The position numbers and the translations under genes were made by a program. Of a stretch of 64,000 bases of DNA, positions 1-64,000 are shown one piece after another. The first letter of the stretch is position 1, and each line of letters begins with the position of its first letter. The notes under the pieces are model-generated. The model was given only the letters and a program-made list of their open reading frames with translations, was not told the DNA's origin and ran no database searches. Source of the stretch: Lepidodermella squamata. Taxonomy: Eukaryota; Animalia; Gastrotricha. Where the stretch lies: assembly GCA_047495785.1 (NCBI GenBank), contig JBLDXI010000054.1, positions 558,001 through 622,000 of the forward strand, given 5' to 3'.

Positions 1-240
1 AAAACCCTGATTTCAGGCGTTTTAACCGCTAAAATTTAAAAACCGACGCGTCGACGTGGCAACGCGCGCTAAAATTCAAGGGCATCGTGCAATTGAAAAT
101 AAAATTAAAAATTTATATTAAAAGTGATAAAAAATTATTTTAGTAAAATTATTTTCGTAAAATAGCCGGCAAATTTATTTTTCGCGACTACGGCAGGATG
201 TTCGGTTTTAAAAAGAACACCCTGTAGCGCGATATTCTCA

Positions 241-1333
241 CGGGTCTGGCAAGCTTCGCCGGTGTAACCAGCTTTGCAGGTGCACGTGTAACCCGAGAGA
301 CTCGTCAGCGATCCGGAGCAACTATTCGGGGCGCAGTTGGTAGGGCACGTAATACCTATAAATAAACACCTTTCTAAAAATGTGAGAGGAGAATTTCGGA
401 TTACCATTGATGAGCTTGCATTGATCACGCAGCGTAACGAGTTCGATATTGTCGAGAGTCTCCCGGAAGAACGAGAAACAAGCAACGCTCATTGCACCAG
501 CGCGGCCGCCAAATAGTCTGTTTTCGAGACGTTTGTGCAATATAAATATGCTATTCAAAAAAGCAATTGACTTACCGCTTCCCTAATGCCAACACCGGAG
601 TAGTTAACGGAAGCTCATTAGCGAATCCAAAGAAGTACTTATTAGTGCAGAAAATAATTGAAGAACTCGTAATATTGCTGTAAGCCAAAGCCAGAAACTG
701 CCACGATGCTAGTGAACAAGGCACCACCTTTGATGAATTTGCTGAACCATAAGAGTAGCATTTTATGTGAGTAGCGTTGATTTGCCAACAACCTGATGCC
801 GTCATGGCGAGGTCCGTGAACTCAAATAAAGAATAAAGGGCAATTCGTGCACGATGATTTGATCCATGCACCCATTGTCCATGAGAAACCTCCGCTGAAT
901 ACAGTATTGGAGAAAGACACGTAGCTGGAATTGTCTCCTTGGTTCAGGGCTTTGGCGCCAGAATTCGAGTCGCCGAACGGGCCAGCTACGTCGAATAAAG
1001 TTCCGTTCAGTATTGCGGCTATACCGAATGTCGAACCACTGACATCGCGATTACTCCACAGTCCGTTCAACGGCAAAAATCCGACAATGCTGGGGAAAGG
1101 CGTTGTAATGCTATTTCTGAGTTGTGCAACGATTGACAATGGGGCCGGAGTTACAGCAGTGGCTGGAATTACAGAGCTTCATTTCGAGGCGTGGCGACGT
1201 ATCGAAATTACTCACTTATTTGGCATGTGCTACCTGTGTAGCCAACTTTACAGGTGCAGGTGTAGCCTCCCGGATTGGCCAAGTTGCCAGTACATGTTGA
1301 CGCGACACAATTTGCGGAGCATGTTATATCTGA
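241..1333 (-). pseudogene. LamG-EGF family copy A, EGF-LamG2-EGF exons (frameshifted; 3' exons not seen in window)
   Basis: Near-identical to 27000-28085 (copy D). A small duplication at ~822-838 (aaataaagaataaaggg vs aaacaaaggg) splits the LamG exon into ORFs 822..1139 and 572..871, and GFWPL has become GFLPL. EGF exon CPTNCAPNSC...CTCKAGYTGEAC at ~241-357. Confidence 0.8.
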
Positions 1334-1916
1334 TGGAACATTAGAATTTATTCGTGAGCTTCTAGATGCGTGGCGCGACTAATTCCGGCACGGACTGTGC
1401 CAAATTAAAAGCTAACAATACGCCAGTATGAACCCGATGCTCATAACTCGTAGTATGATGGATTTCAGGGCCGTTTCACCTCTAGGGAAAAACCTGTAAC
1501 AGGTATAAAGTCACATGAGGTGTCATTCGATAGGAAATCGTTTCGATAAAACGTAAAATATTCTTCAATCGATTTGGATGATCGGCTGATTTTTCACAAT
1601 TTAAAATCGATAAATCACTGATGATTCATCGATCTGATGATTCATCCAATCGTTACCAGCTACTGCAAAAACTACGTCATTGACCTCACTAATATGGGTC
1701 AAGTAGTGCGCGCTTCCACTAATAATAATGAAAGTACTATGCAAACCTCAGCTGCCTCTCCCCCTAGCGTGGGGGAGAGGCCTTTATTTCTTGGGGTTTA
1801 AATGTGAGCGAGGGACGATAATTATCTGTTGAAGTTGTTGGTTTCGAGAGACGGGAAGCGCGAAAGAGCTGTTGATCTTCAAGTAGGAGTTAGTCTCAAA
1901 CCTTCGCCCAAGAACG

Positions 1917-1985
1917 TCGGTGGCGTAGTGGTAAAAGAGGCTGCGTGTGTAACGAAAGAATGAGGGTTCAAATCCCGCAACCTAC
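1917..1985 (+). other. tRNA-like Pol III A-box/B-box segment (not a foldable tRNA)
   Basis: TGGCGTAGTGG A-box and GGTTCAAATCCC B-box at tRNA spacing; acceptor and anticodon stems do not pair. Confidence 0.6.
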
Positions 1986-2571
1986 ACGCATTTTTATTTT
2001 TTATTTTTATTTTTTCTGGGCGATCATTGCCAAATGTCGGGTTGCGATAGCCCAGCAGATTTCGGAGATATTATAAGCCGCCTGATTTTTAAATAAAATG
2101 CTTTAATCTGTGCCAACCAACTCAATCAGTATACTTAGAATACCCACTTCAGATAAACTTTGGGTAACTTTGGGTAACAGCCACTTCAATACTTAATAAG
2201 CCGAAACCTGAAAACATTTGGATAATCGGCTGATTTTTCACAATTTAAAATCGATAAATCACTGATGATTCATCGATCTGATGCAATCGTTACCCGCGGT
2301 TGCCATTGACCTCACTAATATGGGTCAAGTAGTGCGCGCTTCCACTAATAATAATGAAAGTACTATGCAAACCTCAGCTGCCTCTCCCCCTAGCGTGGGG
2401 GAGAGGCCTCTATTTTCTGGGGTTTAATTGTGAGCGAGGGACGATAATTATTAAACTTTTTGCAAATTTCACGTTAATTTGAGGTTGTTGGTTGTTGGTT
2501 TCAAGGAACGGGGAGCGCGAAAGAGCTGTTGATGTTCAAATAGGAAGTAGCTGCAAATCGTCGCCCAAGAG

Positions 2572-2642
2572 TTTTGGTGGCGTAGTGGTAAAAGAGTCGG
2601 CGTGTGCAACGAATGAAAGAGGGTTCAAATCCCGCAGCCTAC
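2572..2642 (+). other. tRNA-like Pol III A-box/B-box segment, second copy
   Basis: GGTGGCGTAGTGGT...GGGTTCAAATCCCGC, paralog of 1917-1985. Confidence 0.6.
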
Positions 2643-3790
2643 ACGCATTTTTTTTTTTTTGTTTTTATTTTTTCTGCGCAATAATTGCCAAATGTCGGAT
2701 TTCGATAGCCCAGTAGACTTCGGGAGATATTTTAAGCCCCCTAATTTTTAAATGAAATAATGTTTCAAACAGTTCCAGCAAACTCAAACACATACCTAGA
2801 GCCAACCAAACAAACTAAACAAAATTTAGGGAGAGGGGGTTGAGATGCCCTTCCTCTAGGGAGGGGCGACAGGGTGGGTATGGAAAAAGGCCTTGTGGCC
2901 TGAACATCTGAAAAGGGGCTGATCACAAACTTTTCGCGCTAGCAAAGTTAGTCCCTTTCAATGTTTAGGCGCACGTTTGTTCTCACCCAATTGCCATTTT
3001 CCGCGCCCTTTCCCCTTTTCCACATTAGTTATATGTAAGCACCCCCAAATTCCAAAAGGGCAGGGTTTTTAATCCGATTACCTTGCAAGTTATATCAATC
3101 GATAGCCCTTGACGAGAATAGCTTATAAAAGATTTTCCAGCTGTTTTCGCCGGACCAGTTTGGAGAAATTGGCAAAAAACTGCATTTGTCCTACTTTTCT
3201 GGGGACATGACCCAATTTAAAGTAGGCCAATGTGTTACTATTTTTAGCTGCGCAATCACTAATATAGGGCCAGTACTGCGCGCATCACTAATAATAGAGA
3301 TATACTGATCGCGTTTTGGCCTTGGCCACTGTTACTTCAGCCTGCTTACAATTTGGCCTCCCTCCTCGGGGAGGGAGGCTCACGATAAATCATTGCTTAC
3401 TCTAATTTTCTTAAAGATGTAACCTTGCACATCAAAGGCATAATTGCTGCAATTAATATAACAGCTATTGGTTTCTTCATGTTGTAGATTCAGGTCATTA
3501 CCTGCCCTGATTGGGGCTTTTTACAATGAAGTCGGGAACAGGCGATAAGCGCCATATATTATGATAGATACCGAAAGAAGTATTTTTCTGCAAACTTGAC
3601 GGATGGTTTTTTTATTGACGCAAGTCGTAGATGCACAATTTTGGGGCATCCGCTGATTACAAGGTCTTGCCGTTTTTTCGTCAGTCATGTCGGAGAAAAG
3701 GGTTAGTTCCTAATATCTATGATACCTGAGTGAACACTGCTAATTGCCATAATTGGGGAAAGCAGCTGAACAGTAGGCGAATGACAAAGC

Positions 3791-4015
3791 TCATATGGGA
3801 TGATTGTGATGGCCGGCGAAAGGATAATTGATGAGGATGAGCTTTTCGAAAACATTTTCGAAAGACATTAGTTCTGGCGGTCTTACATTGAATATTTCAA
3901 TTGTTCCGGTAGTTTGACAGAATCGGTTATATTTGCGAGATTCGCGCATAGGTTGCAGTTGCTCCTCAGTGAATAATTGCATGTTGAGCATCAGTCCTAT
4001 CTCATTTGGATCCAT
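3791..4015 (-). CDS. Small ORF (MDPNEIG...RPPEL...HPI) carried by the TIR-less element; function unknown, possibly a remnant
   Basis: Open in both element copies (also 59394-59618, + strand); a degenerate third copy lies at ~58229-58430. Confidence 0.3.
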   Translation of the reverse strand: MDPNEIGLMLNMQLFTEEQLQPMRESRKYNRFCQTTGTIEIFNVRPPELMSFENVFEKLILINYPFAGHHNHPI

Positions 4016-4239
4016 AAGCCGTTTGCTTCTGCAGGAATCGATGTATATTAGAAGAGTAATATAGCACAAAGCGTGTTAGGTTTTTAGTCGTCGTTAAAAT
4101 TGCAAAAACAGGTGATAGGTCAAGGCTTACGAAGTCTTCAAGATTAGGCGGTGCGCAACAAAGGATTGTCCCGTGTTATGCAACGGCCTAAGACATTTTA
4201 ACCGGGTTTCGAAGGCTTGCGCGAGCTGATTATTGTACA

Positions 4240-5910
4240 TCACATCACTTTATTTATTTATTTATTTAGGAGCCATTCATCCGTTTTTAGAAAAAGTTGG
4301 AAAGCTCAGCTGTAAAAAAAGACAATGGATTAGTTAGGGTTTGATCAAACTGTACACAAGATTATGAAGTTATAAAACATCATTTTAGATAAGTTGACAA
4401 AAATCAGTATAAAATTGAGCAACAATAATGGTAGAAAAATATGGGAGTATAGGTTTCATTTCAGGCTGCTGGCTTTTTGTTGAGATTGGTGTTGGGAGCC
4501 AGACTTAATAGGTAGTTGTAGACCAAGTTCCTGCACTGATCTGCGCTTGTTGCAGAGCGCACTGCGTCGGGCAAACTGTTCCAAAAAACTGCCCCGTGGT
4601 GTTCAAGACAACGGTCCATGGTCTTGGACTTTGTCTTTGGCATTTTAAGGAGACAGCTCATAGTTTTCTTGGCTGTTTGGCTTCGAGTGGAGCCCGTCGC
4701 GGTTTGCTTGGTAAAAAAAGCAGCGATTGCAACCGGTGCTTCGTCATTTAAGCACCGCCAGATCAAGGTAGCCAGATGGACTTTACGCTTCCCATCCAAA
4801 TCTAGCCAACGCAGACTTTGTCGCAGCGGTACCGGGTCGGCGTTCGCTGGAGCGCGGCAAATTATTCGGACAGCCTGGTCCTGGCGCCTTTGCAGTTTCT
4901 TTAATTTCGTAGGTGCCAATTGCGATAGAGTTGTGTCGCAATACGTCAGGTGGCAGAAAATGAGACCATTTGCCATCAGTTTTAGCGTTTTTCGGTCGAG
5001 ATATTTGGCAGCGATTCTCAACGCAAATAGACCACTACGAGTTTTGTTCCTAATCACTTTCAAATGATCCTTGAAGCACATCTTGTTATCAAGAGTGAAA
5101 CCTAAGATTTTGAACGACGATGTTGTTTCAATCGGACAATTTTCAATTTTGATATCGAATTTTGGTGGGGAAAGTGTGTTATAGTCAGTTGGTAGCACGA
5201 TCAACTGGGATTTTTTACCATTGACCATAAGGCTATTTGAAGCAAGCCAATCGCTCAGACGGTTCAAATCGTCTTGAAGTTCCCTCTGAATTTTTTCGAC
5301 ATTTTTACCCGAGTGATAAACTGTGGTGTCGTCGGCAAACTGAATTAATTTAGCAAAACGAGGAATTGAGGCCATCTCGTTGATGTATAATGTAAATAAT
5401 AACGGTCCTAGTACGCTACCTTGTGGTACTCCGTACAAAATTGGCTCTTGGTTTGATAAAAGGCTATTAATTTTGGTGAACTGAGATCGGTCCGAAAGAT
5501 AGTTTCTGATGAGGCCTACAGCTTCGGAGGAAAAACCAGCGCTATCGAGTGATTTGTAGACTCCGTCATGATGTAATGAGTCGAACGCCTTACTTAAGTC
5601 AATAGCAACAGCAACAGTAGTTAGTCCCATTTCATGAGCCTTACGCCAGTCGTTCGTCAATTTTGCTAAGCAACTGTCTGTTGAGTGGTATTTGCGAAAA
5701 CCGAATTGGCTAGTAGATAAAAATTGGATATCGGATATATGTTCCTTAATTTGGATGGAAAGGCAGCGTTCGAATGTTCTTGAGATCGGTGAAAGAATCG
5801 AAATCGGGCGAAAATTTCCTATATCTGATTTAGAGCCACCTTTGTGTAGCGGGCTAACTATTGCTACCTTCCATTGTTTAGGAATCGAACCTGAGTCGAT
5901 GATCGAATTA
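4240..5910 (-). mobile_element. 5'-truncated CR1/L2-like LINE (RT + C-terminal region, CDS to 4461) with (TAAA)n tail
   Basis: RT motifs NFRPISIL, QFGFR, DLSKAFD, GVPQGSVLGPLLF, FADD; (ttta)n at 4249-4268. The empty site in element copy 2 (acacctgaaagtgtacaata, ~59159-59178) fixes the junction at ~5911. No TSD. Confidence 0.9.
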
Positions 5911-6220
5911 AGGTGTCGTTTTCTGTACGTTGGCATAACACTAACATCTTCGCTTACTTTCAATTTTTCAGAGGTAACCCCGCAAAATTGAAGCTTAAGT
6001 GATTGAAGCGAGACAACAAATTCCAATTGTTTCGGTTTAAATGGTCGATTAATCGCCTGGAGTCACTGCGTCTGAAACTTAATTTCCTTGAAAATGACAA
6101 ATATTGGTATTCTCCAAATTTTCCGGCGGCCGGGCGCCGTTTTAACATTAATAGTAAAGCGTAAGTAAAGTAAGTAAAGCGAGCTTACGTCTTTCACAAT
6201 TTGGATGAATAACTTGTGGA

Positions 6221-9200
6221 ATTTGATCTGCGAATTTGATTTGTGTCTAAGGTTTTTACACGTATTTGTGTTTCTGCTTGCGCTACTGCAGCGGTACACT
6301 TACTTACCTACTTCTTACGATGGCCGGCAATAAAGGCGGGAAGAAGAAGAAGAAGGCAGCTCCTACACTTTCCCTGTTCAAGGCTCTGAGGGGCCTGGAC
6401 GCTGCTGACATCGCCAATGTGCTGAAGGTGATCGCGGCGCTCAAGGCCGCAAAGGGTTGCCCGGAGACTCTCTCGGTTAGTGGCGAGGTCCACATGGACT
6501 CGGCTGACGAGAGTGGCGACGAGCCACCTACGCTCACCTATGCTGGCGCGGCCACGTCCACGGCCTCGTCTCAGCGCCCGTCGTCGCACCCGGCGACCCC
6601 TGACCCTCGTGTTAAGCCGCCGCCCCAAGGCGCTCCACCTGCGGGTGCTGCCCCTGCTCCGTCCACTGCTGCCAACACCGGTTCTTTTCGCACTGTCATA
6701 ATCGATGGAATACACGGCATTCGACGGAACGAACTTGAGCCCAAACTCTACGAGGCTGTCGCCTGGCTTCGGCCCGAAACCGTTGTTGTCATGGCTAGTG
6801 GTGGCTTGCGTATCATCTGTAAAACCCCCGCTGATGCTCAGCGCCTTCTCGACCGTGATGGGTTCGCTCCTGAGGCCTTTCGTGGCTCCGCATTTCGCGT
6901 CCACCGCCCCGGCCAGCCAGACCCTAAGGCTGCTAAGTCCAAGCAAGCTGACAAGGACAGTCGTTCGGTGATCACTGCCCGGCTGCCTGGGTTCTATACC
7001 ACCGACCAGCTTCTGAAGCACCTGACGAACGTCGTCGAAATTCGTGACATGCCAGTTCACACCCCCGGCGATGACCCGCTCCGCGTCGTCGTCCTCAAGA
7101 CACAAGCGTTACGCGACGAGGCTCTCACCCTCGGCCTCGAGTTCCTGAATCGCCGTATCAAGTGCCGCCCTCTCAAGGACGGCCTCCTTCCGCCTAAGTG
7201 TATGCGCTGCGCCCGGTTTGGGCACGTCGAAGTTGACTGTGCTGCGGCAGAGAAAGACCTCCTGTGTGGTCGCTGCGCCTCGCCGAACCACAAAACCGCC
7301 CAGTGCGAAGCGCCGCGCGAATCCCTCGCCTGCGTCAACTGTCCGGACGGTGGCTCGCCTCGCCACTCCAGTCTCTGGCGCGGCTGTCCTCAGTTCAAGG
7401 CCGCTAAAGTGCAGGAGGCCGAGTCCCGTGCTGCCCGCGCCGAGGCGAGACGTGCTCGTGTCGCTCGACAAAAGAAGGTCACGCCACCGACCGCGCCGCC
7501 TCAGCCCCCTCCGGGCCGCGTCTTCCGGGTTGCCACTCGCGATCTTCTCGGCTCCGCGCCGCCGCCCCCACCGCAACTCCCGCCTGTTAACCCTGCTATC
7601 CGTAACCAGTTCCAGACGCTCGACGGCGCTCGTTTGTTCGAAATGATGGACGCCCGCCTGAAGAAGTTCGAGGAAAAGGAGGTTGCCTACGGCCAGCGTC
7701 TTCTACGGCTGGAGAACGCCTTCGTTGAGATCACGGGCCTTGTCAAGGCGGTCGTGCATGCGCCTCCCGTTCGCGCGGCTGGTGGCCCGCCGCATGGTGA
7801 CGCGCATGGCGGGTCGGCGATCCTGGTTCGCGAAGGGGCGGTTGTCGTCTCCGAGCGGAAGCTGGCCTTGACTGGGGCGAAGAGAAGCGAGTGGATACGC
7901 CTCGACCTGCTGCCTGGTCGCCGTTGTGAAGCAGTACGTATGTTTACCGGCTACTGTCCGCCGTCGTCCAGTCTCGACCTGCGCTGGTTTGAGGAGGAGT
8001 TCGCTGAAGCTGCTCGTCTGGCTGTCCCGTGTTTCTTTGGCGGCGACCTGAACGCGAAATCACCACTGTGGGGGAAGGGCGACCTCTGGAACGCCAACGG
8101 CTTCTCCCTCCACCACGCCGCGACTCGGCTCGGTCTTACCGTCCTTCCGTCTCCGAAGCCGACTCATCTGCATCCCTCCTCCGGTTCGCTATCCACGCTC
8201 GATGTATGGGTGCTTAACGACGCTGCCATGCGCCTCCTGCGCGGCGGCGCTCACGTTGGCGATCGATATACCAGTGACCATTTCGTGACCTCAGTCGCTG
8301 TCGCCTTCCCAGTTGGCCGGCGGCTGCCTGCAGTCGACCCTCCCGCTCCGGATCCGTTTCCGCGGTACGATGTCTCGCGCGCCGATCGTCTCAGTTTTTC
8401 CCGCACCTTGACTGCTAAGCTCCTTGCCATTCAGATGCCAGCTCCCGGGGACCCCTTCCCACGACTTGCCACTTATCGCCGAGAAGTAACCAGCGCTATC
8501 GCCGAGTCCCGCGACCTTCACGTGCCCGTCTGTGCGCCGGGGCAGCTGCGACGCATCGCCATGAGCCTGGAGATGCGCAGGCTTCTTCAGGAGAAGCGGG
8601 TTCTGGAACGTGCTCTGGGCAACCACGTCGACCGCGAGCTATGCGCCCGGCTCAAAGATCTCGACGCCCGGTTCCGCGCTGCGCAGCACGCTCATCTTCT
8701 CCGTCGCGACATCGCCAATCTTCGAATGGTGGAAGCGCTATCTGCCCAGCACCGTTACCGAGAAGCGTGGGAGCGCCTCCGCCGTCTCGACCGACACAGG
8801 CCGCCGCGTTCGGCTGGGCCCATGAAACTGGATGACGGCCGCGTCTTAGCGCCATCGCCTGAGCTCGCAGATGCTCTCCTGAGTCAGTTCGTCAAGCCGA
8901 TGACGCCGTATGAAGACCCGGCTGCCGATGCTGCGACCAGACAACGTTGGGCCGATATAGAGCGATTCGTTTCCACCGATCCTGATCTTCAGCGTACCGA
9001 TACCCTACAGCTACCCGGCCCGGGTGAGTTCTCCGTCAGCCAGCGCATGGTGGCTGATGCAGTCGGGCGCCTCAAGCCGTTTAAGGCGCCTGGGCTGGAC
9101 GGCATCAGTCCTATATTCTACAAATGGGGCGGGCCGCCGCTTCAGCGCCACCTTCGCCATCTGTTTAACCTCAGCCTCGGCTCCCGATGCGTTCTGCCGG

Positions 9201-10712
9201 AATGGAAGGAGGCTGCCGTCATCCCTGTGCCTAAAGCCGGTAAACCGCATGGCGCCGTCTCGTCTCAGCGGCCGATCTCGCTGCTCCCAGTTGACGGCAA
9301 GCTACTCGAATCGATCATCGCGCGCTGGTTGGGTGGGTTCCTGGAGGATCTCAGCCTGCTGCCTGACAACCAGTACGCGTTCCGTGCTCACCGGTCCGCT
9401 CCGGACGTACCGCTGCGAATCGCGCACCGCGTCCACCTCGGCCGGTCGCGTAACCGTAAGGTCATCGTCGTCGGCCTTGACGTACAGGCGGCGTACGATT
9501 CCGTGTGGAGTGCCGGCCTTGCCTTCAAACTCGCCGAACTGCCTCTACCTCGAAACCTGGCCGCCTGGCTTACCGATTTCCTGCGCGACCGGAAGCTTCA
9601 AGCGCGCGTCGCCGGCTTCCTCAGCCAGCAGCGGACTGTGAACTGCGGAGTCCCGCAAGGGTCGCCCCTGTCGCCCCTGCTGTACATCGTGTACACTGCT
9701 GACCTTCTAACTGCGCCGACTGCCCCCGGCTGTTCCCTAGACGCCTATGCTGACGATCTCACAGTCGTCGGCGAGGGTGCGAATTTCCAGGAGGCCGAAC
9801 GCTGCACCCAGGCAGAGATCGATCGCATCTCGCAGTGGGCCCGCGAGTGGCGCCAGAAGTTTAATGCGTCGAAAAGCGAAGCAATGCCGTTTGCCTGGCG
9901 CTCGTACCAGACCCGTCTGCGCCTCGACGGCTCGATGATCCCTCAAGTTGCCGTAATTCGTGTCCTCGGCGTGCACCTTGACGCCAAACTGACTTGGAAG
10001 TCGCACGTCGACCAGGTCATCAACCGCTGCACCCGGAACCTGTCCCACTTTCGCCGTATTGCCTGCACCCCTGGCCTCTCTCGCCGATGGCGTCGCACGG
10101 CCTACCTCAGCCTTGTCCGCTCCGCCGCCACTTACGGCAACGTCGTGTTTTGTACCGCGCCCAAGAGGCAGCTGAAGCGGCTTGATGTGTTGCAGAACGA
10201 CTGTCTGCGCAGCCTGCTAAACATCCGCCGCGATGACCGGGTCCGTGTCTCGGAGCTGGAACGCCGCTGTGGCGTGAAGAGCCTGCCTGCCTTTTTCGAA
10301 CAGACCCAGCGCCGTTATGCTGCGAATGCAGTCCGGTTCGTCCTCCCACTTAGAGAAGAAGTTGAGCGACTCCGCCTCTCCGCGAACCCGGTGCCCCGTT
10401 CCCCGCTGGCCTTGATCGCCAGCAGGCTTCCTCGGGGTCCTTTGCCCACTTTCGATGTCTAATCTCGCCGCCTCTCCCTCTCCCTCTATCCTTTGCTTTC
10501 TCTTCTCTCTTCCCTTCTTCTTCCTCCCATTCTCCCTCGCTGTGTTTACGTGCCTCTCTGCTTTCGATAAATCATCCATCACCCCGCCTACTTGTGTCCA
10601 CAGCGCACTGCCGCCGGCAAGCGCATATAATCTCGCGACCCCGCGTCATTGATATCTTTACTTATTTTGTCTCCCATATCAATGAACAATAAATATTTGA
10701 ATTTAGAATTTA
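6221..10712 (+). mobile_element. Near full-length Jockey/I-group-like LINE (family 1), nested in the TIR-less element
   Basis: Empty site aacttgtggatgaatctaccc in copy 2 (reverse of ~58874-58894); 3' end AATAAA + TTTGAATTTAGAATTTA; GC-rich coding body. Confidence 0.93.
6320..10462 (+). CDS. Single fused ORF: Gag-like (three CCHC knuckles) + N-terminally deleted APE endonuclease + reverse transcriptase
   Basis: CMRCARFGHVEVDC, CGRCASPNHKTAQC, CVNC...H...C; GDLNA, TLD, SDH (APE); APGLDG, RPISLL, QYAFR, GVPQGSPLSP, YADD (RT). No RNase H seen. Confidence 0.9.
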   Translation: MAGNKGGKKKKKAAPTLSLFKALRGLDAADIANVLKVIAALKAAKGCPETLSVSGEVHMDSADESGDEPPTLTYAGAATSTASSQRPSSHPATPDPRVKPPPQGAPPAGAAPAPSTAANTGSFRTVIIDGIHGIRRNELEPKLYEAVAWLRPETVVVMASGGLRIICKTPADAQRLLDRDGFAPEAFRGSAFRVHRPGQPDPKAAKSKQADKDSRSVITARLPGFYTTDQLLKHLTNVVEIRDMPVHTPGDDPLRVVVLKTQALRDEALTLGLEFLNRRIKCRPLKDGLLPPKCMRCARFGHVEVDCAAAEKDLLCGRCASPNHKTAQCEAPRESLACVNCPDGGSPRHSSLWRGCPQFKAAKVQEAESRAARAEARRARVARQKKVTPPTAPPQPPPGRVFRVATRDLLGSAPPPPPQLPPVNPAIRNQFQTLDGARLFEMMDARLKKFEEKEVAYGQRLLRLENAFVEITGLVKAVVHAPPVRAAGGPPHGDAHGGSAILVREGAVVVSERKLALTGAKRSEWIRLDLLPGRRCEAVRMFTGYCPPSSSLDLRWFEEEFAEAARLAVPCFFGGDLNAKSPLWGKGDLWNANGFSLHHAATRLGLTVLPSPKPTHLHPSSGSLSTLDVWVLNDAAMRLLRGGAHVGDRYTSDHFVTSVAVAFPVGRRLPAVDPPAPDPFPRYDVSRADRLSFSRTLTAKLLAIQMPAPGDPFPRLATYRREVTSAIAESRDLHVPVCAPGQLRRIAMSLEMRRLLQEKRVLERALGNHVDRELCARLKDLDARFRAAQHAHLLRRDIANLRMVEALSAQHRYREAWERLRRLDRHRPPRSAGPMKLDDGRVLAPSPELADALLSQFVKPMTPYEDPAADAATRQRWADIERFVSTDPDLQRTDTLQLPGPGEFSVSQRMVADAVGRLKPFKAPGLDGISPIFYKWGGPPLQRHLRHLFNLSLGSRCVLPEWKEAAVIPVPKAGKPHGAVSSQRPISLLPVDGKLLESIIARWLGGFLEDLSLLPDNQYAFRAHRSAPDVPLRIAHRVHLGRSRNRKVIVVGLDVQAAYDSVWSAGLAFKLAELPLPRNLAAWLTDFLRDRKLQARVAGFLSQQRTVNCGVPQGSPLSPLLYIVYTADLLTAPTAPGCSLDAYADDLTVVGEGANFQEAERCTQAEIDRISQWAREWRQKFNASKSEAMPFAWRSYQTRLRLDGSMIPQVAVIRVLGVHLDAKLTWKSHVDQVINRCTRNLSHFRRIACTPGLSRRWRRTAYLSLVRSAATYGNVVFCTAPKRQLKRLDVLQNDCLRSLLNIRRDDRVRVSELERRCGVKSLPAFFEQTQRRYAANAVRFVLPLREEVERLRLSANPVPRSPLALIASRLPRGPLPTFDV

Positions 10713-10879
10713 GGATGAATCTACCCAGTAACTTGCTTCAATAGCCTAGTCAATGTTAGCCTAGTCAATAGCAATATTGTAGATTAGGTGGTTCCACTAA
10801 GTTATGATTATATACATTAGTCGCTTTGAAAACTCGTCAGGAAAATTAAGAAAAAATTAGCAGAATTACGCAAAAAATG

Positions 10880-10960
10880 CTGCTTTATGAGAAATCGAAC
10901 CGTCGCTCGTCATAACACACAACCTCTGATGACGCATTACAACCACTTGGCCATCGAACC
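10880..10960 (-). other. tRNA-like A-box/B-box segment
   Basis: Minus strand reads TGGCCAAGTGG...GGTTCGATTTC. Confidence 0.45.
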
Positions 10961-11789
10961 CTCGCAATCGCTAACAAATAAAAACCCATTATATTAGGGT
11001 AAGGGGGTCAAATTAGCCCCATTATTGAGTTCTCCATAGGGTAATTTGGCCTCGATGACATGGTCATACCTGTGCATCGCCTGTGGTCGCGCTTTTTTTG
11101 CTGTCATCTACGACGAAAATGGTCGAAGGGGAAAATTTCATCCGAACATCACATCGCATGATTGTCTCCAGATAATATAATTTGAAGGGGTCTTTTTTAC
11201 CTCCCTAAACTCACCACCTCTGTGCAACAACATGCTGTGACCCAATTTTGGGACATAATTGGCAAAATTTACATGCTTGTAGAAGCCTTGTTGATAATCG
11301 TCGCCGTAAAATTTTGTAGAGTTGGACTTTGTAGTTTTTGAGTCATCGATAAAAATGCGAAAACCTCAAATTTTGGCCAATTTACCCCAAATGACAGTAA
11401 TGAAACCGGCGGTTTTTCGGAGGGTGGGGCTCAGGCCCTTCCTTAGCAAGGGAGGGCGTTTTGGGAGAGTTGATTTAATCTCTAAATTCGATTATCCCTT
11501 ATCATTATCTTTTTAATATTGAGCTAGCACTTTACTAGCACAAAAAGCTGGATTAGAGGCTACGTTCATTAACAAAAAAGTTTGATCTCTGATAATTTAG
11601 AGCTTCTGGAGGAACTGCTTTTGTTACCAAGTATCGGTTGATTGTTGATTCACATTGGATAAACTGGCTTGATCAGATATAATCGGAACAACAATTTAGC
11701 TGCTCGTAAATAGCCATTTGCCCATTTAGCGCCGGACACTTGTATTCGGAAGACCCTACCCGACATAATCAAAAATACGGTAAAACTCA

Positions 11790-11908
11790 CTGTTTATAAC
11801 TTGACACTGCCATTTCAAGGTGATCAACTGCGCGCTGGTCAAAGCAGCTCGGTGATAGGAGAAACAGGCTACATTTGTATCCCCTGCGTGTGTCGGCGTG
11901 GAAGCTAA
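11790..11908 (-). pseudogene. LamG-EGF copy A upstream exon (end of LamG1); the exon-1 side is replaced by a LINE from ~12140
   Basis: 11636-12140 is nearly identical to 28372-28880 of copy D (ACFSYHRAALTSAQLITLKWQCQVIN). Confidence 0.8.
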
Positions 11909-12139
11909 GCTGAAACAGGGAATGCAGTGAAAGTTTTCGCTGGCAAAATCAAAGGGAATCGTTTAAGATTCTCTAACGATAATCACATGCATATTAATTT
12001 CCAGGTCCGCCCGATGTTTTTCGTCCGTGGGCGGGCCTGGAAATGTCCCACATACATCGTATCTCATTTCCATCTCGACCCCTCTACAATGTTTCGATAT
12101 TCAACAGACAACAGATATACGCAAATTGAGGGGACTAGA

Positions 12140-15100
12140 ATAAAACATAAAACATAAAAATCTTTATTGTTGTCCTCTTTCCAAATAAAAAATACACAAA
12201 ATAACTCGCTAATAATACTATGGAACAAGAGGCGCGTGCGAGTAAGATGTATCCATGCTCATCATATTGATGGGGCACGTAAGAGACGGAGAGGGAGATG
12301 GCGAGGGTTTTATCAGTTGCAGGGTAGTTATCGATAGCAGAGAGAAACACATTACAGATAATTGCGGTAAGAGTAAAAAGGAGAAAATATGGCGGAGACA
12401 ACGGTAGCTAACGGAGGAATTTTATAAAAAAGCAAGGCAGCCTGTAGAGGAAAAAAAGCAACATGAAAGAAGAGATGAAGAAAAAAGAGGGAAGATATAG
12501 GAGAGAAGATGGGAGAAAAGAGAATAACAGCCTAGCCTATGAAGTCGGGCAGAGGACCACGAGGAAGTCTGTTGCTCAACAGCACGAAGGGCGAGCGCGG
12601 AGGGGGGCGGTCCATCAGGCGGACGCTCTCGAGGTCCTCGCGCAGCGGCAGGACAAACTGAGCGGCTTTGGCGACATAACGGCGCTGGCACTGTTCCAGA
12701 AACCGAGGGACGCTCGGGATGCGGCAACGAGATTCCAACTCCGACACGCGGACCCTGTCGTCTCGACGAATGTGGAGCATTGCACGCAGGCTATCATTTT
12801 GGATGACTGCGAGACGATTAAGCTGTTGCTTCGAGGCGGTAGCCAGACAAATGGTCCCATAAGACCAGCACGAACGGACCAGAGTCAAGTAAAGGGTGCG
12901 GCGCCAGCGGCGCGACAGCCCAGGGGTGAACATGAGATGTTTGAAAAAACCCAGATTTCTGCGGCAGCGGTCAGAGATCTTGTCCACATGAACTTTCCAC
13001 GTCAGTTTAGGGTCCAAGTGAACACCGAGAACTCGTAACGACTCGACTGGCGGAATTACGGCTCCGTTGAGCCTAACATCAACGGACGCGTTACCAAAGG
13101 GCATAACTTCGCTCTTCGCGGGATTAAACTTCTGTCGCCACTTCTTGGCCCATCCGGAAATACGGGTGAGCTCCAATTGGAGGCGGCGCTGAGCAGCAGG
13201 GAACGTGCCACCCTCGCCGACGACAGTTAGATCGTCCGCGTAGGCCTGCAGCAACGTGCCATCCACGCTTGGGGCGGACAGCAAATCGGCGGTGTACAGA
13301 ATGTAGAGAAGCGGCGACAACGGGGAACCCTGCGGCACCCCGCAATGGACGACGACTTGACGACTCAGCGAGCCCGCCACGCGAGCTTGCAGACGACGAT
13401 CGCGAAGATAGTCGGGCAACCAGCCTACCGAATTTCGCGCTTATGGATCAGCCCAGCGTGCCACACGGAATCGTAGGCCGCCTGAACATCCAGGCCGGCC
13501 ACGACAGTCTTCTTGCGCAGGGAGCGGTTGACGTGGACGCGATGAACGATGCGAAGTGGGACATCGGGCGCGGAATGGTGCGGACGGAATGCAAACTGAT
13601 TCTCAGGGAGAAGGTGTTGACTTTCGAGAAACTGGGTCATCCACCGAGCCACGATCGACTCCAGGAGCTTGGCGTCAGTCGGCAGCAAGGAGATGGGACG
13701 CTGTGACGAGACATGGTTCTGCGGCTTGCTGGCCTTCGGTATAGGCACAACAACCGCTTCTTTCCACGCTTGAGGCATGTAGCGACTGCCAAGAGACATG
13801 TTGAACAGCCGACGAAGGTGGGCTTGCAGGACAGGGCCACACCATTTAAGGTAGATGTTTTGAATACCATCCAAGCCAGGGGCCTTGAAACGCCTAACAG
13901 CATCAGCGAGCATCCGTTGACTGACAGAAAACTCGCCGAGAGCGGGCAAGCGGATCACATCGGAAGCACGAAGGTCAGGATCTGCAACGACATCGTCCTC
14001 GACTTGTTGCCACAACTGGCGAGTGGCAGCGTCCGCATCGGGGTCGACGTAGGGCGACATCGGTTTGACGAAACGATCAAGCAGTGCATCAGCAAGGGCA
14101 GTAGAAGGCGGCAGGACACTGCCATCATCGAGCTTCATGTAGGTCAGGCGATCAACAGGGGTAGGGCGAAACTTATCGAGACGACGGAGGCGGGCATAAG
14201 TTTCGCGGTAGCGGTGCTGGAACGACAGAGCTTCAAAATATCGCAGGTTGGAGATATCCCGCCGCAATTGCTGAGCCGCTTTCGCAGCGCGGAACTGGGC
14301 GTCTAAGGCGTTGATCCTATCGACAAGCCCGGCATCAACTCGATTGCCGAGCCCACGTTCAAGAATCCTCTTTCTTTCGAGCAGGCTACGCATGTCGCGG
14401 GTCATTGAAACTTTCCTCAGCTGAGTGCGGTCGAGCAGAGGGACGTGAACACGGCGAGATTCGGCGATTGCCGCACCAACCTGGCACCGATACGAGTCGA
14501 TCCGAATCACTGGGTCGCCGACATTAGGCAGCGGGATTTCGGACAGCAGCCGGATCAGGGTACGAGAGAATCCAAAACGATCGGCTCTGGAGATGTCGTA
14601 GCGAGGAGCAGGGTCCACGAGTTCGTAGACGTGAGCAGGGCCAGAGCCGGACGGAAGACGAACCCTGACAGACGTGCAGAAGTGATCGCTGCTAAGTCGG
14701 TCACCAACAGACACGCCACCATCGAGCAGGCGAAGCGCCGCGTCGTTGACAATTCAGATATCGAGCGTAGATAGGGTCTTGTGAGCTTTCGACAGGTGCG
14801 TGGGAGGCGAGGAGAGAACAGTCAGACCAAGACGGGTGAAGAAATGATGTACGGAATAGCCGTGAAGGTTCCATAAATCGTGGGACTGTGAACCCCACAG
14901 CGGAGACTTGCCATTGAGATCCCCGCTAAAGATACAGGGGAGGCCGGAGGCGGAGGCCCCAGCGAACTGGAAGAAGCTGAGATCCAAGGACGACGTCGGC
15001 GGACAATAGCCGGTAAGAAGACGAACAACAGACGAGCCAGCGAAAGGGACAGCATCCAATGCGAGCCACTCACTAAGCTTGCGACCAGTCAGAGCCAGCC

Positions 15101-15608
15101 GCCGTTCGGCGACCACGAGAGCGCCCTCCCGAACAAACAGAGCAGCGCCGCCACGAGCGACGTTGAGCAACAGATCCTCGGAGTCCTGTACCCGATCACA
15201 ACGAAAAATGGCATAATCCCTAGAGGTTACACGCAAAAGGGAGAAAAGAAAGGATTCACTTATGAAAAGAGCAAAGGGTTTATAAGTCTCTAGCTGTTGA
15301 CAAGTTTCAGCTTCCTTGCCGGGGAGGCCGCACGGATTCCACTGTAGTAGCGTACGCAGCGTATTAGCCATTACGGGTCGAGCTGGTTTGTGGCGGCAGC
15401 GGGGAGGCGAAGAGCCGGTCGAATAAGCGTCCGACAGTGTCGAGTCGGCGCTCGAAAGCGGCTTCCATACGCTGGAACCGCTCTTCCATAAGACTAAAGA
15501 GCCGGGCGCCATCAGGCGACAGAAAGTGACCGCGGAGTGCAGGATTAACAGGCGGAGGAGCAGGAGGCACACACGACGGAGAAGGGGATGACCACGGACA
15601 GGGCTGCA
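12140..15608 (-). mobile_element. Jockey-like LINE family 2, 5'-truncated within ORF1, ORF2 frameshifted
   Basis: ORF1 tail ...STRNG* (stop 15364-15366) overlaps ORF2 ATG 15371 (MANTLRTLLQWN...SES...GDLNG...SDH). RT is in pieces 13425..14714 and 12532..13419; (ATGTTTT)n tail near 12140. Confidence 0.9.
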
Positions 15609-15871
15609 AATAGTTTCTAAAGCTTCCTGTATCTTGATTTCCAAAAATTGATCAAAGCATACCTTTTTTACGTTGCTTTAATGTTAATTTTTCTGCCTCC
15701 CTTCGAAACTTCCTGTAACAGGATACCAGGATTAAGGAAATACTTGCAGCCCTGACCACGGAGCAGGCTTTGACGAGACGGAGCAGGACGAATAAATTTG
15801 AATTTAGAGCGCTGCAGCGAAGACTCGTTGATCACACTGATTTAGATGTGCCGGTAGATAGGTTTCTAAAT

Positions 15872-16320
15872 ATGGCAAAACAGCTGCGTGGCTTCGAACA
15901 ATGGCAGCTTGAAATATTATGCGACCACTTGGAAGAGTGGCAAAAGCAGAAATTCAGTGATACGAGGCATCGAAACAGGGAGCTGAGAGAGTTGGCGCAT
16001 CTACTGTCGAAAAAATTAACGAACGTGAGGGTCGGATGCGGTCATGGTTCACTCATGACATAACGTCGAATGTGTCCGAAATAAGGGCAAAGAAACAGAT
16101 CCTACTGTCAACGGCTCAATTCAACGATCTGAAGGAGTGGTTTAAGGGGAATCCGTATCCAAGTAAAGAAGATCAAGCGAGAATGTCAGCGAAAACTGGC
16201 CTGAATGTCTATAAAATCGAACGCTGGCTGCGTTATCAACGTGAGTTGAACAAACCACCCAACGCTCGGGAAACGAAGAGATTCATTTTCACGCACGAAA
16301 ATCGCGATCTGTTGGAGAAT
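15872..16320 (+). pseudogene. Multi-homeobox copy H1, frameshifted and truncated after exon 1
   Basis: Close paralog of 43093-43542. Frameshift in the A-run at ~16010-16020; followed by an inverted LINE 3'UTR scrap and (GGGAGAAT)4 at ~16337-16394. Confidence 0.85.
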
Positions 16321-17021
16321 GTAAGGAATGCACGTACAGGCACGTAAACACAGCGAGGGAGAATGGGAGAATGGGAGAATGGGAGAATGGGAGACTGTAT
16401 TCATCTTCGGTTCCTGCGGAACCTCGATTCATACAGTCATTCGTACAAGAAAAGTGTTTCTGTATTCTGAGTAAATCCGAGATTACTTTTATTCTCCTCT
16501 GTATCTGCGAAAAACTCGGAGAAACGAAGCTAGAAAGTGCGGGGAAAAGTGATCTTGTGCGCCATTTATATAGGAAAATGCGATAATAAAAAGTCCATCT
16601 TAATAAAAGTGTTTCTGTATTGTACAGGAATACAGTATCTGTATCGTTTTTTAGCCTCAATCATAGGAGAAACCATTTTCCCCTTCAATCGATGGAGTCA
16701 AATATGGCTGCGAACGAGTCGGAGTTATCGAGGTCACTCAAGTGTCTATTCAAGGCGTTGATTTTTTATGTGACTGGCGCGATGCCGGTTATGCTGGTTC
16801 TACTAGCACCTTATCTAACACCGAGAATTTACATAGCGAGCTCGTACCTTGATTTCAATGACGAACTTCCTGGTCGTTGCTGATTTCGACTTTTGAAAAT
16901 TTCCATCTTAAAATGGTCACTTATCTTTTCTGAAAAAACTCTGTTTACTTTCAAACTCAATTCACCTGATGATGAAATCTGTATTGATTTCGAAACGTCG
17001 TGCAATAAAAACTATCTTAGT

Positions 17022-17822
17022 CATAGAGAATAGAGTTACCAGAGATGAAACTCCTATCGTTTTCTTTGGTGGAAATGATAGAGCTGAGTCCATATTATCA
17101 CCATGTGAAATGAGTTGTTTACCAAAGCCACCGTTCAAAAATTATTCATCGGTTTCAGAAGCATTTTTTTGGTTTACATGCTTTATACCTAAACCACCCA
17201 GCCGTCATTCCAGACGTCATTCCGCATGAGAAAACGCGTTCGCGCTTCGTATGAAACAAAATTGAGAAATTTCGTAGGCTGCTTTTAAATAATTTGAAAA
17301 AAAACTTAGCATCGATTTCAGCCTTTGCACTTTGCGATATTCAATAACAGAATTCCGAAAAAATGCTTCTGAAACCGATGAATAATTTTTGAACGGTGGC
17401 TTTGGTAAACAACTCATTTCACATGGTGATAATATGGACTCAGCTCTATCATTTCCACCAAAGAAAACGATAGTCCGATCAAGGATGTGGCCGTGGGGTC
17501 AAGCCGAAAACCCCAATTTTTGAACCCCCAAAAAGTGACCTTCGGGAAAACCGCTATGGCGTCAAAACCATTCATTTCCCAGCCGATTCCTTTGAACTGG
17601 TTGAAGTTGAAACCAATCCCCATCGATTATAATAAAAAAATAAAAATTCCATGATGAGGGATAGTGGGTATAGCGCGTGGAAAAACACCATTTTTTACAT
17701 GTAAACATGCATGCGCGACTTTCAAAAAGATCCGCCATAATGAAATTTTACGAAATCGGCAAAAGAATTAAAACTTCTAGTTTCCAATAGGAGTTTCATC
17801 TCTGGTAACTCTATTCTCTATG
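17022..17822. mobile_element. MITE with ~36-bp TIRs and 8-bp TSD (P- or hAT-type)
   Basis: TIR CATAGAGAATAGAGTTACCAGAGATGAAACTCCTAT at both ends; TSD ATCTTAGT at 17014-17021 and 17823-17830. Confidence 0.92.
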
Positions 17823-17843
17823 ATCTTAGTCAATAAACATTGA

Positions 17844-18210
17844 GACCCTACCATCCGCTTCGAAAAAAAGCCCAGATCAAGCCCTGGAAGTCGACAAAGA
17901 AAAACGGGCACACTACGAGCCTTGCGCAGAATACTTCAAGGAAAGATACAATCTAACTTCCCTCGAAGTAATCGGTCTCTTCGTTGGAGCCCGTGGTACC
18001 ATCACCAAGTTCTTCCGCGACTTCGCAAAACGTCTCGAACTACCGCAGTCACTCATGTGCGACATCGTCATTTCAACGATAAAAGACTCATGCAAAATCA
18101 TAAATAATCATATGTACAGAAAGAATTAGTTAAATATAAATACCCGCGTCTATAGGCAAACTGTTACTTAGTATCAGTCGGATCGATCATTGTTTTTACA
18201 ATAAACTACT
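17844..18210 (+). mobile_element. 3' fragment of an RLE-type (R2-superfamily) non-LTR retrotransposon
   Basis: Manual translation DPTIRFEK/(+1)/DQALEVDKEKRAHYEPC...LEVIGLFVGARGTI...KN* (stop ends 18129) resembles the C-terminal half of restriction-like endonuclease domains; short 3'UTR with AATAAA. Confidence 0.7.
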
Positions 18211-18548
18211 ATATTCAATGGGACTTGAATTTCTTAGGTACAGTAGTAGCACCCCAGTTTAGTAGCAGCCCCGTATACCGGAAACTTCCGTTCATAGACA
18301 ATATGGACAGAGTAAAGATAACTTTCAAATTTAAATTTTTCATAAAGTATAGAGCTACCTATATAGTTTAGCATTGGACGGATGTTTATTTCGGGGCGGA
18401 TATTTATATAGTAATTGATTCAAGATTATTCAATATTATTCATGCGACAAGTTATAGAAAGTACATGAGTTAATATGCACGACATTATATTTAAATCGTG
18501 CGATAGGAGGCTAAGAAAGTAAATTTTGATGTGGTTTTAGGTGGAATG

Positions 18549-19763
18549 TCATGGGCGTATTATGTTGAAATCAGCGCAGAAATCGTAGCATTTGTTGTCT
18601 CGGATACAGCCGCATTTTCGAGCTAATCGGAAGACAAGATAAGCTTATAAGGGCAGATGGCATGATCAAATTACCGAATTCGCATCTCGGTGGCTTGTAC
18701 GGCGGGACGCAAGTGCATTTATTCGGAGCAGTGCAGCTTCCACCATTCAAGCACGAGTCGGAACATATTGCTAGCAAACGGCAAAATATTTCAAACAAGT
18801 CATGAAAAATCGGAAATCCGAACGTGATTGGCATTTATCACCGGTATAACCAGGGTTACACGTGCACGTGTAACCCGAGAGACTCGTCAGCGAAGCGGAG
18901 CAAGTATTTGGCGCACAGTTGGTGGGGCACGAAATGCCTTATAGTTCATACGTTTATTGAATTTTAAAAGTTATATTTCAGATTACTATTAATAAGGCTG
19001 CACTGATCTCGCAGCGTAATAAGTTGGGAATTGTTGAGTGGTGCTAGGAAAAATGAGAAACAAGCAACGCTCACTGGGCTCGCGGTACCAAGCACCAACC
19101 GGCTAACATTGAAATGTAAGTGATATGCGCAATTTCCTAGCATCCCTCGACTTACCGCGCCGACACTGAACCTGATACACTGGCTGTTACGCCGAATCCA
19201 ACAAAAGACTTATCAGTGCAGAAGATAGTCGAAGAATTTGTAATATTGCTATATGCCACAGCCAAAAACTGCCATGTTGTTACTGAGCAAGGTATTGTCG
19301 CCCCTATCGCTGGGTACATACCATCGCCGTAGCATCTGATGTGAGATGCATTGGCTTGCAAACATCCTGCTCCCTTATAGGGCGGGCTGATAAGATCAAA
19401 TAGTCGGCAGTTGTTATTCGTGCACGAGGCTTTGATCCAAACACCAACTGTCCACGAGGAACTTCCGCCGAATACGGTATGATTAAAGTATACGTTGCTA
19501 GAATTGTCCAGTTGATTCAGGGCCTTAGCACCTGCATTCGAGTCGCCGAACGGGCCAGCTACGTCGAATAAAGTTCCGTTCAGTGTTGCGGCTATACCAT
19601 ATGTCGAAACACTGACATCGCGATTAGTCCAGAGTCCGTTCAAAGGCCAATACCCGACGATATTCGGGGAGGCGATGTTGTTTCTTAGCTGCTGCACAAT
19701 CGATTGTGCGAAGCTCGTCTGACGAAGGCAAAAGACGGCGAAAATTATGAAGGTGGCAACCAT
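18549..19763 (-). CDS. LamG-EGF copy B: signal peptide, one LamG-like domain, two EGF, Cys tail (5 exons)
   Basis: MVATFIIFAVFCL signal peptide; NIVGYWPLNG...WIK...WQFLAVAY; EGF exons; last exon ARKCGCIRDNKCYDFCADFNIIRP*; GT-AG introns ~50 bp. Confidence 0.85.
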
Positions 19764-20020
19764 CTGCAGATCTTTCTGGCTAGTTTAAACTCAGCTGTGA
19801 AATATCGAGTCCTATTTTCGTCGACAAATTATGCCTTTCTGTATTTTAAATGTGTGGATAATATTATGCGTTTGATACGTGCAGTAGGTCAAACGTCTTC
19901 CAAAGATGATCGATCGATGTTACCCACAACCAAGCGCGATATTTTCAACAACAGAAGCGTGAGGTGCAAGATTAAGGCAACAAACTAACCAGCAAAAGAT
20001 TATTTTGCGGACTTTAAAAA

Positions 20021-20031
20021 ACGTGTTGCTA
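20021..20031. promoter_or_regulatory. Conserved upstream motif ACGTGTTGCTA (also 26186, 29747, 40931, 50133)
   Basis: Occurs 160-450 bp upstream of the ATG of all five family members that retain exon 1. Confidence 0.55.
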
Positions 20032-20292
20032 AGTGTCTCTAATACAGAAGTTGAGACCGCTTCTTTCTTATGTTCGTCAATCAATGTGATTTTCTTCAAT
20101 CACGGCTGTTTTGTGCTGAAAAATCGAATGGAAACAAACCAATTCATGATTAATTAATTTGACTCAAAGCTACGCCATCTCCTATACTAAAAAAGTTAAT
20201 TCGTGTCTTCTGCATTGGACAATTCGATAAAATTTAACAATTTGCAGAAATGATTTGTGTGGGATGCTTCAATTTTTACTTTCTTTAAAACC

Positions 20293-22032
20293 TTAAACAT
20301 ACAAATCTTTATTATTGTCATCCGTCCGAATAAGAAAATTCGCATAATAACTCTCTAATAATACCATAGAACAAGAGGCGCGAGCTAACAAGATGGAGCC
20401 ATGCTCACCGTATCGATGGTGCAAGGAAGAGACAGAAAGGAAGAGGGCGAGGGTTCTATCAGTTGCAGGGTAGTTATCTAGGGCGGAGAGAAACATAATA
20501 CAGAGAAATACGGTAAAATGGAGAAAAAGGCGGAGGCAACGTTAGCTAACGGGGTTGGGAATTCTAAAAAAAACACAAGGCGTTCTGACGGGTAGATGAA
20601 AGACAAGGAACGGGGAAGATGAGGTGAAGAAAGAGAAGAAGAGAGGAGTGGAAGCAGAAAAAAGAGAGAAGATATAGGAGAGAAGATGGGAGAAAAGAGA
20701 ATAACAGCCTAGCCTATGAAGTCGGGCAGGGGACCACGAGGGAGTCTGTTGCTCAACAGTACGAAGGGCGAGCGCGGAGGGGGGCGGGCCATCAGGCGGA
20801 CGCTCTCGAGGTCCTCGCGCAGCGGCAGGACAAACTGAGCGGCATTGGCGACATAACGGCGCTGGCCCTGTTCCAGAAACCGAGGGACACTCGGGATACG
20901 GCAACGAGATTCCAACTCCAACACGCGGACCCTGTCGTCCCGACGAATGTTGAGAACTGCACGGAGGCTATCATTCTGGATGACAGCTTCGAGGCGGTAG
21001 CGAGGCAGACGGTCCCATAAGACCAGCACGAACGTACCAGGGTCAGGTAAAGGGTGCGGCGCCAGCGGCACGACAGCCCATGGGTGAACATGAGATGTTT
21101 GAAAAAACCCAGATTTCTGCGGCAGCGGTCTTGTCCGCAATCCACATGAACTTTCCACGTCAGTTTAGGGTCCAAGTGAACACCGAGTAACGACTCGACT
21201 TGCGGAATTACGGCTCCGTTGAGCCTAACATCAACGGACGCGTTACCAAAGGGCATAACTTCGCTCTTCGCGGGATTAAACTTCTGGCGCCACTTCTTGG
21301 CCCATCCGGAAATACGGGTGAGCTCCAATTGGAGGCGGCGCTTAGCAGCAGGGAACGTGCCACCCTCACCGACGACAGTTAGATCGTCCGCGTAGGCCTG
21401 CAGCAACGTGCCATCCACGCTTGGGGCGGACAGCAAATCGGCGGTGTACAGAATGTAGAGAAGCGGCGACAACGGGGAACCCTGCGGCACCCCGCAATTG
21501 ACGACGACTTGACGACTCAGCGAGCCCGCCACGCGAGCTTGCAGACGACGATCGCGAAGATAGTCGGGCAACCAGCCTACCGAATTTCGCGCTTATGGAT
21601 CAGCCCAGCGTGCCACACGGAATCGTAGGCCGCCTGAACATCCAGGCCGGCCACGACAGTCTTCTTGCGCAGGGAGCGGTTGACGTGGACGCGATGAACG
21701 ATGCGAAGTGGGACATCGGGCGCGGAATGGTGCGGACGGAATGCAAACTGATTCTCAGGGAGAAGGTGTTGACTTTCGAGAAACTGGGTCATCCACCGAG
21801 CCACGATCGACTCCAGGAGCTTGGCGTCAGTCGGCAGCAAGGAGATGGGACGCTGTGACGAGACATGGTTCTGCGGCTTGCCGGCCTTTGGGATAGGCAC
21901 AACAACCGCTTCTTTCCACGCTTGAGGCATGTAGCGACTGCCAAGAGACATGTTGAACAGCCGACGAAGGTGGGTTTGCAGGACAGGGCCACACCATTTA
22001 AGGTAGATGTTTTGAATACCATATCCAAGCCG
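20293..22032 (-). mobile_element. Jockey-like LINE family 2, 5'-truncated second copy
   Basis: RT C-terminal half matching 12532-13875, with the same HKREIR* frameshift; 3'UTR with AATAAA. Confidence 0.9.
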
Positions 22033-23024
22033 GGCAGAATGTGCCAAATGTTTATTTTCACAATATTCTACGAATTTTTGGTAACGTATGGTTTCTTACG
22101 TGAACGCTACGCCTTGCACAGAATTTGCAATAATTTGCAGAATTTAACCCTGAATTTAAATATAATTTATAATTTAGATGGCCTATAATAATATCTTTGG
22201 AAGTTCTGGAACGTTTCTATAATTCTATATAGAATTCTATAATTCGGTTCCGCCTACAGCAAATTTGGTTCCGGTTAACAGTAGGACCCTTTCTACATAC
22301 GTCAAATCAGCCATAAAATGTATTAGGAGTTCCAAATAGATACCGTATTTTTTACTATAGCAGCTTCTATAGCAGGCTACTAAAAAATAATTCAAGCGTA
22401 AAATTAGACCAAAACTGCTGAACCCCTGTTTTTCCTTAAGCTGAAAAAACGGATTTTTTCGATGAAACGCGTGCTTTATTTACGCCATTTCATACAATAA
22501 ATGATGAATAGAAACGCGAAATCACAAACAATGATTCATATACAATGAATATCCATGAAACTAGCGTTTCATTTCCATTTTATTTTAAAAAATGAAATAA
22601 AATTGAGATAAAGAAACGCACTCATTGATATTTAATCGACGACGCATTCGGCAATCAAAGGATAGATACTACTACCTGTTTATTAAACTATTACATCAGA
22701 TTACATCAGTTACTTTCCGGAAAGAGAAACTAAAATGTAGCCTGTGAAATTTTCAAATTCCTATTCCAAAATTGTTATCAGTGCATCCTAAGGTGCTACG
22801 TATCATGAAAAACTAGGAAGCTGACGTAAAAGAACTACGCAGGCACAGAATTCGATGAATTCTTAGAATAATATATTTTGAACAGAGATGGAAAATAACG
22901 TGTATGGATCAGAAGAAGGGCATTGTTGTAGTTTTAGAGGCGGCATTCCAGTTTCGTGTCACTAAGTTATACATCATGCTTTCTGCATTTTGCTTTAGTG
23001 GCATTATGGCTGAGAATTATCCAA

Positions 23025-25737
23025 TCATGGGCGGATAATGTTGAAATCAGCGCAAAAATCGTAACATTTATTGTCTCGAATACAGCCGCATTTTCGTGCT
23101 TGAGAACGGTTTCAAAGTGACAATAAAAACCATTTGATGCATGATTCACTTACTATACTGGCATCTTGGCGGCTTGTATGGAGGGATGCAGGTGCACCGA
23201 TCCGGCCCCGTGCACGATCCGCCATTCATACACGGCTCGGTGCATATGGCTACAATTTTAACGATAATCCAATTAAAAATATCCGATTAGTGATTATATT
23301 TAACCTGTATCACAAGCTTCGCCTGTGTAACCAGGCTTGCATGTGCATTTGTAGTTCAAAATGTTCGTTAGCGAAGCGGTGCACGTATTCGGCTCGCAGT
23401 TGGGGGAGCAGGTTATTTCTGCGTGAAAAACAACGTCCATTGAGTGGAATTGGCGAATATTTACTCTTACGGCTTATCAGTTCGCATTGATCTCTGAGCT
23501 TCAAAAGTTGAACGTTATCCAGGGCTTCGCGGTGGAAGGAGAAGCAGGCCACATCAATTACGGCGGAGTAGAATGGACTGGCTAGTCTGAATATTATAAA
23601 ACTAATTGCCAAACTGATCCAGTTAATATTAAATTAGAAAGAAAAACAACATTACAAGCTCGTAATCTAGGGCTGTGCCTAATAACTTTAGTACTGTGAA
23701 TTTCTGGCCTGGGTCCTGCCTCCTGCCCTATGAACCTCAGTTTCCTCGCTAACTGGTGAGCTTGAGCTTTGAATAAGTGTAGAGATCTTATTTTAATCCT
23801 CCGAACTTCCAGGAAATCGGATTCCGGAATCCGGAATCCGGAATTATATTTTCATCGAAATAGAATGTATGGGATTACAGAAGTGAAATATTTTCTTTTC
23901 AGTTGCTTTCTTTGTTGCCTTACTTTCTGCCAAGGCTTATCTGTGTAGTGGTTACGACAGGCCGATCGCTTACACCTATGAAATAGGACTTGTCGCAAAA
24001 TACAATAGATGAATTCGTTGCACTGTTGTAAGCCAAAGCTACAAACTGCCATTCGGCTAAAGTGCAAGGTATCAAGACTCTCGGCGAAGATGCGAGGTAC
24101 CATTGCACATGAGTTGAATTAAGTTGCCAGGACCCTGCTCCGTTTAAGCTCGTATTTACGTATCCATACAACGCACAATTGCTCCTCGGGCACGATGATT
24201 TAATCCATAAAGCCATTGTCCATGAAGTAGTCACATCGAATGCAGCGCTGGAGAAGGCAATGAAACTTTCATTGCCCACCTTGTTGATCGATTTGGCGCC
24301 TGCCTCTGAGTTGCCGAATGGGCCACTAGCGTCGAAAAAAGTGCCATTGAATGATGCGGGTATGGGACCGTACTTTGAACCACTGACATCACGATCCGTC
24401 CAAAGACCGTTCAGCGGCCAGTATCCGACGATGTTAGGAAAATGATTCGCGATGTTGTTTCTAAGCTGTTCAACAATACTGACAGCGGCTGGGCTTGAAA
24501 CGGGGCCGGTTGCTGAGATAAGCTCGAGTTAACAAGAGGGTAAACTAGTCGTAAAGGCTTACAGTTTTGGCACGAGCTTCCAGTGTAGCCAGCTTTACAG
24601 GCGCATGAGTAGCCTTCGTTTTTAGTCACGTCACCAGTACATGTAGCTGGGTCACAATTAGCGGAACATGCGATAGCTGATAAAAATATAATCGTTAGAC
24701 TCAAGCTACCATGATGGCCCTGAGGGTAAAGAAATGAGGAGCTGAATTCACGCCCGAAATTTGGACAAAGCGGATAGAGTTTTTTTCAATTAAAGGGTGC
24801 TTACTGTTAATGAGCTGGCACTGATTTTTCAGAGTAACCAATTGCGATCCACTCAGTGCCGCTCTGTGATATGAAAAGCAGGCAACATTCAGCGTTGCGA
24901 AATTGACGTTGTTCTGGCTGAAAATAAATAATAGTTTATATATTTGAATTACTATACTAAGATGCAGTCAACAAATTGTAGCTATCTATGTAAGCGGGAT
25001 CAGCATTTCTCGGAAACTTAATCCGGAAGTGAAAAGATAAACTTCAAAAAGAAAGAAGTTTGCTGAATTGGGTATATTATCAAAGCTACGCGCTTAAGTA
25101 ATGAATACCGTTTTCCGACAGTGATCGTTGGCCCTGTCCAGGCAGCTGCATTACTAAAGCCGCCAATCAAGGTTTCGCCGCATGCCACAGTTGAAGAAAT
25201 CGTCTGAGAGTCGTACGAAAGTGCCATGAACTGCCAAACATTACTCAGAGGGCAAACGATGCGGACACTAGTCGGAATCGTGGCTAAGGCGTATGGATAA
25301 ACTATTACATCTGACGCGTTCAGCTGCCAAATTCCGGCTCCAGTGTCAGTGCCGGAAAAATACTCGAACAATGGGCAGTTTTTGGTGATGCAGCCCGATT
25401 TCATCCAAATGCCGATAGTCCACGAGTGGCTGCCGTCAAAAGCTGGACCACTAGTGAAATTCAGGTAGCTACTTCCATCGTAATTTTGGTTCAAGGCTTT
25501 AGCGCTTGCATTTGGCGAACCGAAAGGTCCAGGCGAATCATATATGATTCCATTGGGCGAAGCAGATATTCCGAATGAAGACCCACTGACATCACGCATG
25601 CCCCACAATCCATTTAAAGGCCAATAGCCGACGATATTTGGGGAGGCGATGTTGCCTCTGAGTTGCTGCACAACGGTAGATTGGGCAAACAATGCTTGGT
25701 ACAGACGTATGACAATGAATAATCTCAGCAGATTCAT
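23025..25737 (-). CDS. LamG-EGF copy C: signal peptide-LamG-EGF-LamG-EGF-EGF-Cys tail (8 exons)
   Basis: Exon 1 ORF 25018..25737; LamG2 exon ~23923-24512 reads in one frame; EGF exons at ~24563-24677, ~23310-23415 and ~23152-23250; last exon ARKCGCIRDNKCYDFCADFNIIRP*. Confidence 0.85.
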
Positions 25738-26719
25738 TTATTCTTCAAGTTCGAGATATTTTCTCATATGATTATGCGCCACAAAAGTGTCTTTATGCAG
25801 TATTATCAGCGGTTGGATTGTATTTAATTTATTCAGCTCTGCCCTACTTTCCTTCAACACTAAATAACGCTAGACGCTAGACGAATCGAATATCCCGCAT
25901 ATGACAGGAACGCAGACATAAAAAAACGACATCGCAACAAACTATTTTGGTTGGATCACTTTTTGCAAATTATTGGACTTTTTGCTTGTTTATCCTGGTA
26001 TGAATCAGTTAAAATCGAATTCTCTGTGCAATTTGGACGTCTAGTTCCGAGATGTTGTCTCTTATCGGTTTTCTTGGCTTCTGTATTAAATAATTCTGCA
26101 ATAATTCGTTTATTTAATGCGTCGCTTTTTCAGAATCTGTGTTCGATATTTGAACACAGCTGATACGGCGTGAGAAAGATCGAAGACGAGTTGCTATCGA
26201 GTCGTCAAAACAATCGCTAATTTCGCTATTTACATCGCAAGTCTGTTAATATGTTGGAGCGTGTGCTTACTCCAGGGATAAGACAAACCAAGGTTTTCGC
26301 CAAATCTCGCCAAGTTTGATGTATCTAAGCCCTAGGTATATAGTTATACCATATAATCCGGCACCAACATTCGATTTCTAGCAGGATGAGTTTTATTTTG
26401 ATGTGTTACTTGTCAATCAATATGGATAAGAATAGGGTATTTTGATCGAAATATTCCGCTCACGGCATATGCCAGCTTGGCCGGTATTCATATAAAAAGC
26501 TCTTGCTTTCTCACTTGAAAACTCTTTAAACGTTTATTTATAAGTAAATTATCAATAACATTCCTTTAGCGAGTGAAACAAGGCTTAATATGATACGAGA
26601 GAGCGGCAATGTACAATTATTCTACTAATATTCCACTGATAACTTATACATCAAAGGTCGGACAGGAGGCATTTCAAGCATTGAGTAAATGTTGGAGAAC
26701 TGGTGTGTTAGAAGAAATG

Positions 26720-29587
26720 TCATGGGCGTACAATGTTAAAATCAGCGCAGAAATCGTAGCATTTGTTGTCTCGGATACAGCCGCATTTTCGGGCTAAGCG
26801 GAACACAAGATGCGCTCATGAAAGCAGACGGCATTATAAAATTACCAAATTCGCACTTCGGCGGTTTGTAGGGCGGGACGCATGTGCATTTATTCGGGGC
26901 AGTGCAACTTCCACCATTCAAGCACAAGTCGGAGCATATTGCTGTAAAAAAGGAATATCATGCAATTAAAAATAACGCAAAATCGTGAAATTCAAACGGG
27001 TTTGGCAAGCATTGCCGGTGTAACCAGCTTTGCAGGTGCACGTGTAACCCGAGAGACTGGTCAGCGAAGCGGAGCAAGTATTCGGGGCGCAGTTGGTAGG
27101 GCACGTAATACCTTTAAATACACACATTTGTCAAAATGTGAGAGGTAAATCTCGGATTACTGTTGATGAGCTTGCATTGATCTCGCAGCGTAACGAGTTC
27201 GACATTGTCGAGTGTCTCCCTGAAAAACGAGAAACAAGCAACGCTGATTGCACCCGCGTAACCTCCAAATAGTCTGTTTTCGAAATGTGAGTGCCATATA
27301 TATAAATGCTATTCGAAAGCAGCTAATGACTTACCGCTTCCCTAATGCTATCATCGGAGTAGTCAGCGGCATCTCATTTGCGAATCCAACGAAGTACTTA
27401 TTAGTGCAGAAGATAATCGACGAAGTCGTAACATTGCTGTAAGCCAAAGCCAGAAACTGCCACGATGTTAGCGAGCAAGGCACCACCTTTGATGAATTTG
27501 CAGAACCATATGAGTAGCATTTTATGTGAGTAGCGTTGATTTGCCAACAACCTGATGCCGTCATGGCGAGGTGAGTGAACTCAAACAAAGGGCAATTCGT
27601 GCACGATGATTTGATCCATGCACTCATTGTCCATGAGAAACCTCCGCCGAATACGGTATTAGAGAAAGACACGTAGCTGGAATTGTCTTGTTGATTCAGG
27701 GCTTTTGCGCCAGCATTCGAGTCGCCGAACGGGCCAGCTACGTCGAATAAAGTTCCATTCTGTGTTGCGGCTATACCATATGTCGATCCACTGATATCGC
27801 GATTATTCCAGAGTCCGTTCAACGGCCAAAATCCGACAATGCTGGGGAAAGGTGTTGTGATGCTATTTCTGAGTTGTGCAACGATTGACAATGGGGCCGG
27901 AGTTACAGCAGTGGCTAGAATTACAATGCTTCATTTCGAGGCGTGGCGACGTATCGAAAATACTCACTTGTTTGGCATGTGCTACCTGTGTAGCCAACTT
28001 TACAGGTGCAGGTGTAGCCATCCGGGTTGGCCAAGTTGCCAGTACATGTCGACGCGACACAATTTGCGGAGCATGTTATATCTGATGGAACATTAGAATT
28101 TATTTGTGAGCTTCTAGATTCATTAACAAAAATGTTTGATCTCTGATAATTTAGTGCTTTTGGAGTAACTGCTTTTGTTACTAAGTATCGGATATTCTTA
28201 CCTAATATTCATTAAATTGAACAACCGATATTACCCCCACTTGCGTATCTAAGTTAAATTCTACAAACTTCAAACTTCAAACCTAACCCTAACCCTAACC
28301 CTAACCCTAACCTGAGCCCTAACCCCAGAAAAAGGTACGCAAGTGGGGGACACCCCCGATATTAAAATACTGGTTGATTGTTGATTCACATTGGGTAAAC
28401 TGGCTCAATCAGATATAATCGAAACAACAATTTAGCAGCTCTTTTAATATCCATTTGCCCATTTAGCGCCGGGCACTTGTAATCGGAAGACCCTACCCTG
28501 AAATAATCAAAAATACGGTAAAACTCACTGTTTATAACTTGACACTGCCATTTCAAGGTGATCAACTGCGCGCTGGTCAAAGCAGCTCGGTGATAGGAGA
28601 AACAGGCTACATTTGTATCCCCTGCGTGTGTCGGCGTGGAAGCTAAGCTGAAACAGGGAATGCAGTGAAGTTTTCGCTGACAAAAGCAAAGGGAATAGTT
28701 TAAGATTATCTAACGATAATCACATGCATATTTATTTCCAGGTCCGCCCGATGGTTTTCGTCCGCGGGCGGGCCTGGATTTGTCCCACATACATCTTATC
28801 TCATGTCCATCTCGACCCTACTAACATTTGTTTCGATATTCAACAGACATGCGCAAATGTCACTATTGAGGGGACTATAATATCATAACAGGAAATTTAC
28901 TGCGTTTTCCAGTTATGAAATAGAGGGATCGTTAATCATGAGGGATGAAACCAACCGCTTTGCGAGAGTAATTCTGGTGCCTGTCACAGCTGCAGTCGTA
29001 CTGAAGCCGCTGAGAATGTTCTCATCACAGGCCACCATAGCTGCCTTCTTCGACGAATCATAGGAGATCGCTAGAAATTGCCATACATTGCTTATAGGAC
29101 AAATCAACTTTACTGTGAAGGGCGGATTGTTGGACATAGAGAGAAGGCTCGGATAAACCTGCATAACAGTCTCGTTCAGCTGCCAGATCCCAGCTCCGCC
29201 GGTGCTGGTAGTCGTTGAGTACTCGAACAATATACAATTTTTCGTACGGCAACCGGACTTTATCCATAAGCCCATCGTCCAAGAGTGATTTCCGTCAAAC
29301 GCTGATGAGTTGAAGAGCAGGTAGCTGCTACCATCTATCTGATTTAGAAGTTTCGAACTCGTTAAGCCAAATGGCCCCGGTGCGTTAGGTATTGTTCCAT
29401 TCGGAGTAGCGGCTATACCATAAGTCGACCCGCTAACATCGCGCATGTCCCACAGAGCGTTCAAGGGCCAATAGCCGACAATATTCCATGAGGCGATATT
29501 ATTTCTGAGTTGCTGAACAGCTGGAATACCTTGAGCTGAGCATGTTCCGAGCAGAGAAATTATAATGAAAATGCCGATTCTAATCAT
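26720..29587 (-). CDS. LamG-EGF copy D, two LamG domains (8 exons)
   Basis: MIRIGIFIIISLLGTCSAQG signal peptide; LamG ORFs 28913..29587 and 27331..27891; EGF exons; conserved last exon. Confidence 0.85.
28234..28355. mobile_element. Small intronic MITE-like insertion containing (CCCTAA)n
   Basis: IR CCCCCACTTGCGTA/TACGCAAGTGGGGG; flanking direct repeat CCGATATTA (28225-28233, 28356-28364); ~5 CCCTAA units at 28282-28312; absent from the paralogous intron at ~11636. Confidence 0.7.
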
Positions 29588-32500
29588 CTTATTTCGATAA
29601 TTGTGTTCGTTCACTAGTTTACGCCGGCTTTTTATAGCAAAAACAACAATCGCCATTCCTGGGTTAACATTATTTCGATTTTTTACAACCTTTGTAATAA
29701 AAGAATCTGCTGTGCACAGGCCTAATCCCAATTTGCCGGCACAAAAACGTGTTGCTACCGAGTCGTCAAAACAGGAGGAATGCTGATTTGATTTTAAAGG
29801 AGGAATTCAGCATGTATTGTGAGTTACAAGCAGCGCGTCTAGGTGCTGCAACTACAATGCATTCATTAAAGCTTACATTCAATCTTGGTTGGGATTGACT
29901 GACTTCTAGCAACACATCAGATGCATTATAAATAACGATGGTTGCAACTTTTCCTTTTGTACGATACGTACTTGCACCATGTTCGTCTTAGGCGGCTTGT
30001 GTGAAATTTTTATTTTCAATAATTCATGGTGTGCATTGGTTGCATACATCTCCTAAATTATTCTGCATGAATCAAATGAAGCGGCAATAACGTATCTATC
30101 TGGAAACCAGCTAAGAAAATCAATTTCAGAGTCAAAGCAAAAGGAACAAAATCAGTATTAGGGATCAGCCATATTTAACTGATTTAATTGCCTATTCCCA
30201 GGCACGGCGAAGTTGGGTCCACTAAGAAAATAGCTGCGGTAATGCCATTGTTCAAAGAGAGTTCGAAAGACCTCGTCAAGAACTATTTTTCAGTTTTTTG
30301 TTGAGTATTGATAATGACACATTCTATGCGGTACAACTACGATTAATCGATTGAGGAAAGTTCACTAATAATAATAAATTTATTCCAGTAGCAAGTAAGA
30401 ATCCGCGGTTAATATGCTACGAGAGAGCTAAGTGATCCGACTCGGTCCAGCTCTCGGGAGGCAAATGGAGCCATTTTAGCCCTAAAATTGCAAATCAACA
30501 GGAGAACTTTCGAAATTTTTCGGGGTGCAGAAAGGTTTTTTTAACCCCAGGCTCAAGTCTCTGGGGCGACTATATTCATATTATACATCAGAGATCGAAA
30601 ATAATCATTATCACGTATTGAGTATATATCAGAGGACTAGTTTTGAAGGGAATATCACGGGCGTATGATATTGAAATCGGCGCAAAAATCGTAGCATTTG
30701 TTGTCGCGAAGACAGCCGCATTTTCGGGCTGGTCGGAAAACAAGATATGTAGGTGTATACAAAAATAGGTGGTATGATCAACTTACCGAATTCGCACCTC
30801 GGTTGCCTGTAGGGCGGGACACAAGTGCATTTATTCGGAGCAGTGCAGCTTCCACCATTCAAGCACGAGTCGGAACATATTGCTAGAAATCACGGGGAAT
30901 TATTCTATAACAAATTACAGAAAAACGGGATATTCATACGGGTTTGGCAAGCATCGCCCGTGTAACCGGCTTTGCAGGTGCACGTGTAACCCGAGAGACT
31001 GGTCAGCGAACCGGAGCAACTATTCGGGGCGCAGTTGGCAGGGCAGGAAATACCTTTATAATTCATACGTTTAAATGAATTTCGAGAATTGAATTTTCTG
31101 ATTACTGTTGATGAGCTTGCATTGATCTCGCAGCGTAACGAGTTCGACATTGTCGAGTGTCTCCCTGAAAAACGAGAAACAAGCAACGCTCGCTGATGCG
31201 CCGGCGTTATTAGATATCATTTGGCTATTAATGAAATGTTATACTTAATGCTATTCGAAAGCAGCTAATGACTTACCGCTTTCCTAATGCTATCGGCAAA
31301 GTGGTAAGCGGGGTCTCATCCGCGAATCCAACGAAGTACTTATCAGTGCAGAAGATAATCGACGAATTCGTAGCATCGCTATAAGCCAATGCCAAAAACT
31401 GCCACGTTGTTACTGAGCAAGGCACTTTCATTGCTGATGCCGAACTGCCTTTTGCGTAGCATTTTATGTGAGTTGAATTGATTTTCCAACAACCTGATCC
31501 TGTGAGGAAATTGTTGCTGAACTCAAACAGAGGGCAATTCGTGCACGACGATTTGATCCATACACCCATTGTCCACGAGGAACTTGAGATGAATGCGCCG
31601 TGGTTGAAGTAGACGTAGCTGGAATTGTCTAGTTGATTCAGGGCTTTGGCACCAGCATTTGAGTCGCCAAATGGGCCGGCTACGTCGAATAAAGTTCCGT
31701 TTAGCGTTGCGGCTATACCGAATGTTGATCCACTCACGTCGCGATTATTCCAGAGTCCGTTCAACGGCCAAAATCCGACAATGCTGGGGAAAGGTGTTGT
31801 AATGCTATTTCTTAGCTGTGCAACGATTGACAATGGGGCCGGAATTACAGCACTGGCTGGAATTACAGAGCTTCATTGAATGGCTCGGCGTAACAAAATT
31901 ACTCACTTATTTGGCATGTGCTACCTGTGTAGCCAACTTTACAGGTGCAGGTGTAGCCATCCGGGTTGGCCAAGTTGCCAGTACATGTTGACGCGACACA
32001 ATTTGCGGAGCATGTAATATCTGATGAAACATTATAATTTATTCGTGAGCTTCTAGATTAGAGGCTACGTTCGGATATCTCCATCTTAAACTGACCAACT
32101 GATAATAATTTACAGGGTGGGGCGTATTAGGTAAATTGGCTTATTTATATAATATAAAAGCAACTGAACTGATTAAGCTGCTCTAAAATGGCCGTTTGAT
32201 GTTTTGGCTCTTGTAACCGGAAGGTCATCCTGGAGGTATTGAAAGAAGCGAAAAAAAATCACTGTTTATAACTTGACATTGCCATTTCAAGGTGATCAAC
32301 TGCGCGCTGGTCAAAGCAGCTCGGTGATAGGAAAAGCAGGCGACACTTGTATCCGCGGCATATGCCATGGTACCAATTATGCTGAAACAGAGAATGCAGT
32401 GAAGTATTCACAAAAAATGGCAAACGGAATTGTTCAAGAATTGTTAGGAAGACTAAAATTGAATTGGAAAATCCTGAAATAGGCTGCGATTTCGGATTAT

Positions 32501-33673
32501 TAAAAAGGGGGAACATTAATCACGGGGTTAATAAAACCAACCGCTTTGCGAGAGTAATTCTCGTGCCTGTTGTAGCTGCAACCGTGCTGAAGCCGCTCAC
32601 TATGTTCTCATCACAGGCCACAATAGATGCGTTTTTCGACGAATCGTAGGAGATCGCCAGGAACTGCCATACATTGCTTAAAGGACAAATCAACTTGACG
32701 GTCTTGGGCGCAGAGCTGAGCATTGCGTTAGCGCCCGGATAAACATGCATAGCAGTCTCGTTCAACTGCCAGATCCCTGCTCCGCCAAGGTTCAAAGTAG
32801 TTGAATAATCAAATACTGGGCAGTCTTTCGAACGGCAACCGGACTTTATCCATATGCCCATCGTCCAAGAGTGATTCCCGTCAAACGCTGATCCGTTGAA
32901 GCGCACATAACTGCTACCATCTAACTGATTCAGAAGTTTCGAGCTTGTCAAACCAAACGGCCCCGGTGCGTTAGGTATTGTTCCATTCGGGGTAGCAGGT
33001 ATTCCGTAAGTCGACCCGCTAACATCGCGCATGTCCCACAGTGCATTCAAGGGCCAATAGCCAACGATGTTAGGTGCGGCGATATTATTTCTAAGTTGCT
33101 GCACAGCAGAGATACCTTGAGCTGCCCTAGGGATCAAATCTTGGCAAGATCTTAGCTGAACTTGCCAAGATCCATCAAAGATCCGTGCACGATCTTGCAC
33201 AGATTTGCAAAGATTTGGGTTCAAAGATCTTAGCAGTTAATTAATTAAGATCTTTGGTGTTATTGAAAGATCATTCAAAGATGACACTAAGAACTGCTCA
33301 GATTTCTAGAATCTTTCATGTTTTTAAATAATTCTTGTTCTCATCTTTCGAAATCTTGGGTCGAAATTTTTACTGGCGCCCACGGAACCGCACCCGAATG
33401 TACGCACCCAGGTATAAAACACGACGAGAATGTCAGAGTTGCCAACTTTATTACCGAAGAAAATCGTTTTTCGGTATAAAAAACACGCCAAGCACGACCT
33501 TAATATTATCACACCTAATTCCAGTGATTGTCTCGAAATCAATATAAAACGCAAACATTTTCTGATAAAAATCGCGCAAACACACGCGCAACCAGCACAC
33601 ACGGACACAGAAATAATGAAGATGATGACGATGATGATAACAATAAAAACAACGAAATAATAATAATAATAGT

Positions 33674-35079
33674 TCATGGGTTTTCTTCTAAATAACGAAT
33701 AGCAGTCTCAATGACGCTATCTCCGCCATCCTCCAGTGAACTCTCAGCTGGATCGGCACCGTCGGCGCGGGCCGAAGTTCGGTCGGCGGCGGCAGCAGCA
33801 ATGCGAGCCGCGCGAAGGCGACGGCGGCGGTGTTCATCGTTGCCCCACTGATTGACAGCAGCACGGGCGCGATCGAAGCGCATCACGTCATCGCCAAAGA
33901 GCGCTCGAAAAGTAACTGTTCAAAAAGAAGCATTTTTTAAAAAATCAGCGGATAAAAAACACGAAAACTTACTTCTAAAGAATTCCAGCTCTTCGTGAGC
34001 ATTGGAATCGTCGATAGGCGTTCGTTTCGACTTTTCGGCAGAGACCGGCTCGATGATACTGTTTGACAGCCTTGTATCGCCGAATAGACCGCGAAACGTG
34101 AAGATAGCCCATTTGTTCGGGCCGCGAGAACGAGCGCGACAGTTGGCGTAGTCGAAGCCATCCCAAACGGCAGGCTGACTCGGGCCGGCTGCGGTGAGTT
34201 CTTGCTTCTTCGTCAGCAGGGCGACTGCTTGAAGGATCTAAATAAATGAAAATTAGAAAATTATTTAGTCAGGGAACAAATTAAAATAAAAAAAATATTC
34301 GCAAAAAAAAAATTAAAATAAAATTAAATTAAAATAAAAACACCCACCTGTTTTAATTGCTTTGCCATTGAAGCTTCAGAAGCAGCAGTTTGCGGCGTGA
34401 TATTGTCGATTGATTGCTGTGGCGTAGTCTCAACGATTGACGACTTGTCAGTTGTCGGCGCCTGCGGGTAGACAGCAGCGCCGCCGGTTGACAGAGACTT
34501 AATTCGCGGTGTTGCACCAGGTTGAGAATGCGACGGTGCCGGACGATGAGAAGCGGGCGTATTCGGCGGCGGGCGATGAGATGCGGGTGTATTCGGCGGC
34601 TGTGACGACGACAAACAAATGGCGGCAGTTTTAGACGATTTCGTCGGCGGAGCGAAAGGCGGTTCAGGCCGGATGAATTCAGAAGGCGCTTTCTTGCGAA
34701 TGACGGTTACTTCATCATCATCTTCGGCAGTGTAACCAGGGCCAAAAGCACAGTGCTTGGGCGGAGAGGTGTGCGATCGCTTGGTAGGGGCGCGGCGAGG
34801 CGAGGCTTGAGGTGAAGCTTGAGGTGAGGCTCGAGGCGATTGGCGCGGCTTGTCGACTCGGCGTAAAGCGATCAGTGCTTTTCGACTGGCTAAGCACTCT
34901 GCTTCAGTATTGGCGACGAGCAGCACGTCGGCTTCGCATTCGCCGTTGCGATCGTCGTAGTAGATGCTGATGCGACGGTTGACCGCAATGTCGGCGGCGT
35001 CAACTTTTTCCAACTCGGACGCTTCGGCGTCGTAGATGCTAAAGCTGCGGTCGCTAACCCACGACACTAGAATGAACAT
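33674..35079 (-). CDS. EnSpm accessory protein with Pro/Ser-rich linker and probable C-terminal BEN-like domain (3 exons)
   Basis: Spliced translation ...PNKWAIFTFRGLFGDTRLSNS...KRTPIDD...FRITFRALFGDDVMRFDRARAAVNQWGNDEHRR fits the BEN pattern by eye; exons ~35079-34348, 34237-33973, 33915-33674. Confidence 0.65.
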
Positions 35080-36062
35080 GGTGATATTCAGAACTAAATT
35101 TAGAGTTAAATGATGAATTTACCTGCGACGAGCGTGTTTATAAACATATTTCTGGCCAATCACGGCCAATTCTTGGCGATGAGCTGCTGTCCCTCAGGTT
35201 TCCACAAGGGCTACGATGACACGGCAAGATAGCCGGCTGTCACGCGGCAACGCCTTTTAGGTTGCAGTCGAGTTGTTTTGGTTGACGGGAACGGCTACCA
35301 CAAGATAAGCACACGATCAAGCAACCGCCTGTGGTTGCACGCAAGTCTCGCCCGCGCACGCAAATGGAGGCGCGATAATAGATGCGCACCTGATGATAAA
35401 TAAACAAACAGAAAACGACCTATCGAGAAAATTCAACGACAAATTAATAGCAATGTAGAAAATCGTGATGAAAATCCACCTTGTTAAGGCCAAACCACAT
35501 GTTTTGATAAGTTTAAATTAAACAAGTCGACAAGTCGTATAGTGTAGTATAGTGTAAGTATGATATTATACTATGCGTACTATGCGTACTAGCGCGCACA
35601 TGTCACTTTCTGAGCGCGCGCTCGTCATCGTCTACTGCTCATCTTCGTAATAATTCGCTCGATGCGGACACACAATGGAGCCTTATCTTACGATATTGTG
35701 AGTTGCGAGGCGCTATTATTTATCGCTATTTTATTATTATGAAGGCAGGCTATTATTATTGCTATAAAACTTCCGCGTCCCGCTGTCAATAATTATGAGT
35801 AATTATTAGGCTATACTATGCTTTATACGGCGAACGAATTTCTGCTCATCGATAATCTATTTTAACATTTTGTTGCCTGCCGAGAATGCAGTTCTCGTTA
35901 TAACGCGCCCAGTTATTATAACGCGCCCAGTTATAACGCGCCGTTAACGCCGCTCTTATTATTATTTCGACACGTGCGTTGCGTTTAATGAAATTATTGC
36001 TAATATTTGAATGTTGAGTTATTTATTTTTGTAGTAAAAATTAAGGTTACAAGTTATATAAA

Positions 36063-36559
36063 ATGAAGAACGCCGCTTCATCATCATCATCATCAACAGC
36101 GCCGCACTGCGCGCTTACACCAGCTGCGCCACGGCGAAAGTGCGACATAATGGAACGCAAGAATAAGCCGCCGCCCGCTCGCAACTCTAAAACGCCCCGG
36201 AGGCCGAGAATCGTCCCGGACAGACAACGGACACCTGATAAGATGAAAAAAGAGGTTAGCTATTAATTTTTATCAATTCTTCTTAATTTAATTTTTATTG
36301 TACTAACAAATAATTGTTTTTACTGTTTCAGGAGGCGCATGAACGAATTCATCCGGCCACGCCTAAAACTGACGGCGAAATAGCCGAGCTTTATGACACT
36401 GAACCGCGCTTCCTCTTCCTTAATCGCTACCGCCTGGCTCCCGGTGACGTCAATAGCGCCTTTGCTGTGCAAGAGCGGCGCACGTTTTGGCGTCTGTACC
36501 TATCTAAAATGGGCAAAATTCCAAAACCCAAGGCAGCAATCCGCCTATTTCGCAAATAA
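36063..36559 (+). CDS. Small basic two-exon protein of unknown function inside the EnSpm element
   Basis: ORFs 36063.. and ..36559 join via GAG|gttag...ttcag|GAG; GC-rich exons in AT-rich context. Confidence 0.5.
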
Positions 36560-36875
36560 ACGTTTCTCATGTGTTATAATTTCTGCTTTCCTGTTTTCGA
36601 TTTGCTTGATCCGATGTGTATTCAATTAATTGTTTTTCACGGCGCCTTTCACTCCATCAAATAAAAAAGTGAATCGCAAAAATTTCAGTTTTTAATTTGA
36701 ACTTCATCTACTGAAATTTTGCCGTGCCATATGGTCAGAAAAGCAGATAATTAGAAAGCAGTTTTAGCAGATCATAAAATTATTGCTAATAATCAGTGTG
36801 AGGCGGCGTTCTCGAAGGCGGCGAAAAAATTGGAATCTGAAAAATTAGATAATAGAAATAGAATAATAGGTACTA

Positions 36876-37134
36876 CCGTATTTTATCGAATAATAGCCAT
36901 GCCGATTAATTTTGTACGAACTTGATAAGTAGTGAAAAAAATCGGGCAATTTTTGAAGGGGGCTTTTCTTTGAGTATAAATAATCACACACATATAAGAT
37001 TATAAGAGCTACGAGATGCTTTTCCAGGCTTCAACTTGCTTTTGAATCACGTGACTATTAGTCGAGACTGCTATTATTAACCTTAGGACCTTTAGGCTAT
37101 TATTCTAGCGTGTTATTATTTCGATAAAATACGG
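36876..37134. mobile_element. Tc1/mariner-pogo-type MITE nested in the EnSpm element
   Basis: TA|CCGTATTTTATCGAA...TTCGATAAAATACGG|TA. Confidence 0.8.
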
Positions 37135-37215
37135 TAATAATCATAACAATATAAAACATCTCCGTTGGTAATCGCAAGTTTCGCCCAGCTATTAGTTAAA
37201 TTCCTATGTGAATAT

Positions 37216-40025
37216 TTACCACAAGTGTGAGTCGTCAAGTTCAGCATCGACGGCAAACAAACGAGAGCCACGATGAACCAGAAACACAGGGGCTGAAATT
37301 GCCGATAATTTTATCAGGGATAAATCAGAAGATTTTTTCGATGTGAGCTCGGAAAATTTTCGGCTTTCGTGCTGCAGCAACGAGTTTTGGTCAAGTAGAC
37401 ACTCGTAAAGACGTTTATGCGATTCGGGTGCCCAATTAAATGACGCAGCTCTCTTTATAATTGAAAGCAACACATCCGGTTGCGATATTTCGAGTTCGCG
37501 ACCGACGGCAAAAAGTTCGGATGTCTCCACGAAACATTCGACGTCGAAGATCCGCCCTTTCAGTGTCCGCACTGCATAAGTCCTTGGCAAAGCAGGTTCA
37601 GCTCCAGCTAGCCGAATAGGGGCAGTGAGGAAACTGTGACCAAAGGGAACTTTGGCAAAGAATTTAGCGCGAGTTGACGGAAACAATGACACTATTTCCT
37701 TTGTCACTTTATGTAGCGGTACCTGTACAAATCTGGCATGAGCTTCATCTTCAACAGCAGAATGTTCCAGGTACATTTTGAGCAGAACAAATCGCGAAAT
37801 TTGCTCAGTATGAAACCGAGTTCCTTCGAAGCTGCTCTTAATATTGGCGATAAATCCCTCGAAGCCAAAAGCAGAGTAGTCACTAAGGCGACCGTGAGAT
37901 TCCACTTTATCAGCTAAATGATGAGCGAGATGGACGTTGTGGGTCTCAAATGACCTGTCATAAAGCGTGGCAACTTCTTTCTGGAAGGTTCGCATTAGTT
38001 TGAAGCACAAATCGGCAAATGGGCGGCGTTCTTCCGACGTAGCTGGCATAATAGACGTCTTGGCGATTCTAATTCCCAAAACATAGGTGACATAGTGGAT
38101 GTACAAAGCCTGAGAAAGCTTGTCAAATAATAGTATCGGCCCAAAATCAAGGGTGAATAGCTTCAAGTGCTTCGCTTTGAATTCTGAGCTCAGATATTTG
38201 AAATCAGGCAGTCTCAGCGAGATCATGCTGCAAGGATATTGAATTAGCGCCAGCTCATTTTTAAGCAGTTCCCGATCTTCCGATCCAATTTTCGCGTGAG
38301 GAGGGAGCCAGCAGACAGAAAGCCATTTGAGGACTCCCTAAAATAATGACAGCTGTAAAATATTCGTATCTCAAGAATGTTCGGGGTATCCCTGAAATAA
38401 ATAAAATTTAATCAATAAATTAATTGTTTCAAATATAATGGCAAGTCTGACGTACACGTGACGTATACGTTTCGTCTCGGCCAAGAGACTCATCAGAGAC
38501 CTTTTTATACATAATTTGAATACAAAATTTATCACAACAAAAAAGTTATATTAGAAATTATGGCTAGTCTGACGTATACATATACGTTTCGTCTCGGCCA
38601 AGAGACTCATCAGAGACCTTTAAATTCTTGAGATAAAAGATATTATCATTAAATTTACCTCAACAGACTGATGCATGTAATCGATTGCGATTTGGTAGGG
38701 CATGCTGATACGATTGTCGAAGCGTGAATTTCCTTTGGATCCGAGACGGAACAAAAGTCGATCTTCCATGAAGCTAGCAACAGTCCTAGGTTTTGCCAAT
38801 TTCACGAGATATGGTCTAACCATTGAACGAACTAAATCGGGTTCTTTCAATTTAACAGCAGGCTGATAACAAAACATGCAGCCAAATTCGCCATTGAACT
38901 GCTGAACATTGAGAACTGCAGCTAAAGCGGGTAGATCCCCAACTAACAACCTGATATCCAGGTTAAAGCCAAATTGTTTACCCCCAATGACCATTTCATG
39001 CTGACCAATGATATCGAAAATTGGGTCAAGCAAATAACCCCATTCATCTTCATTTTGCGGTTTTCTGTCCCCGCACCAGAGGCCAAGAAGCAACACGTTT
39101 CGCCTTTTGAAGCGCAAATTGAGGTCAAGATTGCTGATACTGCCAAGAACAGGCCATATAGAAAGGCGGCCGTGATTAACGAGCGGAGCGCCGTCAGTGC
39201 TAACGTCGATCAGCAGATCTTGGCTCGCCAGATCAGGAAAACTTCTAACTATTATTCCAAGTTGAGGCAGAAGTAGGGGATGTAGCACGCTCAGCTTGAA
39301 ACGATCCGATGAATATTGCGGACCATTATGCACGCATTCAATATTAGGACAAAATTTTTGCTCAACCAAGGAGCTGCATTGAATGCAATATAATTTGCAG
39401 CATCGAATTAAGGTTCTGCCCATTTTTCTTGCGACAGAAGCACAATCGTATGTTGATAGCCCAACTTCAGCGAGATGTGACCGCAGCTTCAACATGAACC
39501 GATTACACACACCCCCAGATTCGATGTATGAATGCAGAATTTTTCCTTTAGTTGTCTGCTCCTTCAAGACCTCCTCCATGCCACTTTCCAGTAAAAACTG
39601 GTCTAGATCAAAGGTTACCACCTGCCCAGGGATATCTAATGTAGAGGTTATATGTAAGGAGTATTCAGAATTAAATATATTCTACTAACCCAAGTCAGGA
39701 TTTTCCTGAAAGCTTTCTTCGCTAGCTGCATAATTTTCATCATCTTCAACGAGGCTAAGGTTGTCAAGTGCTAAGCCGAGACATAAAATGATAGATTCAA
39801 ATAGATAAAATAATAAAAATTACAAGCATTCTCCGGCAAAATGTTTTCAAGATGACCATTAATATCAGGACTAGAGTTGCTATCTGCAACGACGTCAGGG
39901 TAGGGTGGTTCGGAAGCAATGTCATCACTAACATCCTCAGCAAGACTTAAAGGAATCGGAGCTCTTCGTTTTCGAGACCTTGAGTAGCAGTCGTCATCCT
40001 CCTTCCGACTCCTACCGGAATGCAT
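37216..40025 (-). CDS. EnSpm/CMC (Tnp2-family) DDE transposase, spliced
   Basis: TDGAPL...SIWP, GLWCG..KP, GDLPA...QFNGEFGC.FC, IDYMHQSVE|GVLKWL (intron 38338-38658), HNVHLAHHL...HG.L..YSAFGFE; probable small 5' exons at ~39690-39770 and ~39824-40025. Confidence 0.9.
38439..38502 (-). ncRNA. Type I hammerhead ribozyme
   Basis: Minus strand: AGGTCT CTGATGA GTCTC-TTGGCC-GAGAC GAAA CGTATAC-GTCAC-GTGTACG TC^AGACTT GCCA. Full core, three stems, GUC cleavage triplet. Confidence 0.9.
38561..38619 (-). ncRNA. Type I hammerhead ribozyme
   Basis: Minus strand: GGTCT CTGATGA GTCTC-TTGGCC-GAGAC GAAA CGTAT-ATGT-ATACG TC^AGACT AGCCA. Confidence 0.9.
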
Positions 40026-42467
40026 GGAAGTATAGCTTATTAATATGTCCTATAATTAGAAGTCGACCATTATCCTGGTAATATCAGATGCAAAATAAGA
40101 AAAATTTGTCCTTAAATTAGGTCAGAGGTCGGAGACTTTACAAAGTGCTATTGAAAAAGAGATTCTCAGCTCCGTTAGCTATGAGACGTCAAACATTCAA
40201 ATTTACCGGGTGGTTCAAAATATCTTGTCGGTAAATAAAATACATTTTCTTTATTAGAAAATATGTCTAACACATATTGTCATTTATTTTATATTTTTCC
40301 ATTGATTACAAATAATGTTGGCCGTAGTTTGTTATTATTTTCATGAGACCTCATTTTTCATTGTCGGCGTAGAATACGAATGCTAGTTCGGGTGTTTTTT
40401 CATCGCAGGCATTATTCATTCTCGCCTCTCAGTAAGTGAAAATAGTATATCGCATCAGCCTTTGATTGCAAAGTGAATGTGTTTAATGACCTCCAGCCAA
40501 GTTCAGCCAAGATCCGTACAAAGCAATCATAACAAGTCTTTCCAAGTTCTTGCAAAGATCACTCAAGATCTTTGGTAAGAAATCATTCGAAAGTCTTTCC
40601 AAGATCTTGCAAAGATTTATGAAGATCTTGAATCTTAGGAGATCTTAGCAGAACTTCGCAGATTAACCATGGTATTAATCACTAGGGTGTGCATTTTTCA
40701 TGCAGAGAAATTAGAACGAAAAAGCCGATTTTAATCATCATTATTTCGATAATTGTGTTTGCTCGCTAACTTACCGCCGGCTTTTATAGTATATAATATA
40801 ACAATCGGCCTTTCTGGGTTAACATAATATATAAAAATATCTGTCGTGCACTGCTTCACCAAAACGATGCGGCGAAAAATGGAACGAAACATAAATCGCC
40901 TTTCCAACGAAGATTTCGGCTGGCATAAAAACGTGTTGCTACCGAGTTGTCAAAACATTAGGAATGTCAGACGGATTTCAAATGAATTACTAAATTATTT
41001 GTTATAATCATTACTTATAGCTAGGTGCCGCAACCATATGCAATTAATTGATATTCACCAGGATTAACTGAGTTCTCGCAAAACATCAGCTGCTCATAGT
41101 TAAGATGGCGGCAACGTTTACTTTCGCTTTTTACTGTTCTTCTTAGGCGGCCTGGGTGAAATGTTGATGTCTCCTTTCAATAATTCATGGTGCACATTGA
41201 TTGCATATAGGTATCGCCTAAATTAGCGGCATTAGCGAGAGAAGGCTTGGCCACTAGCTAGACAGAATCAATTTTGGTTTATTCAGAGCGAAAAGGAACA
41301 AAATATCAGTATAAAGAATCTGCCATATTATCTGCTGTGTTTGCCTATTCCAGGCCAGCCGAAGTTGTTGATTGAAATGTGTACAATGATCCGGAAGATA
41401 AACGTTGAAGTTACGAATTGACACTCCGTGCATCGAATATGTAAGCGGTTCTCTACGTTTACTCAAAATTGCGCTCAAGTCGCACATGCACCCTAATGTA
41501 GACCGTAAATTTTGACAGAATGATCTATTTGAGTCCTCACTGTTATTGCGGGATCTAACATAATTCGCGTTATTGCATGCCGTTATCTGAATTGTATAAA
41601 AATGAAAAACGCTGAAACGCTTAGTGGAGCCGCTTAATCCAAAATTTTGTGAATTGGCTGAAAGGTGTGCAATTTTATTGGTCGGTTAAATTGCGATAAT
41701 AGAATTGGCGCATTAGTCATCATTACGCACAACGAAAGGATAGGTCGATTGCTCAACATTTTAAAAGCTTGTCTGGTGACGGCATTTTCGCAACTCCGCG
41801 CTAGGGCTTCTCTTAAACGTGCTCGTATGCGGCGTTTACTGCGCATATATAGTGAATTTGAACAAATCTCGCTTCACTGCACATTGGCAATCGCAGCCGA
41901 GGTGTTGGCGCGAACACGGCTGGGAACAAATGGAACCATAGATCATAGATCACTCCGTTCCACATGATTGGAACCAGTGCCATTATGAGCACCCGCACGC
42001 GCCACACCCGGGCAGCCGGACTTGTGCTGTCCTGGGGTGGATCATCTAAATCTGACCATAGTGCAAACCTCGCCTCTAGTCATCGCTCATCGCGCCATGG
42101 TATCTATCCAATGCCCGCTCAAGTTACATTTTGCCACGATCAAGATGTTCTCTCCTGTGATTGAATAGTGCCTTACGACTTACGATTTATTCTCTCTCAG
42201 TAATGTTAGTCTCTCTTTTTGTATCTTCCGAAGTTGGTACGTTCCATTATACATAAACATCGCTCTTTCCCACTTTCCCTTCCTAAGTTGTCCTCTTCTG
42301 AGCCTTATGGCTCCTTAACTAATAAATAACTGAATACAAAAATACGTGTATAACACGAGCTAGTCAGGTGGCAAGCAAATTGATTATCCGCCCCTCCCCC
42401 CTCAGATGTTACTTGCTTCTGACATTGCTAACGTGAGACGTGAGGCCATTTACTGGAATCTGGAACA

Positions 42468-42810
42468 CACTAAATTCTAAATTCAAATTTATTTGTCCAT
42501 CAGTCACAAAAATATAAAAGAACAATATAACATAATAAATTCCCTTCTTTCGAACATTACAAAGTAACAGAGATGGCACGCGGTTGCGAGACGACATGCG
42601 CTTGCCGGCGGCAGTGCGCTGAGGACGCTAGTGGGCGAGCTAAAGGAATATTTATCGTATGCAGAAGATTACATGTAACGGCTTAATCAGAACAGAAGGA
42701 GTGCAGCGGGAAGAAAAAGAAAAGAAAGGAGAAGAGGAACCAGGATGATACAAGGCAAGACTTACAAGATGTAGAAAGACGGAAGAGACACGGAAAGATC
42801 ACACACCGGA
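42468..42810 (-). mobile_element. 3'UTR-only fragment of Jockey-like LINE family 1
   Basis: Reverse complement of ~51630-51968, including the AATAAATTTGAATTTAG tail. Confidence 0.85.
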
Positions 42811-43092
42811 AAGATCACACGTAAAGCCATCTGAATAGAGACAGCTACATTGCGCACTTTTTGTGTGCGCGAGAAATCTGCACACCTGACTGGACAATAA
42901 TTGTCTTCATTCTGCTGAATTTCAAATTGCTTTTCGGGTTGATAATAGAAATTTGCCTCTTGGCTTCGAATAATCTGCTTGAGCTCTTAGTTCTGCCGTG
43001 AGAAAGCCCTGCGCAGCGAACGTCGACGTATTGTTTCAGCGAGATTCGTTGATGACACTGATTTATATGTGCCGGTAGATAAGTTTCTAAAT

Positions 43093-44334
43093 ATGGCAAA
43101 ACAGCTGCGTGGCTTCGAACAATGGCAGCTTGAAATATTATGCGACCATTTGGAAGAGTGGCAAAAGCGGCAATTCAGTGATACGAAGCAGCGAGGCAAA
43201 GAGCTTCAAAAGTTGATCAATTTGCTCTCGCGGAAAATAAACGAATCCGAGGCTCGTATCAAGTCATGGTTCAATCACAAGACAGCGTCGAATGTGTCTG
43301 AAATCAGGGCCAAGAAACAGATACTAATGTCAACGGCTCAATTCAACGATCTGCATGAGTGGTTTAAGGGGAATCCTTACCCAAGTAAAGAAGAACGAGC
43401 GATGATGTCAGCGAAAACTGGCGTGACTGTCCCTAAAATTGAACGCTGGCTGTGTTATCAACGCCAGTTGAACAAACCACCTAACGCCCCTAAAAAGAGG
43501 AGATTCATTTTCACGCAAGAAAATCGCGATCTGTTAGAAAATGTGAGGAATGAAGCTGCATTGTTTTCCTATTTGAAATGTTTTTCTCTCCAGGAATTCG
43601 AAGTGAACATCGCGCCTAATTCCATACGAAAAACTGAGCTAGCTGAAATAATTGGCTGTCCCAGAAGTTATGTCATAACATGGTTCAAAAGGAAACGAGT
43701 TATAACTGGAACTAAGCTTAAGAATTACGAAGCTTATGACAGAGTAACGCAATCTCGGAATTTGTTCGTTCGATTAAGCTTACACACTGAATTTCTCTAG
43801 GTCAGTCGAATCAATGAAAGCAATATTGATGAGCCGGAAAAAAGACGGGGATTCGAACCGTGGCAGCTCGAGATTCTGAATGAAGAGCTCGCCAAGCCTA
43901 CAAGGCTTCACGCAAATCGCGTCCTCGACATATCAGCCAGGCTTGGAACAACGCCACGCCGAGTTCGGCATTGGATGCTACACAGATCTGTCACCATTTG
44001 CCGGAAGACTAAGGCTGTGAAAAGAAAACCTAAACCTCGGGGTGTACAATTGCTAACAGCCTCACAGCACTCAGCACTCAAGTCGCTGTTTGACAAAAAT
44101 GATTGGCCGACAGATGGCGAAATGGAGCGACTTGCCGATAAAGTTGACCTTCCGTTTCTACGAGTACGGCATTGGTTTCATACTCATCGTTACCACAAGC
44201 GGATGGATCTGAAAATCGAACGGATGGCTGAAATTTCCCGCATTGCTTGCCGATTCGGCGTTCAGGGAGAAGAGGTTTTCAAGATGGTCCGGGAGCTAAG
44301 TTCGAATTCGGAGAATAAGAACGAGCAAATTTGA
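43093..44334 (+). CDS. Multi-homeodomain protein H2 (~377 aa, ~5 divergent homeodomains; exons 43093-43542, 43594-43743, 43801-44334)
   Basis: e.g. STAQFNDLHEWFKGNPYPSKEERAMMSAKTGVTVPKIERW; LKSLFDKNDWPTDGEMERLADKVDLPFLRVRHWF; phase-0 GT-AG introns keep the frame. Confidence 0.85.
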
Positions 44335-44639
44335 TAAAAAAAAGTTTCCATGATTCCCTGAACAGTTCCCTTAACAGTACAATACCTCGCTGATATCAGA
44401 ATAAATGAAAAATCTGAGATTTGGAAATAAAAGAAATGCTCCTGATGAGAAGGCCCGTTGATTGATTGTTGCTAGTGAAAGGTGGCTAGGTTTGCTACCA
44501 TGGGAGCCGCACTATGAAAAATATACCTAGAGCTGAATGGCACTCTTCATTCAGTCTTTTCCTCTGATAACTGATTTTGATCATGGCAACGACCACGTTT
44601 CTCGCGTTACATGGGTCCGGCAAAATATACGGACCAATC

Positions 44640-44990
44640 GTAATCGAGCAACTCAAAAAAAATCCGGATTTAAATGAATCTTTTGATCGGAATGACAATC
44701 CGGATATGCAAGAAATACTGCGACTTTCTTCTTTGCTTGGATTGCCAGAGAGGCATATACAGAATTGGTTCAGATTGTTAACGATTGTTATGTCAAAAGT
44801 ATCGCTGACTACGAAAAGGTTGCAGTCAAATATATATTGTGATTCTTTTAATTAAAATTGTTAGATTAAGGAAATGAACGAAAATGGCCACGCGGACAAG
44901 GGTCGAGCTTTTGAGCCTTGGCAACTTGAAATTCTCCGAGAGGAAAGGGCTAGGCCGTCAAAATTATATTCTGATGAAATTCTCCACCTA
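44640..44990 (+). pseudogene. Multi-homeobox remnant H3
   Basis: LNESFDRNDNPDMQEILRLSSLLGLPERHIQNWF and FEPWQLEILREERARP fragments with no intact start or end. Confidence 0.65.
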
Positions 44991-45441
44991 ATAAGGGAAT
45001 ACTCTATGGCTAGCCATGGAGAAATGCTATTCCTACATGCGCACTATCTGGAGCCACTTTTTGCGATGTTAAAGGGTCATACCCCTGTGAAAATAGCGTA
45101 AAAAATTGAAATAAAAAGTCCGCCTTAAAAAATTTAATTCAGCCATAGAGAAATCAAATTTCCCAATAGCAAAATTTTACCATGCGCATGTAGGAATACG
45201 TATTTTTAAAATCACGAACATTTTTTTACGATTATTTTCAGATGATCTAAATAAAAATTCTAGAAGCTATTAATTTAGAAGCCTTCGGGCGTTACGGTTT
45301 ATTTTCAATAAAAACTCAATTTGACTTGCTCGAAACGAATCGAATCACATCCTGAATTAATTCATTCATCTGGGCTAAAGCGAAAAGGGATTGGTTCAGT
45401 GCCTGGTTATGTTAAAATTCAGTGGACTAAATACATTGATA

Positions 45442-45590
45442 CCCTGTCGGAAATCGGCGTAGCGAGAGTTAATGAGGCAACTTAGGCAAATTCTGCCCAT
45501 TCGTCGGGCTATGACTTGGGCCTACTTGCGACAAATTGGACCCAGGCTTTCGCGATAAATTCCATCGCGGTCCACAGATTTCCGACAGGG
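45442..45590. mobile_element. 149-bp MITE with CCC-starting TIR
   Basis: CCCTGTCGGAAATC...GATTTCCGACAGGG; no matching TSD seen. Confidence 0.6.
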
Positions 45591-45633
45591 GCAGTTAAAA
45601 AGGTCAGTAAATAATCATGGTCCAGAGATCCCG

Positions 45634-48600
45634 GTCATGGGCGTATGATATTGAAATCGGCACAAAAATCGTAGCATTTATTGTCGCGTATACAGCCGCA
45701 GTTCCGCGCTTTAGTAAAAAGCAGGTGAACAGTCAAATTAGTTTGAACTCCGAATCACTCACTGTATTGGCATCTGGGCGGTTTGTATGGAGGTACGCAG
45801 GTGCACTGATCTGGCCCAGTGCATGTTCCGCCATTCAAGCATGGTTCAGCACATATTCCTACGATTCAAAACATATTCACTGAATGGCTCAGAGCTCGGA
45901 AAGTCAAACCCAAGCATTGATCCCCGGTGTAGCCAGGCTTGCAGGTGCATTGGTAATTCATGAGGGTCGTTAGGCTGCTAACACAGGTGTCGGGTAGACA
46001 GTTAGGGGAGCATTTTATACCTAGGTAACAAACTATCATTCGAGATTCAAGGGCGGAAAAAAGCAAATTACTGTTGATGAGTTCGCACTGACTTCTCAGT
46101 GTCATCATCTGAATGTTGTCGAGAGCTTCTCGATGGAAGGAGAAACATGCGGCATTCATTGTTCCGTAGTTGTTTGGGGCGATCATGCTGGAAAAGAGGT
46201 ATTACCTATTCAGTATCATCATTGAAATAGTGATAATGTGTAATGCAATCAAAAAAACCAGCCAGTGATAATGTGTAATGCACCAGCCGTTCATAAACAA
46301 ATATCTTGTATTCCATTCAATAAAATGATAGTTCTATAAGAGATAAGAAGTTAATAAAAGACAGAAAATCATGCGAGTTAGAATGTAAATGACCGAGTCA
46401 GGATGCGATCTTGGATCCCGGAGCTGCCAGGGATGGAAAGAAAGTTTTTGCTGTACTTGCGGCACTAATAAGCGAGCGAAGCGAGAAAATTGTGAAGATT
46501 TCCCACTAAACCACGCTTCTACACCTCTAAAAATTAAGAAAAAAGGGATAAATTCTTAATCTGACCAGGCCGTGTCTGGCCCATCCCTCCCGCCCCCCTG
46601 GAAGTCGTACAATGGACCGAGTTCAGTGTACGAACTGCGGGTTAACCCCGTGCCGCTAAGCTTCCGGGCAGATCTGTTTCCGACGGACTAGCTCGTTAAC
46701 CCAAATCCGATGCTAACAATTTTCTATCGCCTATATGTGGTTACTCTGCCAAATTGCAATCATTTCCGATGATTTGGTGTGAAATCCGCTCGAAGCCTGT
46801 CCAAAAAACCCACCTCAGTCGAATTATTATGGCAGAATTGTTGCTTTAATTGAAGCATACTTTAAGCTTCAAATAACCTTCAACTAAATAGCTGTACCTT
46901 GAAGATTTGAGTTGACCGAGCGAGAGTTTTTAAATTATTTGATTCAGAAATTTGAGATTTGAAATTTCATAGTCAAATCCATTAACACTGAATATTTGGG
47001 CACTATTTGTATTATATTACTCTTGCACGGTATATTTTATAATATTTTAAAACAAGTGACTAATGATTCATATCTCACTTACCGCCTTCCGATTGATATT
47101 TGTGTTCCTGTTTTAGCAATTTCGCCGCCGAAAATAGTAGTAAAGTATGACGTGCCACAGACAAGAATCGAAGAAGTTGATGTAATGCTGTAAGATATGG
47201 CAACAAATTGCCACATGGTCAATGGGCAGGGAATCATCACGCCTTGAGCTGAGGTTCCAAATGAGTAGCAGATAATATGAGTTGCATTTATCTGCCAACA
47301 GCCTGCTCCCACTGTTGATGTTGCAGTATTAGTGTACTCAAATAGCGGACAGTTGAAGTTGATGCAAAATGATTTAAGCCAAACTCCGATTGTAAACGAC
47401 GTGTTCCCATCGAATGCAGTATTCGTGAACGAGACGTAGCTGCTGTTGCCGTTGCGGTTTATCGATTTTGCGCCAGTGTCATAAGTAAATGGGCCGTCGC
47501 CGAACCAAGACCCCGTGAAAGTGGCTTGTAGCCCACCGTAACTGGACCCGCTGACATCGTTCGTATTCCAAAGTGCATTCAGGGGCCAGTATCCGACAGT
47601 ATAAGGCTTCGTAATGTTATTTCTCAGTTGCTGGACGATGCTAACTGGAGCTAGGATTGGGACGGTGCCGTTTGCTGGAAATACCCCGGGTTTTTCGGAG
47701 CAATTAATAAACATAGAAATAAACTAACCTGGCTGGCAAGAACTTCCGGCGTAGCCAGCTTTGCAAGTGCAAGAATAGCCTTCGCTTTTAGTCACATCAC
47801 CAGTACATGTAGCTTGGACACAATTGGCGGAACATGTGATACCTGTTGAAAAGATCCATTATGGAACCACTAGTAAGTTGAACTTTGGCGCGCACGCTGA
47901 TTGGTCAATTTATCGTTGCTAATGACTCCGGAATGAAACATTTCCTTCGTGCGATCCACTAATAAATTATTTTATATTTATGCAAAAAATGACCTTGCCA
48001 CACCCTCTGCACGGTTTCCATTGACCACGAGCGTAAACTCCATATTAATGGTGGTAAATTGATGCGGCAAAAAACACTTGTTGCACAAAATCTTATGGAT
48101 CGCACGACCAACATGTTTCATCCGGGAGTCATAGCAACGATCGATCGACCAATCAGCGTGCGCATAGGATTGGACTTTTAAGTGGTCACACAATGTCAAG
48201 AGGTTATTCTTACAGTTCGCAGTTCGGAAATTCACATGTATTTACAGACCCTTTGAAAAGCGAGTGACGAAAAACTGAAGTTCAGAATAATTTTATTGCC
48301 TCTACTTATCTGACCTCTCCCCTGGCAACCTCGATTCTCCAACTGCAGCGTCTGCAGTGTGCAAAGTAGGATCCGGGAGCTGCGAGGTGTTTTCTAATCG
48401 TTTTCCTGGACCCAGCCGAAGAAACCAAAAGGTCCCCCTTCCTCTGGTTGGAGACCCGGAGCTGGGGTGTCGCGACATCCCAGCACCCCTGTACTTCGCA
48501 CCCTGAGCTTCTGGAAGCTTCTAACATTGAAGCCGGGCCCCTAGCTAATTACGGTGCATTTAAGCCTTTTTCTAATCTTATTTGGAACAACGCATCGTGA

Positions 48601-49961
48601 TGTCATCAATGTAGGCACTTTCATTGCTAAATCAAGACCGACTTTCCCGTGGAATTTGAACGTTTGTTCTTGTCAATTTTACGAGGCTTTGGGGCATGTG
48701 GGGAATCTTCGAAATCTTATCGCTTCGCTCGTATTTTGGGAAGCGGCAGAAATTGTTTTTTCCATCCCTGTTCCTAGGCAGTTCTAGGAATCATGATGGC
48801 ACACTGATTGTTGTTCTCATTTTTGATGAAACTTCGGTGACCAAGGGCTAACACGTCAATTTCAGATTTTAGCACTTTCGTCAAAAGTTTGTTGCCCTAC
48901 CTTCGAGCCGGTCTATTCGAAACACGTCGCTCGCTGTAACAACTTTGCTCAAAAACCAAATTATTTCTATTGCTCTAGGAACTTCAAGCATCATCGGTCA
49001 GCTTCTTCATCAATTGAAGAGGTAATATTACATGTTTTTGTACTTACTGTTGATAAGTTGACATTGCCGTTTCAGTGTAATCATCTGCGATCCACTCAGG
49101 GCCGATCGGTGATATGAAAAGCAAGCAACGTTCATCGTTCCGAAAAGGAGGGTAGGTGAGTTGAACCTAAAGAATACACGACAAAATTTATGATGAAGGT
49201 TGGGTCGAAATATAACTGCTAATAACTCATGAGTCATGAGTAAGGTTTTCCTATGTCTAATGCCTTCAATAATTGAACTGTAGCCCCACAATTCCCACAT
49301 TCCATAAACTCATTCCAAAAGGCTTATACCGTTTTCCAATAAAGATTGTTGGTCCAGTCAAAGCAGTAAAGCTAAAACCGCTGAGCAAGGTTTCGTCGCA
49401 GGCTACAATTGAGGTTTGCGTCTGAGAATTGTATGATAACGCCACAAACTGCCAAACATTTGTTAGAGGGCAAATGACATGAACAGCGGTCGGATATACT
49501 GATGCTCCATAAGGATAAACTACATAAGCTGACTCGTTGAGCTGCCAAAATCCGGCTCCCCAGTCAGAGCCGGTGAAGTATTCCAATAATGGACAGTTTC
49601 TGGTTATGCAACCTGACTTCATCCAAATGCCAATAGTCCAGGAGTGATTGCCGTTGAAAGCTGAACTGCTATTGAAGCTCAGGAAGCTAAAGCCATCCAT
49701 ATTTTGATTCAACGCCTTTGAACTCGCATTGGTCGAACCGAAAGGTCCAGGTGTGTCAAATAGGGTTCCATTGGGCGTGGCTGAAATTCCGTATGAAGAT
49801 CCGCTGACGTCTCGCATGCCCCATAGTCCATTCAGAGGCCAATAGCCGACGATATTCGGCGAGGCGATGTTGTTTCTTAGCTGCTGAACAATAGATTGTG
49901 CGAAGCACGAATGGTTCAGGCAACCGAGTGCGAAAATTATCACCACCGTGAGCATTTTCAT
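45634..49961 (-). CDS. LamG-EGF copy F, two LamG domains (8 exons, two introns expanded)
   Basis: MKMLTVVIIFALGCL signal peptide; LamG ORFs 49266..49961 and 47079..47680; EGF exons ~47730-47843, ~45910-46021, ~45762-45858; last exon ARNCGCIRDNKCYDFCADFNIIRP*. Confidence 0.85.
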
Positions 49962-50795
49962 TTTCGGATCGACATGAAAAAACCAGCTGATTTTTGCAGT
50001 ATGTTTAGCTTCACAGGATTGAAGTTGATCTGGAAAAAAGTGCTGTTTGCGCTGACACAATGTTGCAGCGTCTTGTTAACCAAGCAGCAATTGATCGATA
50101 TCCACAACAAAACACATATTCACACAACAGAAACGTGTTGCTACTGAGTTGCGATTATAGGGGAGCATATCTCTGTGAACCTCAGCCTGCGAGATCTTGG
50201 TACACACATGCATTGTTAATGCAAATGCGCCACAAGAAATGCTACATTAAATCGATAAGAGCGCGGAGGTGCCGCCTACTGTCCATCATCGTACGCTAGG
50301 AAAGAAGGCCTACCTGAAGATTTATGGTAGCCAGCGATAGCTTATATAGCTTCGAGAACATAGTTTCGAAATAATTTCCAATGAAGGCCATTTTCATTTG
50401 AAGTTATTTTTCAAAATAAAAAAAAATAATTAAAAAAACATAAAATTTCGAGAATCTTGAATTGCAGTTTCACCCGTTTTAGGCAATAATGTCTTCAACA
50501 TCTACTTTGCACTGCATTAATAAATCATTGCTTTTCTCAATTACAACAAGTGTCAAGGCAATAAAATTTGCCTCAAATCGCGAGGAAACCTCATAATGTC
50601 GGACTCGGGCCATAACAAAGACGAGGAAACCGGAGTCCTTGGTCCTTGGTACCTCGACATCAATTAAATTTTCAAAGCTACAACATAACCGTCGTGCACG
50701 AATTCGTTGCACGTCTTTCGCGCACTCCACTTTGAAACATCCTGGCGCAAAACTAGCAGAGGGTTGGAGGCACTCTTAATAATTGGGAAATGAAA

Positions 50796-51968
50796 TTCCT
50801 TAGTCGACAAGTTACCGTCAACTGCGGAGTGCCGCAAGGCTCGCCGCTGTCACCGCTGCTCTATATCGTTTACACTTCCGATCTGCTGACCGCGCCGGCT
50901 GCCCCGGGGTGTTATCTCGATGCCTATGCTGATGACCTAACTGTTGTCGGTGAAGGGGTGGATTTTCCTGAAGCTGAGCGTGCTACCCAGAATGAGATCG
51001 ACCGGATATCAGCGTGGGCCCACGAGTGGCGGCAAAGGTTTAATGCCTCCAAGAGTGAAGTGATGCCATTCGCGTGGCGGAGCTACGGTGCCCGACTAAC
51101 ACTCGATGGCTCGGCGATCCCGCAAGTCCCAGTCATGCGCATCCTTGGTGTCCATCTTGATGCTAAGTTGACCTGGAAGGCCCACATGGACCGCGTTATC
51201 ACCCGCTGCACTCGCAATTTCTCGCACTTTCGCAGTGTCTGTCGAACCCCTGGCCTTTCTCGCCGGTGGCGCCGAACCGCGTATTTAAGTCTCGTTCGAA
51301 CCACGTCAACGTATGGTAACCTCGTTTTCTGCACTGCACCCAAGCGGCAACTCAAGCGCCTTGATGTCCTTCAGAACGATTGCCTTCGGGCTCTACTGAA
51401 CGTCCGCCGCGATGACCGCGTCAGAGTCACGGGCCTCGAACGTCGCGCTGGTGTCCCAAGTCTCCCGCGTTTCTTTGAACAGACGCAGCGCCGTTACGCC
51501 GACAACGCCGTCCGCTTCGTCCTCCCGATCCGCGAAGCTGTCGAGCAACTACGTCTCTCTGCGAACCCGGTGCCCCGGTCTCCGCTAGCCCTGATCGCCA
51601 GCAGGCTTCCTCGGGGTCCTCTGCCCACCTTCGGTGTGTGATCGTTCAGTGTATCTTCCGTCTTTCTACATCTTGTACGTCTTGTCTTGTATAATCCTGG
51701 TTCCTCTTCTCCTTTCTTTTCTTTTTCTTCCTGCTGCACTCCTTCTGTTCTGATTAACCCATTACATGTAATCTTCTGCATACGATAAATATTCCTTTAG
51801 CTCGCCCACTAGCGTCCTCAGCGCACTGCCGCCGGCAAGCGCATGTCGTCTCGCAATCGCGTGCCATCTCTGTCACTTTGTATATATTGTTCGCAAGAAA
51901 GGAATTTATTTTGTTATATTGTTCTTTTATATTTTTGTGACTGATGGACAAATAAATTTGAATTTAGA
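50796..51968 (+). mobile_element. 5'-truncated Jockey-like LINE (family 1 relative)
   Basis: ORF 50790..51641 matches the C-terminus of the 6320-10462 ORF (GVPQGSPLSP, YADD); same tail. Confidence 0.92.
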
Positions 51969-52282
51969 AAAAAATTTAGAAATTCTTCAATTATTCCTGT
52001 CGGATTCTTAGTTGTCGATGATTTATTTTGAAGTGTTTTCGAGTTTGACAATATCTCTATGGATGCTCTCCTGTATTGAATCTCGGAAAAGAAGGAAAAT
52101 AGCCTCTTCACCGGCCTCTTCACCAGATAGCACCCGTGAAAACCATCAACTGTGATGATCGGGCTGCTCTATCATCTCAACCCTTAGCCCATGAATACCG
52201 CCATAATTTGTGTCTGGGCTCTAAATCCATCCATCCATCCATGCTCAATCCTATTTTCTTCAAGATAGGTTTTATCCTATCA

Positions 52283-54339
52283 ATGCCGAGAGGTTTCGAA
52301 CCACATCAGGTCAAGGTCTTATGCGATTATCTAGAAAAGCGGCAGAAATTAAAATGTGAAAGCTCGAAGAAAGGTCCTTCGATCAGATCAATTGCTGAAC
52401 TAGCTGCTAAGAAAATCGGGGAAGAGCCAGCCCGTGTTTTTGCATGGATGCAGGACCGCTATAAAGCTGATGTTGCTGAGGTGAAATCGGAACCACAGAA
52501 ACTCCTTTCAACAGCGCAATACAACATTTTGAACGACTCTTACCTGAGAAATTCCTATCCTAAAGCTGTCGAGGTCGAACGATTATCGCGGGAAGTTGGA
52601 ATCCCAACATCTCGAGTGAAAACATGGATGAGCTCTCGGCGGAAAAGAGACAAACCTCCAGATTCGCTACCTGAAAAATTGAGGCTGAAGTTCTCCGAGG
52701 AAGATACCGCTCTTCTCAATAAGGTTAGTTTGAAAAATGCTAGGTGAATGTTTACGATCTTTGATTCAAATATGTTGAGGAATTCGAGGCGAATATCTCT
52801 CCGAATCCTGAACGAAAATCCGAGCTCGCTGAATTGATTGGCTGTCCAAGGTCTTTCATAGTGGGTTGGTTCAAGCGAAAACGCGCTGCCGAGGGGATTA
52901 AACTGAAAGACACTGCCGCCAGAGAAAAGGTAGCCTGTCATATATTTACATGTACTCTCGTCAAATCATTAATCACCAAAATTTCGACTGAAACGTTGAG
53001 ACATTTCTCATAATTATTTTTAATTGCAGATACGGCGGCTGAACGAGTGCAACTATAGGGCTGCGGATAGCAAAAGGTATTTTGAAGAATGGCAGCTGGA
53101 GATTCTCAGAGAAGAGCGCGCGAAGCCGATCCGGCTACATGCGAAACGGCTGTTAGAAATAGCCGAAGCAGTGAAGTCCACCCCTAAACGTGTCAGAATT
53201 TGGTTGAAAAGTAAACTAAGACCAGTCAATTCCGGAGCGAGGCGCATTGTCACGTTCACATGGCATCAATGCGAAATGCTAAAGGAAGCTTTTGAGCGAA
53301 ATGACCGGCCGAAGGTTGATGAAATTGAAATACTGGCCCGTAAAATCGGCTGCGATGACTGGCAAAAAGTTAAACGATGGTTCAATACACAACGCTGGAA
53401 AACTGAAAGGTCGCGAAAAATTGTGAGGTTATCGCCCATCCAGCTTGAAGCATTGAAGGCATCATTCGCTCGTGAGATGTCGCCGAAACTCACGCAAATT
53501 GAGAGACTTGCCGATTTGACTGGGTTAACAGAGGGAAAGGTCCGTTCTTGGTTCAACTATCATCGTGCTAAGATCTCAACTCGGCCAATAAGGTTCAACT
53601 TTACTCGAAAGCATCGAGAAATCCTTGAGAAAGTGAGTATAGTATATTTGATAGGTTTATTCAAACGACTTTTGCTTTCCAGGAATTTGCTCTCAACTTA
53701 TCCCCGACTAAAGCTCGAAAGGAGGTATTGGCTAAGCTGATAGGATGCTCGAGCTCTCTTATAGTCGGGTGGTTCAAAAGAAGACGTCAAGCTGCGGATA
53801 TTTTAATGAAAGATAACATGGATTTTATTGAGGTAAGCTTTGGATCAATGATAAACCAATAACTTCTCAACTCTGCTTTTCTCAAGGTTGGAATGCTGAG
53901 CAATAGCTGTTTCGCTGAGTTCGAAAAAGGCTCCAGGTTCGACCAGTGGCAGATCGACATTTTGCGCAAAGAATCTATAAAACCCGAAAAGCTTCACGCG
54001 AAACGCTTGCTTGCCATCACCGATGCCGTGAAATCATCGCCGAGGCGTGTCAAGTTTTGGATCAAGGCTCACAACCAAGCTTCCTTGGCGAGGATTGCTC
54101 AGCAGAAAGCAAAACTGGAGAGCAGCACAGCGGTAAACCAACCGATTGCTGTATTGAAAAAGGCCTTCAAGAAGAACCCTAGCCCAACCGACGCCGAAAT
54201 TCACGATATTGCCCTCAAGCTGGACATCGACCCGAAAAAAGTCAAGCAATGGTTCACTAGGAGTCGGTATTCCAAAAGTCGATGGCGGAGGATAAAACAA
54301 TCAACATTGCCTGACTCGGCCCAGGATGATGTGAAGTAG
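52283..54339 (+). CDS. Multi-homeodomain protein H4 (~598 aa, ~9 homeodomains; exons 52283-52723, 52780-52929, 53030-53632, 53683-53832, 53887-54339)
   Basis: Repeated F/L-x-x-x-Q...L...F...P......LA...G.....V..WF...R units; all introns phase 0; frame open after splicing. Confidence 0.85.
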
Positions 54340-54961
54340 AGATAATTCAAGTAATCTATCTTCGTTTACTGTTGTTGGCTCTCTCTGTATTGATTATTAT
54401 CGTCGAATATCTAGCATCCGCGCATATTAACGTGAACCTCTAAATTTTATATTCATTTTCAGGAAATTTTGATTACTTATGGCTTATGGGAATATCAGAA
54501 GGCTCTTCCATATGCTCCGACTCCGACTTCGGAAGCCCTGACGTGATCATAATTTCTGAAATGCTCGAGGCTCGAGTTGGACAACAGTAGCCGGAGTCGT
54601 GATTCTTAGGGGCGCAACGCAATCGGCATCGCTTAGTTCTTGACATTTAGAAGAATATCATGTCATTATCCGCTGATGTCCATTCCCCGCCCATAACAAG
54701 GGTGCATTTTACCTGCCTCACTGCATGGTATAATGGGCCGATAGGAAGCTTCAGGGTGTGAAGTACAGGTGAGCTCCGGGATTCAAACCTGAGGAAGGGT
54801 GAAAAAGCCACAGGGAGGACTCTTTTGTATTTTCGGCTGGGTGCTGGAACTGACCATTATGCTATTCTGGGCAAGTCTTTCTGTCACCAACCCCGCGATC
54901 TAGCATCTTCCGAAGATCAATTGTAATTCGTTCCATATAGGTTTTATACTACAATCTCAAA

Positions 54962-56623
54962 ATGATGAGGAAAGGTTTTGAAACACATCAGGTCGAGATT
55001 TTGTGCGATTATCTAAAGAAGCGGCGTAACATAAAATTTGGAGGCTCAAAGCACGGTCCTTCGACCAAATCGATTGCTGAATCAGCAGCTGAGAGAATCG
55101 GCGAAACACCATCCCGCGTCTACTCATGGATTCAACCGCGTCTACTCAGGTTTAAGTTATCTGAGGAACATATTGCGCTACTCAACAAGGTATTACTAGA
55201 AATAATTCCAGTCATTAGGCTTATTGGTAAAATTAAATCCAAGGAATTCGAGGCGAACATCTCTCCAACTCCTGAACGGAAATCCCAGCTCGCTGAATTG
55301 ACTGGCTGTCCAAGGTCTTACATAGTTGGTTGGTTCAAGCGCAGACGCTCAGCGGAGGGAGTTCAACTGAGAGACGCAGCTGTCCAGGGAAAGGTAATTT
55401 TTCTGTTTCTACTTTCAGTCAGGAATCCACTATTGATTTCTGTATCCGAATATTCACATTTGAATACGCGTCATTGATATCTTTCACATATTTCGTCTAC
55501 CCTATTTATATGATTAATACCGACGATAATTGAGATATCGTCCAATCCTGTTTTGTTTAAGATTCGACATTTGAATGACCGCGGTTCACCCCCTTTGAAT
55601 AGCAGACTATATTTCGAAAATTGGCAGCTGGAAATTCTTCGAAAGGAGTTAGCTAAACCGATGCAACTCCATGCAAAGCGAATTTTAGGAATTGCTGAAG
55701 CAGTGAAGACTACCCCAAAACGGGTTAGAGCGTGGTTAAAGAGGCATCACTATAGTCCTGGGAAGGAGAGAGACATGATCAGGTTATCGCCCACTCAACT
55801 TGAAGCATTGAAGTCATCATTCGCTCGAGATATGTCACCGAAGCCCACAGAAATTAAGAGACTTGTCGATTTGACTGGCTTGCCATGGAAAAAAGTTCGT
55901 GATTGGTTCTACTCTCGTCGTGCTCGGATCTCACCTCGTCCCAAAAGAATCAGCCACACTCGGAAACATCGCGAACTCCTGGAGAAAGTGAGTCATTGTA
56001 GTTTCAGATTTGATAGATTTAGTCAAAAAGTGACCTTTTCTTTTCAGGAATATTCAGTTAACATATCCCCGAGTAAGGGTCGGAAAGAGGAACTGGCTAA
56101 GCTGATTGGCTGTTCTAGGCAGCATATAGCCGACTGGTTCTATCGAAAACGTCGAGCTGCTAATATTCGCATGAGAGACACAATGGCTACCATGCAGGTT
56201 TGTCTTATTATAAAAAATTCACTGATACACAACGCTTCCTCGATTAAAGCCCGGTTCCGGAGCTAGGCCTCTTCTTTTATCTAAGGGCGCTTTCTTGAAA
56301 ATCGTGACAAAATAAAACAAAATTGCGAACAGCTCCAGATTTAGCGTCATTTAGCTAGATTTGCGAGCTATTTGTCTGGAGGGCCTCAGCAATGTGCTGA
56401 ATAAAACGTGGGCCACTTGCGGCAAAGACGACTGTATCGAAGGGGTTACTGTATTGTAATCTTTCATTCCTAGGTTGAACTGTTGAGAAACAGTCCTCTC
56501 ACGCAGTTCGGAAAAGGCTCAAGGTTGTACCCGTGGCAGATCGACATTTTGAGAAAAGAAGCTATGAAACCGGAACGGCTCTATGCTAAACGCTTGCTTG
56601 GTATCGCTGAAACCTTATCGTGA
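54962..56623 (+). CDS. Multi-homeodomain protein H5 (internal in-frame deletions; stop inside last homeodomain)
   Basis: Exons 54962-55189, 55244-55393, 55562-55987, 56048-56197, 56474-56623, collinear with H4. Confidence 0.7.
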
Positions 56624-56876
56624 GAGAAAAAATCAAATAGGCAGAGGCAGAGAATTTTTTCGAGTTGGAAATAAACTTTGAATTTATAGTAAAGAGAGAA
56701 CCCTCCGTAGATCTCCTTCGTTTGAACCCGTACCCCCTTACCTGTATCCCCTTTCGGCGGAATGTCCATCTTCTACACTGGTTGCTTTTGAATGACAGAA
56801 AAAAGATGAATGTAGTATTTTCTGTTCATCATTTGTTTGTGATTGGAAATAGTTATTGTGCTAATATATCAAATTA

Positions 56877-59800
56877 ATGCCAAAAGTCTTCGAACGCAAT
56901 CAGGTCGAGATTTTGTGCGAATACCTGGAGAAGTGGCAGAACCTGAAGCGTGAAGGCTCAACGAATTGTCCTTCGATCAGATCGATTGCTGAAGTGGCAG
57001 CGGAGAGCATCGGCGAAACGCCAGCTCGCGTCTACACCTGGATTAAAAAATACAAAAGCGCTGATCTAGCAGAGCTTAAATTGAAGCCACACAGAATGCT
57101 GTCAACAGTGCAAAACGACATTTTGAACAAGTTTTATTTGATGAACGCTTATCCTACAGTTGAGGAGATCGAACGATTATCGCGGGAAGTTGGACTGCCA
57201 GCATACCGAGTGAGATACTGGATTTACCATCGCCGTACAAAAGACAATTCCACAACACCGAGGTTTCCGCTATCTGAGGAACATAATACGCTACTCAATA
57301 AGGTATTTCACTTCTTATTCCTAATAAGCTAATTTGTGAAATTGCGTCAAAGGAATTCGAGGCAAATATCTCTCCAAGTGCTGAACGGAAATCCCAGCTC
57401 GCTGAATTGATTTGTCGTCCAAGGTCTTTCATAGTTGATTGGTTTAAGCTAAAACGCTCCGCGGAGGGGATTAAACTGAAAGACCCAGCTCTCCGTGAAA
57501 AGGTAACTTTCAGTTTCAATCAAAAGTCTTAAATATGTCATTGTTGGAATACTGTTATGTCATTACCTAATCATTGAATTTTGTATCAAATTATTCCCAT
57601 CAGGTTTTAGTCCTTAAACCTTTCACGGCGGGAAGGACGATTTCGGAATTTCGGCTTTGCTAATTCACAGTTCCATCAATTTAATTTAATTTAATTTAAT
57701 TCTTTCATCACAATTGGCAAAATACTACTTTCGGATGTTGCCTGCAAGAATCTGAAAGCCAAATTTCGTTATCTCTTCCCCTCTTGAAGTAATTTCAATT
57801 TTAAAATTTCAAATCGATGCATGCTTTTCTTATTTTTTTCAATCCAGCTTTTTGTGCTAGTAAAGTGCTAGCTCAATGTAAAAAGGTTAATGATGAGGGA
57901 TAATCGAATTTAGAGGTTAAACCAACTCTCCCAAAACGCCCTCCCTTAATAAGGAAGGGCCTGGGCCCCACCCTCCAATAAACCGCAGGTTTAATCAATG
58001 GCAGCCAGCGAATCATCGATATTTACCCAGGAGTTGATTCTGTGATTCTATGGGTGATGGGTGGGGACTGACGAATTAAATATAGTTTTTAAAGCGACTG
58101 ATGCATATAACCGCGGCGTTACGCTGCGCTATTTAGCTGCGGTGGCTAACTATCATGCGAAAATCGCCTTTTAATTATTCGCGTTTTTCTATTACACATC
58201 GACTCCTGGAGAAGCGAGCGCCGGAAATATGGATTCAAATAAGGTAGGAATGATGCTCATATGTCGTTATTAACTGAAGAGCAACTGTTGGACTAATAAC
58301 TTTTGGAGAATCTCCCGAATATTACCAATCCCGTTCGACTTTCAATGTAAGACCGCCAGAACTAATGGTTTTCAAAAAATATTCGACAAGTTCAACATTA
58401 TCAATTTTACTTTCACTGGCCAACATTCCATATGAGCTTTGTCATTCGCCTACTGTTCATCTCATTCTCCAGGTGGCAAGTAGTCTGAACTCAGGTGTAT
58501 CAGTTATCACACCTTTCGACTTTTTTCTCCGACATGAGAACAGACGAGAAAACGGCAAGACCCCGCAATCAGCGGATCCACCAAAATGTACTTCTATAAA
58601 TTCTGCCAAGTAAAAAAACAAAATCTATTCTTCACGTTTCCAGAAATACTGTCTTCTGGTAGCTATTATATAAAACGATGTAAAGCGATAAAGCGATTAA
58701 GCGTTTGTTGCGCGAGTTTACATCTTTAAGAAAATGGAAGTAAGCAACGATCTATCAAATTGTGAGCAAGCTCGAGTGACAGTGACAGGTGACAGTTATA
58801 ATCATAACTTAGTGGAACCACCTAATCTACAATATTGCTATTGACTAGGCTAACATATACTGAAGCAAGTTACTGGGTAGATTCATCCACAAGTTATTCA
58901 TCCAAATTGTGAAGGACGTAACCTCGCTTTATATACTTTACTTACGCTTTACTATTGATGTAAAAACGGCGCCCGGCCGCCGGAAAATTTGGAGAAAACC
59001 AATAGTTGTCTTTTTCAAGGAAATAACGTTTCAGACGCAGAATTGGAATTGGTTGTCTCGCTTCAATCACTTCAGCTTCAATTTTGCGAGGTTACCTCTT
59101 AAAACTTGAAAGTAGGCAAGGATGTTTGTGTTATATGCCAACGTACGCACAGAAAACGACACCTGAAAGTGTACAATAATCAGCTCGCGCAAGCCTTCGA
59201 AACTCGGTTAAAATGTCGTTGCCAGTTGCATAACACGGGACAATCCTTTGATGCGCACCGCCTAATCTTGAAGACTTCCTAAGCCTTGACCTGTCACCTG
59301 TTTTTGCAATTTTAACGACGACTAAAAACCTAATACGCTTTGTGCTATATTACTCTTCTATTACACATCGATTCCTGCAGAAGCAAACAGCTTATGGATC
59401 CAAATGAGATAGGACTGATGCTCAACATGCAATTATTCACTGAGGAGCAACTGCAACCTATGCGCGAATCCCGCGAATATAACCGATTCTGTCAAACTAC
59501 CGGAGCAATTGAAATATTCAATGTAAGACCGCCAGAACTAATGTCTTTCGAAAATGTTTTCGAAAAGCTCATCCTCATCAATTATCCTTTCGCCGGTCAT
59601 CATCATCATCCCATATGAGCTTTGTCATTCGCCTACTGTTCAGCTGCTGCCCCGATTATGGCAACTAACACTTTTCTCCGACATGACTGACGAAAAAACG
59701 GCAAGTCCTTGTAATCAGCGGATGCACCAAAACTGTGCATGCTACGACTTACGTCAATGAAAAAACCATCCGCATCAAGTTTGCAGAAAAAGACTTCTTT

Positions 59801-62800
59801 CGGTATCTATCATTATATATTATAGCCCTTATCGCCTGTTCTCGACTTCATTATGCCCCAATCAGGGCAGGCAATGAGCTGAATCTACGACATGAATAAA
59901 CCAATAACTGTAATATCAATTGCAGCAATTAAGCCTTAAGCAATTAAGCAATTAAGCGTTAATTAAGCCTTTGATGTGCAGGGTTATATCTTTATGAAAA
60001 TTAGAGTAAGCAATGATTTATCGTGAGCCTCCCTCCCCGAGGAGGGAGGCCAAATTGTGAGCAAGCTCGGGTGACAGTGGCCAAGGCCAAAACGCGATCA
60101 GTACATCTCTATTATTAGTGATGCGCGCAGTACTGGCCCTATATTAGTGATTGCGCAGCTAAAAATAGTAACACATTGACCTACTTTAAATTGGGTCATG
60201 TCCCCAGAAAAGTAGGACAAATGCAGTTTTTTGCCAATTTCTTCAAACTGGTCCGGCGAAAACAGCTGGAAAATCTTTTATAAGCTATTCTCGTCAAGGG
60301 CTATCGATTGATATAACTTGCAAGGTAATCGGATTAAAAACCCTGCCCTTTTGGGATTTGGGGGTGCTTACATATAACTAATGTGGAAAGGGGGAAAGGG
60401 CGCGGAAAATGGCAATGGGGTGGGAACTTTCGTTCCTATCGGAACAAAGGTGCGCCTAAACATTGAAAGGGACTAACTTTGCTAGCGCGAAAAGTTTCTG
60501 ATCAGCCCCTTTTTAGATGTTCAGGCCACAGGGCCTTTTCCATACCCACCCCGTCGCCCCTCCCTATAGGAAGGGGCATCTCAACCCCCTCTCCATAAAT
60601 TTGATTGAGTTTGTTTGGTTGGCTCGAGGTTTGAAGCATTTGATTTAAAAATCAGGGGGCTTAGAATATCTCCCAAAATCTGCTGGGCTATCGCAATCCG
60701 ACATTCGGCGATTAATGTGCAAGAAAATAAAAAAAAATAAAAAAGTAAAAATGTGTGTAGGCTGCAGGATTTGAACCCTCTTTCATTCGTTCCACATACT
60801 CATACTCATACTCATACTCTTTATTTATGCAAGTTGCCTTTCGACATTAAGCATTTGGTATCAGACATCATCACAAGGCTTATGAGTCAACTATTCCCAT
60901 GGTTGATGGTCGAACCATGGTCCCCAGGCTTTGCGTACTGAGTAGCCATATCTTGATTGCCGGTGAATGGCGTCCTACACCGGGAGGGAGGAAACCGCGG
61001 TCTCGGGTGGATTTGCTTGGCAGTGTTACCAGCAGGTACGCACTCGAGGATTGTGCCCTTGGCTCCGTAGTCGGCGACACGTCTTCCTGTCAGCTTGATT
61101 TACGGTCCCAGAAACGCCGCATTCAATGCGTAGAAGAATGATTGGTGTTTCGGTTCTGGGGATTGAACCCGTGCCTCTTCGCCGCCAGTGAGGTGCTTGG
61201 ACCGCTCGACCACTTGCTCCCCCTTGCAGCCTTTTTTCCCGGTACGCCACCGACGCTGTTAGGCTAAGCTTGGCGCCTTCCTCCTACTTGAAGATCAACA
61301 GCTCTTTCGCGCTTCCCGTCTCTTGAAACTAACAACTTCAACAGATAATTATCGTCCCTTGCTCACATTCAAACCCCAGGAAATAGAGGCCTCTCCCCCA
61401 CGCTAGGGGGAGAGGCAGCTGAGGTTTGCATAGTACTTTCATTATTATTAGTGGTAGCGCGCACCACTTGACCTATATTAGTGAAGTCAATGACGTAGTT
61501 TTTGCAGTAGCTGGTAACGATTGGATGAATCATCAGATCGATGAATCATCAGTGATTTATCGATTTTAAATTGTGAAAAATCAGCCGATCATCCAAATCG
61601 ATTGAAAAATATTTTACGTTTTATCGAAACGATTTTCTATCGAATGACACCTCACGTGACTTTATACCTGTTACAGGTGTTTCCCTCGAGTTTTCGCGGG
61701 GGTGAAATCCATCATACTACGAGTTATGAGCATCGGGTTCATACTGGCGTATTGTTAGTTTCTAATTTGGCACAGTCCGTGCCGGAAATTAGTCGCGCCA
61801 CGCATCGAGTAAAACAAAGTCATGGGTGTTTTCCCTGGTCTATCCGACTTCACAGGCGTGCCCGGCAGGGTCTAATTGACTGCCCAATACGTGTTTTCGA
61901 AATTCCACGAAAGACTGACAGCACAATAGCCTGGCTGACGATTTCTATGAATTCATCCGAGTGAATCTATATTTGGAAAAATAGCGGGATTGAAAATTTC
62001 AGTGAAATCAGTAACTGGTGGGAAACATGCGCATCAGGCCTAAGAATAGCATGTGGTTGCCGATTTTCCGATTCCTTCCTTAATTTGCTGGAAATTTTAA
62101 AAATTCGATTTTTTCCTTGGCTGAAAAAAAAATCCGCCGTGAAAAGGTTAAGTTAAAGACGCAGCCTCGCATTATTAGAATTTATATAATTAACTTCCGC
62201 AGTGAGATCTCGCGACATTGTTTTTTGGATAAGAATTGGGTATTTTCGTTGCTTTCTTGGAAATGACTTGAAAATTTCAGGATGATTGGGGTCGATTTGA
62301 TTTATTCAGTAAATCACCGGTCTTTGTAAATCAATCAGTTCAGATCAAATCCCAAAAAATCCATGGTAAATCAATAAAGTCAAATCATCAGGCCAATTTG
62401 AATCAATTCAAATCTTTCGCATTGGGTAACATGGGCATCATGGTGGATTTCTGGCGATTTTTTTAAATTGTAAAGCTTTTTTGGCAGAATGAGTCTAAAA
62501 GGGGGTGAATAGCTAGGCTTGGCTAGGCTAGGCTAAACTAGGCTAGTGTTTTCAAGGCAAATGATGTTTAGTTACAGGGGGAATTCAGAGAGTTCAGTTA
62601 TTATTAAATCAGCAGCAGGGCGCGAAGTACGGGGGAATGAGGCGTATCGCACCACCCAGCTCGGCAACCCAAAGAAGGTAAACCCCCAAAAAAACCACAG
62701 GAGGGGGACCATTTGGTCATAAAATTAGGGGCTGAAATACCCCCCAGTTCGGGGATCCTACTTCGCGCACTGATCAGCAGTAAATCAGGTGGGCTAAATT

Positions 62801-63742
62801 TCAATCAAATCAAATCATCCTGAAATTTTCTAAATTAAATCATCCACAAATCAAACTATCAAAAGTGGCTTAAATCAAATCAAATCAAATCAAAGTTTCT
62901 TGTTCTTGGTGAAGTATGCGTTTTAAAATAATTATTTTGAAAATTTAGCAGTTGAAAGAGGTTCTATAGCAGCTCAAACTTGGAAGTTTTCGCTTGTACT
63001 AGTACCACGTTTGAAACTGCATGATTAAGGGACATCGGGCGTTCGAATTTTTTGTTTCGAACTATTACTTCAGCCATAAGGGCCGAATTCCGACACCATT
63101 CCGATTCGTCTAATCATCTCAATTTAAGATTCGACAGCTGGATGACCGCGATTCACCGCCTTCAAATAGCATACTATATTTCGAGGATTGGCAGCTGGAA
63201 ATTCTTCGGAAGGAGATCGCGAAGCCGACCCGACTCCATGCGAAGCGAATTTTAGGAATTGCCGAAGCAGTGAAAACTACCCCAAAACGAGTGCGAATGT
63301 GGTTAAACAATCATCGCGACCAACCTCGAAAGGAGAGAAACATGATCAGATTATCACCTACTCAACTCGAGGCATTGAAGACGTCATTCGCTCGTGATAT
63401 GTCACCGAAACCCACGGGCATTATGAGACTTGCCAATTTGACTGGCTTACTACCGAATAAGGTCCGTAATTGGTTCTACGCTCGTCGTTCTAAGCTCTCA
63501 CTCTGTCCTGAAAGAATCACTCAGAAACATCGACAACTCCTGGAGAAAGTGAGTAGATTTGATAGAGTCATCACGCAACCTATGCTTTTCAGGAATATAC
63601 AGTTAACATATCCCCGAGTATATTTCGGAGAGATGAACTGGCCAAGCTGATTGGATGCTCTAGGGAACAGCTATCCACCTGGTTCTATCGACAACGTCGA
63701 GCAGCTGTCGTTCGAGTGAGAAACAAATTGGATTCCGATGAG
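56877..63742 (+). CDS. Multi-homeodomain protein H6 (5.6-kb TE-filled intron 2; 3' end probably beyond window)
   Basis: Exons 56877-57302, 57353-57502, 63129-63548, 63593-63742, homologous to H4/H5 and in frame. Confidence 0.75.
57842..61806. mobile_element. TIR-less element, copy 2 (inverted relative to copy 1)
   Basis: aATCcagctttttgtgctag...gtcgcgccacgcATCgag; reverse complement of 1365-4240, 5911-6220 and 10713-11553 with internal indels. Confidence 0.88.
60795..61223 (-). mobile_element. tRNA-derived SINE (~430 bp) with (AGTATG)4 tail
   Basis: Minus strand: A-box TGGTCGAGCGG, B-box GGTTCAATCCC, AATAAA then AGTATG repeats; absent from element copy 1. Confidence 0.8.
62270..62830. repeat. 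MITE-like segment with inverted repeat and AAATC-rich subrepeats
   Basis: GAAAATTTCAGGATGATT at ~62270 and its reverse complement at ~62813-62830. Confidence 0.5.
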
Positions 63743-64000
63743 GTTTGTTTTAGCTATAGCGTCTTAACCGTCTAAGTCCGGCTGGTGTATGTGTAAGTCG
63801 CTTGGTGTTTTGGAAAGTTTCAAAAAAATGCCAAAAATGTGTGTTACTATTGTAACTTTAAAAAATGCTTGCGTTAACACAAGTCTTGAAATATTTTCAC
63901 CAATTTTTTTCATTTTGACCAAAAATGCCATTTTTACATGCCGAAACACAAGTGATTCGATAGATAGCCGAATTTTTCGCTTGTCGAAACACAAGTGATC

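Follow-up and report, generated by a model that had tools for sequence, protein, structure and literature searches.

Type I hammerhead ribozymes in animal genomes are tied to Penelope-like elements and to retrozymes. Animal retrozymes consist of head-to-tail repeats of a whole 150-450-bp monomer (PMC7229834), occupy many loci, and are expressed as circles of 170-400 nt (PMC7229834; bioRxiv 10.64898/2026.07.22.740005). They are common in introns and have been proposed to be non-autonomous derivatives of Penelope-like elements (bioRxiv 10.64898/2026.07.22.740005). Penelope-like elements themselves carry hammerheads near the 3' end, and their insertions show heavy truncation on the 5' side, partial head-to-tail arrangements, and unusual terminal extensions (PMC8557442). 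Here we describe two hammerhead motifs in the sense strand of an intron of a putative transposase gene from the gastrotrich Lepidodermella squamata, located in a 64,000-nucleotide stretch of contig JBLDXI010000054.1 (referred to as the window). On balance, we favor the explanation that the pair is derived from a retroelement and is a passenger of the transposon intron, probably one that is still competent for cleavage.

The transposon and its oversized intron

The following features of the window, all on the minus strand, define the setting of the ribozyme pair.

33125-40687, minus strand: whole cut-and-paste transposon, 7563 bp; the match to its copy on contig C6 stops at both termini
38659-39621, minus strand: transposase exon A, the open frame used for searches, ending ...DYMHQSVE
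38338-38658, minus strand: oversized phase-0 intron, 321 nt, GT..AG, 31% G+C
38367-38635, minus strand: 269-bp insert, with a perfect 12-bp inverted repeat (arms 38624-38635 and 38367-38378)
37219-38337, minus strand: transposase exon B, an open frame of 373 codons to the stop, starting GVLKW...

Only two copies of the transposon are present in the genome. The match between the second (C6:10233-17556), from which 358 bp of exon B are deleted, and the window runs exactly from 40687 to 33125. Since the flanks of the two copies differ, this is a 7.6-kb transposon that moved; a segmental duplication as the origin of the two copies is ruled out by the independent flanks. The termini are imperfect terminal inverted repeats that both begin with CCCTAG, not CACTA, and AAGATCTTG-type repeats are found in inverted orientation in subterminal positions at both ends. 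A 2-bp CA/CA flanking the element is a possible target duplication, observed at the window copy only.

The coding assignment was based on exons A and B, each of which was searched on its own. Exon A, which has a probable acceptor near 39635, aligns to residues 222-413 of an intronless homologue (P0003) and exon B to residues 465-623 of the same protein, and by this alignment the two are colinear parts of one transposase. In Pfam, the match of exon A to DUF1258 is below threshold, and Transposase_21 (tnp2) is sub-threshold both in the window transposase and in a sister transposon family. Among the 1906 homologues of exon A, some full-length proteins exceed the Pfam cut-offs for Transposase_21 and DUF1258, so that an assignment to the CACTA/EnSpm type (CMC superfamily) is reasonable on sequence grounds despite the non-CACTA termini. 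P0003, for instance, is above the cut-off for Transposase_21 (37.8 bits) and for DUF1258, with a weaker match to DUF4218.

The intron runs from a donor GT at 38658 to an acceptor AG at 38338 and, in the minus-strand reading, separates the residues ...DYMHQSVE and GVLKW.... A first-pass annotation of this DNA had contrasted its 321 nt with introns of about 50 bp elsewhere, and the comparison holds within the same gene, where two upstream introns measure 52-54 nt, making the 321-nt intron an outlier. At the identical phase-0 site, the sister family (four copies, 39-40% amino acid identity) has a plain intron of 52 nt without a ribozyme. The closest relative found (P0001, 49% amino acid identity, on Logan contig L087) shares the same exon end; its contig stops 250 nt beyond it, short of exon B and with no hammerhead, and is therefore uninformative about the insert.

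Most simply, the 12-bp inverted repeat marks the ends of a 269-bp insert. A repeat of this kind arose by chance in ~0.0045 of shuffles, and the intron sequence outside the insert amounts to 23 + 29 = 52 nt. Judged from these comparisons, an old intron received a newer insert. Other genomic copies of the inverted-repeat pair were sought and none was found. A reading of the insert as a MITE, with a TA duplication and 10-bp terminal inverted repeats, is unsupported, as neither the 3' end nor the repeat pair recurs elsewhere in the genome.

In answer to a question raised in the first-pass annotation, whether all copies of this transposon carry the insert, both do (2 of 2), with 98% identity; in the C6 copy, the 3' arm of the inverted repeat is 3 bp shorter. 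The insert is thus older than the last transposition, and at least one transposition took place after it was gained. In a comparison of the two transposon copies, four differences were counted, none of them within the ribozymes, a distribution that is not significant as a test of selection (P = 0.11).

The two hammerhead motifs and their source family

The insert contains two motifs, from which one further product is predicted.

38561-38618, minus strand: hammerhead 1, type I; helix III of 5-6 bp, predicted cut at 38571/38570, GCCA at 38561-38564
38439-38501, minus strand: hammerhead 2, type I; helix III of 8-9 bp, predicted cut at 38449/38448, GCCA at 38439-38442
38449-38570, minus strand: 122-nt RNA, the predicted product of double cleavage (fold prediction)

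The presence of two complete type I hammerheads on the transposase strand, as originally proposed, was confirmed feature by feature in the minus-strand reading. Both motifs have stem I GGUCU/AGACU, CUGAUGA, a 5-bp stem II (GUCUC/GAGAC) with the loop UUGGCC, GAAA, and GUC. The G10.1-C11.1 pair is present in both, helix III is closed and capped with A15.1-U16.1, and helix I is open. The cores are identical and free of substitutions, and all catalytic positions and the three helices are intact in each motif. The two cut positions and the resulting length of 122 nt also agree with the coordinates given previously, as predictions. In the fold predicted for this RNA, stem I joins the ends (z = -1.5, not significant). 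The complementarity described earlier between loop II and a GCCA just 3' of stem I is likewise found in both motifs, with UGGC of the loop facing a GCCA three nucleotides after stem I, its candidate pseudoknot partner. Among 17 copies of the source family described below, 16-17 retain this complementarity; a single G-U change was seen, and nothing compensatory.

Two matches to the core pattern lie in the window, compared with 0.00 expected (none in 100 shuffles), and 101 in the genome, compared with 16 for a reversed control. A search with the Rfam hammerhead models, suggested at the outset as a check, did not recover either motif at the gathering score of any family; the best scores were 30.5 bits for RAGATH-1-hammerhead (cut-off 56.3) and 24.6 bits for Hammerhead_3 (cut-off 48.5). 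RF00163 gave no match genome-wide among the 73 of ~19,900 candidates scored. Because the Rfam scores are below the curated thresholds, the identification is carried by the consensus features and not by a database score.

In isolation, each motif has a three-way junction as its minimum-energy fold. The minimum-energy fold predicted for the whole intron does not contain two hammerheads; the stem II regions pair together instead, and such mutual pairing of these near-palindromic segments might inhibit cleavage. We infer that both ribozymes are cleavage-competent, because with their long helix III the predicted ground state is the active fold.

The ~60-nt hammerhead module is found again, with 80-98% identity, at 20 or more further loci. 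At these loci it lies at the 3' terminus of a repeat that reaches ~290 nt and is present in ~35-40 copies, with a fixed 3' end and variable 5' ends (5'-truncated copies). Target duplications flank three of these copies (L009, 11 bp; L011, 13 bp; L020, 14 bp), and in L020 the last ~14 nt of the element precede the full unit, a partial head-to-tail arrangement. The fixed 3' end, variable 5' ends, and 11-14-bp duplications are the signature expected of target-primed reverse transcription, and by these features the source family is a small non-autonomous retroelement. Duplications of 11-14 bp would be compatible with a LINE, too. In the genome, no autonomous element with a common 3' end was found, no match exceeded ~290 nt, and a reverse transcriptase or GIY-YIG gene linked to the 3' end of the module was not found, so a link of the source family to Penelope is suggested by analogy. 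At one locus (L003), the adjoining reverse transcriptase belongs to a LINE whose end is ~70 nt short of the ribozyme unit.

Among the neighbors of module copies are ordinary genes (ion channel, TRPM, fucosyltransferase, and NB-ARC). Several copies have mutated cores. On contig C7, a transposase gene of the P-element type has a sense copy of the module in an intron of ~500 nt. Across 17 family members, 93% of cells are paired, compared with 16-41% in slid registers, and no compensatory change was detected among them, the family being too young for covariation. Judging from the alignment, the copies are young and decaying neutrally. Copies of the consensus type have a palindromic helix III of 3 bp and are predicted, when alone, to misfold as monomers. 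An extended helix III together with the native fold is found in both intron copies (2 of 2) compared with ~2 of 21 others (post hoc p = 0.02), which hints at selection for cleavage.

The first-pass annotation had read the AT-rich flanks of the two units as diverged and the identical cores as a sign of selection on structure. There is no detectable homology between the flanks. The similarity of the spacers and flanks of the two units is at the level of chance (p = 0.60 and 0.33 versus shuffled sequence), and the sequences around the two ribozymes are also unlike the flanks of other members of the module family. Tandem Repeats Finder detected no period of 117/122; together with the chance-level alignments, this led us to reject an origin of the pair by tandem duplication. 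We also rejected the identification of the pair as a retrozyme, as the units are not one monomer by the same alignments, their 117/122 bp are below 150-450 bp, and they occur in a single transposon. Selection on structure is not demonstrated by identical cores in unrelated flanks, which fit copies of a young module. Helix III was also said to differ by an indel and still to pair. It does pair in both motifs, whose versions begin with the same 7 nt, end with the same 9 nt, and differ in between; the idea of a compensated indel did not survive, since the family helix III is palindromic and any tandem duplication of it pairs automatically. The helix III of hammerhead 2 was made by such an 11-nt tandem duplication, and another family copy (L017) has the same type of slip.

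Explanations for the ribozyme pair

Any explanation has to account for two modules in the same orientation at a distance of 117 nt. Random hits of a family of ~40 copies cannot place them in this way, so a single event or a targeted re-insertion is needed. No other short-range hammerhead pair was found in the genome, the next pair of core matches being at least 1.6 kb apart. In the explanation that we favor, a 269-bp piece with two head-to-tail modules of ~60 nt would have landed in an ancestral intron of ~52 nt and then travelled along with the transposon. The source element would spread by target-primed reverse transcription, as do Penelope-like elements and their ribozyme-bearing derivatives, and 5' truncation combined with partial head-to-tail insertion could explain a doublet of extremely truncated copies. 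During transcription, each ribozyme would fold on emerging and cut after its own GUC. Cleavage preceding splicing would separate the two exons and free the 122-nt RNA, with a 5'-OH and a 2',3'-cyclic phosphate and with its ends meeting in stem I, and cleavage once splicing is committed would be harmless. For the transposon, the outcome on balance would be neutral or slightly harmful, with no evolved function. Since transposition followed the gain of the insert, any such cost was not prohibitive.

We regard it as unlikely that the motifs are inert relics, complete in appearance because they are young and without appreciable cleavage in vivo owing possibly to misfolding between the two near-palindromic copies or to fast splicing, in an insert that is mere filler. 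The whole-intron fold, with its paired stem II regions, is consistent with this explanation, as are the Rfam scores under the gathering thresholds and the lack of covariation, but the intact catalytic positions and helices of both copies and the correct predicted folding of the isolated motifs argue against it. Co-transcriptional folding favors local hairpins, which further weakens the case for misfolding. Quite unlikely, in our estimate, is a self-limiting switch in which intronic cleavage competes with splicing and throttles the transposase mRNA, protecting both host and element. Such a switch would be in keeping with the location of the ribozymes in the sense strand of the only oversized intron, with the stabilized helix III and native monomer folds that set both apart from the dispersed copies, with the absence of core substitutions in either ribozyme or between the transposon copies, and with the transposition that happened after the ribozymes were acquired; the sense copy in the ~500-nt intron of the P-element-type transposase gene would be a second example in a DNA transposase gene. 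Against it, the sister family does without a ribozyme, the transposon has just two copies of which one is deleted, the lack of ribozyme differences between these copies is not significant (P = 0.11), and the module belongs to a generic, dispersed repeat family. Ribozymes in introns may also do no harm where splicing is fast or the exons are tethered. We see only a slim chance that the transposon kept the pair, and perhaps improved it through the longer helix III, whether the pair would be a self-restraint device or, equally, a retroelement-derived parasite that cripples the transposon. It is just as doubtful that cleavage racing splicing would set the dose of transposase, with the P-element-type transposase as a second case.

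The pair could also be a working mini-retrozyme, a cassette on the promoter of the transposon whose 122-nt RNA would be circularized by tRNA ligase and serve as a retrotransposition or replication intermediate; this we find very unlikely. Double cleavage is predicted to give ends joined by stem I, with the pseudoknot partner provided by the upstream unit, the same mode as in animal retrozymes (PMC7229834). However, the two units do not represent a single repeated monomer, and 122 nt is below the known range of 150-450 bp (PMC7229834). Nor is there any sign of propagation of its own: outside the two transposon copies, the unit, its spacer, and the 3' part were not found anywhere in the 121-Mb genome. 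Independent occurrence of the 122-bp unit, which the first-pass annotation had proposed looking for, was therefore not observed. That annotation had also stated that a plain short intron in relatives, combined with dispersal of the unit, would speak against a regulatory role and for a chance insertion; the relatives do have the plain short intron and the ribozyme is dispersed, but the 122-bp unit itself is not. Its suggestion of a hitchhiking mini-retrozyme comes near the evidence as far as the hitchhiking is concerned, and departs from it in the retrozyme, as the units are alike only in the ribozyme.

The motifs are real, their context is unusual, and a passenger of retroelement origin is the simplest account. 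A full-text literature search retrieved no report of two hammerheads lying in sense orientation within an intron of a DNA transposase. Cleavage by the pair, should it occur, would offer a natural test of ribozyme speed against the splicing of very short introns and a case of one mobile element interfering with another. Even if it is a passenger, the pair brings to light a small family of retroelements with a hammerhead at the 3' terminus, provides the shortest unit with two ribozymes seen so far (122 nt), and shows that carrying a ribozyme pair is compatible with transposition.

Comparison with described ribozyme-bearing elements

The intron pair resembles animal non-LTR retrozymes in its head-to-tail type I hammerheads, low-G+C DNA, intronic location, and probable retroelement origin, and in the predicted double cleavage that would free a unit whose ends meet in stem I. 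It differs from them in its 117/122-bp unit, in that only the ribozyme is repeated, and in being confined to one transposon. With the hammerheads of Penelope-like elements, the source family shares a ribozyme at the 3' end, 5' truncation, and partial head-to-tail insertions (PMC8557442; PMC6155905), and the short palindromic helix III of the family consensus is a further likeness, suggesting action as a dimer. In contrast to Penelope-like elements, no linked reverse transcriptase or GIY-YIG gene was found for the source family. Reviews describe Penelope-like ribozymes as minimal (PMC8557442; PMC6155905), whereas in the intron copies helix III is long and loop II has the potential for a pseudoknot with the 3' flank.

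Sm-alpha of Schistosoma mansoni (PMC6155905) is similar by description, as a short, non-coding, non-autonomous retrotransposon whose type I hammerhead is intact and whose copies are dispersed through an animal genome. Sm-alpha has thousands of copies, in contrast to ~40 for the source family, whose ribozyme is at the very 3' end. A parallel in location is with the amniote intronic hammerheads of RECK, CTCL, and DTNB, as summarized in PMC6155905, which cites de la Pena and Garcia-Robles 2010. According to that summary, these are also sense-strand type I motifs of retroelement ancestry in spliceosomal introns, and they could affect mRNA biogenesis, as could the intron pair here. They are, as described there, single motifs in host genes conserved across vertebrate classes, whereas the motifs in L. 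squamata form a pair in a selfish transposase gene, as observed in this one species.

Hammerhead in a P-element-type transposase gene

A copy of the type I hammerhead found in the transposase intron of the window's CACTA/EnSpm-type transposon is present in a P-element-type transposase (locus L004, G000:C7:4207040-4210104). This copy (C7:4208540-4208600) lies on the sense strand, within a gap of ~500 nt that separates two long open frames. Of these frames, the one downstream matches the TNP-like GTP-binding domain, and the upstream one matches both Tnp_P_element and TNP-like RNaseH. L004 provides a second DNA-transposase intron with this hammerhead, beside the CACTA/EnSpm-type case in the window.

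The L004 hammerhead belongs to a unit of ~150 nt (C7:4208474-4208641) that is shared, at 77% identity, with another hammerhead locus, L003 (C38:250028-250213). Differences between the two hammerheads are confined to loop III and to N7, a free position of the core, and thus none of the ~50 constrained positions has changed (0.77^50 is about 2e-6). This pattern could reflect constraint, acting either on the loci themselves or on their source lineage. The unit terminates in sequence that resembles splice sites (...YYCAG|G..ACAG|GTAAG).

Hammerheads in a small retroelement and in arrays

A retroelement that is non-autonomous and ~290 nt long carries a type I hammerhead as its 3' terminus and is present at L014:1276-1566, at loci L020 and L008, and at about 30 other places. 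Its copies have variable 5' truncations and target duplications of 11-14 bp, and at L020 the final ~14 nt of a further unit stand ahead of the element. Helix III in the retroelement consensus is a 10-nt palindrome, suggesting that hammerheads of the consensus type would be cleaved only as dimers.

Genome-wide, the hammerhead core pattern has 101 matches, versus 16 for the reversed control. Further hammerhead-core families form regular arrays elsewhere in the genome.

Regular arrays of hammerhead cores in the genome assembly
G000:C32:4488729-4502313, array with a period of 1605 bp
Starts of contigs C9, C13, C14, and C20, arrays with periods of 2-6 kb
C4:1875477-1918798, array with a period in the 2-6 kb range
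C64:681137-758174, array with a period in the 2-6 kb range

Other features of the transposon and the window

Inside the transposon, shortly downstream of the transposase stop codon, is a 20-nt inverted repeat (95% complementary; arms at window 36871-36890 and 37120-37139, 229 nt apart); it could be an RNA hairpin or else a small insert nested in the element. A 109-bp piece at window 52130-52238 (C54:610130-610238) has 94% identity to the 3' end of a LINE; in L003 this LINE is located upstream of the hammerhead.

The second genomic copy of the transposon, on contig C6, lacks 358 bp of exon B (compared with window 37187-37543). Divergence between the two copies is uneven along the element, with 96% identity in the 3' half versus 99.6% in the transposase half.
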